Below are positions 1 to 64,000 of a stretch of DNA of 64,000 nucleotides, in pieces. Every line of letters starts with the position of its first letter. Position 1 is the first letter of the stretch. The translations under genes were made by a program, and so were the position numbers. Source of the stretch: Candidatus Woesebacteria bacterium GW2011_GWB1_33_38 (GTDB lineage: Bacteria > Patescibacteriota > Microgenomatia > UBA8517); assembly GCA_000990005.1 (NCBI GenBank), contig LBPF01000006.1, forward strand, positions 33,615 through 97,614, written 5' to 3'. Below the pieces are notes generated by a model. The model did not search any database and was not told the DNA's origin. It saw only the letters and a list, made by a program, of their open reading frames with translations.

Positions 1-2
1 CT

Positions 3-695
3 TTTTCAAATTTAGAAAATCCAATTACTGAAAACTGTAAAAGACATGTAGGGGGTTTTACTTTTTGCACGACACCAGAAATTGCCAAGGGACTCAAATT
101 TGCAGGTATTGATGTTGTAACTCTTGCCAATAATCATTCAGAAAATTACGGAAAAGAAGGTTTGGAAGAAACAAAATCTCAACTAACTACATTAGGGATT
201 AAATCAGTTGGATATGGCAACCTAGAAAAATTTCAAAAAAATGAAATTAAATTTGGCTTTTTAGGATTTAACTACACTTTTAACACAACTAACTTAGGAA
301 ACGATCTGAAAGTTATAAAAGATTCAGATTCTAAAGTTGATATTTTAATTGTAGGTCCACATTGGGGAGATGAATACAAATCAATTGCTAATAATTTTCA
401 AGTAAAGGCGGCACACTCGATGATTGATTCTGGGGCAGATGTTGTTATTGGTCATCATCCTCATTGGGTGCAAAATTTTGAAGAAATAAACGGCAAACCT
501 GTTTATTATTCACTTGGGAATTTTATTTTTGATCAGATGTGGAGTGAGGAAACTAAAAAGGGCTTGATTGTTAAAATGACATTTGACACACCTGAAGGTG
601 AGGCTGATGTAAAATTAGTCAAAAGGGAAGAATTTAAAACCTATATCTCCAAAATCGGCCAGCCCGAAATTGTAGAACAAAATATATCAGACTAG
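3..695 (+). CDS. CapA/PGA_cap family metallophosphoesterase (5' partial, runs off window)
   Basis: Frame open from window start; motifs LANNH, HWGDEY, GHHPH, YSLGNF. Confidence 0.9.
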   Translation, partial: FSNLENPITENCKRHVGGFTFCTTPEIAKGLKFAGIDVVTLANNHSENYGKEGLEETKSQLTTLGIKSVGYGNLEKFQKNEIKFGFLGFNYTFNTTNLGNDLKVIKDSDSKVDILIVGPHWGDEYKSIANNFQVKAAHSMIDSGADVVIGHHPHWVQNFEEINGKPVYYSLGNFIFDQMWSEETKKGLIVKMTFDTPEGEADVKLVKREEFKTYISKIGQPEIVEQNISD

Positions 696-703
696 ATCGA
701 TTG

Positions 704-786
704 TGCCAAGGCTAGGATTCGAACCTAGGTATCCTTTCGGAGCGAGTTCTACAGACTCGTGTAATTGACCACTCTACCACCTTGGC
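704..786 (-). tRNA. tRNA-Tyr(GUA)
   Basis: GCCAAGG/CCTTGGC acceptor, anticodon loop CT-GTA-GA, long variable arm, GTTCGAATC; CCA not encoded. Confidence 0.95.
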
Positions 787-807
787 TAACAAAATATTGT
801 ACGACTG

Positions 808-879
808 AGCCTGAGGCGAGAGTCGGACTCGCGACCTTAACTTTACAAAAGTTCTGCTCTACCACTGAGCTACCCAGGC
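808..879 (-). tRNA. tRNA-Thr(UGU)
   Basis: GCCTGGG/CTCAGGC acceptor, TAGCTCAGTGGTAGAGC D-arm, loop TT-TGT-AA; T-loop reads TCCGACT. Confidence 0.9.
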
Positions 880-922
880 TAATTTAACTCAAAGTGAATT
901 ATATCAAATTTTTTGTTAAAAA

Positions 923-1072
923 TTGGTCCCGTCAGAAAAGAGCCTCGGTGAATTTCCTGAATTACTCCAGGTGGGTGAACTATCTAAAATCATTATAATC
1001 CTAGAAACTGTCCTCCCAATTCAACGATTTAGTCAGGAAAATCTGACCTCAACCCTAATCAAACAGGACCAA
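923..1072 (-). ncRNA. 6S RNA-like long hairpin ncRNA (candidate)
   Basis: Ends pair (TTGGTCCTGTT/GACGGGACCAA, G-U pairs only on minus strand), inner helix TTTCCTGA/TCAGGAAA, central bubble, apical stem; TGaTATAAT just upstream, T-run downstream. Confidence 0.6.
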
Positions 1073-1077
1073 ATATA

Positions 1078-1701
1078 TTATATCAAATTTGGAAGCAATA
1101 TTTTCAAGAACAAATTAATAGCAGGAGAAATAATGGAGGAAACAAGAGAGGATCCACCAAACGAAGGTAAAATTAAAAAAATCAAAATAATTGTCCCAAA
1201 TCTACTCAAAAAGGATTCGGCTTGGTATGCATACTGCTTTGGAAGAATACCTACTAATATTTTTCCTCCGTCTAAAGGATGAATTGGAATTAGGTTAAAA
1301 ATTGCCAAAGAAACATTTAAAATAACAAAAGGCACTGCAATTATTGCAAAAATTGGTACAAATCGAGCTGTAATTGCAAATATTAAGGCAAGAATTAAAT
1401 TTGAAGCAGGACCTGCAAAAGAAATTATGGCAGAATCACGTCGTGGATTTTTTAAATTATATTGATCAATTTCTACAGGTTTTGCCCAACCAAAAGGAAT
1501 AACTGGAGCTCCAAGAGACCTCATTATTGAAAGAACCAAAAGTAGTGTTGTGCCTATTGGGTCATAATGAACCAGGGGATTTAAAGAAAGTCTTCCCATA
1601 AGTCTTGCTGTTGGATCCCCAAGTCTATCTGCCATGTAGGCATGACTAGCTTCATGAATAGTGATTGCTACAACAAAAGCTAAAATCCAAATTAAAGTCA
1701 T
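1078..1701 (-). CDS. Site-2 protease family (M50) membrane metalloprotease
   Basis: HEASH and NLIPIHPLDG motifs; hydrophobic. Confidence 0.92.
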   Translation of the reverse strand: MTLIWILAFVVAITIHEASHAYMADRLGDPTARLMGRLSLNPLVHYDPIGTTLLLVLSIMRSLGAPVIPFGWAKPVEIDQYNLKNPRRDSAIISFAGPASNLILALIFAITARFVPIFAIIAVPFVILNVSLAIFNLIPIHPLDGGKILVGILPKQYAYQAESFLSRFGTIILIFLILPSFGGSSLVSSIISPAINLFLKILLPNLI

Positions 1702-1749
1702 AATTGTAACTTTACCATTTTATTAGTATAATTAGTATAATTTGCCACT

Positions 1750-1947
1750 ATGAGTATGATGTGTGAGAAATGCAACAAGGTAAAAGTCTTTGGATCTAGC
1801 CAATCCCATGGACGTGGTGTTGCTGGAAAAAGATGGAACAAAAGAGCGCAAGAAACTAAAAGATTGTTTTCTCCTAATCTTCAAATGTATAAAAGCCAAA
1901 AACTTTGTACAAGTTGTCTTAAAAAATTGAAGGGTACGAAGAAATAA
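1750..1947 (+). CDS. rpmB: 50S ribosomal protein L28 (Zn-binding type)
   Basis: CEKC..TKRLFSPNLQ..CTSC. Confidence 0.9.
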   Translation: MSMMCEKCNKVKVFGSSQSHGRGVAGKRWNKRAQETKRLFSPNLQMYKSQKLCTSCLKKLKGTKK

Positions 1948-1957
1948 GCAAAGCTTG

Positions 1958-2779
1958 TCACTTCGCGATAAATTGTTTAAAACTTACAGGGTTTTTTCCT
2001 TCAAGTTGAACTTTATCTAAAACTAATTCACTATTTTCTAGGTGGCATTTCAAAACTTTTAGTCGCTTTGCTTGCCCTGATGAGTCTTGACGAAGAAGAG
2101 TCCAAATTCCTGGCCAAGGGTAATATGCTCTTAATTTCGCTTCAATTTGTTTTGGATCATCTTTTTCTAAATCTACAAATCCATCTTGTTTTTTTATTAT
2201 TTTGCAATAAGTTGCTTGAGTTTCGTCCTGCGGTTTCAATTTTATTTTGCCTTTAGAATAATTAGGTATTAGATTAATTAGAAATTCAGAAGCTAGTTCA
2301 AACAATCGGACACTTAGGGTTTCGAAAGTGTCAGTAAGCAGAATATCCGTTTTAAATGAAGATAATACAGGTCCATGATCCATTTTTTCATCCATTTTAA
2401 TTATGGATACACCCGTTGTTTTATCAAGATTTGTGATTGCCGATTGAATAGGCGAGGCACCTCTGTATTTAGGTAAGATTGATGGGTGGATATTTAATAT
2501 TCCATGTTTAAAATGATCAAGTGTAGTTTGTGGAATAATCATGCCAAATGCAGCACAAACTCCCAAGTGCGCCTGTGGAAATTTCTGTATATCTAATTCA
2601 CTTAATATCTTTATATCTTTTTTGTATGCCCATTTATCAACGGCAGAATATTCGATAGTTTTTTCCCTGCCAACAGGTTTTGGAGATTGCGTCACCACCG
2701 CGACAATTTCATGGTATTTATTCAAAAGATCTAAAACTGGTAAAACATAATCTGGTGTACCAAAAAAAACAATTTTCAT
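1958..2779 (-). CDS. fmt: Methionyl-tRNA formyltransferase
   Basis: IVFFGTP, NIHPSILPKYRGASP, MDHGP. Confidence 0.96.
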   Translation of the reverse strand: MKIVFFGTPDYVLPVLDLLNKYHEIVAVVTQSPKPVGREKTIEYSAVDKWAYKKDIKILSELDIQKFPQAHLGVCAAFGMIIPQTTLDHFKHGILNIHPSILPKYRGASPIQSAITNLDKTTGVSIIKMDEKMDHGPVLSSFKTDILLTDTFETLSVRLFELASEFLINLIPNYSKGKIKLKPQDETQATYCKIIKKQDGFVDLEKDDPKQIEAKLRAYYPWPGIWTLLRQDSSGQAKRLKVLKCHLENSELVLDKVQLEGKNPVSFKQFIAK

Positions 2780-2783
2780 ATAA

Positions 2784-3317
2784 TCAAATTTCTATTTCTT
2801 CCCACTCATCATTTTTGTCTAATTTGTAAAGTTTTTTCTTTTGTTCAAGAAGTCTATCTACAAATAATTTTCCATTCAAATGATCAATTTCATGCAAGAT
2901 TATTTGAGCATTAAATCCATTAAATTCCTCAATGATCTCTTTTTGGTTTTCGTCCAAATATTTTAGTTTTACTGTATCCTCTCTTTTTAATGGTCCGTAA
3001 TAATGGGGTAGTGATAGACAGCCCTCTAGTATCTCAGATTTAGCCTTTTTGTTACGGGTTACGGGTAACGAGTTATTAATTTCTAAAATCTTGGGATTAA
3101 CAACAACTCTTTTTAAGTTTTTGAAGTTGGTTACAAAAGCTCGTAAATTTATGCCTATCTGGGGTGCAGCAAGACCAACTCCTTCAGGATCATTTTGAAT
3201 TGCTAGCGTGTCTTTCAAGTTTTGAATTAAAGCTATTATCTTTTTGTCAAATTTATCTACGGGTTTACTAATCTCTCTTAGTTTTTTCTCTCCTGACTGG
3301 ATAATTTTTTGTATCAT
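2784..3317 (-). CDS. def: Peptide deformylase
   Basis: GVGLAAPQIG, EGCLS, HEIDH. Confidence 0.97.
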   Translation of the reverse strand: MIQKIIQSGEKKLREISKPVDKFDKKIIALIQNLKDTLAIQNDPEGVGLAAPQIGINLRAFVTNFKNLKRVVVNPKILEINNSLPVTRNKKAKSEILEGCLSLPHYYGPLKREDTVKLKYLDENQKEIIEEFNGFNAQIILHEIDHLNGKLFVDRLLEQKKKLYKLDKNDEWEEIEI

Positions 3318-3326
3318 GTGAAGCTA

Positions 3327-3533
3327 TTATATATCAATTTTGGCATCTTTGAGAATTGACATTGTAATACCACGACCCAAATCACTTCCTTTATGAACAG
3401 GGACACTCACAATAACTTTTTTGACTGAATGGTAAAAAATATTATGACTTCCTTCAGTTCTTGATAATCTGAATCCATCCTTCTTCAAAATTTTAATTAA
3501 CTTTCTCGCATTAAAAACTGCCATTTTAGGCAT
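3327..3533 (-). CDS. hicA: HicA family toxin (mRNA interferase)
   Basis: GF..RTEGSH..VPVH..L.RG..SILKDA. Confidence 0.9.
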   Translation of the reverse strand: MPKMAVFNARKLIKILKKDGFRLSRTEGSHNIFYHSVKKVIVSVPVHKGSDLGRGITMSILKDAKIDI

Positions 3534-3792
3534 AAGAAAAACTTTGATTTTTAGTGAAAATTTTACTCAGATCAAATGTTTCCACACTTTCTAAACCTTC
3601 ATCTTTAGTTATTGTTTGATTTTCACTTTGTAAAACTTTTAAATACCCAGTAATTGCTTCTCTGATGTTGCTTTTAGCTTCTTCAATTGTTTTACCTTGC
3701 GAATGGCAACCAACAAGAGAAGGTACGTATGCATGATAATATTTCCCATCCCTTTTTATAATAATTCTATATGTAAGAATATTTGTGTCCAT
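3526..3792 (-). CDS. hicB: HicB family antitoxin (short, no DNA-binding domain)
   Basis: VPSLVGCHSQGKTIEEAKSNIREAI; lies upstream of and overlaps hicA. Confidence 0.9.
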   Translation of the reverse strand: MDTNILTYRIIIKRDGKYYHAYVPSLVGCHSQGKTIEEAKSNIREAITGYLKVLQSENQTITKDEGLESVETFDLSKIFTKNQSFSYA

Positions 3793-3814
3793 GTTTGAAT
3801 TATATCATATCAAA

Positions 3815-5692
3815 TTATTGAATCTCACCCAAATACTTTTTTGTTAATTCGTCTTTAGGGTCTATTTTTTCTAAGATATATTTTAACTCATTTTCAGCCT
3901 TTTCAAACTCATGAAGATCAATAAAGGTAAGTCCTAATGCAAACCTTGCATCTTTGTAATTTGGTTTTAATTCTACTGATTTTGTAAAATAAACGGCTGC
4001 GTTGTTTAAATCATTTATTTTTAAGTAATAAATACCAATTTGATAATAATTCTTTGGATCATTGGGGACATTTTTGCTGGCATCTTTTAAAGTGTCAATA
4101 GCTTCTTGATATTTAGCGTTTCTAGAGTAAATACTTGATAGTGATCTTCTGAGGTTTATATTATAGGAAGAAAGTGAGACTGCCTTTTTAGCTAAATCGA
4201 TATTCCCTTGAGATACCGCAAGTTCATTGATATATAGGGCTTCGTTAGGAGAATACTTTAAAGATTTCAAAATTTCTTGTTTAGCCATTGGTAAATTTCC
4301 TGATTTATTAAAGAGTTTGGCTTTATTGTAGTGAATGTCAGCCAGCCAATATCTAGAGATCATAAGTAATAAGTAATAAGTAATAAATATAACTCCAACA
4401 ATAAAAACCCATTGCATTATGTTTGATTGCTTCAGTTTTTGCCATTCTACATCCTGCTTACTACTTACTACTGCCATAGCTGGGAACAAAAAGAACAAAA
4501 GTGAAACTGGAACAACTGAAAAGCCAAAGAAATTTGTTATTAATATTCCAACATATCCTGTTAAAAATTCATATCTTTTGGATTTTAGTAAAACGTAAAG
4601 AGTAAAAGTAATAATTACTAAGTAACTTAAAAATCCTAATATTCCAGTATTTGCCAAATAATTTAAAAATTCATTGTGTGCCTTGTTATATATAAAGTCC
4701 CACTCAGAAGTTAAGTTGTGTTCCATGGGTTTATAGACTGGAAAGGAAAATGCAAAAGTTTCAGGACCAGTTCCTAGAATTGGATGAGATCTAAAAACAT
4801 TGAAGGCACCCAGCCAAACATACTTTCGAATGGTTCCTGACTCTGTACCACCAACCTCAAGGGCTGGACCGCTTGAAACAGTAATCAGTGAACGGTAATC
4901 AGTGAACGGTGAAGAAAAAATAAAAAATAAAATTAAGAAAGAAAAATTAAGAATTAAGAATCCTTTTACAAACTTAAATTTATTTTTATAAAATATAAAT
5001 CCCCAGAAAATTATAAATTCAATACCAAAAGACAAAAGACCAGATCTTGATCCTGTAAATAATAATGTAACAAAAAATAAAATAGAAAACAGGCTATAGG
5101 CTATATGTTTCATGCTATATGCCCAAGTAATTGGAATTAATGCAACCAATATTGCAGCAAGCCAATTGGGTTGCCCAAGGGTTGAAAAAACTCTGGTTTG
5201 TACATCTTGTACCCAACAAGATTCTGTCCATCCCAAATTCATTAATCCGCAAGTTATAAACAGGCCAAAATGTTCGAGGATCGCAAGTATGCTTGCTATA
5301 AAAGTAGAAAGTAGTACGTAGTATGTAGTATGTAAAGCTTGCCTTTTGCTTAAATTGCTGACGAAGGCCCAATATAATAGGACGTAGCAGATTTGAGAAA
5401 TTAGGCCTCCATTAAAGCGTGAATAGTAGCCTAAAATTGAAGTTCGTGGGTCAATGGAAAAAAGTGTACTAAGTAAAAAGAAAAAAAGATATAAAGTGAG
5501 TGGAATATCTAGTATTGTGCGACGAAAGATAAGTTTCTTTTGGAGTATTGATTGATAGGACCAAGTAGTTACAATTAATGTGGTCATCATGTAAAGGAAA
5601 ACTATTTTGTTAAATTCAAAAAGTTCTGATGTTGTTTTAAAGAAAAGAAGTGGAATAAAGGCGAATAATATGTTAAAAAGTACAGGAATCAT
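3815..5692 (-). CDS. O-antigen ligase-like (Wzy_C) membrane protein with C-terminal TPRs
   Basis: RVFSTLGQPN, TGSRSG, GTGPETF, AHNEFL, TPR tail; start set at MIPVLF. Confidence 0.88.
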   Translation of the reverse strand: MIPVLFNILFAFIPLLFFKTTSELFEFNKIVFLYMMTTLIVTTWSYQSILQKKLIFRRTILDIPLTLYLFFFLLSTLFSIDPRTSILGYYSRFNGGLISQICYVLLYWAFVSNLSKRQALHTTYYVLLSTFIASILAILEHFGLFITCGLMNLGWTESCWVQDVQTRVFSTLGQPNWLAAILVALIPITWAYSMKHIAYSLFSILFFVTLLFTGSRSGLLSFGIEFIIFWGFIFYKNKFKFVKGFLILNFSFLILFFIFSSPFTDYRSLITVSSGPALEVGGTESGTIRKYVWLGAFNVFRSHPILGTGPETFAFSFPVYKPMEHNLTSEWDFIYNKAHNEFLNYLANTGILGFLSYLVIITFTLYVLLKSKRYEFLTGYVGILITNFFGFSVVPVSLLFFLFPAMAVVSSKQDVEWQKLKQSNIMQWVFIVGVIFITYYLLLMISRYWLADIHYNKAKLFNKSGNLPMAKQEILKSLKYSPNEALYINELAVSQGNIDLAKKAVSLSSYNINLRRSLSSIYSRNAKYQEAIDTLKDASKNVPNDPKNYYQIGIYYLKINDLNNAAVYFTKSVELKPNYKDARFALGLTFIDLHEFEKAENELKYILEKIDPKDELTKKYLGEIQ

Positions 5693-6761
5693 GTCTATTT
5701 TTAAAAGTATACCAAATCCAGTAAATTTAATCCTAGGGTTTTTCTCAACTGACTTAGGAATTGATCTAGGAACAGCAAACACACTTGTTTATATTAAAGG
5801 TAAAGGTGTTTCTGTTCGTGAACCATCAGTGGTTGCCAGAAACAAAAAGACCAAGGAGATTTTGGCAATTGGATCAAGTGCTAAAAAGATGTTAGGTCGA
5901 GCTCCAATTTCTATTGAAGTAATCAGGCCTTTGAAAGATGGAGTTGTTGCTGACTTTGATGCAACCGCCTCAATTCTTCTTCATTATATTAAAAAAGTTC
6001 ATGAAACTGGAGGAAACATACCTAAAATTCCTAGGCCTCATGTTATAGTTGGAATTCCGTCGGGAGTTACAGACGTTGAACGAAGAGCTGTTGCTGACGC
6101 TTGTATGGATGCAGGATGCAGGCGAGTTGATTTAGTTGAAGAACCAATGGCTGCTGCAATTGGAGCCAATTTAGAGGTTAATTCTCCTGAGGGTAATTTC
6201 ATAGTGGATATTGGTGGTGGAACCTCTGAAATTGCTGTTATCTCTTTGGGTGGGACAGTAATTGGAAAATCTTTACGTGTTGCGGGGGATGAAATGGATG
6301 AGGCCATTATTAACTACGTTAAACTTAAATATTCACTTCTGTTGGGTCAACCATCTGCAGAAGCGGTGAAAATTGCAATTGGTTCGGCAATAAGTTTAGA
6401 GAAGGAAAAATCTCATGTTATAAGAGGAAGAGATTTGGAAAACGGGCTTCCTAGGTCAATAAAAATAACAGACAGTGAGATTAGAGAAGCATTAGGGCCT
6501 ATTATTCACGAAGTAATCACAGCTATATCAGATGTGTTAGAAGAAACTCCACCTGAACTTGTGAGTGACATAATGGAAAGAGGGATTTATTTAGCAGGTG
6601 GTGGCGCAATGATTCATGGAATTGATAAAGCAATTTCTGATGCAACCAAAATGCCAGTATATATTGCAGAAGATCCTCTAACCTGTGTAGTTCGAGGTTG
6701 TGGAATGCTTTTGGAAAACCCAACACTTCTTAATAGAATTAGAATTACAAAAGGACTATAA
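5691..6761 (+). CDS. mreB: Rod shape-determining protein MreB
   Basis: GIDLGTANT, VDIGGGTSE, LAGGGA; start uncertain. Confidence 0.96.
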   Translation: MSIFKSIPNPVNLILGFFSTDLGIDLGTANTLVYIKGKGVSVREPSVVARNKKTKEILAIGSSAKKMLGRAPISIEVIRPLKDGVVADFDATASILLHYIKKVHETGGNIPKIPRPHVIVGIPSGVTDVERRAVADACMDAGCRRVDLVEEPMAAAIGANLEVNSPEGNFIVDIGGGTSEIAVISLGGTVIGKSLRVAGDEMDEAIINYVKLKYSLLLGQPSAEAVKIAIGSAISLEKEKSHVIRGRDLENGLPRSIKITDSEIREALGPIIHEVITAISDVLEETPPELVSDIMERGIYLAGGGAMIHGIDKAISDATKMPVYIAEDPLTCVVRGCGMLLENPTLLNRIRITKGL

Positions 6762-6780
6762 CAAGTAGTATTATAGATTC

Positions 6781-8271
6781 ATGCAGACATATGCTTCAAC
6801 TAAGCAAAATCAATCTTGGTTTTCGTGGTTTTTACGAGGCGTTTTAATTTTGGGGTTTTTAATTTTAGTAGGCAGGCTTGTTGAACTTCAAATAATAAAG
6901 GGTAATTTTTATAGAAACTTATCTGAAGGAAATAGAATTGAAAGAATTAAAATACCAGCTCAAAGGGGAAAGATTTTGGCTCGTGGTGGGGAAGTTTTGA
7001 CAGGATCTGATTTTTCTCATATCACGGGTTATTTAGCAGAAACTAATGAAAACGAAGTGGGTAAAATTGATCCTAATTGTATAGAAAAAGGCCCTTTTAA
7101 ATTAGGTCAGATTGTTGGTCGAGGAGGATTACAAGAAAGATATAATTGTATTTTGTCTGGCATAGATGGAGAAGAACTAATTGAAGTTAATAGTCTGGGA
7201 GAAAAAATAAGAGAGATTGGTATTAAAAAGCCCGTCACAGGAAGCGACGTAAAAACTAATATTGATTACAATTTACAAAAAACTATTGCAAAAGAAATGG
7301 AAGGAAAACTTGGATCAGTTGTGGCAACAGACAAAAAAGGGCATGTTTTGTCTTTATTTTCATCTCCAACTTTTGATCCAAATGACATACAAAAGGCACT
7401 TACCGATTCACAATTACCGCTTTTTAATAGAGCAATTGGAGGCTTGTATCACCCTGGTTCTATCTTTAAGCCTTTAGTTGCAATTGTAGCCCTTGAAGAT
7501 AAAAAGATAGATGCCGATTTTAGGTTTAACGACACAGGGGTAGTAACAGTTGAATCAATTTATGGAAACTATTCATATACTAATTGGTACTATACCCAGT
7601 ATGGTGGAATGGAGGGGGAAGTTGATGTAACCCGTGCTCTTGCCAGATCAACTGACACTTTTTTTTATACGATCGGAGAGCGTGTGGGCATTAATTTACT
7701 TGTTGATTGGATGAAAAAATTTGGGTTAACAAAATTAACGGATATTGATTTAAATGGCGAAGTTTTATCTTTAATCCCTTCACCAGACTGGAAAGAAAAA
7801 GTAAAAAAAGAAAAATGGTTTTTGGGAAATACATATCACTTTTCAATTGGTCAGGGGGATTTGGCTACGACTCCAGTTGGAATCCATAGAGCAGATTTGA
7901 CTGTTTTAAATGGCGGTAAACTTTGTAATTTGAAAATTGTTGGAGATACGACTTGCATAAATTTAACGACGAAGTCGGTTACTTTAATTAAAAATTTAAA
8001 ATTGGTAGAAGAAGGAATGAAAATGGTGTGTCAGACTGGGGGTACTGGTTATACTTTTTTTGACTGGGAAACCAAACATAATGGTCAAAATGTACTTTGT
8101 AAAACAGGTACTGCAGAAACAAATGAGGATAATAAAACTCATGCTTGGTTTATTGCATCCTTAGATGATTTAGTCTTAACTGTAATGGTGGAGAAATCGG
8201 GAGAAGGTAGTAAAGTTGCTGGACCTATCGCTAGAAGTATTTTTGATGATTATTTTAAGGTCCGACCTTGA
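6781..8271 (+). CDS. mrdA: Penicillin-binding protein 2 (class B transpeptidase)
   Basis: N-terminal TM, PGSIFK (SxxK), STD, KTGTAE; follows mreB. Confidence 0.88.
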   Translation: MQTYASTKQNQSWFSWFLRGVLILGFLILVGRLVELQIIKGNFYRNLSEGNRIERIKIPAQRGKILARGGEVLTGSDFSHITGYLAETNENEVGKIDPNCIEKGPFKLGQIVGRGGLQERYNCILSGIDGEELIEVNSLGEKIREIGIKKPVTGSDVKTNIDYNLQKTIAKEMEGKLGSVVATDKKGHVLSLFSSPTFDPNDIQKALTDSQLPLFNRAIGGLYHPGSIFKPLVAIVALEDKKIDADFRFNDTGVVTVESIYGNYSYTNWYYTQYGGMEGEVDVTRALARSTDTFFYTIGERVGINLLVDWMKKFGLTKLTDIDLNGEVLSLIPSPDWKEKVKKEKWFLGNTYHFSIGQGDLATTPVGIHRADLTVLNGGKLCNLKIVGDTTCINLTTKSVTLIKNLKLVEEGMKMVCQTGGTGYTFFDWETKHNGQNVLCKTGTAETNEDNKTHAWFIASLDDLVLTVMVEKSGEGSKVAGPIARSIFDDYFKVRP

Positions 8272-8300
8272 AAGTTAAATCAGTATAAAGGTCGGACCTT
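8257..8300. repeat. REP-like doublet AAGGTCCGACCTT-N18-AAGGTCGGACCTT
   Basis: 13-bp inverted arms; same arms and spacing at 17453-17496. Confidence 0.85.
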
Positions 8301-8311
8301 GTTAGAAAAAT

Positions 8312-8872
8312 ATGAATTTGTATATTTTGGGGAAATTAAAAAAAGAAGATAAGAGGGCGGTGGCAATTGTGGGAACTAGACTACCTACTGAAAGAGGAAA
8401 AAAATTAACAGAAGAATTTGTTAAAGAACTTGTTAAAAACGAAATAACAATTGTTTCAGGGTTGGCGCGCGGAATTGACACAATTGCGCATCTTGCAGCA
8501 CTAAATTGTGGAGGCAGAACAATTGCAGTAATCGGCTCAGGTCTTAATGTTATTTATCCTCCTGAGAATAAAAAGCTGGCAGAGGAAATTTCAAAAAATG
8601 GAGCTTTGGTATCAGGTTTTCCATATGGCACAAAACCTGAGGGTAAAAACTTTCTGGCCAGAAATCAGTTGATTGTAAAATTATCAAAAGCAGTTTTAGT
8701 TATTGAAGGTAAAGCACGATCTGGTACAATCTCCACCGCTAATCATGCAGCTAACGATGGAGTAGAGGTCTTTGCAATCCCAGGCTCTGAAGCAACTGAT
8801 TATTTAATTGAAAATGGAGCAACACCTGTACAAAAGGCATTCGAGATAGTAGATTATTTAGATACATTATGA
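8312..8872 (+). CDS. dprA: DNA-processing protein DprA (Rossmann core only)
   Basis: VAIVGTR, VSGLARGIDT.AH, FLARN, SGT. Confidence 0.93.
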   Translation: MNLYILGKLKKEDKRAVAIVGTRLPTERGKKLTEEFVKELVKNEITIVSGLARGIDTIAHLAALNCGGRTIAVIGSGLNVIYPPENKKLAEEISKNGALVSGFPYGTKPEGKNFLARNQLIVKLSKAVLVIEGKARSGTISTANHAANDGVEVFAIPGSEATDYLIENGATPVQKAFEIVDYLDTL

Positions 8873-10821
8873 AATTAATAATTGTTGAATCACCGACTAA
8901 AGCTTCTACATTATCCAAGTTTTTGGGTAGCGACTATGAAGTGGATTCGACTCGTGGCCACATTAAAGACCTGCCCAAGAGCAAGTTAAGTATTGATATA
9001 GAACATAACTTCAAACCTGATTATCAAGAAATAGAAAAGAAAAAGTCAGTAATTAAAGACTTGAAGTCAAAGGCAAAAAATGCCAGTGAAGTTTATATTG
9101 CGACAGACCCTGACAGAGAAGGAGAAGCAATCGCTTCACACGTGCAGCAGATATTAAGTGACAAAGATATAAAGTTAAAAGTGGAAACACATAGAATTTC
9201 ATTTCATGAAATTACTCAAAAAGCAGTTGAGGATGCAATATTCAATCCTTCCAAAGTAAATAGAAACCTTGTTGATGCACAGATTGCAAGGAGAGTTTTG
9301 GATAGACTGGTTGGTTATAAACTTTCCCCGCTTCTTTGGAAAAAAGTAAGACGTGGCTTATCAGCTGGAAGAGTGCAATCAGTTGCTGTAAGGCTTATTG
9401 TTGACCGCGAAATGGAAATAAAAGCTTTTAAACCAGAAGAGTACTGGGAAATTTTTGCAAAATTTACTAAATTTACAGCACAGTTAATTAAGCAAGAGAT
9501 ACATAATAAAACTACTGCTGATAAAATTCTTTCTGATTTAGAAAAAGCTACATATAAAGTTTCTGATGTAAAGAAAAGACAAATTACAAAACACCCTTAT
9601 CCACCTTTTACCACTTCAACACTAACACAAGCTGGATCAAGGCTTTTTGGCTGGAGCGCTAAAAAGACAATGAGTGTAGCTCAAAAATTATATGAAGAGG
9701 GTTTAATTACCTATCATAGAACTGATTCCTTAAACCTCTCGGCTGATGCTGTGAACCTTGCTCGAGGATTTATTGAAAAAGAATATGGAAAAGAATATTT
9801 ACCAGAAAAGCCACATTTCTATAAGACGCATAGTAAATCTGCACAAGAGGCGCATGAGGCCATCCGTGTAACGGATGTGAGCCGTGAATCGTCAACAGTG
9901 AACAATGAACAAGGGGAACAAAAACTTTATGATTTGATAAGAAGAAGGTTTTTAGCAAGTCAAATGAATCCTGCCGTTTACGATGAAACTACAATAAATG
10001 TGTTGGCAAGTTCGCGAGTTGTGAGTTACAAGTTAAGAGCTTCAGGACAGATAATGAAATTTGATGGTTGGAGAAAATTGTTTCCAGTCAATCCCACATC
10101 GGGAGTGGGCTTTGACTCTCCAGATGTGAATTTATTACCTGAGGTTGTAAAAGATGAATCTTTGGACAAAGAAAAGGTCTGGGCAGATCAAAAATTCACT
10201 TTAGCTCCTCCACGATATAATGAAGCTTCACTAATTAAAACACTTGAAAAACTGGGGATTGGAAGGCCTTCCACTTATGCACCAATTATTACAACAATTC
10301 AAGTTAGAAGTTATGTGGAAAAAGTTGATAAAGTATTCATTCCCACAACAATTGGTTTTGCTGTAACAGAATTTTTGGTTAAAAATTTTCCAACAGAACT
10401 AGATTTTGGTTTTACAGCGGAAATGGAGGAAGATTTGGATAGGATTGCAGAAGGAAAAATAAAATGGGAAACTGAGATGAAAAAGTTTTGGACTCCCTTT
10501 GAAAAGAAATTAAAATCTGTTGAAAAAACAGCAGAAAGGGTAAAAATAGAAACAGAAAAGTTGAACATTAAGTGTCCAGATTGTAAGGATGGGGAGCTTG
10601 TCATAAGAGTTGGAAGATTTGGAAAGTTTATCAGTTGTTCTAGATTTCCAGACTGTAAGCATACTGAAAAGTTTTTAGAAAAAGTAGGGATTAAATGTCC
10701 TGACTGTAAAGAAGGTGACATAATTGTAAAAAAGAGTAGAAAAGGAAAGTTTTATGGCTGCTCAAGATATCCTGAATGTAAATTCGCTTCTTGGAAACTG
10801 CCAAAAAAAGAGGAAAAGTAG
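8869..10821 (+). CDS. topA: DNA topoisomerase I
   Basis: IVESPTKA, DPDREGE, SAGRVQS, ITYHRTD, C-terminal Zn ribbons. Confidence 0.97.
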   Translation: MKLIIVESPTKASTLSKFLGSDYEVDSTRGHIKDLPKSKLSIDIEHNFKPDYQEIEKKKSVIKDLKSKAKNASEVYIATDPDREGEAIASHVQQILSDKDIKLKVETHRISFHEITQKAVEDAIFNPSKVNRNLVDAQIARRVLDRLVGYKLSPLLWKKVRRGLSAGRVQSVAVRLIVDREMEIKAFKPEEYWEIFAKFTKFTAQLIKQEIHNKTTADKILSDLEKATYKVSDVKKRQITKHPYPPFTTSTLTQAGSRLFGWSAKKTMSVAQKLYEEGLITYHRTDSLNLSADAVNLARGFIEKEYGKEYLPEKPHFYKTHSKSAQEAHEAIRVTDVSRESSTVNNEQGEQKLYDLIRRRFLASQMNPAVYDETTINVLASSRVVSYKLRASGQIMKFDGWRKLFPVNPTSGVGFDSPDVNLLPEVVKDESLDKEKVWADQKFTLAPPRYNEASLIKTLEKLGIGRPSTYAPIITTIQVRSYVEKVDKVFIPTTIGFAVTEFLVKNFPTELDFGFTAEMEEDLDRIAEGKIKWETEMKKFWTPFEKKLKSVEKTAERVKIETEKLNIKCPDCKDGELVIRVGRFGKFISCSRFPDCKHTEKFLEKVGIKCPDCKEGDIIVKKSRKGKFYGCSRYPECKFASWKLPKKEEK

Positions 10822-10834
10822 TATCATTAATTTA

Positions 10835-11173
10835 ATGTTTATTGTTGAGTTTTATAAATCTCCAAATGGAAAAGAAGTTGTAAAGAAAACATATTTCGAG
10901 TATTCAGACAAACAAAGAGCTAAGATTGCAAAGTCAATGGCAAATCTTAAAGAATACGGAATAAACCAAGCCATTGCAAACTTAAGGAAGTTGTTAGGAA
11001 CGCACCTTTGGGAATATAGAATTCTTGGTAAGGACAATATTCGGATTATTTGTGTGTCTTTACCAAGTAACAGAATAATGGTTCTGCATATCTTTACCAA
11101 AAAGTCACAGAAAACTTCAACAAAAGATTTAAAAACCTCAATTGAACGGTATAAACTTGTACTTGACAAATGA
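10835..11173 (+). CDS. RelE/HigB-like toxin (Gp49/DUF891-like)
   Basis: VEFY..NG..LWEYR..IRII..LHIFTKKSQKT; upstream of HTH gene. Confidence 0.85.
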   Translation: MFIVEFYKSPNGKEVVKKTYFEYSDKQRAKIAKSMANLKEYGINQAIANLRKLLGTHLWEYRILGKDNIRIICVSLPSNRIMVLHIFTKKSQKTSTKDLKTSIERYKLVLDK

Positions 11174-11198
11174 TATCCGATCGAATATCATACATTTT

Positions 11199-11480
11199 AT
11201 GTTAAAAGGAACTAATTTTGATGACATCTTAAAAGAGGAGCTAAAAAATCCTAAATTTAATAAAGAATGGGATAAATTAGAGCCTGCTTATCAGGCACAA
11301 AGGATTTTGATTCAATCAAGAATCAAGGCAAAAATGTCTCAACGGCAATTGGCTAAAAAGGCAAAAACAACTCAAGCAATAATTTCACGTATTGAAAACA
11401 TGACAATAAATCCTTCAATTGGTCTTCTTCAAAAATTAGCCACAGCTTTTGGAAAAAGATTAGAGATTAATTTTAGTTAG
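11199..11480 (+). CDS. XRE/HigA-like HTH antitoxin
   Basis: MSQRQLAKKAKTTQAIISRIE..NPSI..LQKLA. Confidence 0.88.
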   Translation: MLKGTNFDDILKEELKNPKFNKEWDKLEPAYQAQRILIQSRIKAKMSQRQLAKKAKTTQAIISRIENMTINPSIGLLQKLATAFGKRLEINFS

Positions 11481-11545
11481 TAAAGTCGACCTTACTAGAT
11501 TGTTTTAAATTTCTTAAATATACTCGCGTTTAACTTGCCCAAATT

Positions 11546-12232
11546 ATGAATAACTATATTTGGGATAAATTGTTTAAAAAATACGAACAAAGCGTAAAAA
11601 AAGATGAAAATGCAGATTTTGCATATGAAAGTTTAGTTAATACTTTATCCATATTAAGTTTATGTGACAACTTAGGTGTTGCCTTAGATTTAGGTTGTGG
11701 AGATGGAAGGTTTACAAAAGAACTTGAAGTAAGGTGCCAAAAAACCTTTGCAGTTGACCTATCAGATTCAATGTTAAAGCAAGCGAAAAAAGTTTGTCTT
11801 AACACAACTTTTTTAAAAGTAGATCTGGAAAATAAATTTCCAAAATTTAATACAAAGTTTGATTTAATTACCTGTAAGTTGGTGTTAATGTATCTAACAA
11901 ATATTGAAAATTTAGCTTGTGAGACATATAAGATACTTAACAAAAACGGCGCTTTAGTTGTGTCTGTAACGCACCCTATGAAATGGATGGATAAAACATC
12001 ATATCTTAAGGAGGATGTTGTCCCTGGTGAGATTGCAAATGATAAAAATCTTAAGGTGACCTTTAAATCTAGAACGATTCAAACTTATATTAATACCTTC
12101 ACAAAATATGGGTTTCATCTTGAGGTAGTTCTGGAAACTGGGGTTCCTGATTCGTTCGTGATAAAATACCCTGATTATTTAGCATTTCAAAAAAAGCCGT
12201 ACAGATTAAATTTAAAATTTGTTAAAAAATAA
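11546..12232 (+). CDS. Class I SAM-dependent methyltransferase
   Basis: LDLGCGDG, VDLSDSML, FDLI. Confidence 0.9.
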   Translation: MNNYIWDKLFKKYEQSVKKDENADFAYESLVNTLSILSLCDNLGVALDLGCGDGRFTKELEVRCQKTFAVDLSDSMLKQAKKVCLNTTFLKVDLENKFPKFNTKFDLITCKLVLMYLTNIENLACETYKILNKNGALVVSVTHPMKWMDKTSYLKEDVVPGEIANDKNLKVTFKSRTIQTYINTFTKYGFHLEVVLETGVPDSFVIKYPDYLAFQKKPYRLNLKFVKK

Positions 12233-12233
12233 G

Positions 12234-12329
12234 AAGCAGAGCTTGTTAGAATATCATAAGCAGAGCTTGTTAGAATATCATAAGCAGAGCTTGTTAGAAT
12301 ATCATAAGCAGAGCTTGTTAAAATATCAT
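12234..12329 (+). repeat. Four 24-bp tandem repeats AAGCAGAGCTTGTTA(G/A)AATATCAT
   Basis: Three identical units plus one 1-mismatch unit that runs into the ATG at 12328. Confidence 0.95.
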
Positions 12330-13005
12330 GAAAGACTTTCATCCATTACAATTAAAAATACTTCAAAAATTGTTGTACTCAGATGGTTTAAGATACTCAA
12401 AGATTAAACCCACAAAAATAGAGGGTAGTAAATTTGCATTTCATTTAGATCAACTACTCAAACTTAAATTTGTTAACAAAATTGGAACTATCTATAAACT
12501 GACACTTCTTGGTAAAGAATTGGCAAACAGAATGGATTTGGGAGATAAGAAAATAGAAACTCAAGCTAAAGTTTCTGTTTTAATGGTTTGTATTAAAAAA
12601 GATAAAATACTTCTTTATACGAGATTAAAATCACCCTTCTTTGGATATCAAGGTTTTCCTACAGGGAAAGTTAAACATGGGGAAAATATATTAAAAGCAG
12701 CAAAAAGAGAATTAAAAGAAGAGACGGGTTTAATTGGTACCCCAAAACTATTTGCAGTTAGGCATTATAAAATTTATGATTTATCAAAGAATCTGTTGGA
12801 AGATAAAATCTTTTTTGCCTGCAAATTCATCGACCCTAAAGGGGTCTTAAGAAATAATCCAGAAGGCACATATAAATGGATTCATAAAAACAAAGTTTGG
12901 GACTATCTTAAAAAACCTGTAGATGAAGTCAAAGAAATTCTTGATTCTATTGAAAACAGCGAAATTACGTTTTTAGAAAAAGAATACTCTACCAGGGGAT
13001 TTTAA
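12328..13005 (+). CDS. Winged-HTH plus NUDIX hydrolase
   Basis: N-terminal FAFHLDQLL wHTH; Nudix box GKVKHGENILKAAKRELKEETG. Confidence 0.88.
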   Translation: MKDFHPLQLKILQKLLYSDGLRYSKIKPTKIEGSKFAFHLDQLLKLKFVNKIGTIYKLTLLGKELANRMDLGDKKIETQAKVSVLMVCIKKDKILLYTRLKSPFFGYQGFPTGKVKHGENILKAAKRELKEETGLIGTPKLFAVRHYKIYDLSKNLLEDKIFFACKFIDPKGVLRNNPEGTYKWIHKNKVWDYLKKPVDEVKEILDSIENSEITFLEKEYSTRGF

Positions 13006-13009
13006 TTTT

Positions 13010-13495
13010 TTATTTGTACTTTACTGTTTCAGTGGAGATAAACTCTAATTTAATTTTCGCTTTTTTAAACATGCTTTCTGATTCTTGTCCTGCATGGTAT
13101 TTATTTGCAGCTACAACTCTTAGAATGCCAGTATTAATGAGTAACATTGCACAAGTTCTACAGGGAGTCATGTTTACGTAAACTGTAGAACCTTCAAGTG
13201 AAACACCTCTTTTAGCAGCTTGGCAAATAGCATTTTGTTCCGCATGAACTGTTCTTACACAATGTTCAGTAATGGTTCCGTCCTCGTGAATTATCTTTTT
13301 TAATTGATGTCCAACTTCATCACAATGTGGAAAACCAACAGGTGAACCTGCATAGCCAGTTACTAAGATTTGTTTTTCTTTGACAAAGACACAAGAAGCA
13401 TGGCCTCTATCACAAGTTCCTCGCTTGGATACGGTTTGCATTATTTCCAAAAAGTATTTATCCCATGATGGGCGGACATTTTTCAATTTCTTCAT
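13010..13495 (-). CDS. dCMP deaminase (ComEB-like)
   Basis: RPSWDKYF, HAEQNA, PCRTC. Confidence 0.92.
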   Translation of the reverse strand: MKKLKNVRPSWDKYFLEIMQTVSKRGTCDRGHASCVFVKEKQILVTGYAGSPVGFPHCDEVGHQLKKIIHEDGTITEHCVRTVHAEQNAICQAAKRGVSLEGSTVYVNMTPCRTCAMLLINTGILRVVAANKYHAGQESESMFKKAKIKLEFISTETVKYK

Positions 13496-14009
13496 ATAAC
13501 CTTTCTAAACTACCATCATTATTAAATAAATGATCGCTCATTTCAATACACTTTGGAAGGTTTTGTGCATTGGGATCAGTATTTTGCATCTCTCTTTCTT
13601 CTTGTTTTGTGAATTCATCAAAAGTTACAGAGTCTTTTTCAGATTGCCTTTTTTGAATTCTTTCATATCTTGTTTTTTGATCAGCAGTAATTGCAAACAT
13701 AATTCCGCCATGTGATTTAATAAACTCAGCCTCTTTTGGGTTTCTGATACTTTCAATGATTGAATTCTCTTTCTTTTTGCTTGCCTGGTTAAACAGCTGT
13801 TGTGTAATGTAGTCTGGTCCAAACTTTTCGCGCAGTGCATTGCCGACATCCTGAAGGTTGGCTCGGTTTATTTCTAACCCACGCTTTATTAATTCTTCTT
13901 TTAGAAAACCACTCACGGAATAGTGTATGAAGCCTTTGTTTTTAACTAAATATTCAACAATAGTTCCTTTCCCAGCTCCCAAAGTTCCAGTAATACCAAT
14001 TATTTGCAT
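13458..14009 (-). CDS. P-loop nucleoside/nucleotide kinase-like protein
   Basis: IIGITGTLGAGKGT, ESIRNPKE, NDGSLE. Confidence 0.85.
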   Translation of the reverse strand: MQIIGITGTLGAGKGTIVEYLVKNKGFIHYSVSGFLKEELIKRGLEINRANLQDVGNALREKFGPDYITQQLFNQASKKKENSIIESIRNPKEAEFIKSHGGIMFAITADQKTRYERIQKRQSEKDSVTFDEFTKQEEREMQNTDPNAQNLPKCIEMSDHLFNNDGSLERLYEEIEKCPPIMG

Positions 14010-14061
14010 TTTATATTTTTAACAGTTAATAAACAAAAATTAAAGTGTTAAAATTAAATTT

Positions 14062-14391
14062 ATGGATTTTGATGAATACCAGAAAGAAGCAAACAAAACA
14101 GCAATTTATCCCGTACTTGGAGCTAAATTTGTATATCCTACATTAGGCTTAGCAGATGAGGCGGGTGAAGTGGTAGGTAAAATTAAAAAAGTAATGAGAG
14201 ATGATGGGGGAGTTTTAACAGAAGAAAAAAAGATTGAAATTAAAAAAGAGCTAGGCGATGTTTTGTGGTACTTAGCTCAGTTGTCTACTGACTTAGGAAT
14301 TAAGCTTTCAGAGGTAGCCAAGGCTAATGTCGAAAAACTTGCATCGAGAATGGAAAGAAATGTACTTCATGGTAGTGGGGACAACAGATAG
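14062..14391 (+). CDS. MazG-like NTP pyrophosphohydrolase
   Basis: LGLADEAGEV..ELGDVLWY..GSGDNR. Confidence 0.92.
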   Translation: MDFDEYQKEANKTAIYPVLGAKFVYPTLGLADEAGEVVGKIKKVMRDDGGVLTEEKKIEIKKELGDVLWYLAQLSTDLGIKLSEVAKANVEKLASRMERNVLHGSGDNR

Positions 14392-14399
14392 TAAATCAA

Positions 14400-14558
14400 A
14401 TGATTAATAAAACTTATACAGTTAAAGTAACAAATGGACGATTTACAATCCCAGTTGAAATAAGACGAAAATTTGGATTTTTAGGAAAGAAGATTCAATT
14501 AGATGCAATGCTCCAAAATAGTGGATTACTTGTAGACTTTAAAAAAATCAAAAAGTAG
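14400..14558 (+). CDS. Small AbrB/MazE/SpoVT-family DNA-binding protein (52 aa, not in ORF track)
   Basis: MINKTYTVKVTNGRFTIPVEIRRKFG. Confidence 0.7.
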   Translation: MINKTYTVKVTNGRFTIPVEIRRKFGFLGKKIQLDAMLQNSGLLVDFKKIKK

Positions 14559-14636
14559 ATAAGCAAAGCTTGCCATTTGGTGGTAAAAAATTTTCTCAAT
14601 TGACAAATATACACCATATATAGTAATGTATATAAT

Positions 14637-14900
14637 ATGACAAGATATCAAGTTTATTTAAATTCAGGATCGGTTGCTGTTGTTGATGAAGTTGAAGAAT
14701 ATTTAGGTATTTCAAGATCACAAATTATTCGCGATCTTGTTGATCGTTATGCTCAAAACATATTACAAATCTTTTCGGTTACAAGAACAACACCTTTCAA
14801 AAAATCTTCCTTAGAAGCATTAATTGGAATTATTAATGTAGATGGTCAAAAAGGGACAAATTATGCAATGAAAGACGATAATAAATATTTGATTGATTAA
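14637..14900 (+). CDS. RHH/CopG-type antitoxin (VapB-like)
   Basis: RYQVYL..GISRSQIIRDLVD; overlaps PIN gene; TTGACA upstream. Confidence 0.75.
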   Translation: MTRYQVYLNSGSVAVVDEVEEYLGISRSQIIRDLVDRYAQNILQIFSVTRTTPFKKSSLEALIGIINVDGQKGTNYAMKDDNKYLID

Positions 14901-15316
14901 TGCAAAAAGTTTTTATAGACACAAGTTGTTATTTGGCACTTTTTATAGGAAGTGATATTAAACATTCAATTGTAGCTAAAACATTCAAAAAATATATTCA
15001 AGGGAGATATCAATTTTTTACATCATATTATGTTTTGAATGAACTTTATACACGATTGGTTTATGATTTTGGAAAAATAGAACTTAAAAAAGTTGTTGCA
15101 CAAATAAATAAAGTGGTAAAGAATAACGAATTAAAAATGCTTGACGTGGATGAAGTTTTATTTAATAAATCAGCTGAAACTATGACTAAATTTGCAGAGC
15201 ATAAATTGTCTTTTGTTGACGCATCAATTTATAATTTAGTTAAAGATTATAAACTTGACGAGGTTTTTACTCTTGATTCTGATTTTAAAAAAGTAGGCCT
15301 CAAAACATCTTTTTAA
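14900..15316 (+). CDS. PIN-domain toxin (VapC-like)
   Basis: FIDTS, LNE, SFVDA, TLDSDF. Confidence 0.9.
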   Translation: MQKVFIDTSCYLALFIGSDIKHSIVAKTFKKYIQGRYQFFTSYYVLNELYTRLVYDFGKIELKKVVAQINKVVKNNELKMLDVDEVLFNKSAETMTKFAEHKLSFVDASIYNLVKDYKLDEVFTLDSDFKKVGLKTSF

Positions 15317-15375
15317 AATTAAAATATTTTCCCACCTTGAAGTTTTATCTACAATAGGGTATCTTGCGCCTAGAT

Positions 15376-16050
15376 ATGCAAAAGTTAAATGATGGGTTTT
15401 TAATAAATCTTGAGGGGGGGGAAGGTTGTGGAAAAACTACCCATGTTCCGTATCTTGTAGAGTATTTAAGAGAGAAAGGTTTTACTGTTTATCCAACCCG
15501 TGAACCTGGTGGAACTTCTATTGGAGAGCAAATACGAGATGTAATTCATGACCTTAAAAATGTTGACATACATCCTCGGACCGAAACACTTTTATATCAA
15601 GCTGCAAGATCTCAAATAGTGGAACAAGTAATAAGACCCAAACTTTTGGAGGGCCAGATTATAATTTGTGATCGTTTTTATGATTCAACAATAGCTTACC
15701 AAGGTTTTGGACATCAGCAAGATATTAAAGCAGTTCATCGGCTGGTTGATTATGCAACGGGCGGTTTAACTCCCGATTTAACTATTTTACTAGATGTAGA
15801 TGTAGAAGTGGGCCAGCGTCGTAAAGAAAGTAGTGATGAGTGGAACCGAATGGACGCAATGGACAAAGAATTTCATGAGCGGGTTAGAAAAGGTTATTTA
15901 AAAATGGCAGAGGTTGACGCACGCTGGATAGTTATAAATGCCAATAACGGAATTCAAGAAGTTCGTAGAGATTTACTTGAAGGTGTAAATAAAAGGTTAG
16001 AATTATTTCTAAATTTAGTAGAGGGTGTGAAGAAAAGCGCAGAAAGATAA
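15376..16050 (+). CDS. tmk: Thymidylate kinase
   Basis: EGGEGCGKTT, TREPGGT, CDRF..STIAYQG. Confidence 0.95.
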   Translation: MQKLNDGFLINLEGGEGCGKTTHVPYLVEYLREKGFTVYPTREPGGTSIGEQIRDVIHDLKNVDIHPRTETLLYQAARSQIVEQVIRPKLLEGQIIICDRFYDSTIAYQGFGHQQDIKAVHRLVDYATGGLTPDLTILLDVDVEVGQRRKESSDEWNRMDAMDKEFHERVRKGYLKMAEVDARWIVINANNGIQEVRRDLLEGVNKRLELFLNLVEGVKKSAER

Positions 16051-16065
16051 TATATAATACAAATT

Positions 16066-16941
16066 ATGCAAAAGATTGTAGAGTGTGTGCCGAATTTTTC
16101 GGAAGGCAAGAATTTGAAAGTTATCAATGCGATTTTTGATGTGTCTCAAACTGGTAAGGTCAAATCCTTTGAACTTGAATATAACGTTTCTCACAATCGA
16201 ATGCTATTTACCATTGTAGGTTCTCCTGAGGATGTTCTAAATTCAGTTTTTGAATCTATAAAAATTGCAACTAAATTAATTGACATGAATAAGCACACTG
16301 GAGAACATCCCAGAATTGGTGCTACTGACGTCGTTCCATTTGTTCCTGTTTCGGGTGTTTCAATGGAAGAATGTGTAGAACTTAGTAATAAACTTGCTAA
16401 AAAAGTTGCAGATGAACTTAACTTACCTGTTTTTATGTATGAAGCCTCGGCCAAAAAAGAGGAATATAGAAATTTGGCAGATGTCAGAGTTGGTGAATAT
16501 GAAGGATTAAAGAAAAGTATGAGAAAGCCTGATTATGGTCCCTTAAAAACTCATCCAACAGCTGGAGCTATGGTAATTGGAGCTAGAAAATACTTAATTG
16601 CCTATAATGTTGATCTGGACACTACAGATGTTAATGTTGCAAAACAGATTGCTAAAAAGATAAGAGAAAAAGACGGGGGACTTAAGGCGGTTAAAGCATT
16701 AGGTTTTGAAGTTGATGGGATGGCTCAGGTCTCTATGAATTTAGTTGATTATGAAATTACAAACTTTGACGAGGCATATAGAGAAATTGAAAAAGAGGCT
16801 AAAAACTTAGGAGTTGGGATTAAAAATTCTGAAATATATGGTATGATTCCGCTTGAAGCTTTAGTCAGAGCAGTCAAAACTACCTTTAAAGGTACAATCT
16901 TTAGAAGTGATCAGATTTTAGAAAAAAAATTATGGGAGTAA
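16066..16941 (+). CDS. ftcd: Glutamate formimidoyltransferase
   Basis: VECVPNFSEG, HTGEHPRIGATDVVPF, QVSMNL. Confidence 0.93.
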   Translation: MQKIVECVPNFSEGKNLKVINAIFDVSQTGKVKSFELEYNVSHNRMLFTIVGSPEDVLNSVFESIKIATKLIDMNKHTGEHPRIGATDVVPFVPVSGVSMEECVELSNKLAKKVADELNLPVFMYEASAKKEEYRNLADVRVGEYEGLKKSMRKPDYGPLKTHPTAGAMVIGARKYLIAYNVDLDTTDVNVAKQIAKKIREKDGGLKAVKALGFEVDGMAQVSMNLVDYEITNFDEAYREIEKEAKNLGVGIKNSEIYGMIPLEALVRAVKTTFKGTIFRSDQILEKKLWE

Positions 16942-17468
16942 TTAATTCCAAAACCTTAAAACAATTTCAAAAAGAATTGGGGAGTAAAAATCCAACACCT
17001 GGAGGAGGAGTTGTGGCTGCACTTTCTGGAGCCTTTGCTGCATCTTTAATTGAAATGGTTTGTAATTTAACTCTTGGTAAAGAAAAATATGAAAAAAATA
17101 AAAAAGATGTTATTAAAATTCATAAAGATGTGCTTGAACTAAAGGAAAAACTAACTAAATTGGCTGAGGAGGATAAAAAAGCATATGATAAGGTGCTTAT
17201 AGCTTATAGACTACAGCCTGAAAACAAAAAACGAAAACAAGAAATAATAAAAGCACTAAGATATGCTATTGCAGTTCCAATGGAAGTTAGAAAAATTAGC
17301 CAAGAGGTTGAAAGATTAGCTTACAGGATTAGCAAGATTGGCAATAAAAACGCTCTAAGCGATGCCAAAACTGCAATTTATTTAGCCCATGCTTCTGGAA
17401 AATCTGCACTGGAGAATATTAAAATAAACAAAAAGTCACTGGCAGATCTATCAAGGTCCGACCTTTGA
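16932..17468 (+). CDS. Formimino-THF cyclodeaminase / methenyl-THF cyclohydrolase family
   Basis: PTPGGG, MVCNLT.GK, GNKNALSDA. Confidence 0.9.
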   Translation: MGVINSKTLKQFQKELGSKNPTPGGGVVAALSGAFAASLIEMVCNLTLGKEKYEKNKKDVIKIHKDVLELKEKLTKLAEEDKKAYDKVLIAYRLQPENKKRKQEIIKALRYAIAVPMEVRKISQEVERLAYRISKIGNKNALSDAKTAIYLAHASGKSALENIKINKKSLADLSRSDL

Positions 17469-17496
17469 AGACAAATCTGTAATAAGGTCGGACCTT
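17453..17496. repeat. REP-like doublet, second copy
   Basis: AAGGTCCGACCTT-N18-AAGGTCGGACCTT as at 8257. Confidence 0.85.
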
Positions 17497-17544
17497 AACA
17501 GAACATCTACTTGTCAACTTTCTTTTTCTAAAATATAATACTCC

Positions 17545-17618
17545 ATAAGCACACAGATTTTAGTTTCCTGAAGCTTACGAAATCTGTGGAAGGTTAAGGA
17601 AACAAATAATTAATATAT
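17545..17618 (+). promoter_or_regulatory. Structured rpsB (S2) leader, possible pseudoknot
   Basis: CACAGATTT/AAATCTGTG stem; loop GTTTCCT complementary to downstream AGGAAAC; TATAAT upstream. Confidence 0.6.
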
Positions 17619-18329
17619 ATGGCTGTTAAAATATCACTTGAAGATTTACTTGAAAGCGGGGCTCATTTTGGTCACCAGGTTAGACGTTGGAATCCAAAGG
17701 TAAAAGAATTTGTATATGGTGAACAAGATGGCGTTCATATTTTTGATTTGGTTAAAACAAAGGAATCTCTCGAAATTGCTTTGGCTGAAATTACAAAAAA
17801 TATTAAAGAAGGTAAAACTATCTTACTTCTTGCTACTAAAAAACAAGCCAAAGACAAAGCTTTGGAAATTTTAAATGAAACAGGAATCTCAGTTGTTACT
17901 GAAAGATGGCTTGGTGGAACAATTACCAATTTTAATCAAATTAAAAAGTCACTTGACAAGCTTGTAGATATGAAAGAAAAACTTGTAAATGGGTACTATG
18001 CAAAATACACAAAGAAAGAAAGAGTATTAATAGAAAGAGAAAAAGATAGACTTGAGAGATTTTTCGGAGGTATTACGAACTTAAAAGCAATACCAGATTT
18101 ATTAATTGTTGTCGATATTAGAAAAGAGATAACTGCAATTCACGAAGCTAATAGAAAAGGAATTAAGGTTGTAGGAATTGTGGACACTAACTCAGATCCT
18201 AACATGGTAGATTTCCCCATACCAATGAATGATGATGCCACAAAAGCACTTCACTTGGTATTGGAATATATTAAATTAGCTATTCTTGAGGGTCAAAAAG
18301 TACCAAAAACTTCAAAAGTAAAAAAATGA
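17619..18329 (+). CDS. rpsB: 30S ribosomal protein S2
   Basis: GAHFGH..RWNP, RWLGGTITN, DTNSDP. Confidence 0.97.
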   Translation: MAVKISLEDLLESGAHFGHQVRRWNPKVKEFVYGEQDGVHIFDLVKTKESLEIALAEITKNIKEGKTILLLATKKQAKDKALEILNETGISVVTERWLGGTITNFNQIKKSLDKLVDMKEKLVNGYYAKYTKKERVLIEREKDRLERFFGGITNLKAIPDLLIVVDIRKEITAIHEANRKGIKVVGIVDTNSDPNMVDFPIPMNDDATKALHLVLEYIKLAILEGQKVPKTSKVKK

Positions 18330-18778
18330 AAATAAATGCGGAGTTAATAAAAAAGTTAAGAGAAGAGACAGGGGCTGGAGTTATGAGGGTTAAACAAGTC
18401 TTGGAACAGACAAATGGGAAAAAGCCAGAGGCTCTTGAGATACTCAAAAAAGAGGGTTTTGAAAAAGTAGCTAAGAGATCGGAAAGAGAGACAAAACAAG
18501 GTAAAATATTTACTTACGCACATCATACTGGAAAAGTTGGAGTATTGGTTGAATTATTTGCTGAAACTGATTTTGTAGCTAGAAATGAACTTTTTGAAAG
18601 TTTGGGTAAAGATATTGCACTTCAGGTTGCTTCGATGGGTGAAAAAGATATTGAAAAACAAGAATTCATTAAAGATCCAAGTAAAACAATCTTAGATTTA
18701 ATTAAAGAGGTTATTGCAAAAACTGGTGAAAATATTAAACTTGGTAGAGTAGTTCGAATAGAACTGGGCAAAGAATGA
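18326..18778 (+). CDS. tsf: Elongation factor Ts (short form)
   Basis: KLREETGAG, ETDFVARN. Confidence 0.95.
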   Translation: MKINAELIKKLREETGAGVMRVKQVLEQTNGKKPEALEILKKEGFEKVAKRSERETKQGKIFTYAHHTGKVGVLVELFAETDFVARNELFESLGKDIALQVASMGEKDIEKQEFIKDPSKTILDLIKEVIAKTGENIKLGRVVRIELGKE

Positions 18779-19329
18779 TAGATCCTTCAATAACTCAAAA
18801 ATTTCAAAAAGTTGTAGATCTTGTGGCCGTTGATATTTCAGGAATTAGAACGGGAAGAGCAACTTCAGCAATGGTTGAAAATATTGTTTGCCCCGCTTAC
18901 GGTGGCACACAATTTTTAAAAGTGATGGAATTGGCTTCTATTACTGTAAGTGATCCTACTCAAATTGTAATTTCACCTTGGGATAAATCAATAATTGGAG
19001 ATATTAGAAAAGGACTTTTAGAAGCAAACATGGGTTTTAACCCTTCAATTGATGGGGAAGTAATTAGAATTTCAATTCCTCCAATGACGACAGAGGATAG
19101 AGAAAAATATGTCAAGCTCCTCTCTTCTAAACTTGAAAACGGTAAGGTAATGATGAGGCAGGTTAGAGCTGATGAAATGCACGAAATAAAGAAGAAGTTT
19201 GAAGGAAAAGAAATAACTGAAGATGAAAAATTTGCAGATGAAAAATCCTTGCAAGATTTAACCGATTCTCATATTACAAAAATTGAAAGTTTAGGAGAAA
19301 CCAAAAAAGCAGATTTACTTCAAATATGA
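18775..19329 (+). CDS. frr: Ribosome recycling factor
   Basis: IRTGRA, PWDK, IPPMTTE.R. Confidence 0.96.
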   Translation: MIDPSITQKFQKVVDLVAVDISGIRTGRATSAMVENIVCPAYGGTQFLKVMELASITVSDPTQIVISPWDKSIIGDIRKGLLEANMGFNPSIDGEVIRISIPPMTTEDREKYVKLLSSKLENGKVMMRQVRADEMHEIKKKFEGKEITEDEKFADEKSLQDLTDSHITKIESLGETKKADLLQI

Positions 19330-20441
19330 TTTGGTCAATTTTGATTTTCTTTTTGGTTTTATCTATTTTAGTCATTGTTCACGAGTTTGGTCATTACATT
19401 GTAGCCAAGAAAAATGGAATTTTGGTTGAAGAGTTTGGATTTGGCTTGCCACCTAGAATCTTTGGTAAAAAAATAGGTGAGACACTTTGGTCTATAAACC
19501 TTTTACCTTTTGGTGGTTTTGTGAAACTTCATGGTGAATTAACTGATCCGCCCGAGGCGGACAAGTCTTTAAATAAACGGGCCTTTCTTTATAAATCAAA
19601 AAAGATAAAAATTGCCGTTATTGTTGCAGGAGTTGTCATGAATATTATTTTAGCAATTGTTGCTTTTGCTATTGTCTATTCTCATTATGGTATTCCAAAA
19701 GAACAGGGATTTGTTGAAGTTGTTGGGGTACTACCTGATTCACCAGCATCTATTTCCAAAATAGTAGTTGGGGAGAGAATATATGCAATCAATGGTAAAG
19801 AGGTTTCTAAAAAAGCTGAAGTGACAGACATTTCAAGTAAAGGAGGGAAGCATATTCTATTAGTTGGCACTAAAGATTCAGATTCCAAAGACTTACGAAA
19901 AGTTACAATAAACACAGAATTCAGTGAAGAAGACAAAAGATGGTATATGGGTTTTCTTCTAAGTTCAGAAAGTGTTTATTTTCCACCAGTCTGGCAAAGA
20001 CCGTTTTACGGTGTTTATTATGGAGTTAAAAATTCATTTCTAATTACAAAAGGGATCGTTACAAGTTTGGCTGGTATTTTTGTAAAAGAAACAAGAACTG
20101 AACTTGTTCAAGGGACCACGGGACCTGTTGGACTTTTAGCACTTGTTGATAATATTAGAAAACAGGGAATTTATCCATTAATTGATTTCATGGGTTTAAT
20201 ATCTATAAATTTGGCAGTTATAAATATTTTACCTTTCCCAGCACTTGATGGGGGAAGACTTCTTTTTGTGTTAATAGAAAAAGTAATAGGTAAAAAAGTA
20301 ATTCCCAAAGTGGAGGCCGCTATTCATTCTGTTGGTATGATAATACTTTTGGGATTAATTCTGGCAATAACCATCAAAGATATAAGAGGTCTAATCTCCG
20401 CTGGCTCCATTTCAGGCTTTCTTGAGAACATGATGAAGTGA
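19326..20441 (+). CDS. rseP: RseP-like M50 protease with PDZ domain
   Basis: HEFGH, GGFVK, NILPFPALDGG. Confidence 0.9.
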   Translation: MIWSILIFFLVLSILVIVHEFGHYIVAKKNGILVEEFGFGLPPRIFGKKIGETLWSINLLPFGGFVKLHGELTDPPEADKSLNKRAFLYKSKKIKIAVIVAGVVMNIILAIVAFAIVYSHYGIPKEQGFVEVVGVLPDSPASISKIVVGERIYAINGKEVSKKAEVTDISSKGGKHILLVGTKDSDSKDLRKVTINTEFSEEDKRWYMGFLLSSESVYFPPVWQRPFYGVYYGVKNSFLITKGIVTSLAGIFVKETRTELVQGTTGPVGLLALVDNIRKQGIYPLIDFMGLISINLAVINILPFPALDGGRLLFVLIEKVIGKKVIPKVEAAIHSVGMIILLGLILAITIKDIRGLISAGSISGFLENMMK

Positions 20442-20455
20442 TACAATAACTGCAT

Positions 20456-21676
20456 ATGAAGTTGACTGATAGTTTTGTAACAACATTAAGAGATGCGCCA
20501 AAGGATGCATTAACAATTAATCATCAGCTTTTGGTTAGAGCAGGGTTCGTTAGGCAACTAATGGCTGGGGTTTATACATATCTTCCATTGGGTTTAAAAG
20601 TTCTAAATAAAATTAGTCAAATTGTTAGAGAAGAAATGAATGAAATTGGTTCAACTGAGGTTTTGATGCCGATTCTCCATCCTGCAATAAATTGGAAAAT
20701 AACAGGTGGATGGGATAAGATTGATGTTTTGTTTAAAGTGAAATCAAGAACAAAAAGAGATTACGCATTGGCTCAAAGTAATGAAGAAACAGTAACCCCA
20801 TTAACTTCCGAGTTCATCCACACTTACAAAGATTTACCTTTGTCTATCTATCATATTAATTGGAAATTTAGGGATGAGTTAAGGAGTAAATCAGGAATTC
20901 TAAGGGGTCGTGAGTTTTTAATGAAAGACCTTTACTCTTTTCATATTGATCAGGAAGATTTTGACAAATATTATCAAACTGCCAAGAAAGCATACTTGAG
21001 AGTTTTTGAAAGATTAGGGTTGGTTGCCAAAGTTACAGAAGCTTCAGGTGGAGGATTTAGTGAAAAAGTTTCATATGAATTTGAAGTTTTGACTTCGGCT
21101 GGTGAAGCAAATATCTTGTACTGCAACAATTGCGAATATTGTGTAAATATTGATGACATTAAAAAATATAATGAAGGGGATAATTGTCCACTTTGCAAAA
21201 AAGCGAAATTAAAAGCATCACTTGCTTCTGAAGTTGGTAATGTTTTTGATTTAGGTCAAAAATATACCAAGGCATTTGGATTAACAGCCGTAAACGAGAA
21301 AGGAACAAAAGTCTATCCTATCATGGGTTGTTATGGAATTGGAATTTCTAGAACCATGGGAGTTATTGTTGAAAAGTTCCACGATGATAAAGGTATAATT
21401 TGGCCAAGGGAAGTAGCACCTTTTGACGTTCATTTGGTAGGACTTAATGGAAAGGGTGAAGATTTATACAAGAAACTTAAAGAAAATCATATTGACGTTT
21501 TGTTTGATGACAGAGATCTTCCTGCGGGACAGAAGTTTAATGACGCTGATCTTATAGGAATTCCTGTAAGACTTGTAGTTTCAGAGAAAACCTGTGAGAA
21601 AATTGAGTTTAAAGAACGAACTTCAGATAAAACAGAATTGTTAAGTTTTGATGAAATAATTAAGAAATTAAAGTAA
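20456..21676 (+). CDS. proS: Proline-tRNA ligase (no INS editing domain)
   Basis: KFRDELR..GILRGREF.MKD, MGCYGIG. Confidence 0.95.
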   Translation: MKLTDSFVTTLRDAPKDALTINHQLLVRAGFVRQLMAGVYTYLPLGLKVLNKISQIVREEMNEIGSTEVLMPILHPAINWKITGGWDKIDVLFKVKSRTKRDYALAQSNEETVTPLTSEFIHTYKDLPLSIYHINWKFRDELRSKSGILRGREFLMKDLYSFHIDQEDFDKYYQTAKKAYLRVFERLGLVAKVTEASGGGFSEKVSYEFEVLTSAGEANILYCNNCEYCVNIDDIKKYNEGDNCPLCKKAKLKASLASEVGNVFDLGQKYTKAFGLTAVNEKGTKVYPIMGCYGIGISRTMGVIVEKFHDDKGIIWPREVAPFDVHLVGLNGKGEDLYKKLKENHIDVLFDDRDLPAGQKFNDADLIGIPVRLVVSEKTCEKIEFKERTSDKTELLSFDEIIKKLK

Positions 21677-21692
21677 AGTTGTGGAAAAGAAT

Positions 21693-21902
21693 TTAATTTT
21701 CGTCATCTTTTGCTCCGAGATTTTTAGCAATATTTTTAAATAATGTTGAATTTGCTAATTTATCAACTTGTGGCCCTAGTGCTTGTTGAAATATATCTGG
21801 TTCGCCCTCAGACGCTTTAATTAAATGTTGGGGTAATTTATACCAATCAATTGCTCCCCCCCCTAAATCTTTTAGCTTTCTAACAAGCTCACCAAATTCC
21901 AT
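21693..21902 (-). CDS. Small hypothetical protein (69 aa)
   Basis: ATG 21902 preceded by TAAAAT; fills proS-HIT gap. Confidence 0.5.
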   Translation of the reverse strand: MEFGELVRKLKDLGGGAIDWYKLPQHLIKASEGEPDIFQQALGPQVDKLANSTLFKNIAKNLGAKDDEN

Positions 21903-21960
21903 ATTATGGGATATTTTATCCCTCTTGTTCTCAAAAGTCAAAAAAACTATACTTAAGTCT

Positions 21961-22266
21961 ATGGATGATTGTATTTTTTGTAAGATTGTAAAAAGGGAAA
22001 TTAAAGCTGAGATTAAAAAAGAAACTGATAATTTTATTGTAATTCCAGATATCAAGCCGTCCGCAAAAACGCATTTATTAATTATTACCAAAAATCACGT
22101 GTCGGATTTAAAATTCGCTGAAGATAATTTGTTGGTTGAAGCAAAAAACCTTGCTTTGGACTTACAAAATGAATTAAGTTTAGATGAATTCCAGTTTAGA
22201 GTAAACTGGGGTAAACTTTTGGAAGTTAACCATTTGCATTTTCATTTTATGGCTAATTTTAATTAA
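21961..22266 (+). CDS. HIT family protein
   Basis: DCIFCKI, HLHFH. Confidence 0.93.
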   Translation: MDDCIFCKIVKREIKAEIKKETDNFIVIPDIKPSAKTHLLIITKNHVSDLKFAEDNLLVEAKNLALDLQNELSLDEFQFRVNWGKLLEVNHLHFHFMANFN

Positions 22267-22267
22267 T

Positions 22268-22705
22268 ATGATTTCGCAAAATATTACTAAATTAATAGGG
22301 GAGGCTATGAAAGCTCATGATGGTGTTCGACTTTCTACACTCCGTATGCTTTCTTCAGAATTTAACTATGAAAAGATAAGATTACAGAAGGAATTAGAAG
22401 AAAGTGATGAAGAAAAAGTAATTAGGAAAGAGGTCAGAAAAAGAAAAGATGCAATAGAGGCTTTTGCGAAAGCTGGTGCAGTAGATCGAGTTGAATTAGA
22501 AACCAAAGAGCTTAACATATTGCAAGAATTCCTCCCACCTGGTGTTTCTCCCGAAGAGGTCATTAAACTGATTGAAGATTCAATTAAAGAAATTGATGCA
22601 AAATCAATTGCAGATATGGGTAAGGTAATAGCTTTAGTTAAATCTAAATCCTCAGGCGTTGATGGAGCTACAGTAGCTCAAATTGTTAGAGAGAAGTTAG
22701 GTTAA
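22268..22705 (+). CDS. GatB/YqeY domain protein
   Basis: AMKA.D..RLSTLRM, DMGKV. Confidence 0.92.
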   Translation: MISQNITKLIGEAMKAHDGVRLSTLRMLSSEFNYEKIRLQKELEESDEEKVIRKEVRKRKDAIEAFAKAGAVDRVELETKELNILQEFLPPGVSPEEVIKLIEDSIKEIDAKSIADMGKVIALVKSKSSGVDGATVAQIVREKLG

Positions 22706-22706
22706 T

Positions 22707-23114
22707 ATGATTAAGATTAACGTGTCCAAACAAACAAATTATCCAATAAGTACAGTAAATTTAAAAAACTTTTTACAAAAGTTTTTTTTAGAAAAGGGCA
22801 TAGTGTCTGACGCTGAAGTTTTTGTTTCATTTGTAAACGAGGCAAAAATGAAGGACATCGGGAAGAAATATTATAGGCGAAGCTTGGCTAGCTCCGCTGG
22901 TAAAAATGACTTAAGAATTCACAATGTATTTTCTTTTGTTGATTCGGAATCAATGAAGTTTCCTGGTGATAAAATTAATTTGGGTGAAATTGTTGTTTGC
23001 TTTCCAATTGTTGTTAAAGAGGCAAACACTGAAGGGAAGTTAATTGAAGAAAAAGTATTGGAACTTATTGAACACTCCGCATTGCATTTATTGGGAATTC
23101 ATCACGAAGAATGA
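22707..23114 (+). CDS. ybeY: rRNA maturation RNase YbeY
   Basis: NVFSF, LGEIVV, HSALHLLGIHH. Confidence 0.9.
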   Translation: MIKINVSKQTNYPISTVNLKNFLQKFFLEKGIVSDAEVFVSFVNEAKMKDIGKKYYRRSLASSAGKNDLRIHNVFSFVDSESMKFPGDKINLGEIVVCFPIVVKEANTEGKLIEEKVLELIEHSALHLLGIHHEE

Positions 23115-24076
23115 CATACTATTTAAAATATCGACCACAAACTATTGAAGAACTTGATATGCAATCTGTCAGAGAATCTTTAACTAATATTGTTAAATCA
23201 GGTAATATCCCTCACGCATTTTTATTTGCAGGTCCCAAGGGAACTGGAAAAACTTCAGTGGCAAGAATTCTTGCAAAAATAATTAATTGTGAGTCCAAAA
23301 ACCCCCCGTGCAATAAATGTGAACAGTGCTTGTCTATAACAAATGGAAATAATATTGACATTATTGAAATGGACGCTGCTAGTAATCGTGGAATTGATGA
23401 TATTAGGGCACTAAAAGATACAATTCGTCTTACCCCATCTAAAGCTAAAGCCAAAATCTATATTTTAGACGAGGCCCATATGTTAACTATAGAAGCTAGC
23501 AACGCCCTTTTAAAGACCCTAGAAGAGCCGCCAAGCCATGTTTATTTTATTCTAGCTACTACTAACCCAGAAAAGCTAATTGAGACTGTAAAAAGTAGAA
23601 CAGTACTTATTAGTTTTACAAAGGCAACACCCGAGGAAACTAAAAGATCACTAGCTAGAATAATTAAGAAAGAAGAATTAAAAATTAAAAACGAGGAGTT
23701 GAATGAGATTATAAAAATGTCAAAAGGTTCATTTAGGGATGCAGTTAAACTCTTAGAGCAGTTTTCTAAAGATAGTAATTTTCTAAAAAGTATTAAGTTG
23801 TTTGACGTTCAGGATTTTTTAGAAGTGTTACTTGCCAAAAATCTTAAGGAAGCAATTATAAAAATAGAAAATGCTCTAAGAAGTGGTTGTACTATTGTTA
23901 ACACTACTGAAGAAATTTTAGAAAAACTACAATCAAAACTTATTGAAACAGAGGATAGGAATTTAGTTACTTTAATAGAATATATTTTAGAAGCTCAAGA
24001 ATTTAATAAAGTTACACCTATTGAAGAATTGCCACTTGAAGTGGCAATAGTTAAGTGGTGTAAACTAGATAAATAA
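23111..24076 (+). CDS. dnaX: DNA polymerase III subunit gamma/tau (AAA+ part)
   Basis: YLKYRPQ, GPKGTGKT, DAASNRG, DEAHML. Confidence 0.95.
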   Translation: MTYYLKYRPQTIEELDMQSVRESLTNIVKSGNIPHAFLFAGPKGTGKTSVARILAKIINCESKNPPCNKCEQCLSITNGNNIDIIEMDAASNRGIDDIRALKDTIRLTPSKAKAKIYILDEAHMLTIEASNALLKTLEEPPSHVYFILATTNPEKLIETVKSRTVLISFTKATPEETKRSLARIIKKEELKIKNEELNEIIKMSKGSFRDAVKLLEQFSKDSNFLKSIKLFDVQDFLEVLLAKNLKEAIIKIENALRSGCTIVNTTEEILEKLQSKLIETEDRNLVTLIEYILEAQEFNKVTPIEELPLEVAIVKWCKLDK

Positions 24077-24387
24077 TGGACGAAGCTGTTTGGAGCAAAA
24101 TACTTAATAATATTAAGCCAGTTAGTCCATCAATTGAAGCCTTACTTCGCTCTTCACAACTCAAAAATTTAGATGGTAATAAATTAAAACTGGTTGTTTA
24201 CTATAAGTTTCATAAGGATAAATTAGAGGAAAATAAAAACAAAAAATTAATTGAGGATTCGATTTTAAGTATTCTTTCAAAACAAATAACACTTGAGATT
24301 GGATTAGTAGATGCTCCTGTAAAGTCCGAGTTGACTGGGGTAACAAATCAAAATATAATGACAGCAGCAGAAGAAATTTTTAGTTAA
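24076..24387 (+). CDS. Probable DnaX C-terminal domain as separate ORF
   Basis: W..IL..IK....SIEALL; TAATG coupling to dnaX. Confidence 0.6.
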   Translation: MDEAVWSKILNNIKPVSPSIEALLRSSQLKNLDGNKLKLVVYYKFHKDKLEENKNKKLIEDSILSILSKQITLEIGLVDAPVKSELTGVTNQNIMTAAEEIFS

Positions 24388-24389
24388 CT

Positions 24390-24677
24390 ATGTTTGACAA
24401 ATTTAAACAACTAGGCGAGTTTAATAAAATGCGACAACAAGCAAATGCCTTACAAAAAGAGCTTGAGAAAATTATTGAAACAATTGAGAAAAGAGGTTGG
24501 ACAGTTTCTGTAACTGGAGATCAAAAAGTTAGGTATATTAAGCGTGGTGAAGAAGATTTTGCCGAACTTGTTGAGCTAATAAATGAAGCCATGAAGAACG
24601 TTCAGAAAGAATCTGCTAAGAAAATGATGGAAATGGGCGGTGGACTCTCCGGACTTTTGGGTGGACTTGGAAAGTAG
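24390..24677 (+). CDS. YbaB/EbfC nucleoid-associated protein
   Basis: Between dnaX and recR; QQA..LQKEL, VTGDQ. Confidence 0.85.
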   Translation: MFDKFKQLGEFNKMRQQANALQKELEKIIETIEKRGWTVSVTGDQKVRYIKRGEEDFAELVELINEAMKNVQKESAKKMMEMGGGLSGLLGGLGK

Positions 24678-24683
24678 CTTTTT

Positions 24684-25298
24684 ATGAAGATCCCCAAGGC
24701 AATTTCTTCTCTAATAGAGTCTTTTGAAAAACTTCCTGGAATTGGACCAAAATCGGCACAGCGCTTAACTTATTATCTTTTACATGTCCCACAAAGAGAA
24801 CTTGATGACTTTGCTGAAAATCTTACAAACCTTAAAAAAAATACCATGCTTTGCTCAGTTTGTAAAAATGTGGGTGAAACCGATCCATGTAACATTTGTT
24901 CTGACACACTTCGTGACAAAGCGACTGTGTTGGTAGTTGAACAACCACTTGACTTAATTGCCTTCGAAAGAAGTGGTAAATATCATGGGCTTTATCATGT
25001 TTTGCATGGCGCTATTAACCCGCTTGATAATATTGGACCAGATGAAATCTATATTGCGGACTTGTTAAAACGTGTGACGGGTGACGAGTTACGAGTTATA
25101 ACAGAAATTATTATTGCAACCAACCCAACCATGGAAGGGGAGGCAACTGCAATGTATATGGCGAAAAAACTCAAAACTGAAAAAAATCAAAACTTAAAAA
25201 TAACCAGACTCGGGATGGGAATTCCAACTGGGGCTGACTTGGAGTATGCAGATGATGTAACATTAACTCAAGCCCTCGAAGGGCGAAGAGAATTATGA
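24684..25298 (+). CDS. recR: Recombination mediator RecR
   Basis: LPGIGPKSAQR, C4 Zn finger, YHVLHG, TMEGEAT. Confidence 0.97.
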   Translation: MKIPKAISSLIESFEKLPGIGPKSAQRLTYYLLHVPQRELDDFAENLTNLKKNTMLCSVCKNVGETDPCNICSDTLRDKATVLVVEQPLDLIAFERSGKYHGLYHVLHGAINPLDNIGPDEIYIADLLKRVTGDELRVITEIIIATNPTMEGEATAMYMAKKLKTEKNQNLKITRLGMGIPTGADLEYADDVTLTQALEGRREL

Positions 25299-25822
25299 AT
25301 ACTGCTACTGCCCAAGTAAAACAAGCTATTAAGAAATCTGCAAAAACTTTTGCTGATGAGCCATTGGAACTTCTGAAATCTGCAAGAAAGCAAATAACGG
25401 GAGAGGAAATGAACTCAGGCCCTGAGATTCCTCAGAATGGTCAAAAGTCAGATCCTGATACGCATCAGGATTTACAAAAAGAAGAAGTTTATAAACAACA
25501 AAAAGCTGAGAGTGAAGGTAGAACTTTGCAAGCTCTTGAATCAGAACTTAAAGATATTAGACGACAAAAATTATTTAATGACTTAATGGCTAGAATCCAA
25601 AACGGTGAAAATATTCCCTTGGAGGAATTTAGTGAACTTTCATATGAACAAAAGGATGTCTTAAAAGCCCAAATTGAAGCTGTTCGCGCCCGTAACTCGC
25701 AACCCGTAACTGATCAATTAATTGAACCTGGTGCCAAAAAAGGCAGACAAATGTTTGGACAAAAACAGTCAGCCCAAAAACAAACTACCCGTGTCGAAAA
25801 ACCAGTACCCCCTAGTGGTTGA
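25295..25822 (+). CDS. Hypothetical protein
   Basis: 175-aa ORF coupled to recR stop. Confidence 0.7.
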   Translation: MNTATAQVKQAIKKSAKTFADEPLELLKSARKQITGEEMNSGPEIPQNGQKSDPDTHQDLQKEEVYKQQKAESEGRTLQALESELKDIRRQKLFNDLMARIQNGENIPLEEFSELSYEQKDVLKAQIEAVRARNSQPVTDQLIEPGAKKGRQMFGQKQSAQKQTTRVEKPVPPSG

Positions 25823-25853
25823 TTTTGGCACAAGTTTGATTTAGTATATAAAC

Positions 25854-25997
25854 ATGGAAATATTTTACGCAACAGTTTCAAGATCGGGAAGTATAATTAT
25901 TCCAGTTAAATTACGAAAAGAGTCAGGGATTGTTGGAAGTACGGTGGTCTCTTTAACTGTAGAAGGCAATTCAATCGTGTTGAGGATTGTAAAATAA
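25854..25997 (+). CDS. Small AbrB/MazE/SpoVT-family protein (47 aa, not in ORF track)
   Basis: MEIFYATVSRSGSIIIPVKLRKESGI..EGNSIVLR. Confidence 0.7.
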   Translation: MEIFYATVSRSGSIIIPVKLRKESGIVGSTVVSLTVEGNSIVLRIVK

Positions 25998-26031
25998 ATA
26001 TATGAAATTAAATATAAAGTTTGTTTGTTGT

Positions 26032-26109
26032 AGCTTCCTTTTGTAGGGAGCTTTTTGCATTTTATTTTAAGCTCCCGACATCGAAAGATGTTCATAAGGG
26101 GGTTTTTTT
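26032..26109 (+). terminator. Two tandem hairpin plus U-tract elements
   Basis: AGCTTCCT/AGGGAGCT-TTTT and AAGCTCCC..GGGGGTT-TTTTT. Confidence 0.55.
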
Positions 26110-26304
26110 ATGATTAAAAAATATTTTATATATAAGGCAAGGTATAAAGCTGTTGATGAAACAGGTATGATAATTTGGCTTAATATTGATTATTGGAATA
26201 ATAAGTTCGGCTTGAGTGTAAGTAATATTGATTTAGAGAATTTTGCTCGAAAACTGTTAAAGAAAAAACATAAAGTAAATTTGGTACATAAAATGCTACA
26301 ATAA
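26110..26304 (+). CDS. Small hypothetical protein
   Basis: 64-aa ORF before cysS. Confidence 0.4.
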   Translation: MIKKYFIYKARYKAVDETGMIIWLNIDYWNNKFGLSVSNIDLENFARKLLKKKHKVNLVHKMLQ

Positions 26305-26308
26305 AAAT

Positions 26309-27556
26309 ATGGATTTATATTTATACAACTCGTTTAGTAGACAGAAAGAGTTGTTTACACCAATAAATCCCACATCGGGAGTGGGATTATATACTTGTGG
26401 ACCAACTGTCTATGATTATGCACACATTGGACATGGTCGAAAATTTTTGATGGATGATATTTTAAGAAGAACTTTGGAATTTAATGGTTACAAGGTTAAT
26501 CATGTTCAAAATATTACAGATGTAGGGCATTTAGTATCTGATGCTGATGATGGTGAGGATAAATTAGAAAAAGGTGCCAAGAAACAAAATAAAACTGTTT
26601 GGGAGGTTGCAGAGTATTTTACAAAAAGCTTTTATGAATCTATGGACGCACTTAATTTTCTACGCCCAACTACAATTTGTAAGGCCACCGACCATATCAA
26701 AGAACAGATAGAATTAATAGAGAAACTTTTTAAAAATAGTTATGCCTACGATACAGTTGAAGCGGTTTATTTTGATACTGCAAAATTTGCCGATTATGGA
26801 AAATTGTTTGGACAACCACTTTCTGAGAAGAAAGTGGGTGTTAGGAATGAAGTAAAAATTGATGCAAACAAGAAAAATCCACAGGATTTTGCACTATGGT
26901 TTAAGAGAGTCGGAAATTTTGCCGATCACGTAATGCATTGGGATAGCCCTTGGGGGGATGGTTTTCCAGGTTGGCATATAGAGTGTTCTGCAATGAGTAT
27001 GAAGTATTTAGGTGAGCAGATAGATATACATACTGGGGGGGAAGATCATTTGTCAATTCATCATCCTAATGAAATTGCCCAAAGTGAAGGTGCAACAGGT
27101 AAGAAGCCCTTTAGTAAATTTTGGATACATTCTGCGTTTTTAACTGTAGATGGCACTAAAATGAGTAAATCTTTGGGTAATTATTTCACGATTGAAGATA
27201 TTATTGCTAAAGGTTATAACCCAATTGCCTTAAGATATTTATATCTTGGGGCACATTACAAAAAGCCAATGAACTTTACTTGGCAAGCATTAGACGGCGC
27301 CTTAAAAGGCTTGAAGCGACTACAGCAAACAGTCAACAATCTACAAATTTCGGCCAGAACAATACTTTCAGAAGAAAAAAATCAAAAAATGGAAGATTAT
27401 AGAATTAAGTTTAATCTAGCAATTAACGACGATTTAAACACAAGTAAAGCTATGGCGGTAATGTTTGAAATGTTAAAATCAAATATTCCAAATCCTGATA
27501 AATATGATTTAGCAATTTTTTTTGATGAAGTTTTAGGGTTAAGACTTAAAGTTTAA
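26309..27556 (+). CDS. cysS: Cysteine-tRNA ligase
   Basis: [23 protein letters not shown]. Confidence 0.97.
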
Positions 27557-27884
27557 TCTTTTTAATTAAAAACATTGACTCTTTTTTGGTTACCACTCCA
27601 ATATAATCAATTAAGGGATATGTTTTTCTAACCTCAGTCCAAAATTTTTCTGATAGGTTAGTTGAATAATTACCAAAACCCGCCTTTTCTGTTTGAGAGC
27701 AAAGTTTGTTTTCCCATTCCCTAATAATCTTAAGTATTTCTTTACCTTCAGCGTTGTATTTTTCTTGAAGACCATCTTGGTTTTTAATGTATTCGTTATA
27801 CAACTTATTAAATTCATCAAACTTATACTTATCAGTTGATATCATCCTGTCAAAGTAGTCTTTATATTTTGTAGCCATACCCAT
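27546..27884 (-). CDS. Hypothetical protein
   Basis: 112-aa ORF, plausible composition. Confidence 0.7.
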   Translation of the reverse strand: MGMATKYKDYFDRMISTDKYKFDEFNKLYNEYIKNQDGLQEKYNAEGKEILKIIREWENKLCSQTEKAGFGNYSTNLSEKFWTEVRKTYPLIDYIGVVTKKESMFLIKKIKL

Positions 27885-27942
27885 ATCATTTAATAGATTT
27901 AGACACTTGATTTCAAGACCTAAAATATGACATTATTAATCT

Positions 27943-29277
27943 ATGACAGAAGGGGACATTAAAGTTGTGGGTTTGTCTTCAAGTAAAAAGGGCGGTCAAA
28001 CAAACTGGAAGATAATTGGTGCAATTATCGGGATTATTGTTTTGGCTCTAGGTATTGTTGCTGGTATCCTTCTCGTTAAACAGCAACAGGATATTAGGGA
28101 AAAGGCTGAAATTGTTTCTTGTGTTGACCCAACTGTTGAACAGTGTCCTGTAGCTGGTAAACCTGATGTTTTAAGAAATTGCCATCCGCCTCAATCTGAC
28201 AACTCCCCCGTTGAAAGTATTTGCAATGAAGAAGGAAAAATCTCTTTTTGTGGCAATAAGAATTATTGTTGCCCATCAGTAGGTGGATCTTGGACAACTG
28301 ATATGAGCGTTTGTACTTTAGATGTATTTCCTAAAGTAGATTTAATTCCCGCGGAAGCCGAAGTTTCTTGTGCTCAAGGTTTTACGGATTCTTTTGATAC
28401 CATCGATTTGACCAAATGGAACAAAGAAGGTGATGTGAATGTAAATGGTGGAGTACTGGAAGTTAAAAGGGATGAGCCAGGTACGACAAGTTATGATGGT
28501 TTATATACAAAGAATTCCTTTACAGATGATTTTACAGTCGAAGTTGATGTACCTGAAGTTAATAAATCAGGTGATGGTGGTGGTGGTGCTACAATCTTAT
28601 TTACTACAGATACAACAGAGGGTTTGTCGGTTGTTCGACAAAGAAAGAATAACAGGGGCGGTGCTGGTGTTTGGCAAATTACTTCAAGATTGAATGTAGG
28701 TACTAACTTTGATAATGGATTGAAAACATTAGCACAAGGGGCAGTTTCATTTAAAGTAGAACGAAAAGCGGGAAAATTTAAGATTTTTTACAAAACTGGA
28801 GCTAATTATATACTTCTTGATGAACCAACATTAACATTAACAAAGCCAATTCAAAAAATTCATTTATCTGCTATGAACACAGAATATATCGCTTCTGAAT
28901 ATACACTTGTTAAATATGATAACTTTAAAATTTCTTGTTCTGGTAATATTGCTACAACGACTCCAACAGCTACAGCAAGTGCAACTAGCACACCTACTTC
29001 TAGTCCAACACGAACACCTACAACAACACCAACTGCAACAGGGGTCGGAACAGCAACACCAACAGCAACTGGGCAGAGGACTGCAACAGCCACGGCAACA
29101 GTTACTTCAACATCAACATCATCAACAAGTGCGACAAAAACTCCAACAGCTAGAGCCACCGCAACATCAACGTCATCGTCAGCGCCTATTCCAGTAACTG
29201 GAATGAACTTACCAACAATGATTGGTGCAGGTTTTGGTATTCTTATGATTCTGATTTCCCTTGCCCTAGCTTTATAA
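27943..29277 (+). CDS. Surface protein: N-terminal TM, Cys-rich domain, beta-sandwich-like domain, Thr-rich stalk, IPVTG plus C-terminal TM
   Basis: Domain layout read from translation. Confidence 0.8.
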   Translation: MTEGDIKVVGLSSSKKGGQTNWKIIGAIIGIIVLALGIVAGILLVKQQQDIREKAEIVSCVDPTVEQCPVAGKPDVLRNCHPPQSDNSPVESICNEEGKISFCGNKNYCCPSVGGSWTTDMSVCTLDVFPKVDLIPAEAEVSCAQGFTDSFDTIDLTKWNKEGDVNVNGGVLEVKRDEPGTTSYDGLYTKNSFTDDFTVEVDVPEVNKSGDGGGGATILFTTDTTEGLSVVRQRKNNRGGAGVWQITSRLNVGTNFDNGLKTLAQGAVSFKVERKAGKFKIFYKTGANYILLDEPTLTLTKPIQKIHLSAMNTEYIASEYTLVKYDNFKISCSGNIATTTPTATASATSTPTSSPTRTPTTTPTATGVGTATPTATGQRTATATATVTSTSTSSTSATKTPTARATATSTSSSAPIPVTGMNLPTMIGAGFGILMILISLALAL

Positions 29278-29281
29278 TTAC

Positions 29282-29611
29282 ATGAAAAAAGAGCTTAATA
29301 TTGGCTTGCCTGCAGGCAGGCAGGGGTTTATTCAGGCTTTGGGTGTTACCATTTACTGTGGTCTTGTTGGTTTGATTATGTGGAATGGTGATCAAATTTT
29401 TGGCAAAGTAGATACTTTTATAGCTCCAATAACTGCTTTATTGATGTTCTCAGTTTCTGCACTTGTTTGTGGCTTGTTAGTATTTTATAAACCATATTTA
29501 TTATTTTTTCAAAACAAAAAAGAAGAAGCTGTTAAGGTTGTTGTTGCAACTGCTGTCTCTTTGTTTACCATCATCCTCATCCTCTTTGAAGTAATGTATT
29601 TTGTGAAATAA
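29282..29611 (+). CDS. Small membrane protein containing LPAGRQ palindrome
   Basis: Three hydrophobic segments; CTTGCCTGCAGGCAGGCAGG at 29305-29324. Confidence 0.75.
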   Translation: MKKELNIGLPAGRQGFIQALGVTIYCGLVGLIMWNGDQIFGKVDTFIAPITALLMFSVSALVCGLLVFYKPYLLFFQNKKEEAVKVVVATAVSLFTIILILFEVMYFVK

Positions 29612-29648
29612 CACTTGACAGATTGTATGGTTATTGTATAATTATTGT

Positions 29649-29882
29649 ATGACTACAATTAATATATCTTTACCAATTCAATTAAAGTCTGATGCAGAGC
29701 TTTTAGTAGAGAACGGGCTCTATGTGTCTTTTAGTGATTTGGTACGAGATTCAATTAGAAAATTAATCTCCGATGCTAAATATGACCTTTTATATTTACG
29801 AACCAAAAGAGATTATAAGAACGGTAAGGCGACTGTGTTAAAAACACAAAAAGACATTGACGATTATTTCAAAAAACTTTAA
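29649..29882 (+). CDS. RHH antitoxin
   Basis: TTINISLP..GLYVSFSDLVRDSIR; TTGACA-16-TATAAT upstream. Confidence 0.82.
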   Translation: MTTINISLPIQLKSDAELLVENGLYVSFSDLVRDSIRKLISDAKYDLLYLRTKRDYKNGKATVLKTQKDIDDYFKKL

Positions 29883-29887
29883 ACTAA

Positions 29888-30151
29888 TTGAAAGTGTACA
29901 AATTAGTATTTTCAAATAAATTTGAAAAAAGATTAAAAAAATTAACATTTTCAAATAAACCCTTAAAATTTCAGGCTAAAAAGACAGTTGAATTGATATA
30001 CTCTGATATTGACCATCCCTCACTTAGAATGCACAAACTAAGTAATCAAAAATGGTCAGTCTCTGTTAATAAAAGTATTAGAATGATTTTAAAAATTCAT
30101 GATAATGAAATATTTATTTTAGATATCGGAACCCATAACGATGTTTATTAG
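29888..30151 (+). CDS. RelE/YafQ-like toxin
   Basis: F.KRLKKL..HPSLRMHKL..WSVSV..R..DIGTHNDVY. Confidence 0.85.
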   Translation: MKVYKLVFSNKFEKRLKKLTFSNKPLKFQAKKTVELIYSDIDHPSLRMHKLSNQKWSVSVNKSIRMILKIHDNEIFILDIGTHNDVY

Positions 30152-30169
30152 TTGTATAATTGAAAATAT

Positions 30170-30784
30170 ATGGATATCGAATGGGAAGCAAAGTTTTTAA
30201 ATGTAAATAGGGATGAACTTCGAGAAAAACTTAAATCAACTGGAGCTAAATTAATCAAACCTGAAACACTTTTCAAAAGAGCAGTTTTTTATTTACCAAA
30301 AGGACACGAGATTGAAGGCGGTTGGCTTAGAGTTAGAGATGAAGGAGATAGGATAACAATGAGTTTAAAAGCTACTGTTAATGGAAGTATCGATAATCAA
30401 AAAGAAACAATGGTGATCGTAGATAATTACGATAACGCAAGACAGTTGCTAAAAGATATTGGCTGTATAGAAAAAGCATATCAAGAAACAAAGCGAGAAA
30501 CCTGGAAATTAAATGATGTAGAAATAACAATTGATGAATGGCCATATTTAGAACCTTACACAGAAATTGAGGGATCTTCAGAAGAAGAAATTAAAAAAGT
30601 AGCTGAACTGTTAGGTTTTGATTATTCCCAAGCAGTTTTTGGCTCTGCTGACCAAATAATCGGAAAAAAATATAGTATTCCAGAAGATGCAGTAAATAAT
30701 GAAATTCCAAGAATTGTTTTTAATGAACCTAATCCATATTTAGCTTGGATAGAGAAAAACAAAATTTACTTCATAAATTTTTAA
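30170..30784 (+). CDS. CYTH domain protein
   Basis: IEWEAKF, WLRVRDEG, EIEG. Confidence 0.9.
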   Translation: MDIEWEAKFLNVNRDELREKLKSTGAKLIKPETLFKRAVFYLPKGHEIEGGWLRVRDEGDRITMSLKATVNGSIDNQKETMVIVDNYDNARQLLKDIGCIEKAYQETKRETWKLNDVEITIDEWPYLEPYTEIEGSSEEEIKKVAELLGFDYSQAVFGSADQIIGKKYSIPEDAVNNEIPRIVFNEPNPYLAWIEKNKIYFINF

Positions 30785-30951
30785 GCTTCTTTTTAATATT
30801 TAGGATTTAAACTTCTTTGTTATTGCTTGGTGTAGGTTTAGGTTTTGCGGATTGAAGGCAACGTATATGATATTACAAATAAGCCTGGCTCGCAAAATGC
30901 TTCAAGATTTGAGGCTAGGCAGTTTATCTAATTGATGCTACAATTTTTCTG

Positions 30952-31701
30952 ATGAATGAAGTTTTAAACCTCTTTCTTTTGGCTCTTTTAGGTAGTGTAA
31001 TTGCTTTGTTTGGCGGAGTTGTTTTTTTGTACAACAGATCATTGTCGTCAACTTTAGAAAAGTATTCTGTTCCTTTTGCTGCAGGAGTTTTAGTCACAGT
31101 TTCACTTTTAGGTTTAATTCCAGAATCTGAACATGAAATAGGGGAAATATCACATTGGATAGTCTTGGGCTCTTTTTTAGGAGTTTACCTTTTTGAACAT
31201 TTGTTTTTTGGTATTCACCACCATGGTGACGGAGATGATCATCATGAGATTAAGGATTCTTCAATCGGACTTGTCATATTTGGTGACACAATTCATAATT
31301 TTATTGATGGTGTAGCAATAGGGGCAAGTTTTATGATTAACCCAAATTTAGGATTAATTACAGCCTTTTCAACATTCTTGCATGAGGTTCCTCATGAGAT
31401 AGGGGACTTTGGAATTTTATTAAAAGCGGGATGGAAAAATTCTAGGATTCTTTTAATTAATATTTTTTCATCATTAACTACAATAATTGGAGCTTTTCTA
31501 GTTTACCTCTTTAATAGTAACGATTATTTAAACGGTTCTTTAATGGCAGTTTCTGCTGGAGTTTTCTTGTATTTAGGAGCAAGTGACTTTTTGCCAAAAA
31601 TCAAAGAACAAAAACTTCATAAGCTTAAATCAATACTTCCATTAATTCTAGGTTCCGCAATTATTATTCTGACTTTACTATTAATCCCTCATGAACATTA
31701 A
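30952..31701 (+). CDS. ZIP family metal transporter
   Basis: His-rich loop, HNFIDG, HEVPHEIGD. Confidence 0.93.
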   Translation: MNEVLNLFLLALLGSVIALFGGVVFLYNRSLSSTLEKYSVPFAAGVLVTVSLLGLIPESEHEIGEISHWIVLGSFLGVYLFEHLFFGIHHHGDGDDHHEIKDSSIGLVIFGDTIHNFIDGVAIGASFMINPNLGLITAFSTFLHEVPHEIGDFGILLKAGWKNSRILLINIFSSLTTIIGAFLVYLFNSNDYLNGSLMAVSAGVFLYLGASDFLPKIKEQKLHKLKSILPLILGSAIIILTLLLIPHEH

Positions 31702-31721
31702 ATAATATATAATAGCAAACT

Positions 31722-33182
31722 ATGCTTCATGTAATTGACTTATCATTTGGCTTTGGAGAAAAACCTCTATACACTGGGGTCAATTTTCGTGTATCAAAAG
31801 GTCAAAAAGTTGGCTTAGTTGGACCAAATGGCTCAGGAAAGTCTACACTTTTTTCAATAATTAAAGGTGAAGAAAATGGGTTTACTGGAAGTGTAAAAAT
31901 TAATGCAACAGTTGGATTAGTTCCACAAGAAATAAAATATGACGCAATTATGGAAAATTCCAAAACGGTAAGAAATTATGTTGATTCTGAAAATAAACTT
32001 ATAGATTTTGAAATAATTAAAATGTTTAAAGGTTTGGAATTAAATATTAGCTTAGATCACAACCCAATAACTTTATCAGGTGGCCAAAAAACTAAACTAG
32101 CTCTTGCTCGAGCACTTTTTCAAAATCCAGATCTGTTACTTCTTGATGAACCAACCAATTTTATGGATAAGGAAGGAAAAGATTGGGTGATGAGATTTTT
32201 AGCAAATTATAAAGGTGCGATAATTGTAATCTCGCATGATTTGGAATTGATGGACCAATCAATAGATAAAATACTTGCAGTTACTCCTTATAACTCAACA
32301 ATAGTTGAATATAAAGGAACTTATTCAGATTATATCCGCCTTAAAAAACAGAAAGAAGAAAATTTAAGAAAAGAATTAGAAATTAAATCAAGACACTTAA
32401 AAAGAACTGAAGAAAGATATAATAATTCAAGGGCAGTAGCTACAAAATCAATACTTCGAAAGAAAATGGAAAGAGAAAGAGAAAATTTACCAGAGGTTCC
32501 ACCTGGAATTAGAAAGATATCAATTCGTCTGCCTGAACCAAAACGGATTGGAGAAGTACCATTAAAGACCTCATCAATAAAGAAAAGTTATGAAGATTTA
32601 GAAGTTTTAAAAGGAGTAGATTTTACAATTTTAAGAGGAGAAAAGATTGCCTTAATTGGTTCAAACGGAACAGGGAAGTCAACATTTATTAAAATTTTGA
32701 TGGATATAACCAAACCAGATGGTGGAGAAATATATAGAAATTCAGATCTATCAGTTGGCTATTATTCACAGGAATTTGAAACGTTTGATTTTAAAAATAG
32801 CGTAATTGAAGCCTTTACTGATTTTACTAAAATGAATGAAGGAATGGCTAGAGGTTTTTTAGCTAGATTTATGCTTTCTGGTCAGAAAGTATTTCAAAGA
32901 GTTGGAAGTTTATCAGGAGGAGAAAAAACAAGACTTTCAATTGCCTGTCTTACAGGAAAAGACAATAATTTACTTATTCTTGATGAACCAACAACTTATC
33001 TTGATGTGATGAGTCAAAGAATTATTTTAGAGTCCTTAAAAGAGTATAAAGGGACAATGATAATAGTTTCTCACTCGCCAGAATTCATGAAAGAACTAAA
33101 ACCTGATAAAGCATATCTATTCCCAGAGCATAGAATGGTTTATTGGGACAATGAACTTATAGATAGAATTGGAGAAGTGTAG
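31722..33182 (+). CDS. ABC-F family ATP-binding protein
   Basis: Two ABC domains (GPNGSGKS, GSNGTGKS, LSGG, DEPT), no TM. Confidence 0.93.
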   Translation: MLHVIDLSFGFGEKPLYTGVNFRVSKGQKVGLVGPNGSGKSTLFSIIKGEENGFTGSVKINATVGLVPQEIKYDAIMENSKTVRNYVDSENKLIDFEIIKMFKGLELNISLDHNPITLSGGQKTKLALARALFQNPDLLLLDEPTNFMDKEGKDWVMRFLANYKGAIIVISHDLELMDQSIDKILAVTPYNSTIVEYKGTYSDYIRLKKQKEENLRKELEIKSRHLKRTEERYNNSRAVATKSILRKKMERERENLPEVPPGIRKISIRLPEPKRIGEVPLKTSSIKKSYEDLEVLKGVDFTILRGEKIALIGSNGTGKSTFIKILMDITKPDGGEIYRNSDLSVGYYSQEFETFDFKNSVIEAFTDFTKMNEGMARGFLARFMLSGQKVFQRVGSLSGGEKTRLSIACLTGKDNNLLILDEPTTYLDVMSQRIILESLKEYKGTMIIVSHSPEFMKELKPDKAYLFPEHRMVYWDNELIDRIGEV

Positions 33183-33201
33183 AAAGTGTTAAAATAAATT
33201 T

Positions 33202-33447
33202 ATGGCCAATAAAAATAAAAGGGAAATTGTATATGCATTTATAGACAGCCAAAATTTAAATTTAGGTACAGGTAAAGATATTGTTAAGAATGGAAGGTTG
33301 GTATACAAAGGTTGGAAACTAGATTTTAAAAGATTTAAAAAGTATCTGACTGATAAATTTAGAGTTACTAAGGCATTTTTGTTTATTGTTTTTATCAAAA
33401 AACAAACTTATTTTGAACCAAAAAAAATCGGAGGGCGTTGCGAATAG
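33202..33447 (+). pseudogene. NYN-domain (LabA/DUF88) gene, internally deleted or truncated
   Basis: AFIDSQNL..W.LDFKRF..YL; lacks the K.VD and SGD motifs seen in the intact copy. Confidence 0.75.
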
Positions 33448-33518
33448 ACACGTAGTCTAATGTTCGTATTCCTCCTAATGATTATGTAATTATAATTTAT
33501 ATGTATAACAAAAGTCAA
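33420..33518 (-). ncRNA. Candidate antisense sRNA unit (promoter, hairpin, U8) over NYN 3' end
   Basis: TTGACT-18-TATAAT on minus strand; GGAGG/CCTCC, CGAA/TTCG, TAGAC/GTCTA stems; T8. Confidence 0.55.
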
Positions 33519-33535
33519 GGAAATGGGGTTAAAAT

Positions 33536-34510
33536 ATGAGCCTATCAGTTGGGATAGTGGGGTTACCAAACGTGGGCAAGTCCACGTTGTTTAATGCTCT
33601 TTTAAAAAAGCAACAGGCATATGTTGCCAATTTTCCATTCGCTACAATAGAACCAAACATAGGAGTGGTTCCAGTTCCCGATGAAAGATTAAACAAATTA
33701 AGTCCCATATACAATAATGCTCCTATTGTTCCTGCAACTTGCGAATTTGTGGATATTGCAGGTTTAATTGAAGGAGCCAGCAAAGGTGAAGGTTTGGGAA
33801 ATAAATTCCTAAATCATATCAGACAAGTTGATGCTATTTGTTTTGTACTTCGAGCTTTTTCAGACCCTGACATAATCAAGCAAGGTGTAAAAGATCCAAA
33901 ATCAGATTTAGAGATATTACGATTAGAACTAGATCTTGCAGACGCAGAGATGGAAGAAAAACATTTAAAGAAAAAAAACGCAGATACTGAAAGTCTTCAG
34001 TATTTTAAGGACAAGCCCTTTTTGGTTGTTTTAAATGTTGATGAAACTGATGTTGCTAAAAGCGCAGAATTAGAGGAAAAGTATGCAAATGAACTTGGAG
34101 TGAATAGGGATCAAATAGTAGCCATTTGCGCCAAAGTAGAGTCAGAACTTGCAGATCTTTTACTCGAAGAACAAAAAGAATACTTAAAAGAAATTGGCGC
34201 CAGTTTAGGAGCTTTGGACAAATTGATTCAAAAAGCATTTAAGACATTGGGGTTAATAACATTTTTGACAGCAGGAGAAAAAGAAGTTAGAGCTTGGACA
34301 ATTAATGAGGGGATTACGGCACAAGACGCAAGCGGTGTAATTCATACTGATTTTATGAATAAATTTATAAAAGCTGATGTTTGTGATTTTAATGATTTTG
34401 TAAATAATGGTGGGTGGAAACAGAATAGGGAATTAGGTAAAGTTAGAAGTGAGGGAAGGGATTACATTGTAAAAGACGGAGATGTTATTGAATTTAAGAT
34501 TGGTTCTTAG
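33536..34510 (+). CDS. ychF: Ribosome-binding ATPase YchF
   Basis: GIVGLPNVGKST, NFPFATIEPN, GEGLGNKFL, TGS domain. Confidence 0.95.
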   Translation: MSLSVGIVGLPNVGKSTLFNALLKKQQAYVANFPFATIEPNIGVVPVPDERLNKLSPIYNNAPIVPATCEFVDIAGLIEGASKGEGLGNKFLNHIRQVDAICFVLRAFSDPDIIKQGVKDPKSDLEILRLELDLADAEMEEKHLKKKNADTESLQYFKDKPFLVVLNVDETDVAKSAELEEKYANELGVNRDQIVAICAKVESELADLLLEEQKEYLKEIGASLGALDKLIQKAFKTLGLITFLTAGEKEVRAWTINEGITAQDASGVIHTDFMNKFIKADVCDFNDFVNNGGWKQNRELGKVRSEGRDYIVKDGDVIEFKIGS

Positions 34511-34527
34511 TATACTAACCAAGTTAC

Positions 34528-34809
34528 ATGAAAAACTATGAATTAACACTAATTTTAGAGGGAAAAGCGACTTCTGCCAAGAAAAAGGCTGTTTTGGAAT
34601 CTTTGGAGAAGGTTGTCAAAATGTTTAAAGGTAAAATGGAGAAAGTTGAGGATTGGGGAGTAAAAGAAATGTTTCATGAAATAAAGAAAAATAAGGAAGG
34701 GACTTATTTACATATTCCTCTTGAATTTGAACCTAGTAGTTTAAAAAGTTTGGAAGTAAAATTGAAAGCTGAAGAAAATATATTAAGATATTTAATAGTA
34801 AAATCATGA
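34528..34809 (+). CDS. rpsF: 30S ribosomal protein S6
   Basis: NYEL..DWG.K..ILRYL; rpsF-ssb-rpsR order. Confidence 0.93.
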   Translation: MKNYELTLILEGKATSAKKKAVLESLEKVVKMFKGKMEKVEDWGVKEMFHEIKKNKEGTYLHIPLEFEPSSLKSLEVKLKAEENILRYLIVKS

Positions 34810-35258
34810 AATCATTAAACAAAGTACAATTAATTGGAAATTTAACCCGCGATCCAGAATTAAAATATACTCCAACCGGAACTGCCATCTGTAGTTTTAC
34901 CGTAGCAACAAACAGAAGTTGGACAACAGATACGGGAGAGAAAAAAGAAGAAGCTGATTTTACCAGAATTGTGGCATGGCAAAAATTAGCTGAGATTTGT
35001 GGAAACTTACTTAAAAAAGGAAGAAAAGTATATGTAGAAGGCAGGCTTTCAAATAGGAGTTATCAAGATAAAGATGGGGTAACAAAATATATTTCAGAAG
35101 TTGTAATTAATGATATGATTTTACTTGATTCAAAGCCAACAGGAGATAGTGACTTTAATGTTCCAGAACCAACTGAATCACCTGTAGCGGAAGAAGTAGA
35201 GAAAAAAGAAAAGGTAAAAGAAGAAGAAGAAGTAACAGCAGACGATATACCGTTCTAA
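34806..35258 (+). CDS. ssb: Single-stranded DNA-binding protein
   Basis: NKVQLIGNLTRDPE, DDIPF tail. Confidence 0.97.
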   Translation: MKSLNKVQLIGNLTRDPELKYTPTGTAICSFTVATNRSWTTDTGEKKEEADFTRIVAWQKLAEICGNLLKKGRKVYVEGRLSNRSYQDKDGVTKYISEVVINDMILLDSKPTGDSDFNVPEPTESPVAEEVEKKEKVKEEEEVTADDIPF

Positions 35259-35297
35259 ATTAATAGTTAAGAGTTAATAATTAATAATTGAAAAACC

Positions 35298-35537
35298 ATG
35301 GCAGCCAAGAAAAAATTTAAGAAACAAATAAGAAAAGAAAGACCACTTTCAACCAAGTGTCTTTTCTGTGAAGCTAAAAAAGATCCTGATTACAAAAATT
35401 ATGCTGATTTATCAAAATATTTGTCCGACCGAGGTAGAATCTTTTCAAGAGAAAGAAGTGGGGTTTGTTCAAAACATCAAAGAAAACTTGCATCAGAAGT
35501 AAAAAGAGCAAGGTTTTTGGCACTTCTCCCTTACTAA
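35298..35537 (+). CDS. rpsR: 30S ribosomal protein S18
   Basis: DYKN, KHQR, KRARFLALLPY. Confidence 0.96.
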   Translation: MAAKKKFKKQIRKERPLSTKCLFCEAKKDPDYKNYADLSKYLSDRGRIFSRERSGVCSKHQRKLASEVKRARFLALLPY

Positions 35538-35562
35538 AATCTACAGTATTATTAATTCTTGT

Positions 35563-36807
35563 ATGAATTCTCTAAAAGTAAATTTTTCATTTGTTAGAAA
35601 GACAATTTTAATTACCCTTTTTGTTGGTATTATTTTTTCTTCTGGATATATATTTGGTCTTAATGGTTTTAAGCTTGAGACTGGTGGTTTTCCAAAGATT
35701 AAAATTTCAAGAGAAATCCCTAATAATCATGAGGACGTTGACTTTGCACTTTTTTGGAGAGTTTGGGATACTTTGGATTCTTCATACTATGACAAGTCTA
35801 AAATAAACGTATCAAAAATGGTCTATGGTGCAATTTCTGGTATGGTAGCGTCTTTGGGTGATCCTTACACAGCTTTTCTTCCTCCTGAAGAAAATAAAGT
35901 AGTTGAAGAAGATCTGTCTGGTTCGTTTGAAGGAGTGGGAATTCAAATAGGGTTTAAAGGTAAAAACCTAGCAGTTATCGCTCCACTTCCTGGTTCACCT
36001 GCAGAAAAAGCTGGAATTAAGGCAGGGGATTTTATTGTTGGCATTAAAGATGAAGTTAAAAAGATTGATACGGGAACTTCAGGAATTACACTTAGCGATG
36101 CTGTAAAAATAATTAGAGGTAAGGCAAACACTAAAGTAACACTACTTCTTTTAAGAGATGTGTCAAATGAGCCAATTACTGTTACTGTAGAAAGAGCCAA
36201 GCTTGATGTGCCTTCTGTTGCTGTTTCATTTGTAGAGAATGGGACTATAGTCCATATAAAATTACTTAAATTTGGTGCAGATACTGACACTGAGTGGAAC
36301 AAGGCTGTACAAGAAGTTATAAATCATAAACCAACGGTAATTGGAATTATTCTTGACCTTAGAAATAACCCAGGTGGTTATTTACAAGGCTCGGTTGATA
36401 TTGCAGGTGAATTTTTAGACAAAGGTTCAGTTGTTGTTATTGAAGACAGGGGAGTACTCAAAAATGATTTTAAAACAGATCGGATTGGGAGTTTTACAAA
36501 CAAAAATGTTATTATTTTAGTTAATGCTGGTAGTGCTTCAGCTTCTGAAATTCTAGCGGGAGCTTTGTCTGAAACTAAGGGTTATAAATTAATAGGGGAG
36601 ACTACTTTTGGCAAAGGAACAATTCAGGAACCTCTACAACTTGAAAAAGGAAGCAGTCTTCACATCACAACTGCAAAATGGTTAACACCAAAGGGTGTGT
36701 GGGTTAATGAAAAAGGGATTACTCCTGATTTAGTAATTGAAGATAATCCTGATACCATCATCGACGAGCAACTCCAAGAAGCTATAAAACAAGTAACTAG
36801 AAGTTAG
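35563..36807 (+). CDS. S41 carboxy-terminal processing protease
   Basis: LGDPY, PDZ, DLRNNPGG, SASASE, TFGKG. Confidence 0.94.
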   Translation: MNSLKVNFSFVRKTILITLFVGIIFSSGYIFGLNGFKLETGGFPKIKISREIPNNHEDVDFALFWRVWDTLDSSYYDKSKINVSKMVYGAISGMVASLGDPYTAFLPPEENKVVEEDLSGSFEGVGIQIGFKGKNLAVIAPLPGSPAEKAGIKAGDFIVGIKDEVKKIDTGTSGITLSDAVKIIRGKANTKVTLLLLRDVSNEPITVTVERAKLDVPSVAVSFVENGTIVHIKLLKFGADTDTEWNKAVQEVINHKPTVIGIILDLRNNPGGYLQGSVDIAGEFLDKGSVVVIEDRGVLKNDFKTDRIGSFTNKNVIILVNAGSASASEILAGALSETKGYKLIGETTFGKGTIQEPLQLEKGSSLHITTAKWLTPKGVWVNEKGITPDLVIEDNPDTIIDEQLQEAIKQVTRS

Positions 36808-37514
36808 GAATTAGAATTTAGATTTTTTGTAAGCTCAATTACTTTTTCTAAGTTTCCCTCTACAATTGATTCAAGGTTGCCCCAGGATTTTTTTAATCTA
36901 TGATCTGTAATTCTATCCTGTGGAAAATTATATGTTCTTATTTTTTCGCTTCTCTTGCCACTTCCAATTGCTGATCTATAACCTGTAATTTTAGTTAATT
37001 TTTCTTCTTCTTGTTTTTCCCAGAGCTTGGATCTTAAAAGTGACAATGCAATTATTCTATTTTGTTCTTGGAATCTTTCTTCTCTTGATTGGACCACAAT
37101 ACCTGTTGGGATATGCTTTAGTCTTACTGCAGTAGCTACCTTATTTACATTTTGTCCTCCATGACCTCCTGCTGTTGTAAACTGCCACTCCAACTCCTGT
37201 GAGTTAATTTGCACATCAGTTTCTTTAACTTCAGGTAATACTACTACTGTTGCGGTTGATGTGTGGATCCTTCCCCTTTTTTCTGTTGTTGGCACTCTTT
37301 GAACCCTATGAACTCCTGATTCATTTTTAAGATCGTCAAATACACCAAAACCTGTTATTTTTAAGGTCAGTTCATCAATTTGAGATTGTTTCCAATTTTT
37401 CTTAGTTGCAAATCTTCCGTACATGCGAAGTAGATCTTGTCCCCAGAGCTTGGCTTCATCTCCACCAGTAGCACCACGGATTTCTAAATATACTATTTGG
37501 TTATTTGGATACAT
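36804..37514 (-). CDS. prfA: Peptide chain release factor 1, lacking N-terminal domain 1
   Basis: HRVQRVPTT (PxT), [15 protein letters not shown]; follows rpmE. Confidence 0.88.
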
Positions 37515-37818
37515 GTTTACGAAGGGCTTCAAGTGTGTCTGGTCTATTCATTTCTTCATTTATCTTCTTTTCTCTTTTTAACTTTCTCTTATCTGCCTTA
37601 CTGACATTTTTAGTGGATTTACCTGTCATTTTGGTTTTAAACTTTTCAACTCTACCTGCAGTATCTAAAAATTTCATTTGTCCAGTATAGAAAGGGTGGC
37701 ATTTACTACAGACATCAACACGAACTTCTTCAGTTGTAGCACCGACCGTAAAAGTATTTCCACAAGCACAAGTAACTTTTGCATCTTTAAACCATTTAGG
37801 ATGAATAGCTGTTTTCAT
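37501..37818 (-). CDS. rpmE: 50S ribosomal protein L31 with C-terminal extension
   Basis: [26 protein letters not shown]. Confidence 0.96.
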
Positions 37819-37819
37819 A

Positions 37820-38728
37820 TCAGATATTGTATCGTTTTTTCTTGATTTCGGCAATGCCTACTCCAACAATTGCAATTACTCCACCAATTATAAGTTGTGA
37901 GGTTATTTTATCGCCCAACAAGAGTAAAGCAAATACAGCTGAAATTGCAGGATGAATATAGGAGAAAAGCGCAGCTTCTGAAAGTTCAATTGTTTTTTGC
38001 GCTTTTGCATTCAAATAATATGCTAAAGTTCCAGAAACAAAAGCCATGTATACCACCCCCAGGTGGTAAGGAAATGGGGTATAGCGAATAGCGTATAGGG
38101 TTTCGGATATAGAAGAATTAAACAAAACAAAAGGCAAAGTAGTTAAAAAACCAACGACAAATGACAGGTTAATCAAGAAAAATGGCTCATGCCCCTTTTT
38201 TAACAATGTTTTAGTCAAAAGTCCCGACATTGCTCCACAAAGAAGTGATCCTAGTATTAATATATTTCCTATCAATCGGTCAGGGCCATGGTCATTTGAA
38301 GTTATAGGTTCAACTGCAATAACAAGAGAACCAAAGAAAGCAATTAATATGCCTATTTTTTCGCGTTTTGTAACATGGTCGTGTAAGAAAAAATAACCAA
38401 ACAAAATCATTAAAATTGGTCCTAAAAGAGAAAGTAAGCTCATGTCAAGAAGTGTTGTTTTGTCTGTTCCCAAAAAGAGAAGTCCAAGTGTGGCTGTAGA
38501 ATTTAAGAAACCATAAAGTAGAAGTAACCAAAAATTCTTTTTAAGGTTATATAGTTTGGGAAGTAAAAAGGGTAGTGCAAAGATTGAAGCTATTAAAAAT
38601 CTATAAGTTATAAATAAAAGTGGGGGAATACCGTTTAGGGTTAATTTAATAACAGGACCTGCAATTCCCCAAATTAGGGCAACTCCAAGGAGCATCAAAT
38701 AGGCCTTTACTCTAGGAGTAATTTGCAT
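37820..38728 (-). CDS. EamA/DMT family transporter
   Basis: Multi-TM duplicated pattern, IWG..R. Confidence 0.9.
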
Positions 38729-39853
38729 ACTTCATCAATTGTAACTTTCTTTTGTTCTTTTGTCTGCAAGTTTTTTAGAGTAACAATTTTATTTTCTACC
38801 TCGTTTTGACCAATAATAATTACGTACGGAATACCTTTTTTATCTGCATATTTTAGTTGTTTATCAAGCTTAGTGTTAGGATCAGGGTAAATTTCCGAGT
38901 TTATTTACTAAAACTTTAGTATTAACTTTATCTACCTTGATTAATCCTAATTCATCGGCTGCCTCAACGGTTCTATCAAAACCAAAAGCAATTCCTGTTG
39001 CTGGCATATCAAGGCCTGTTAATCTTTTCATCATCCCGTCGTAGCGTTCACCACCACCAACAGAACCTACTTTGTAATCCTCGATGACGATTTCCCATAT
39101 TGGACCTTCCGAATATGAAAATGATCTGGCAAGGGTAGGTTCGAAACGATAAAACTCACGACTAAAACCTGACTTCTCTAAATATGCAATAATTATTTTT
39201 ATAGTTTCATCTGGTTTTATTTGAGAGACAAATTTTAAGTATTCCTTAGCTTTTGAATTAGAAATTCCTTTTTTGATCATGTCTGTTATTACCCCTTCTG
39301 GACCTATCTTTTTCAACTTATCTATGGCAACTATTGCTTCGTAGGAGACACCTTTCATAAGATCACGATTATTAAATATGATTACAGGTTTTTTAAAACC
39401 TATGGAAAGATAAGTATCAATATTTTCTGCAATAACTTCTGCGTCAGCAGTAGGGCCAGCAACACCAAAAATATCAAGATCAAATTGTGTGAACTCTCTA
39501 TATCTTCCCTTTTGAGTATTTTCTGCTCTAAATACAGATTGAAATTGATAACGTTTGAAAGGAAAAACCAAACTGTTTTGATTGTTTGCAACAAACCTGC
39601 ATGTTGGAACTGTTTGATCATAACGAAGCATTACTTCACGATCTCCCAGATCCTTGAACTTATAAAACATTTTTTCATCTTCACCAACTTCACCTTTGAA
39701 TAGTGAATATGACTCAAGTGTTGGAGTTTCAATTGGTTCATAACCCCACCTTTCTGCGGTTTTGATCATAATATCTTTAACCCAGTTTCGTTTATAAACT
39801 TCACTGGGCAAAAAGTCCCTAAATCCTTTTAATGTTTGTATTTTACTTGACAT
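38707..39853 (-). pseudogene. hisS: Histidine-tRNA ligase, frameshifted/deleted near 38905
   Basis: KGFRDF, LRYDQT, GRYREF, GGGERYD; anticodon domain (KQLKYADKKGIPYV) continues in another frame to TAA at 38707. Confidence 0.9.
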
Positions 39854-39917
39854 ATATCTATTTCTATATTATTATATCAATAACCTACCTCGTTCGGTTA
39901 CGAACGAGGATTTTTTT
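39847..39917 (+). ncRNA. Candidate antisense tiny RNA unit (promoter, hairpin, U7) over NYN 3' end
   Basis: TTGACA-17-TATTAT, perfect CCTCGTTCG-GTTA-CGAACGAGG stem, T7. Confidence 0.5.
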
Positions 39918-40511
39918 GACTATTTCCAGATTTAAATCTTTTAACTTAGCTTTTGCTTTATAACTTTTGAAAAACGTTTCTTTATAATCAATAATTTTAG
40001 CGAAATTTGATTGATATGCAATTGCAATTGAAAATCTATTAGGTATAAAAATAGAATAAACTTTATATTTTAATTTTCTAACAATCTCAACTGAATACGC
40101 GAAATCAGCATCTCCTGAGACAATAATCGCAGTTTTAAATTTCTTTTGAAAAGCGTCTTTTGTTAGATCAACTGCTAAATGTACATCTACACCCTTTTCT
40201 TTTCCTGAAGTTGGTGATCTGTAGCCTTTGTAAAACACTAAATTGGGAGTTTTTAACACATCGTTAAAAAAGACCAATTCTTCTTTAATTTGTCTTTTTA
40301 TTTTCAAAACCTTTAAATTCTTAGCTGTTGATGGTGTATATGAAGCATAAAAATATATTTTGTCAAATTTATAAAGTTCTCTGAAATCACTTACGATCGA
40401 TTTAAAACTGGGTACTTTATCAAATCCAAAAATATCAATCAGCCCAGCAAGTAGATTTGTTCCGTCAATATATAAAAATGTTTTTTTATTATTTTTTCTT
40501 TTTGTAGACAT
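39885..40511 (-). CDS. NYN domain (LabA/DUF88) PIN-fold RNase
   Basis: YIDGTN, EKGVDVHLAVD, VSGDADF. Confidence 0.92.
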   Translation of the reverse strand: MSTKRKNNKKTFLYIDGTNLLAGLIDIFGFDKVPSFKSIVSDFRELYKFDKIYFYASYTPSTAKNLKVLKIKRQIKEELVFFNDVLKTPNLVFYKGYRSPTSGKEKGVDVHLAVDLTKDAFQKKFKTAIIVSGDADFAYSVEIVRKLKYKVYSIFIPNRFSIAIAYQSNFAKIIDYKETFFKSYKAKAKLKDLNLEIVKKILVRNRTR

Positions 40512-40529
40512 GGATTTATATTATCATCT

Positions 40530-42073
40530 TTAAGTTCCTTTTTGAACGAGTTTACGATTCCAATTTTCGGCAGCCTTTAAAATATATAAAACTGGTGGAA
40601 AGTTTTCTCTTGAACTTTTGCCTATTGTATAGTTTACATCTCTTTCTCGACGTTCTGTACTAATAAGAATTGTATTTTGATCTAATGTTCCCAAAATTAC
40701 CCCTTGAGCAGCATTACATGCCCAAATACTTCTTGTTAACTCAAGTGTCTTTTGCCTGATTTCATTTTCGGCAAATATCTTTCGTTTGGTTTGACTTTCA
40801 AATCGTCTTTCAACATCATCCTCAAATTTTTGATACCACTCTCTTGCAAAATCGTAATCTTTAAAGTTTTTAACTTTTTCTAAAATTTCCAATTTTACTT
40901 TTTGATAAACAGGATTTTCATTTGTAAGTTCCGAAATTGGTTTAATTACTATCCCTCGTGAATTTTGTAGATATTGCTTTACATTCACAATGTAATCTTT
41001 TATGTTTTGAAGATTTTTTAAATTAACTGGTCCAAATTCTCCAATTTCTGAATAATCTGTATCAGCAATATAAATTGTTAAGTTAGATTGAATCCCGTAA
41101 TATTCAAAAAAATTGGGAATAAGTAACATCTCATCAATGATAAGTGGTATGGCCTCAAGTTTTGGATTGTCAAGATAAGCATTCAGGTTCGGATTTGAAG
41201 TGTATCCACCTTTGTAATCAAATTCGTTTATAAGACAAAGCACCGTTATTAAGTTGATTTTTCCACCTTCTAATCCATTAAAAATAATTTGTTCAAATCT
41301 ATTCGAGCCCCAAATATTGTCTGTTTTTATTCTATTAATTTCATATTGAATTGAGGTTAATGTTAGTCCTTTTTCTTCATCTCCCATATCCTCGATGTAT
41401 TTAAGAAGCGATCTTTTTAGCTGACTTATCCTTTGGTTATATAAAGTGGTGTTTAAATATTTTTCAATATCTTGATCTGTAATTTTATTTTCTATATCTT
41501 TTTTAATAACTTTTTCTGCATCAGGCAAACTTAGATCAAGTTTGTCGGCAGTTTGACAAACCAATCTATTAAAATTATCTCCGTATGAATCGTTTGAGGG
41601 CGTTTGTTTTAGGTAATTAATTTTGGAATCCAAAGCTTCCCTTTTGAGTCTTTCGTATTCGTTGTCGTTAGTATTGATCCATTTTAGAATTCTTTTTGTT
41701 TCGAACTTTAAATTATCTAAAATCCATTTTTCACCTTCGTTAAGATTCTTTTTTGGTTTGCTTAGGCTCTTTGAAAATTCCGGAATTGAGGAATCTTCGA
41801 GAACCAAAAATGGTCCAAGTATTTTATGTAGTTCCAACTTTCAGCCCGACTTCTTATTTTTTCAATAATCTGTTTTGCAACTACAGACTTATTTTGATTT
41901 AAACGCAGAATTGTTGAATCTACTTCTAACTGAATATCTGATTTAATTGACTCTGCTAGTGATACAATTTGATTTGACCACGGAAAAAGCTGACGATCTA
42001 AAAATCGTCCAAATAACAGTTCAATATTTATGTTTTTGTTATCTTTTATTCTTTCCATTTTTATAAATTTCAT
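40530..42073 (-). CDS. Large hypothetical protein, probably one gene split by a 1-nt frameshift near 41840; C-terminal half CDPS/HUP-fold-like
   Basis: Overlapping ORFs join as SRAE-KLELHK if GAAAG gains one A; C-terminal pattern NLITVLC, LTIYIADTD, ISEL, NAAQG, PVLYI. Confidence 0.6.
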
Positions 42074-42074
42074 T

Positions 42075-42150
42075 TGGGGTGGGGGAGGGGGAATGATCCC
42101 CTGATTTCGGCTCCACAAGCCGACGTGTTTCCGACTACACTACCTCCACC
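42075..42150 (-). tRNA. tRNA-His(GUG) with atypical T-loop
   Basis: G-1:C73, TCGGC-TTGTGGA-GCCGA anticodon arm, encoded CCA; T-loop ATCATTC. Confidence 0.85.
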
Positions 42151-42387
42151 AAACAAAAAGTCCCGTTTGTCAAAACAAACGAGATGTTCTATAAAAACAA
42201 AAAGACCGCTAACCGCGGTCAAAATATTTTTTATTTCCATCTCTACTTTGCGGTGACAATGGTTGACTAATTTTTACAGTTTGTCTTCTGTCTAGCATTT
42301 TGGCTAGCTCCTCCCGAATCGTGACTTCGGTAAAACGGATTTGTTAAAATGTATTTTGTATTATATCAAGAAATTCAGCCCTGTCAA
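42151..42387 (-). promoter_or_regulatory. Sigma70 promoter and structured leader with uORF and two terminator-like hairpins
   Basis: TTGACA-16-TATAAT; GGGAGGAG-led 29-codon uORF; GACCGC/GCGGTC-T5; TCTCGTTTGT/ACAAACGGGA-CT5. Confidence 0.65.
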
Positions 42388-42412
42388 ATTTAGCTTCTGT
42401 TAAGGTCTGACC

Positions 42413-43237
42413 TTACAAGGTCGGGGCAAAGATACTTCGTAAAGAAAAAATGTCATTTTCTGCTTTTCCTGTAACAATTATTTCTTGTCCAATTTCCAAA
42501 TCTTTAACATTTGGGCCAATCCACTTTTTAGGTAGTATTATATCGTTTATTTTTGTTTTTGATATAGTTTCAATTACAATTTTCTTGGCTTCAAATTTGT
42601 TTTCTTCCATTGGAGAAGTTATTAAAATTCGTTTGGTTTTCAAAACTTTGTTTCCATTAATAAATCCCATTGCTACTATGTAATCTCCAATTGCCAAATC
42701 TGTTGATTTGACTTCCACATTTTTTTTCAAAATGTTTATATATTTTGTATCTTTTTCTGTTGAAGCCTGCTTAATCTCACCTTGAGGATCTTTAATTTGA
42801 ATTGTTTCAGCTGTTATATCTGTAACCGTCCCAACATATGAGGTAGCACCTTTTTCTGGAAACTCAGATGAAAATACTAAGTTTATTTTTGTATTATTAA
42901 TTTTAACTTCACTTAAACCTGATGGAAAAGTAACAGTAATTTCAAAAGAACCATCTTCTTTTGCTTTGCTTAAAAAATCTTTTTCTTCAGTTATTACTAA
43001 AACATTTGAATTGGGATTGGTTAATCCCGTGAGTGTGTATTCTTCATCTATTATTACATCAAAATTGGTTAGTTTATCTAAGGATACAAATAGATTTGTT
43101 TTTAGTACAGGAGTGGGTCTGGAAGTTAAAATAGGTACATCTCTTTTTATATTTTTAATAAGTCTCCAGCTTCCAAAAGCAAAAATTAGACCAATTGAAA
43201 TACCTGCAAATATGGCAAGAATTGTTTCTTTTCTCAT
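42413..43237 (-). CDS. Membrane-anchored hypothetical protein with beta-rich domains
   Basis: N-terminal TM; DGSF; DL.IGD repeats. Confidence 0.75.
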   Translation of the reverse strand: MRKETILAIFAGISIGLIFAFGSWRLIKNIKRDVPILTSRPTPVLKTNLFVSLDKLTNFDVIIDEEYTLTGLTNPNSNVLVITEEKDFLSKAKEDGSFEITVTFPSGLSEVKINNTKINLVFSSEFPEKGATSYVGTVTDITAETIQIKDPQGEIKQASTEKDTKYINILKKNVEVKSTDLAIGDYIVAMGFINGNKVLKTKRILITSPMEENKFEAKKIVIETISKTKINDIILPKKWIGPNVKDLEIGQEIIVTGKAENDIFSLRSIFAPTL

Positions 43238-43316
43238 GCGTTTGCTAATATACGGTTAAAAGTGCCCCCTTGTCAACATTTCAGTTTTAAGATATAAAGT
43301 AAAGAGCAGATAAAGT

Positions 43317-43808
43317 ATGGAGATAACAATTAAAAATAACGAATTTAGAGTTAAGGGAAAGACTGGAGTTTTGTACTCTAAACCAAATGGTGTGTTGATA
43401 GAAACACCAGATGGTATAGCCTCAAAAGAGCTTCTGGGGGCAGGGGAATATGAAGTTTCTGGAATTTCTGTAATTGGAATACAAGCTGAAGAAAAAGAAA
43501 TAATTTTTGTATATGAAGTTGATGGACTTAGAATTTGTAACTTAAACAATCTAACTAAAAAACTTACTGATTCAAAAGTTTCAGCAGTTGGAGATGTTGA
43601 TATTTTACTTCTTCCTGTTGGAGCAAGTTCAATTGAAATGATGCAGCAATTAGAAAGTTATTATGTAATTCCATTTGGACAAAAATCAGAGGAGGAACTG
43701 GAAAAGTTCTTGAAAGAAAGTGGCTTAGTCACACAAAGAATATCTAAATTTGTCCTTAAAAAAGAGGAAATAATAGAGGATCAAACCACTGAAATAATAG
43801 TTATTTAA
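43317..43808 (+). CDS. Degenerate MBL-fold hydrolase-like protein
   Basis: GAGEYEVSG, VDILLLPVG; metal-binding His residues absent. Confidence 0.7.
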   Translation: MEITIKNNEFRVKGKTGVLYSKPNGVLIETPDGIASKELLGAGEYEVSGISVIGIQAEEKEIIFVYEVDGLRICNLNNLTKKLTDSKVSAVGDVDILLLPVGASSIEMMQQLESYYVIPFGQKSEEELEKFLKESGLVTQRISKFVLKKEEIIEDQTTEIIVI

Positions 43809-43827
43809 ACTGCCCCGAGTTTAAATT

Positions 43828-45150
43828 ATGGCTGATAATAATCAAATTAGAGTACCACCGCATAGTATTGAAGCTGAACAAAGTGTCTTGGGGGCACTAC
43901 TCCTTGATAAAGATGCAGTTATTGCTGTTGCTGAATTTTTACTTGCAGAGGACTTCTATGATGAACGTCATAATGAAATATATGAAGCCATTTTAACTCT
44001 TTATGAAGAAAGATCACCTGTTGACGTTTTAACAGTTGCAGAAAAGTTAAAGAAAAACAAAAATTTAAAAAAAATAGGGGGAGCATCATACTTAACTAAT
44101 ATTGTCAATAAAGTTCCAACTGCAGCTCACGTTGAACATTACGGGAAGATTGTCAAGGATTTGGCCGTAAAAAGAGCTTTAATGAAAGCTGCTTCAAGAC
44201 TTGTAGACTTTTCAACCGATGAAGGTATTTCTTCTGCTGAACTATTAGATAAAGCAGAAGCTGAAGTTTTTTCCTTAACCCAAAAACATTTAACTAAAGC
44301 TTTTACATCAGTCAGGGATACTTTGGCTGAAAGTTTTGATAGATTAGATGAACTTCATAAACAAGGTGAAGGTTTAAGAGGAATTTCAACGGGATTTGAA
44401 AGTTTGGATAATGCACTGGCCGGATTACAAAAAAGTAATTTAATAATACTTGCGGCGCGCCCTGGTATTGGTAAAACCTCTTTTGCATTAGGAATTGCTC
44501 AAAATGCAGCCGTCAAAAATAAAAAAAATGTTGGCTTTTTCTCTCTTGAAATGAGCAAGGAAGAGCTTGTCGATAGACTTCTTGTTGCCCAAGCAGATAT
44601 TGATGCCTGGAGGTTAAAAACAGGTAAGTTAACCGAGGATGACTTTACTAAACTTTCAAATGCCATGGGAGTTTTGGCAGAAGCTTCTCTTTATATTGAT
44701 GATACACCAGCTCTTTCAATACTTGAAATGAGAACAAAAGCAAGAAGGCTCCAAGTAGAACATGGTTTGGATTTAATAGTTGTTGATTATTTACAACTTG
44801 CAAGAAGTAGAAACTTGGAAAATAGGGTACAAGAGGTAAGTGAAATTTCTCAAGGACTTAAAAATCTCGCCCGTGAACTTAAAGTTCCTGTAATTGGTAT
44901 ATCTCAACTGTCACGCGGAGTTGAACAAAGGGGGACAAGAAAGCCCCAACTTTCGGACCTTCGTGAGTCTGGATCAATTGAACAAGATGCTGACGTTGTA
45001 ATGTTTTTATGGCGTGAAAATGAGGATGATTTTGAAAATATAATGCTTGATATTGCCAAACACAGAAACGGACCCCTTGCTTCAGTTCCATTATTCTTCA
45101 AGGGAGATAGAATCAAGTTTTTCCCGAGAGATACAAAACATACAAAATAG
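43828..45150 (+). CDS. dnaB: Replicative DNA helicase
   Basis: PPHSIEAEQ, AARPGIGKT, VDYLQL, LRESGSIEQDAD. Confidence 0.97.
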   Translation: MADNNQIRVPPHSIEAEQSVLGALLLDKDAVIAVAEFLLAEDFYDERHNEIYEAILTLYEERSPVDVLTVAEKLKKNKNLKKIGGASYLTNIVNKVPTAAHVEHYGKIVKDLAVKRALMKAASRLVDFSTDEGISSAELLDKAEAEVFSLTQKHLTKAFTSVRDTLAESFDRLDELHKQGEGLRGISTGFESLDNALAGLQKSNLIILAARPGIGKTSFALGIAQNAAVKNKKNVGFFSLEMSKEELVDRLLVAQADIDAWRLKTGKLTEDDFTKLSNAMGVLAEASLYIDDTPALSILEMRTKARRLQVEHGLDLIVVDYLQLARSRNLENRVQEVSEISQGLKNLARELKVPVIGISQLSRGVEQRGTRKPQLSDLRESGSIEQDADVVMFLWRENEDDFENIMLDIAKHRNGPLASVPLFFKGDRIKFFPRDTKHTK

Positions 45151-45160
45151 ATATAATAAA

Positions 45161-45370
45161 TTAGGGAACATTTGTTATCTTTGTGCCATGTCGGTTTGGA
45201 ACTTGGTATCGTTTGAGGCCTTTTCCAGCTACCGCTGGGGAAACCGTAACATCATAGGTTGCTAAATTACGTTCTTTTACTAAAATTTGAACTCTATCCC
45301 AAGCTTGATTAGGTTTATCATTAGCTTCTTCAACAATAATTGTAAACTCGTTTATTTGTTGCTCATACAT
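45161..45370 (-). CDS. Small hypothetical protein with strong promoter and SD
   Basis: GGAGGT SD; TTGACA-16-TATAAT at 45436-45409. Confidence 0.75.
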   Translation of the reverse strand: MYEQQINEFTIIVEEANDKPNQAWDRVQILVKERNLATYDVTVSPAVAGKGLKRYQVPNRHGTKITNVP

Positions 45371-45459
45371 AATTGTTCACCTCCCACTTCAAATAAGTAA
45401 GTTTTTGAATTATAACATGATATTTGATAATGTCAAGATTGTGGGTTATTATTTATGTA

Positions 45460-46353
45460 ATGGATAAACTTCAAATAATTGATCAATTGGCAGAAAACTA
45501 TCAACTAACAGACAATCAAAAATCAATTTTAAAATTTTTAACTAGTAGAGATTCCAACGCTGAGGAAATTTTAAAAGCAACTAGAATTTCATCAGGCAGA
45601 ATTTATAAAATTTTAAGAGAACTTGAAGAATTTGGAATTATTAATAAATCTTTTAAAAAACCCAGTATAAAACCCAGTATTTATAGTATGCAAAATTTTT
45701 CTCAAAACATTAGAAATTTTGTGGATAGAAAATTAAAGCAAAGTTTGTCTTCTCAAAGTGCCATAATTTCCAATCTGGAGATGCTTGGGGACGAGGAAAG
45801 AATAGGTATTTTAACAGGTAATAAAAAAGAATCTGATATCCATATTATAAATATGTTTGAACAAGCAAAGTGGATTAGGATTTTGCATAAAAATGTTAGT
45901 TTACCTTGGTTTTTATATGTATTTTTTGATGAAAAGAAATTTTTGCAAATTAGGGAAAGGATTGCTAAACAAAGAGTAATTGGATCTTCTCCAAATAAAT
46001 TTGACCTACTAAATAAAAGAGAGGCTTATTTAAATTTATATAACACTAAAAATGTAGATCAAGTAATGAGCAGAGATGCCTTGTTAAAATATAAAAGTTT
46101 TCTTAAGAGCGATGAAATTGAAGTTATAAAGAAAAACCTATCCAAATGTCCAAACATAAAAATTCATGTTTTAGATCATTTGATTACACCTTTTTCTGTT
46201 TATTTATCTGATAATCTAGTTTTAATGCCAGTTTTTAACAAGTCAAATGAAAGTAAAATAATTAAAATGAAGGGAAGTGAATATGTTGATATTTATAATG
46301 AATATATCTCCTCGTTTATTACCAAATCACAGGATATGGTAGATATTCTTTGA
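45460..46353 (+). CDS. TrmB-family transcriptional regulator
   Basis: N-terminal wHTH (EEI.KATRIS.GRIY.IL..L); C-terminal effector domain. Confidence 0.78.
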   Translation: MDKLQIIDQLAENYQLTDNQKSILKFLTSRDSNAEEILKATRISSGRIYKILRELEEFGIINKSFKKPSIKPSIYSMQNFSQNIRNFVDRKLKQSLSSQSAIISNLEMLGDEERIGILTGNKKESDIHIINMFEQAKWIRILHKNVSLPWFLYVFFDEKKFLQIRERIAKQRVIGSSPNKFDLLNKREAYLNLYNTKNVDQVMSRDALLKYKSFLKSDEIEVIKKNLSKCPNIKIHVLDHLITPFSVYLSDNLVLMPVFNKSNESKIIKMKGSEYVDIYNEYISSFITKSQDMVDIL

Positions 46354-46359
46354 ATCTTG

Positions 46360-46444
46360 TGGCTGGGGAGGGAGTCGAACCCTCACGAGGTGTTATCCTC
46401 ACAGGTTTTTGAGACCTGTGCGTCTGCCATTCCGCCACCCAGCC
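46360..46444 (-). tRNA. tRNA-Leu(CAA)
   Basis: GGCTGGG/CCCAGCC, CAGGT-CTCAAAA-ACCTG, long variable arm, GTTCGACTC. Confidence 0.95.
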
Positions 46445-46671
46445 AATTCATGTATTATCTCACGACCAAACCCGGATTTAAAGAATCTTTCTAAATTTCT
46501 CGCCTCAAACCTATTTTTTGTTAATTCTACGTGAACTAATTGAAATGGAAGTTTATTTTTTGTAGTTCGGACGTTACCGACTTCGTGATCTTTTAGTCTT
46601 TTATTTAAGTCTTGTGTTTGACCTTTATAAAAAGCTTTATTATTTAATTTTAATATGTAGTTATAGTACAT
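46399..46671 (-). CDS. GIY-YIG nuclease (small, stand-alone)
   Basis: YYNYIL..FYKGQTQDLNKRL.DH..EA..LE.FFKSG.GR; reads into tRNA-Leu. Confidence 0.88.
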   Translation of the reverse strand: MYYNYILKLNNKAFYKGQTQDLNKRLKDHEVGNVRTTKNKLPFQLVHVELTKNRFEARNLERFFKSGFGREIIHELAGWRNGRRTGLKNL

Positions 46672-46720
46672 TATGTCTGCCATTCCCTGCCTGCCGGCAG
46701 GCAGGCGCCACCCAGCCAAT
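46422..46720 (-). mobile_element. GIY-YIG mini-element flanked by 26-bp direct repeats of the tRNA-Leu 5' end
   Basis: GTCTGCCATTCCGCCACCCAGCCAAT at 46422-46447; same at 46675-46720 interrupted by a 20-bp palindrome. Confidence 0.7.
46686..46705. repeat. Perfect palindrome CCTGCCTGCCGGCAGGCAGG (LPAGRQ element)
   Basis: Self-complementary 20-mer; variant at 29305-29324. Confidence 0.9.
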
Positions 46721-46825
46721 GACAGTATTTTACCACGTAGTGGCAAGCTGTGTTTATCATTTTTGTTTGCATTTATACTAGAAAGATTCAATTGACAAAA
46801 AAGTTAAAGAAATTAATATAAACAT

Positions 46826-46981
46826 ATGGGATTTAGATATGTTTGTGATATTTGTAATAAAGAGGCCAAAGAACATATTTCTGTAGGACGAAGCAACACT
46901 TTATTTTGTAAAAAATGTTGGATGGATAAAAAGAATTGGGAAAAAATTCATAAAGATGCAGTGAAAAACTCCAAATATTAG
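46826..46981 (+). CDS. Small CxxC..CxxC zinc-finger protein (51 aa, not in ORF track)
   Basis: MGFRYVCDIC..FCKKCW; TTGACA upstream. Confidence 0.65.
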   Translation: MGFRYVCDICNKEAKEHISVGRSNTLFCKKCWMDKKNWEKIHKDAVKNSKY

Positions 46982-46998
46982 GTTATAATATCCACAAC

Positions 46999-47568
46999 AT
47001 GGCAAATGTTAATGCAACTGATTTAAGAGCTGGGATTGCCTTTTTGTATGAAGGTAAGCCTTTTAAAGTTACCAAATATAATCTAATTAAAATGGGTAGG
47101 GGAGGAGCAACCGTTAGAGTTAATTGTATTAATCTTGAAAATGGAGCCAATATTGAACATGCATTTTCAAGTAATTTAAGTTTTGAAAAGATAGAACTTC
47201 AAAAGAAAAGTTTGCAATTTTTATATAAAGATACTAAAGTCGCTACCTTCATGGATTCTAGATCATATGACCAAGTTGAAGTCCCACTAGCAATACTTGG
47301 ATCAGATATATTTTATGTCAAAGAGGGAGAAGAGGTTAATATTCTCTTTTGGTCTGACAGGGCCATGTCTGTTGACCTTCCCCCTAAGGTAACCTTAAAA
47401 GTTATTGATTGCGATCCTGGTGTAAAAGGAAACTCTGCCAGTAATTTTTTAAAATCAGCAAAATTGGAAAATGGACTTGATGTTAAGGTTCCGCTGTTTA
47501 TAGAAATAGGAGAGAAAATTAGAGTGGACACAAGAAGTGGAGAATATGTAGAGCGTGCAAAGGACTAG
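46999..47568 (+). CDS. efp: Elongation factor P
   Basis: KMGRGGA, PGVKGNSA, VPLFI, GEYVER. Confidence 0.96.
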   Translation: MANVNATDLRAGIAFLYEGKPFKVTKYNLIKMGRGGATVRVNCINLENGANIEHAFSSNLSFEKIELQKKSLQFLYKDTKVATFMDSRSYDQVEVPLAILGSDIFYVKEGEEVNILFWSDRAMSVDLPPKVTLKVIDCDPGVKGNSASNFLKSAKLENGLDVKVPLFIEIGEKIRVDTRSGEYVERAKD

Positions 47569-48026
47569 TTAAAAATCCAAAACAAAGAAGCAACAACAAC
47601 ACATATCTGAGTTACAATTCCCCAAAACGGTTTGATTTCAATTTGAATTTTTCTTTCAAAATCTACCCATTTTTTAATTAATCCAAATCTTATATTATAA
47701 AAAAAGTAGGGAATTTTAATTTGATCAGGAAGTACTGATAAAGTTGAACAAACAAGGATAAGAAATGACTTATTAACATCGGGCATAAATTTATATGCCA
47801 AAAACAAAGTAAGAGCGATTGCAATCACCTCATCCGCAATTGCAATATAAGTACTTATTTTTTTAGGTTGTCCAAATTTTTGAGTTTCTGAATAAAAATG
47901 AGGATTCCAGTGGGGGACCTTGTCAAGTAAAAAATGACTTGCAAGAGATAATGGTATTGCGACCCAAGGATTTCCTGATTTGACTGCAATTGCAATCCCT
48001 AGTGCCACGTGTGGTGTTTCTAACAT
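47565..48026 (-). CDS. Hypothetical membrane protein (possible metal-dependent hydrolase)
   Basis: H..SHFLLD.VPH..LPD. Confidence 0.7.
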   Translation of the reverse strand: MLETPHVALGIAIAVKSGNPWVAIPLSLASHFLLDKVPHWNPHFYSETQKFGQPKKISTYIAIADEVIAIALTLFLAYKFMPDVNKSFLILVCSTLSVLPDQIKIPYFFYNIRFGLIKKWVDFERKIQIEIKPFWGIVTQICVVVASLFWIFN

Positions 48027-48052
48027 GCAAGCTATATGATATTATCTTTACG

Positions 48053-48619
48053 ATGTTAATTGCAAATATTTTAGGAATTTTTGTCTTTTTCTATTTGTAC
48101 TGGAAGAGGTTGAAGGAAGATTATTCAAGTGAAAGAATTTTTAATGCAGGTTTTATTATAATTATTGGAGCTTGTCTTGGCTTAATTGTTGCTAAATATA
48201 ACTTTCCAAGTTTCTGGCTTTGGATAATTATTTTGTCGTTTTTAATCTCTGAAGGAATAATAGTTATCAAGCTCAAATTGAAATTCTTTGAAAGTCTTGA
48301 TGCTTTGGTTATTTCAATCTTACCTTGGTTATCCTTTTTTTATTTAACAGATTCAGTAGTTAACACAAGTCTTGCCTCATTTTTAATTTTTTGGGTTAGT
48401 TTAACTTGTATATTTATGTTTTTTCTGTTTGATCATTTCTATAGAACCTTTACTTGGTATAAATCTGGTAGGGTAGGTTTTTCTGGGCTTGCTACTTTGG
48501 GGATATTTTTTTTGATAAAGATATTGTTTCCCTCATTGTTCGTTGAAAAAATTATTTCTGGGACTATTGCTTTTATTAGTTTTTTGTTATTATTTAACCT
48601 GTCAAGACAAGATGGCTAA
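48053..48619 (+). CDS. Hypothetical membrane protein
   Basis: Multi-TM; YRTFTWYKSG..GF. Confidence 0.7.
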   Translation: MLIANILGIFVFFYLYWKRLKEDYSSERIFNAGFIIIIGACLGLIVAKYNFPSFWLWIIILSFLISEGIIVIKLKLKFFESLDALVISILPWLSFFYLTDSVVNTSLASFLIFWVSLTCIFMFFLFDHFYRTFTWYKSGRVGFSGLATLGIFFLIKILFPSLFVEKIISGTIAFISFLLLFNLSRQDG

Positions 48620-48983
48620 ACAACTTACATTTCCAACTAATTTATTAAAACCAGTGGGCGACTTTTTAAAGGCTAGACTTGCTTCTTTAAAAATAAACAA
48701 AAAGAAAATTTCATCCGAAGATCCATTCAATGATAAAACAAGAGATCTTGATAATGCTGCAACTGATACAGAAGCTGAAGAACAATTTGGCCATGCACGA
48801 GTGACGGCTATTAAAGAAGAACTTAATAGAAAGTCAGCTCAAATTAAAAAAGCTCTTGCAAGAGTTAAGATTGGTAAATATGGAATTTGTGAAGATTGTG
48901 GAAAAATGATTGATACAGACCGTTTAGCAGTTTTTCCTGAGGCTACAATGTGCATAAATTGTGAGAAGAAAAGAGAAAAGTAA
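48612..48983 (+). CDS. TraR/DksA C4 zinc-finger protein
   Basis: GKYGICEDCG..I...RL..PEATMCINC. Confidence 0.92.
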   Translation: MAKQLTFPTNLLKPVGDFLKARLASLKINKKKISSEDPFNDKTRDLDNAATDTEAEEQFGHARVTAIKEELNRKSAQIKKALARVKIGKYGICEDCGKMIDTDRLAVFPEATMCINCEKKREK

Positions 48984-49001
48984 ATATAGTATAATTTCTT
49001 C

Positions 49002-49973
49002 ATGGCTTTTTTTCAGGTTTTATCTTTGATATTTTTTTCATTAGTATTGATCAAGGCTGCTGAGTGGGTAATACTATCTTTAAGAAGAATTGCTAGAAAA
49101 AGTAAAATTGGAGTTTTTGCAATTTCAGCAGTTATCTTGGCTGTTGGAACATCACTCCCTGAACTATTTGTAAGTATTACCTCTGCAATTGAAGGTACAC
49201 CCAACATTGCTCTTGGTGTTGTTTTAGGTAGTAACATTGCAAATACGGCTCTAATAACTGGGATGGTAGCTTTGATCTTAGGCAAAATTAATGTTCACGG
49301 AGAATATCTTAAAAGGGACGTATTCATGGCTCTTGTTGCCGGATTATTACCCCTTGCTTTAATGGCTGATGGGATATTGGGTAGAGTTGATGGTCTGGTT
49401 TTACTTTTTGTATATGCTTCCTATACTGCTAGTTTTTTTAAAGATAAGATTAATGAAATAACCAATGAACATAGTAGTGAAAGTTTTTTTTATAAGTTCT
49501 TTAGAGAAATAAACCATATCGATTTTGATATAAGTAAAGAGTACGGAAAACTGTTTTTAAGCCTTGCTTTAATGCTTTTTTCTTCCCAGGTGATAATTTC
49601 TACTTCTGAAAAACTATCAATTTTAATGGGAATACCAGTTTTTGTGGTTAGTTTAACTATTTTAGCTATTGGCACATCACTACCTGAACTTGTTTTTTCT
49701 TTAAGAAGTATTAAGGGGGGAGAGCCAAAAATGTTTTTTGGAAATTTGTTGGGTTCAACAATTGCAAATTCAACTTTAATAGTAGGTTTGGCTGCAGTTA
49801 TCAGCCCAATTACTATAGTATCTTTTGGAGATTATAGAAATGCCATTATTGCATTTATAACCATTTTTATTACTTTTTGGTTCTTTATTCGTAGTAAGCA
49901 TAGGTTGGACAGATTTGAAGCTTTAATTTTAGTTTTGATGTATATTATTTTTATAATTTTAGAAATTACTTAA
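49002..49973 (+). CDS. Sodium:calcium antiporter family
   Basis: Two GTSLPEL alpha repeats, GSNIAN. Confidence 0.93.
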   Translation: MAFFQVLSLIFFSLVLIKAAEWVILSLRRIARKSKIGVFAISAVILAVGTSLPELFVSITSAIEGTPNIALGVVLGSNIANTALITGMVALILGKINVHGEYLKRDVFMALVAGLLPLALMADGILGRVDGLVLLFVYASYTASFFKDKINEITNEHSSESFFYKFFREINHIDFDISKEYGKLFLSLALMLFSSQVIISTSEKLSILMGIPVFVVSLTILAIGTSLPELVFSLRSIKGGEPKMFFGNLLGSTIANSTLIVGLAAVISPITIVSFGDYRNAIIAFITIFITFWFFIRSKHRLDRFEALILVLMYIIFIILEIT

Positions 49974-49975
49974 AT

Positions 49976-50689
49976 ATGCAAAATCCAAAAATAATTTTTG
50001 AGGACGATAGTCTTTTTGTCCTTGAAAAACCCGCCGGATGGATATCCAACGATGCTGATACAACAACAAATCAGCCAGTTATCCAGAAATGGGTTAGAGA
50101 TAATTTTGAATATCCTCTAAAGGAAAATCGTGAGTTAAGAGATGGAATAGTTCATAGGTTGGATAAAGAAACATCGGGAATACTGCTCGTTGCTAAGACC
50201 CAGTTAGCATTTGAGGACCTTCAGAGACAATTTAAAGAGAGACTTATTAGTAAAACATACATTGCCTTAGTTCATGGTCACGTTAAAGGAAGTGGAGAAA
50301 TAAACGCAGAAGTTGGTAGACTTCCTTGGAGACGTGATCGTTTTGGAGTACTTCCTGGTGGTAGGAAAGCAGTTACAAGATATAAAGTGATTGGATATAG
50401 AGTGAATAGTAATAACGAAAAATATACTCTTCTTGAAATTAAACCTGAAACAGGTAGAACTCATCAAATCAGAATCCACTTAAAACATATTGGTTTTCCA
50501 ATTGTAGCCGATGAATTTTATGCGGGCAGAAAAACAGCTAGAAATGATAGAAAATGGTGTAGCAGACTTTTTTTACATGCAGGTGGAATATCTTTTAATC
50601 ATCCAAAAACTCAAAAAAAAATAAATTTTGAAATAGACTTACCACAAGATCTTCGTGAAACCCTAGCAAAGTTATCTAAATTAACATAA
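49976..50689 (+). CDS. RluA/RluD family pseudouridine synthase
   Basis: HRLDKETSG, TGRTHQIR.H, LFLHA. Confidence 0.95.
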   Translation: MQNPKIIFEDDSLFVLEKPAGWISNDADTTTNQPVIQKWVRDNFEYPLKENRELRDGIVHRLDKETSGILLVAKTQLAFEDLQRQFKERLISKTYIALVHGHVKGSGEINAEVGRLPWRRDRFGVLPGGRKAVTRYKVIGYRVNSNNEKYTLLEIKPETGRTHQIRIHLKHIGFPIVADEFYAGRKTARNDRKWCSRLFLHAGGISFNHPKTQKKINFEIDLPQDLRETLAKLSKLT

Positions 50690-50703
50690 GATTAATATTA
50701 GAA

Positions 50704-52377
50704 ATGGAAAATTCTTTCACGCTAGGACTTTTTTTAGTTACTGTTTTTGCACTTTTAGGTGGTTATGTTGCAAAAAAACTTAAAGCTCCAGCAATTGTCG
50801 GATATATTTTAGCCGGAGTAGTTGCGGGTGCAATTTTTCCAATTGAGAACTATGGTTTAGAAAAATTGGCTGAACTAGGTTCTATACTACTTTTGTTCTC
50901 AATAGGATTAGAGTTTTCAATTAATAAATTTAAAGGTTTATTAAAGAGAATTTTCGCCGCATCTATCTTACAAATGGTAATTGTTACGATAGTTTTATAT
51001 TTTCTACTAAAACTTTTTGGAGTTGATAATATATCATCACTGGTTTTATCAATTGGCTTTTCAATGTCGTCTACAGCTGTAATTATTAAGATGCTCTTTG
51101 ACAGGGGTGAAAGTGATAGTGTTCATGGAAAACTAATGGTAGGCTGGCTTCTTATTCAAGACTTGTCCGTTATTCCGGTAATGATTTTATTACCCCTTTT
51201 AATTGGTGGCGAAGAAGCAATTCTTCTACCTGGAATTTTAGCCTTTGCAAAGTCAGTTCTTTTAATTTTTGTAGCCGTTATTTTGGGTAAGAATGTAGTC
51301 CCTTTTATTATTCATAAAATAGCAGTACTTAATTCAAGAGAACTTTTACTTTTAACCTCTGTTTCATTAGCAGTTGGAACTGCTATGTTAGCAACTTTTT
51401 TTGGAATTTCGCCAGCATTGGGCGCTTTTATAGCGGGCTTTGTAATCTCTGAATCACAAGAAAATCATGCTGTTTTTGCTGAAACAAGACCACTTAAAAA
51501 CTTATTTGTTGCCCTGTTTTTTGTGACATTGGGATTTTTTGTTACACCTCAAGTGGTTTTTGAGAATTTGGGGATGATCATTGCAATATCAATTCTTATT
51601 ATTTTAGTTAAGTTTGTTGTAATTCTATTTATTAATTATATTTTCAAATTTAATGGTAAAACTATGATACTAACTGCCTTGGGACTTTCTCAAGTAGGAG
51701 AGTTTGCATTTATAATTTTTGGATCCAGTGCATTACTAAATTTAATTTCAAAAGAAACTTCTTCAATGGGAGTAGCGGTTGGTTTAGTTACCCTTTTACT
51801 TTCTCCGCTCATCTATGCCAACGCATTTAAATTATGGCGATTTTTAAAGAACAGATTTAAAGTATTTTCGTCTCTTGAAAGAAATTCAAATACTGAAAAT
51901 GATCTTAAAGATCACATCATCATTTTAGGTTTTGGTAGAGTGGGGGGTTGGGTAGGTAAGGCATTAAGTGATAATGGGATTGGTTTTATAGTTGTTGATT
52001 ACGATCAAGAAACAGTTGCAAGCTGTTTACAAAAAGGAATTAAAGCAATTTATGGAGATCCTGTTGAAAAAGAAGTTCTAGAAATGGCTAATGTAGCATC
52101 TGCTAAAGCAGTTATTATTGCAATACCAGATAGAATCTCTCAGGAATCAATTATTACTCATGTTCAAAACTTAGCTCCAAATGCAAAGATTATTTCAAGA
52201 GTTCATTTAGATGAAGACTGGGAAAAATTAAAACTTCTAAGGGTAGATAAATTAGTCCAACCAGAATTTGAAGCGGCTACCTCAATAATTAAAAATATTT
52301 TGAGTAGTATGGGCAAGAGTAAAGAGGAAGTTAACAAAAATATTAAAAGTGTAAGGCTCTCTCATGCGAAGATCTAG
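50704..52377 (+). CDS. CPA2 cation:proton antiporter with TrkA-N domain
   Basis: LLFSIGLE, SSTAV, LSQVGEF, GFGRVG. Confidence 0.93.
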   Translation: MENSFTLGLFLVTVFALLGGYVAKKLKAPAIVGYILAGVVAGAIFPIENYGLEKLAELGSILLLFSIGLEFSINKFKGLLKRIFAASILQMVIVTIVLYFLLKLFGVDNISSLVLSIGFSMSSTAVIIKMLFDRGESDSVHGKLMVGWLLIQDLSVIPVMILLPLLIGGEEAILLPGILAFAKSVLLIFVAVILGKNVVPFIIHKIAVLNSRELLLLTSVSLAVGTAMLATFFGISPALGAFIAGFVISESQENHAVFAETRPLKNLFVALFFVTLGFFVTPQVVFENLGMIIAISILIILVKFVVILFINYIFKFNGKTMILTALGLSQVGEFAFIIFGSSALLNLISKETSSMGVAVGLVTLLLSPLIYANAFKLWRFLKNRFKVFSSLERNSNTENDLKDHIIILGFGRVGGWVGKALSDNGIGFIVVDYDQETVASCLQKGIKAIYGDPVEKEVLEMANVASAKAVIIAIPDRISQESIITHVQNLAPNAKIISRVHLDEDWEKLKLLRVDKLVQPEFEAATSIIKNILSSMGKSKEEVNKNIKSVRLSHAKI

Positions 52378-53146
52378 ATATTTAAAACATAAATCAAAAA
52401 ATACAAAATTTAAGCCATATAAATTGGTTGTAGTTTCTATATTTATTTTTTTAATAGTAATTTTTTGCTTCATAAGTTACAAAGTTTCTTCTCTTGAGAA
52501 ATTTAGTTATGTAAACAATAAAGATGGAAACGCCGAAATAATCGTTGTGGATCCTCAAAAAGACAAGATTGTAAAAATACTAATAGATAAGGATTTTCAA
52601 CTTGAGTCGTCTAGAAGTTTAGGTGAATATAGATTGTCAAGTCTTTGGGTGCTTGGTCAAAAAGAAAAGTATAAGGGGAAGCTTGTATCTGAATCAATTG
52701 TTAAAAACTTCGGTATCCCAATTTATCTTTGGAAAGACGGTGATTTAACAAACTTAAATTTATACCAGAGAGTAAAAGTTTTACTGTTAAATACAAGAAA
52801 TTATAACGATGATTATTTACTAAACTCGAAAACTCCTAAAGACTCAATTCTTATTAATTTTGTCCATCCTTACGTAGCTTTAAATTTACCAAAAATGAGA
52901 ATAGAGGATTTAACAGGCAAAAAAGGTGTTACAGAAACGGTTTCGAAAATTTTAGAGACTGTAGGTTTTAAGACTGTTGATTATTCAAGGGGGTACGACG
53001 ATAAACTGGACTGTGAAGTGGTTGGTAAAAATAAAAAATACAATGATATTGTATCTAAAATCTTTGATTGTACTAATATCTTAGACTTAAATTTGTATAT
53101 CGATTTAAAGATCCGAATCGGAAAAAGTTTCAGTGATAGATTCTAA
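52364..53146 (+). CDS. Membrane-anchored hypothetical protein (degenerate LCP/LytR_C-like)
   Basis: N-terminal TM; C-terminal DLKIRIG. Confidence 0.6.
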   Translation: MRRSRYLKHKSKNTKFKPYKLVVVSIFIFLIVIFCFISYKVSSLEKFSYVNNKDGNAEIIVVDPQKDKIVKILIDKDFQLESSRSLGEYRLSSLWVLGQKEKYKGKLVSESIVKNFGIPIYLWKDGDLTNLNLYQRVKVLLLNTRNYNDDYLLNSKTPKDSILINFVHPYVALNLPKMRIEDLTGKKGVTETVSKILETVGFKTVDYSRGYDDKLDCEVVGKNKKYNDIVSKIFDCTNILDLNLYIDLKIRIGKSFSDRF

Positions 53147-53755
53147 AGATTCTCGTGGAAAAGATTGAACATTTTTAAATTCCTCGCCTCGACGCGCTTC
53201 CTTGATTAAAACTTTAACGTCTTTACCTTCAACAGATTTTACATAAGCCTTGTATTCGTTCCCCCCCTTAATTAGATTTCTTAATTTTGCCGAAAGATCA
53301 TCTGGAAGTCTTCCTATATACCTTCCTTCGCAATCTATTAATGACACCTTGTGGGTATGGGTGGTTAGAATAACTTCATCACCTGAATTAAGACAGGCGC
53401 AGGTAGAACTTGAGCCAACATTAATTAGGTTGATTAGTTTTGTTTTACCTGGCTCTTCAATAAAAATTGATGTATCAATATTCTTCGTATGGTTAATCTT
53501 TTTAACTTTTGACTGTTTGTATTTTTTTACAGCTTTTAGAGCAATGTTATTAGTGGAATCTATTTTTAGTACATTGAGAGAAGTCTTTTTAGCTTTAGTC
53601 AAATCGCCGTTTTCATAATATGACCTTGATAATCTATTTAAAGTATCAATGTCACTTGGATTTATTTTTAGAATTTTTAAATTTGTTTTGATGGCTTCAG
53701 ACCAATCACATTTTAAGGCTAAGTTAATTGCTTTTTGGGTCAGTGTATCATCCAT
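53105..53755 (-). CDS. TPR domain protein
   Basis: N-terminal TPR; FIEEPGKT; YIGRLPDD. Confidence 0.8.
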   Translation of the reverse strand: MDDTLTQKAINLALKCDWSEAIKTNLKILKINPSDIDTLNRLSRSYYENGDLTKAKKTSLNVLKIDSTNNIALKAVKKYKQSKVKKINHTKNIDTSIFIEEPGKTKLINLINVGSSSTCACLNSGDEVILTTHTHKVSLIDCEGRYIGRLPDDLSAKLRNLIKGGNEYKAYVKSVEGKDVKVLIKEARRGEEFKNVQSFPRESLESITETFSDSDL

Positions 53756-53784
53756 AAATTTTTATAGTATAATTGACATATAGT

Positions 53785-54495
53785 ATGTCAGGACACTCAC
53801 ATTTTGCAACCATTAAAAGACAGAAAGGTTTAAAGGATGCAGCCAAAAGCAATATTTTTGGCAAACTTTCCAAAATGATTACTATTGCAGTTAAGTCTGG
53901 TGGAGGTCCAAATCCTGATATGAACTTCAAATTAAGAGTAGCTATTGATAAAGCCAGAGAAAGTAATATGCCTAAGGAGAATATTGATAGAATTCTAAAA
54001 AGTGCTTCAGAGAAAGCTAATAATTATGAAGAAATAAGATACGAAGGTTTTGGGCCTTTTGGCATTGCGGTAATTGTTGATTGTGCAACAGACAATAAAA
54101 ACAGAACTGCACAAGAATTAAAAAATTTGTTTGAAAAGGGTGGGGGATCATTAGGAGGGCCCAACTCGGTTGCTTACAATTTTACCGACAAGGGATTTTT
54201 GTTGGTTGAAAAAAATAACGACGTAGAAACACAGACATTATCCCTAATTGATTTAGGGGTCGAAGATATACAGGAAAGAGAAGATGGTCTAGAAGTCTTT
54301 GTAGCACCAGACCATTTGAAAGAAATAAGTGAAAAAGTTTCCAATATCGGTTTTAAGATTCTAAAAACTGAGCTAACTATGGTTCCAAAAACATACGCTG
54401 ATATTACTGATGACAACCAAATCGCTAAAATAACAAATTTTTTAGTAAGTTTCGATGATCATGAAGATGTCCAAAGAGTTTATTCCAACGTTTAG
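53785..54495 (+). CDS. YebC/PmpR family protein
   Basis: MSGHS..TIK..K, YEGFGP, TDNKNRT, DDHEDVQ.VYSN. Confidence 0.95.
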   Translation: MSGHSHFATIKRQKGLKDAAKSNIFGKLSKMITIAVKSGGGPNPDMNFKLRVAIDKARESNMPKENIDRILKSASEKANNYEEIRYEGFGPFGIAVIVDCATDNKNRTAQELKNLFEKGGGSLGGPNSVAYNFTDKGFLLVEKNNDVETQTLSLIDLGVEDIQEREDGLEVFVAPDHLKEISEKVSNIGFKILKTELTMVPKTYADITDDNQIAKITNFLVSFDDHEDVQRVYSNV

Positions 54496-54498
54496 AAT

Positions 54499-55272
54499 AT
54501 GTCTAAAAAACTTCGTTTCTTAATTAGTTCAATAATCTTATCAGCTGGTTTTGTATTGGTACAGTTTCTTGAAGGAAAATTTAAATTTCCTGCTGTCTCA
54601 CTTTTAGTTATTTTGACGGGTGCATTTTCTGCTTGGTCATTTCATGAAGGTTTAGGTAAAAATATGACTTGGGTTTCACTTATTTTGCCCATGCTATTTA
54701 CACTTAGCATTGGACTTTTTTGGTTTTTATTACCGACTAATATTTTTACGAGAATCCCCATTGTTATTTTTTTTGGCCTAGGTGTATATGTGCTTTTTTC
54801 GACGATGAATATATATACAGTGTCTTCATCTTTAAGAACAATTGGTCTTTTAAGAGCAGCAAGGGGTGTTGGATTTGTCCTGACGCTTATAATTAGTTTT
54901 TTAATTTTTGATGCTATTTTTTCAATTAAACAATCAGTTTTTATAAATGCTCCACTAAGTTTTGTCTTATCTTTTCTTCTCTTCATCCAAGGATTTTGGT
55001 CAATTAACTTAGAGAAAACGCTTGAAAAGAATATCTTAGTTTTGTCTTTGACCTCAGGTCTTATAATTTCAGAACTTGTAGTGTTAATTTTCTTCTGGCC
55101 AGTAACAGTTGTTGTAGGATCACTTTTTTTAACCAGTGGGGTATACCTCTTGCTTGGGTTAGGTCAAGCTAAACTTGAAGATAGATTATTTCCATCAATC
55201 ACTAGAGAGTACTTAACATTAGGATTGATTGTGCTTATTGGTATGTTTTTTGCCACTAGATGGGGCGGGTAG
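54499..55272 (+). CDS. Hypothetical polytopic membrane protein
   Basis: Multiple TM segments. Confidence 0.75.
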   Translation: MSKKLRFLISSIILSAGFVLVQFLEGKFKFPAVSLLVILTGAFSAWSFHEGLGKNMTWVSLILPMLFTLSIGLFWFLLPTNIFTRIPIVIFFGLGVYVLFSTMNIYTVSSSLRTIGLLRAARGVGFVLTLIISFLIFDAIFSIKQSVFINAPLSFVLSFLLFIQGFWSINLEKTLEKNILVLSLTSGLIISELVVLIFFWPVTVVVGSLFLTSGVYLLLGLGQAKLEDRLFPSITREYLTLGLIVLIGMFFATRWGG

Positions 55273-55506
55273 TGGGGAAGTGGGGTATTAAACCCCTATA
55301 ATATTATAGGGTGTTTTCACGGGAGTGATTGTAATTTTCACGGATGATATAGTTTGATACACAATGTGGATAAGTCAAATGGCTAGCTACAGGTGACTAG
55401 ATGTTAATAACAAGAATAATAACAACAAAATACTTCACCCAATATTCTTAAGTACGGCATGTGTAGTTCTCTTAACTATTAACTGTTAATTATTAACTTT
55501 AATATC

Positions 55507-55534
55507 ATGTCGTACAATAATACTTTTACGACGT
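55507..55534. other. Candidate dif site (11-6-11 imperfect palindrome)
   Basis: ATGTCGTACAA-TAATAC-TTTTACGACGT in a 770-bp intergenic gap about 1.1 kb from xer. Confidence 0.6.
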
Positions 55535-56040
55535 ATAGTAAATTGTTGAGTGTAGTGTAGTAAATTAATTAATAATTAAAAGTTAAGAATTAATAATTAT
55601 TTTTATGATACTGCAATAAGGTTTTTCTTGCTGTTTTACTGCTATATATGTCTTACTACTAGTGTCTAATTTCTAGCTTCTAGTTACTTATCCAACTCCC
55701 CTAAATTTTATAAAACAGAGAAGTGTCTAGTTAGCCCTAGGGTTTACGTCTTTTATCCCTGAGGCCTTTTAAAATCGATTTGGTGAGGTCATATTTGTGG
55801 CCAATTTCTAATTTCTAATTACTCTAATTATTCTAAATTTTTTCACTATAGAGCAAATATTTAAAGTAAAAATCAATAATTAATTTTTAAATGTAAATTA
55901 AGTCTATTTCTGTCAATACTATTTGTTAACTATTAATTCTTAATTTTTAATTCCCAGCGGGGGACTCTCCCCTATTTTCCCATCTCTCGTGAAAATCGTG
56001 AAAATTTTGACAATTTAATTATTTTCTGTATTATCCAAAC

Positions 56041-56613
56041 ATGACTGCAGAAAGACCTCACATTTTTATAGAAACCTTGTCAAATAAGCAGATAGTGTTA
56101 CTTCGTGATCTTTTCGAATTTAGAATTCGAAAAATAACATGGGACCTTGATGAAATACTAGCCGATACTCAAACTCCAGTTAAACAAGAATTTTATAATA
56201 AAACAGGTTTTGATTTTCAAGATAGACGAATCGATCAGTGGCTTGCACTGGCTCATTGGGCAAAAGCAAAAGGAGCAAATTTTGAAGAGGCTTCAAAAGA
56301 ACTTGCTGATGTTACTATACGCTGGCTAGATAATAATTATCCATGGATAGATGTAAAAAATATCTTTATTCGTTCCAATGTGCTTATGAATGGTGATGTT
56401 TTCAAGGGTCATGTAGCATGCCAGAATTGTTCAATGTTACATTTTGATGACTCCGTCTTATCCGCGACAGAAGTACTCAAACAGTCTGATGCTAATTTAA
56501 TGATTTTTCCTCGAGCTTTAGAAATGGGCAATTTTAAAAGTAACGGTAGAGTTATTGAATTTCCAGATATGAATTTGTGGTCTAGGTTATTTGGATTACA
56601 TCAAGATCATTAA
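56041..56613 (+). CDS. HAD/5'-nucleotidase-like protein, possibly internally deleted
   Basis: WDLDEILADT, T.RWL...YPW, HFDDS. Confidence 0.6.
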   Translation: MTAERPHIFIETLSNKQIVLLRDLFEFRIRKITWDLDEILADTQTPVKQEFYNKTGFDFQDRRIDQWLALAHWAKAKGANFEEASKELADVTIRWLDNNYPWIDVKNIFIRSNVLMNGDVFKGHVACQNCSMLHFDDSVLSATEVLKQSDANLMIFPRALEMGNFKSNGRVIEFPDMNLWSRLFGLHQDH

Positions 56614-56693
56614 AGCTTGCAGGGTTTCACCCTGCAATGTCGTACAATGTTATTGACATCTCGCCTCGATTACATGTAAACTGATTTTAGACA

Positions 56694-57623
56694 ATGCCCA
56701 GTCAAAATAAAACTTCAGAAATTGCAAAAAAAATTGATGAATTCTTGGACTATTTAAGTGTTGAAAAGGGATCCTCTCCCCTAACGATTAGAAATTACAA
56801 ACATTACCTAACTAGGCTTATAAAATGGCTAAATGCTAAAAAGATAAATGCTAAATTAGAAAATATAAATCAAGAAGTTGTTCATGATTATCGCATATAT
56901 TTATCAAAACTTGGCTTGGGCAGAAAAACTCAAGGATACCATGCAATAGCACTTCGCTCATTTTTAAAGTGGCTTATAAGAAACGATTATCAAGTCTTAG
57001 CACCTGACAAAATTGATCTTCCAAAAATTCCTGAAAGGCAAGTCAAATTTTTGTCAGGTGAACAAATAGATAGGCTTCTTAATGCTCCTACACTTTCCAG
57101 TATTCAAGGGATTAGAGACAAAGCAATTCTTGAAGTTTTATTTTCAACAGGTCTTCGTGTATCTGAACTAACAAACCTTAATATTGAAAAAATTGATTTT
57201 GAGAGGCGTGAATTTGGAATTACAGGTAAGGGTGGTAGGGCCAGGGTTGTTTTTCTTTCATCTCGATCTGCTGATTACTTAAAAAAATATTTAAATGAGA
57301 GAAAAGATCATTTTAAACCGCTTTTTATCCGTCATAAAGGTTCAGTTGATCCAACAACTCCCGATGAAAAAATGCGCTTGACTCCCCGATCAGTGGAACG
57401 ATTGGTTAAAAAATATGTACACAAGATGAAGCTTCCTATTGAAGCTACACCCCATAGTATTCGTCACTCGTACGCGACCGATCTACTTATAGCAGGGGCT
57501 GACATTAGGTCAGTCCAGGAAATGTTGGGGCATAAAAACATTTCAACTACCCAGATTTATACACATGTCACCAATAAACAGCTTCATGAAATTCATGAAC
57601 AATTTCACGGGAGGGGTAAATAG
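56694..57623 (+). CDS. XerC/XerD-family tyrosine recombinase
   Basis: TGLRVSEL, GKGG, HSIRHS.AT, LGH, TTQIYT. Confidence 0.95.
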   Translation: MPSQNKTSEIAKKIDEFLDYLSVEKGSSPLTIRNYKHYLTRLIKWLNAKKINAKLENINQEVVHDYRIYLSKLGLGRKTQGYHAIALRSFLKWLIRNDYQVLAPDKIDLPKIPERQVKFLSGEQIDRLLNAPTLSSIQGIRDKAILEVLFSTGLRVSELTNLNIEKIDFERREFGITGKGGRARVVFLSSRSADYLKKYLNERKDHFKPLFIRHKGSVDPTTPDEKMRLTPRSVERLVKKYVHKMKLPIEATPHSIRHSYATDLLIAGADIRSVQEMLGHKNISTTQIYTHVTNKQLHEIHEQFHGRGK

Positions 57624-57625
57624 AA

Positions 57626-58639
57626 TTAGTTGAGTCTAAAATAATTATCAAGAGCGAATTTTAATTGATCGGTAAACATTTTTTTGAGATAAAAAAGATT
57701 GTTTTGCTCGTAAAATAGTAAAAGTGATCTTCGATATTCATTTACATCGACATTTCTATATGAAAGTGGAAAATAATCATATGCTAATAAAATTGCATTA
57801 GCTAGTGTTCTGGCGGTTCTTTTATTTCCATCGGCAAATGGTTGTAAATAGGCAATCATAGATGAAGCAATTAGTGCTTTTTCAGGAGGGAAAGCAGTTT
57901 TATTTATTACATCAATTATTTTCTTAAGATTATTTCCAAGTTCGATATTTTGTGATCTAATTCCGCTTGAAATTAAATTTTTTGTTAGTACTCCATGAAG
58001 CTGTATTACATCCGTAAAATTTAGTTCTTTGAAACTCTCTTTATTTTTTAAAATCGTATCAAATGCTTTCTTGTGATTTATAAGCATAACTGCTTCTTCA
58101 TGAGAATGACCTTTTGCCTCTATGTTTTGTGTAAACAATGTCTCAGTTTCCAAGAGATCATACGTATTTCCTTCAATTTGGGCGGATTTCCAGGAAAATT
58201 CAATAACAAATCGTTCCAGTTCTCTTTTATATATGCTTTTATCTAAATTTGTGATTCTGAATTTAAATTCTTTTGAAGAATCATTCCAAAACACAATTTC
58301 TTTATTTAAAAATAAATTTGTTAAATTTTTAAAAACATCGTTATCAAAACTAGGTTTGGCGTTTCTATTATCCATGTCGTTTTTAAAATAATTTTCGATA
58401 TCGATAAATTTTAAAAGTGGATTAGTTTTTTCCAATGAATATACTTTTGCTCTCGCAGAACCTGCCTGCATTATTAGGTTTTGATCAATCAGGTTATTAA
58501 GGTCACGAATTGCTGTGATTCTTGAAATTAACTTTTTTCCTGAGAGCAATTTTGTAATTTCAAGACGTGATAGACTACCTTTTCCTTCTAGGATATTAAG
58601 CATTTGTTTTTGTCTATCGTTTAATATCGTATCATTCAT
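57626..58639 (-). CDS. Fic family protein with N-terminal wHTH, non-canonical motif
   Basis: SAQIEGN; QPFADGNKRTAR. Confidence 0.88.
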   Translation of the reverse strand: MNDTILNDRQKQMLNILEGKGSLSRLEITKLLSGKKLISRITAIRDLNNLIDQNLIMQAGSARAKVYSLEKTNPLLKFIDIENYFKNDMDNRNAKPSFDNDVFKNLTNLFLNKEIVFWNDSSKEFKFRITNLDKSIYKRELERFVIEFSWKSAQIEGNTYDLLETETLFTQNIEAKGHSHEEAVMLINHKKAFDTILKNKESFKELNFTDVIQLHGVLTKNLISSGIRSQNIELGNNLKKIIDVINKTAFPPEKALIASSMIAYLQPFADGNKRTARTLANAILLAYDYFPLSYRNVDVNEYRRSLLLFYEQNNLFYLKKMFTDQLKFALDNYFRLN

Positions 58640-58723
58640 GTTGTATAAATCGTATCATTTTTATTAAAGTTTAGCAACTTGAGGCTAAGTATCGTTTTAT
58701 TTTGATGCGTTTTTCGTATCATT
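58627..58723. promoter_or_regulatory. Three TCGTATCATT boxes at the fic start (putative operator)
   Basis: Copies at 58627, 58650, 58714. Confidence 0.6.
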
Positions 58724-58746
58724 TGTTAATTTGTTATACTTAATTT

Positions 58747-59733
58747 ATGAAAAAATTATTACAAAGTCCTAATTTTGTATTTCTTTTAGTTCTTCCAGTT
58801 TTTTTAATTGGTATGTATCTTGGTACTTATGGCTATTCTAAGTTTGTAAAGACTTCTTTTGATACAAAAACAACTAAGGTTGAGACTAACTATCCCCTAC
58901 CCGAAATAGTAGAAGAAAATAGAGTTACTACAAAAAATGCTAAATTTTTAAATGTTTTACTAACTGGTCATGGAGGTGTTGGTCATTCTGGTGGAGGTTT
59001 AATGGATGCTATTATGGTTGTGTCGGTTAATGTGACTGATAAAAAAGCAAGTATAATATCTTTTCCTCGTGATTTTTGGTTTTCAGGTCATAAAATAAAC
59101 GCTGACCCATCACTTAAAGATGCTCTTGTTGGGGTTACTGGACTTTCCATATCTAACTTTATATCTATAGACTTTATATCTTTCGTTAATATGATTAATT
59201 CTATAGGTGGAATAACAGTGGATGTTAAAAAAGCATATACTGACAATTTTTACCCCGTCAGGGGCAAGGAAAATGAATTATGTGGAATGAGTAACGAAAA
59301 AATTGCCGAGGTCCATAAACTCTATACAAACTTTGAACTAGAGAAACAGTTTACTTGTAGATATGAGACCATTTCATATAAAGTTGGTTTGAATAATATG
59401 AGCGGTGAAGAGGCATTAAAATATGTTAGAAGTAGACATGGTGGTAATGATTTTGAAAGAAGTAGGCACCAATTTGAAGCACTAAAAGCAATACTTCAAA
59501 AAGCCAACATAGCTTCAGTTTCAGAAGCCTTCAGTTTTGTAACAACAGATTTTACAATTGATAGTGTTAATAAAATGATTACTGAAATCGGAAACCCTTT
59601 GGAATATTCGATTTTCTATCTTGGTCTATCTGAGGAAAATGTTTTAGTTTCAGCTAAAAGTTCAGGGGGAGCTTACATTTTACAAACAAGAGAGGGACAA
59701 AATATCAAAGAATATATAAAAAACATCATCTAA
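58747..59733 (+). CDS. LCP (LytR-CpsA-Psr) family protein
   Basis: DAIMV, ISFPRD, YVRSRH, DFERS..Q. Confidence 0.92.
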   Translation: MKKLLQSPNFVFLLVLPVFLIGMYLGTYGYSKFVKTSFDTKTTKVETNYPLPEIVEENRVTTKNAKFLNVLLTGHGGVGHSGGGLMDAIMVVSVNVTDKKASIISFPRDFWFSGHKINADPSLKDALVGVTGLSISNFISIDFISFVNMINSIGGITVDVKKAYTDNFYPVRGKENELCGMSNEKIAEVHKLYTNFELEKQFTCRYETISYKVGLNNMSGEEALKYVRSRHGGNDFERSRHQFEALKAILQKANIASVSEAFSFVTTDFTIDSVNKMITEIGNPLEYSIFYLGLSEENVLVSAKSSGGAYILQTREGQNIKEYIKNII

Positions 59734-59746
59734 GGATGTAAGAAAT

Positions 59747-60475
59747 CTATCTAACTTCGTAGAAAAGAGTAACTGTTACCTCAATTTCAGTTTCCCCTGG
59801 AGTAATGTTAGCTTCCGTTACGGGTTCGGAACCTGAAATTGCTTTGTCATACATTAAAATTGGTCTTGGTTCAAATCCTCCAGATTCACTAACATTAATT
59901 ATTTTACCTAGAGTAATTCCTGCTGATTTTGCTAAACCTTCCGCTTTTGTTTTTGCTTTTTCTACAGCTTCATCTCGAGCTTTACTAGTTAACTCTTCCT
60001 TAGTTTTGTCATTTACCTCAAAACTAATGTTTCCGATTATATTTGCACCAATCGAAGTAGCAACTGTTAAAACTTCATTAACTACTTCAAAATCAGTTAT
60101 TTTTATTTCATAACTGACAGATACTCTGTAACCATTTATTTTGTAAGAGCTATTTTGATAATCAAATTCAGGATATACGTTATAATTTATCGTTTTAATG
60201 TTCTTTTCATCAATTCCTAATTTTTTCAATTCATCAGTTAGTTTTTTTGATTTTGTGTTGACATTGTTTTGAACTTGTTTTAAGGTTGGACCTTGTTCTT
60301 CGATTCCAATTGTAACTTTGGCTATGTCAGGAGTAACCGCAACTTTTCCTGTTTCAGTTACCGTTAAAGGTTCGCCCTTTTGTTGAGAAAGGACTGAGAA
60401 TGGAATACTTGGCCCCCATTTGGAGTAAACAAAGAGAAGTACAAAAAATAAAAATACGCTTCCAATTTTCTTCAT
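59747..60475 (-). CDS. SIMPL (DUF541) domain protein
   Basis: G.V..TPD.A, AV.KA..KA..LA, PGE. Confidence 0.9.
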   Translation of the reverse strand: MKKIGSVFLFFVLLFVYSKWGPSIPFSVLSQQKGEPLTVTETGKVAVTPDIAKVTIGIEEQGPTLKQVQNNVNTKSKKLTDELKKLGIDEKNIKTINYNVYPEFDYQNSSYKINGYRVSVSYEIKITDFEVVNEVLTVATSIGANIIGNISFEVNDKTKEELTSKARDEAVEKAKTKAEGLAKSAGITLGKIINVSESGGFEPRPILMYDKAISGSEPVTEANITPGETEIEVTVTLFYEVR

Positions 60476-60536
60476 AATATTAACTATATCAGAAAAATTT
60501 GACAAAAAGAAGTAAGAAGAGGTAAAATACCCCCAA

Positions 60537-60737
60537 ATGTTTGAAACAATTACAATTAAGAAAAATGTTTTAGATTTTAAACCACCTCAATTAACTTCGG
60601 AACAACTTGAAGAAGCAAGGGTTCGACTTCAAGTTTTAAATCAAATTAGTTTGAATCATGGTGCTGTGCCTGTTCAAGCACAAGTTGGTAAAGACGGTAA
60701 GATAATATCAATTACTGTTGAAGAAAAGAAAAAATAA
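60537..60737 (+). CDS. Small hypothetical protein
   Basis: TTGACA and TAAAAT immediately upstream of ATG. Confidence 0.55.
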   Translation: MFETITIKKNVLDFKPPQLTSEQLEEARVRLQVLNQISLNHGAVPVQAQVGKDGKIISITVEEKKK

Positions 60738-60738
60738 T

Positions 60739-63360
60739 TTAACTTTCTTCTTCCTCATCCCCTGTTTTTTCAAGGACTGTGGCGGCGGCTATTGAATCTT
60801 CCTTGTCTGCAAATCGCATGATAATTACTCCTTGTGTTGCTCTGCCTAATTGTGGAATGTTTTTAACAGGAAGTTTTATAACTTGGCCTTTTTTGCTAGT
60901 TATGACTAATTGATCTGATTTTTCAGTAACTAAACAGGCTACTGCCAAATCCCCAGTCTTTACTGAAACCACACACACCTTAACCCCTTTTCCTGCCCTT
61001 TTTTGAATCGGGAAAAGATCAAATCTCGTTCGTTTCCCAAGTCCGTGAAATGAAAGTGTCAAAATATCGCGAAAGACCTTTTTTCTTTTGTCTTCAAGAA
61101 TATCCAATTTTTCAGGAAATACTTCCATACCAATTATTTTGTCCCCACTTGCCATTTTAACTCCTGTTACCCCAGTTGTAGCCCTACCCATTGGTCTAAC
61201 GTTTCCTTCAGGGAATCTAATGGACATACCTTTTTGAGTTAAAAGCATAATATTGTCACTGCCGTATGTTAAATGAGCTGAAATGAGCATGTCCGTACCT
61301 TGTAATTTAATTGCAATAAGTCCATTTGTCCTTAAGTTTTCAAATTGTTTAAGTTCTGTCTTTTTGATAACTCCTGATGAGGTTGCTAGTATTAAATGCT
61401 TAGCCCCCGCTTCTTTATCCATTGGTAAAATAGATTTTATTTCTTCCCCTTGCTCAAGGTTTAAAAAATTAACAAGTGCTTGACCTTTTGCCTGTCTTGA
61501 GGATTCTGGTATTTCATATGCTTTTGCACCAAAGACACGGCCTTTATTAGTAAAGAATAATATCTGATCATGGGTTGAGGCGGTAACTAAATGATCAATT
61601 TCATCTTCTTCTTTGGTAGTCATTCCAATAACACCTTTTCCTCCCCTTCTTTGGGCCTTATAGGCGTTTCTGGAAACTCTTTTAATGTAACCAGTTCTTG
61701 TAACAGTTACTAAAACATCTTCTTTGGCAACTAAGTCTTCTTCAGAGAACTCCCCGATTTTACTTTTGTAAATTTTTGTTTTTCGGCTATCACCAAATTT
61801 GGCCTTTAGTTCACTAAGTTCATTACTGATAATTTCTAATATTCTTTGTGGGTCTTTTAATATAGCAATAAGTGAGTCAATTAACTTTTTAATTTCGTCA
61901 TATTCTTTTTCTATCTTTTCTCTTTCCAAAGCTGCCAATCTTCGAAGTTGCATATCAAGAATTGCGATTGACTGAATCTCAGAAAGTTTAAAGCGTTTCA
62001 TCAAGTTTTCTTTTGCTTCCTCTTGAGTTTTACTTTCTCTAATTGTTTTTACAACCTCGTCGAGGTTGTCAAGTGCAATTTTTAAGCCTTCTAAAATATG
62101 AGCTCTTCTTTTGGCCTCAGTTAGTTCAAAAATTGTTCTTCTAACTACTACTTTTTGTCTATGTTTTATATACTCTGTCAAAATCTGTTTTAAATTTAAG
62201 GTATGGGGAGTACCATCAACTAAAGCAACAAAGTTTGCAGGGAATGTTGTTTGAAGCCTGGTGTGTTTATAAATATTATTAAGAACTGATTTTGGTTTGG
62301 CATCTCTTTTTAAGTCAATTGCTACTCTCATTCCATCTTTGTCTGATTCATCTCGAAGATCAGCAATACCTATTAACTTTTTATCTTTTACAAGTTCTGC
62401 AATTTTGGCAACCATTTCCGCTTTATTAACTTGATATGGAATTTCAGAAATTATTATTTGAGTTTTTCCACTTTTATTTTCTTGAATTTCTGCAATTCCA
62501 CGAACAACAATTCTTCCCCTACCTGTTGCATAAACTTCCTTTAGAGAGTTTGCGTCATAGATTGCTCCTCCTGTTGGAAAATCAGGACCAGGTAGGATTT
62601 CACAAATTTCATCAATTGTTGTATCAGTCTCAAAAGAGATTGATTTAGGATCAACTTCTTCTTGTGTAAAACTTTTTTCTCCCCCTGATGCTATTAGATT
62701 TATCTTTTTAATAACAAATTCATTTTCTGAAGCATGGACTGTTTCATCCTCAATTGTAACTCTTCCCTTTTTAATCATCATAGTAATTGCATCAATTACT
62801 TCAGTTAAATTGTGTGGTGGAATTTTAGTAGCCATTCCAACAGCAATTCCTTCAGAACCCATAAGTAAAAGGTTAGGAAGAAGTGCTGGCATGAAAATAG
62901 GTTCTTTTAAAGTTGCATCAAAGTTGTCGATGTAATCAACTGTATCTTTTTCAATATCCATGAGTAAATATTCACTAATTGAGGATAATTTTACCTCAGT
63001 ATATCTCATGGCTGCGGCTGAGTCACCATCTACTGAACCAAAGTTACCCTGACCTCTAACAAGTGGATATCTCATTGAAAAATCTTGGGCCAAACGAACC
63101 ATGGTGTCATAAACAGCAGTATCTCCATGAGGATGATATTTACCTAAAACTTCTCCAACTACTTTAGCTGATTTAGTAAATGGTCCTGAATGTTTAAGTC
63201 CCATTTGAGCCATGGCGTAAAGAATTCTTCTGTGAACTGGTTTTAATCCATCTTTAACATCAGGGAGAGCGCGGGCAACAATAACACTCATGGCATAATC
63301 AACGTAAGATTTTGAAAGTTCTGCAGTTATTTCGGAGTTTATTATTTTACCTATGTCCAT
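60739..63360 (-). CDS. gyrA: DNA gyrase subunit A
   Basis: [22 protein letters not shown], GyrA-box QRRGGKG. Confidence 0.97.
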
Positions 63361-63418
63361 ATATGTAATACACGGACACAAGCTTTGCTTATGTCCATAG
63401 CTTCAACATTGTAGCTGA

Positions 63419-63646
63419 TTACTTTTGGCCTGACAAGTAGCTTAATATGTAGTATGCAGGGTTGGTGTCGTCATAGTCTAAACTGTCTAATGAACTCGGA
63501 CAAAGAGCTTTTGCTTTAGCTTCACCTTCTCTTCGATACTTATCTGCCATCTCTTGTCTTGATAGATTTTCTGAAAATTGTATTCCAGCTAGTAAGTGTT
63601 CTCTTTTTTCTCGTTGTGCACGAATCCTTGGATGTTCAAATTCCAC
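63419..63646 (-). CDS. Small hypothetical protein
   Basis: 75-aa ORF in gap. Confidence 0.45.
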   Translation of the reverse strand: MEFEHPRIRAQREKREHLLAGIQFSENLSRQEMADKYRREGEAKAKALCPSSLDSLDYDDTNPAYYILSYLSGQK

Positions 63647-63725
63647 CCTTGAAAGGTACTAAAAAATATCTACTATCTACAACTGGCAAAATTTTGATAA
63701 AATAATAATATCCCCCGCTAATAAT

Positions 63726-63998
63726 TTAACGAATTGCTGAAGAGACTGCTTTTACTACTCCTTTTTCAAATGGGCTGGGGATGATTTTTTTAGCTGTTGG
63801 GGTTTTAACTAATTTAGAAAGATTAATAGCAGCAGAAATTAACATCTTATTTGTTATCTTTTTAACTTTGTTATCAAGTGCACCTCTAAAAATTCCCGGA
63901 AAAGCTAGGACATTATTAATCTGATTGTTAAAATCACTTCTTCCTGTTGCAATAACTTTTGCTCCACCTAATTTTGCTTCATCAGGCATTATTTCTGG
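63726..63998 (-). CDS. NAD(P)-dependent malic enzyme (C-terminal part, runs off window)
   Basis: ATGRSDF.NQINNVLAFPGIFRGALD. Confidence 0.92.
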   Translation of the reverse strand, partial: PEIMPDEAKLGGAKVIATGRSDFNNQINNVLAFPGIFRGALDNKVKKITNKMLISAAINLSKLVKTPTAKKIIPSPFEKGVVKAVSSAIR

Positions 63999-64000
63999 AG

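Follow-up and report, generated by a model that had tools for sequence, protein, structure and literature searches.

A conserved antisense unit predicted to encode a small RNA over the tail of an accessory NYN gene, read as a candidate type III-like toxin-antitoxin pair

An antisense unit made of a promoter, a hairpin and a U-tract lies over the 3' end of the NYN gene of locus 2 in the window (the whole 64,000-nt stretch of Candidatus Woesebacteria bacterium GW2011_GWB1_33_38 DNA that was analysed). The unit is conserved among related loci, with a covarying stem and a conserved leader. It is restricted to accessory NYN clades, and the encoded protein has an NYN fold and active site. With moderate confidence, we interpret locus 2 as a type III-like toxin-antitoxin pair whose RNA would inhibit the predicted nuclease protein. 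The module would consist of the accessory NYN gene and a separately promoted small-RNA gene, antisense over its 3' end. Sigma70 RNA polymerase would make large amounts of the RNA, in the form of a primary transcript. The hairpin would dock on the NYN protein, and the single-stranded ACYUA leader would probably fill the RNA-binding cleft as a pseudo-substrate. Upon a host transcription stop or loss of the module, the RNA would decay and the freed nuclease would cut cellular RNA. This last step, which is the weakest, could result in addiction or an abortive-infection-type defence.

Antisense unit, NYN gene and neighbours at locus 2

Coordinates given in the initial annotation for TTGACA, the 17-nt spacer, TATTAT, the 9-bp stem and T7 were rechecked on the sequence and are all correct (Table 1). 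The promoter matches the consensus at 11 of 12 positions. The stem arms (39888-96 and 39901-09; 9 bp, 6 G-C) enclose the loop GTTA, and the hairpin energy is -17 kcal/mol (z = -5.15; 0/200 shuffles). The predicted RNA overlaps the last 11 codons and the stop of NYN, to which it is complementary. A role as terminator of the NYN mRNA was rejected, because the U-tract is on the antisense side only. Positions 39880-39917, which belong to the training set of covariance model R1, scored 51.8 bits with this model. An Rfam scan of the window returned tRNAs only. No contig from three same-sample metatranscriptome sets aligned to the region, a result that is uninformative about expression.

Single promoter-like sites (32 vs 29.4 expected) and terminator-like sites (7 vs 4.9 expected) were at background level, without enrichment, in an 8-kb region. 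Locus 2 alone therefore proves little, and these counts are in keeping with a chance arrangement in AT-rich DNA over the hisS start, which is weighed against the survey below.

Table 1. Features of locus 2 and locus 1 (window positions)
Feature	Position	Strand	Basis or remark
-35 hexamer TTGACA of antisense promoter	39847..39852	+	overlaps hisS codons 1-3 on the opposite strand
-10 hexamer TATTAT, 17-nt spacer	39870..39875	+	sequence; position profile of the clade
Predicted 35-nt small RNA	39883..39917	+	promoter spacing and terminator suggest 39882 or 39883 as start
Conserved single-stranded 5' leader ACCUA	39883..39887	+	ACCTA/ACTTA conservation among clade units
9-bp hairpin, 4-nt loop	39888..39909	+	folding and covariation
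U7 tract (T7) of intrinsic terminator	39911..39917	+	sequence
NYN (LabA/DUF88, PF01936), predicted ribonuclease, 208 aa	39885..40511	-	acids D16, D109, D134, D136 intact
hisS	38882..39853	-	downstream neighbour, outside the module; frame break near 3' end
Extended -10 (TG-A-TATAAT)	39871..39879	-	overlaps plus-strand -10; a local feature without clade-wide conservation
Truncated clade-B NYN (locus 1)	33202..33447	+	shares 57% identity (58 aa) with the third NYN of the genome
Locus 1 antisense unit	33420..33518	-	TTGACT 33518-13, 18 nt, TATAAT 33494-89
Locus 1 predicted 63-nt clade-B RNA	33482-33420	-	sequence

The NYN gene had been described as intact, and the protein analysis agrees. In a profile search the 208-aa ORF matched PF01936 with 55.4 bits (cut-off 24.2, E = 1.2e-14). 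NYN was the sole family found in Pfam, NCBIfam (TIGR00288, sub-threshold) and PADLOC (HEC-09, E = 1.9e-13), and a PDB sequence search gave weak matches only. The AlphaFold2 model (pLDDT 87.1) shows a PIN-like fold, with 2QIP as best Foldseek match (E = 1.2e-6) and MARF1 NYN as a further one. Of 25 clade-A rows, 24-25 have each of the four active-site acids. Homologues with a named source belong to Microgenomates/Patescibacteria. LabA/DUF88 NYN domains occur in thousands of bacterial proteins annotated 'function unknown' (PMC5499597), and another bacterial NYN has Mn-dependent ssRNase activity (bioRxiv 2024.04.08.588522). A 435-aa ORF upstream of NYN (40530-41837, minus strand) had no match in Pfam, NCBIfam or PADLOC.

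The overlap of the -35 with the hisS start, initially noted as a caveat, is real, but as an objection it dissolves. Among the 79 unique loci, the -35 overlaps a called downstream ATG in 12, and 22 have an ATG context. It is thus incidental, and the hisS start was rejected as cause of the -35. Transcription of hisS could begin from the extended -10 on the minus strand, about 18 nt away from where the small RNA would start, and the site would then be bidirectional. hisS ends at 323 aa, with the remaining C-terminal domain in another frame just downstream (window 38735-38900, minus strand). The frame break is either real or an assembly error.

Clade-A survey and constraint on the RNA

A genome-contig search with the single NYN protein as query gave no matches, and loci were retrieved with a 54-sequence alignment as query. 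Among the 120 loci obtained, 104 were in the clade (profile score at least 85) and had enough downstream DNA, with 79 unique 3' ends. Units were scanned as TTGAC, -10, closing stem and U-rich tract, and the identical relaxed scan was applied to all controls. With a strict -10, units were found in 42/104 loci, with the relaxed scan in 93/104 (71/79 unique) and after further relaxation in 100/104.

Relaxed scanning found no unit on the sense strand of the clade-A loci (0/104), and none at control NYNs (0/29; the 29 best-scoring in the phylum, mostly of the single-copy rpsO-pnp type, of which one locus was checked and reads rpsO-NYN-pnp). NYN loci from relatives carried it in 13/29. Among 762 mechanical ORF ends of the genome, 4 had a unit. 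Two of these belong to NYNs and one to an LPD3-like protein of 127 aa; the fourth is probably a chance match. Chance is excluded by the antisense count (100/104) against the sense strand, the controls and the ORF ends. With the stem covariation reported below, the probability left to a chance arrangement is negligible, and the survey already refutes it. This comparative survey of NYN 3' flanks had been proposed beforehand, and homologues were found to keep the layout with compensatory changes.

TTGAC lies 34-36 nt ahead of the leader in 55/61 unique clade units, which thus places the leader at the expected +1. In a position profile of 71 unique units the spacer has low information and a second peak stands at the -10, both hexamers having been selected by the scan. 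Downstream genes fell into 42 clusters and upstream genes into 62 clusters among 71, with no conserved partner protein. Of the 64 called downstream neighbours, 20 are aminoacyl-tRNA synthetase genes (hisS 11, argS 5, trpS 4; loci L031-L146). In viral contigs and phage records, the peptide patterns and queries used gave no clade-A or clade-B match. One locus (L049) has a second NYN immediately after the clade-A NYN. Another (L056) carries two tandem promoter-hairpin units with a common leader and differing stems. Several records titled 'uncultured Gammaproteobacteria' (among L033-L051) nest among Patescibacteria in a quick tree, and these titles are likely mislabelled.

For covariation analysis, 51 units were aligned (50 of the 61 unique units and the window; 10 near-duplicates and one false match were removed). 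They had been chosen by a hairpin-shaped pattern, which favours outer pairs. Pairing was found in 99.8% of 450 stem cells, and 7/9 pairs showed two-sided changes. The covariation score was 0.450 vs 0.205 after shuffling (0/500 shuffles reach it), and slid controls gave at most 0.208. UG occurred in 13/51 units at one pair. The covariation is thus tolerant of G-U.

These results bear on a DNA-level device, i.e. a mobile-cassette end or an insulator/bidirectional promoter-terminator with the RNA as mere by-product, which we regard as quite improbable. The very variable neighbours would suit it, as would the minus-strand extended -10, which could serve hisS, and an orphan unit that survives ahead of polX (see below). 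The G-U tolerance points to RNA instead. The -35/-10/+1 spacing is fixed, the U-tract is strand-specific, and the minus-strand -10 varies in the clade. In addition, 9/64 called downstream genes are in opposite orientation, and a phage record (L269) has an upstream unit with an apparently Bacteroidetes-type promoter.

The leader reads ACCTA in 37 and ACTTA in 20 of 61 unique units (57/61 together). The NYN stop lies over it at offset -2 in 25/61 and at +2 in 21/61, i.e. in two frames (46/61). In 12 units the stop is at least 14 nt away, and 10 of these keep the leader. The constraint must therefore act on the nucleic acid. Judged from these alignments, the leader is conserved beyond terminator requirements and independently of the NYN frame. 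The leaders resemble the 16S 3' tail and might mimic it; this tail was searched for in the genome and not found.

A covariance model of the clade-A RNA had 8 matches in 141 whole genomes. Seven were opposite a clade-A NYN (4 uninterrupted, 3 broken). The eighth was an orphan in a 99% complete genome in which no clade-A gene was found. Units beside three broken NYNs and the orphan suggest that the RNA outlasts the nuclease, as expected of antitoxins. Their survival beside broken genes could instead reflect entanglement with the start or promoter of the neighbour. A perfect clade-A unit without adjacent NYN lies between tRNA sequences and polX (L224/L277; G186:C4:55660-55727), and in other loci an NYN is present at the polX position. 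When no hairpin was required, the promoter and leader pattern matched 30 times in 301 genomes and its reversed control 17 times, so that most matches are chance. Of these 30, 8 had the hairpin, and 7 of the 8 were opposite an NYN.

Clades B and C and the mode of action

Clade-B antisense RNAs are longer, with internal loops and a leader of their own (leader 29/30, TTGAC 23/30). Besides the truncated gene of locus 1, clade B includes the third NYN of the genome (G000:C8:21920-22402; 29% identical), which is intact and has its own antisense unit (L001:1297-1388). The initial annotation described two dissimilar NYN genes with unrelated RNAs. The RNAs are indeed dissimilar, yet each belongs to a clade-wide RNA family. 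By sequence comparison, the RNA family follows the protein clade. As RNA and gene are physically linked, this match shows co-inheritance and not co-evolution.

Clade C (plasmid/prophage) was obtained from plasmid searches. Its kinship to the window NYN is weak (38% over 72 aa), and in a quick tree it groups with clade A (SH-aLRT 82). E105 is present in all clade-A and clade-C rows, with K in others. Here the promoter, RNA and terminator are upstream of NYN in sense orientation. A strict sense terminator just before the gene was found in 10/16 clade-C loci (6/16 were without one), 1/74 in clade A, 2/30 in clade B and 0/19 controls. In L260, four hairpin repeats of 33 nt separate the promoter from the terminator (333-480), and L267 has two or three degenerate ones (285-500). 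In both, which are on small enterobacterial plasmids, the tandem repeats are followed by the terminator and then NYN. The L260 module occurs in 10 of 5,426 E. coli genomes, always on plasmids. Long perfect palindromes (arms about 17-39 bp) lie just upstream of or over the NYN promoter in L250, L259 and L264. The clade-A covariance model matched no clade-B or clade-C RNA at E<=5, so the link between clades A and C consists of architecture and weak protein kinship only. On present sequences, the RNAs of clades A, B and C are analogous in plan, and homology would go beyond the evidence.

The clade-C layout also bears on cis-antisense action or transcription interference of type I-like kind, in which pairing with the last codons and stop, or polymerase collision, would lower NYN mRNA without RNA-protein contact. 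Antisense pairing is impossible in clade C, as the unit is upstream in sense. The distal duplicate unit of L056 lies outside the ORF. Both partners would be locked in hairpins, the loops being short and variable (3-5 nt). Complementarity to the mRNA 3' end is perfect in clades A and B, and the leader covers the stop codon in most units, but complementarity alone requires neither a conserved leader nor clade-specific internal loops. Since the clade-A RNA could pair with the mRNA tail along its whole length, such action keeps some probability, though we consider it unlikely. As in type I systems, the antisense RNA is complementary to the mRNA (39883-39917). In txpA/RatA, a type I toxin-antitoxin system, a convergent small-RNA gene overlaps the 3' end of the toxin gene. 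Most toxins of type I systems are small membrane peptides, and the antisense RNAs paired with them are longer; here a predicted nuclease of 208 aa faces a predicted RNA of 35 nt with a conserved leader. The initial suggestion of 'antitoxin or ligand' is the preferred reading, and the sense-upstream, repeat-array layout of clade C lends it support.

Comparison with known systems and further candidate units

ToxIN, CptIN and TenpIN (PMC13682666) resemble the present loci in that an endoribonuclease-type protein comes with its own small structured RNA, about 35 nt long. With clade C they also have the order promoter, RNA (repeats), terminator and protein gene in common. They differ in the protein, which here is NYN/PIN-like and not of the ToxN/CptN/TenpN family. 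In contrast to canonical type III RNAs, the clade-A RNA is a simple single-copy hairpin without H-type pseudoknot (pseudoknot potential of loop with leader or tail, 0/71 units). The clade-A unit is antisense at the 3' end, and an upstream sense terminator is the exception noted above. Being a single copy from its own convergent promoter, the clade-A RNA would need no processing. Membership of ToxIN, CptIN or TenpIN was rejected on toxin family, clade-A gene order and pseudoknot. The locus agrees with type III in the wide sense in that a dedicated conserved ncRNA is predicted next to the putative toxin gene, and no protein antitoxin accompanies it.

AbiF is an RNase toxin neutralised by a stem-loop ncRNA whose binding has been shown (PMC12737573 and bioRxiv 2025.04.15.648962). 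In the same texts, AbiF/AbiFr and C. difficile AbiF-RCd22 resemble the NYN loci in having a stem-loop ncRNA with one or two 33-35-nt motifs and an intrinsic terminator, and the clade-C layout equals the operon plan of AbiF-RCd22 (bioRxiv 2025.04.15.648962). AbiF, however, is a HEPN (Abi_2) protein, and RCd22 is upstream and co-transcribed. Here the protein is an NYN, the units of clades A and B are antisense at the 3' end, and binding is only predicted. Assignment to AbiF/AbiFr was rejected, as profile and structure searches gave an NYN fold and no HEPN.

The RNA motifs DUF3800-I to -XI, drum and skipping-rope comprise several unrelated structures, often with a terminator at the end; they accompany a single family of nuclease-fold proteins, on either side and either strand, with function unknown (PMC5737381). 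The words 'NYN' and 'DUF88' are absent from the main text of that paper. The DUF3800 protein is RNase H-like (PMC10910872), in contrast to NYN. In Rfam scans of 17 and 20 related loci (E<=1 or 0.5), no match at an NYN RNA exceeded the gathering threshold, and an Rfam-known family, including the DUF3800 motifs, was rejected for want of a covariance-model match.

LabA/DUF88 proteins (NYN.COG1432; PDB 2QIP), MARF1 NYN (5YAA/6FDL), HEC-09 and the CRISPR-associated NYN of B. fragilis have the fold and active-site acids in common with the window NYN. They differ in that no small RNA is mentioned for HEC-09, LabA/DUF88 or the B. fragilis NYN in the accessible parts of the sources; single-copy rpsO-pnp NYNs differ in being without antisense unit. 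Among tested NYN candidates HEC-09 is the nearest, and it protected against none of the phages tried. This inactivity, like the DUF3800 precedent, would suit an RNA that serves a non-toxic NYN ribonucleoprotein as cofactor, activator or specific substrate and does not inhibit it, and the conservation data fit that equally. We consider it improbable. The clade-A RNA is without variable guide segment, the repeat array and internal terminator of L260 fit an excess of antitoxin over toxin, and RNAs that persist by dead genes fit an antitoxin.

In the full-text literature covered, from which most subscription papers are absent, no account of NYN proteins with a dedicated small RNA was found. Judged by these likenesses, the loci likely operate like type III toxin-antitoxin or AbiF systems, yet outside ToxIN, CptIN, TenpIN and AbiF. 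More tentatively, NYN nucleases might form a large unrecognised class with RNA antitoxins. A nuclease gene with its own promoter, structured RNA and terminator might then be a general architecture, adopted independently by several folds (NYN clades A, B and C, LPD3-like, DUF3800). The leader might be a substrate mimic, and the clade-C RNA might have expanded into nuclease-processed arrays, a PIN-fold parallel to the path from AbiF to Cas13.

A dedicated small RNA would, if true, give accessory NYN clades a mechanism, and both the toxin fold and the gene layout would be new to RNA-antitoxin systems. It would also explain how screens with an ORF cloned without the right flank could mislead. If an inhibitor, the 35-nt hairpin would rank with the least complex RNAs that inhibit a protein. 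The L260-type module on small E. coli plasmids makes the system experimentally accessible, although the source organism is uncultured.

The 127-aa LPD3-like protein of the genome (G000:C10:1561-2045; L181, L213) has an antisense promoter, an 80-nt structured RNA and a U-tract. Its LPD3 matches are sub-threshold and the likeness is weak; LPD3 is presumably a nuclease fold. Six homologous loci show similar units, three of them with common internal motifs. For the family, antisense structured 3'-end units were recorded in seven loci (4 by script, 3 by eye). On the plus strand at G000:C1:30862-30931, a TTGACA promoter, a short hairpin and a U-tract lie in sense directly before a 210-aa ORF.
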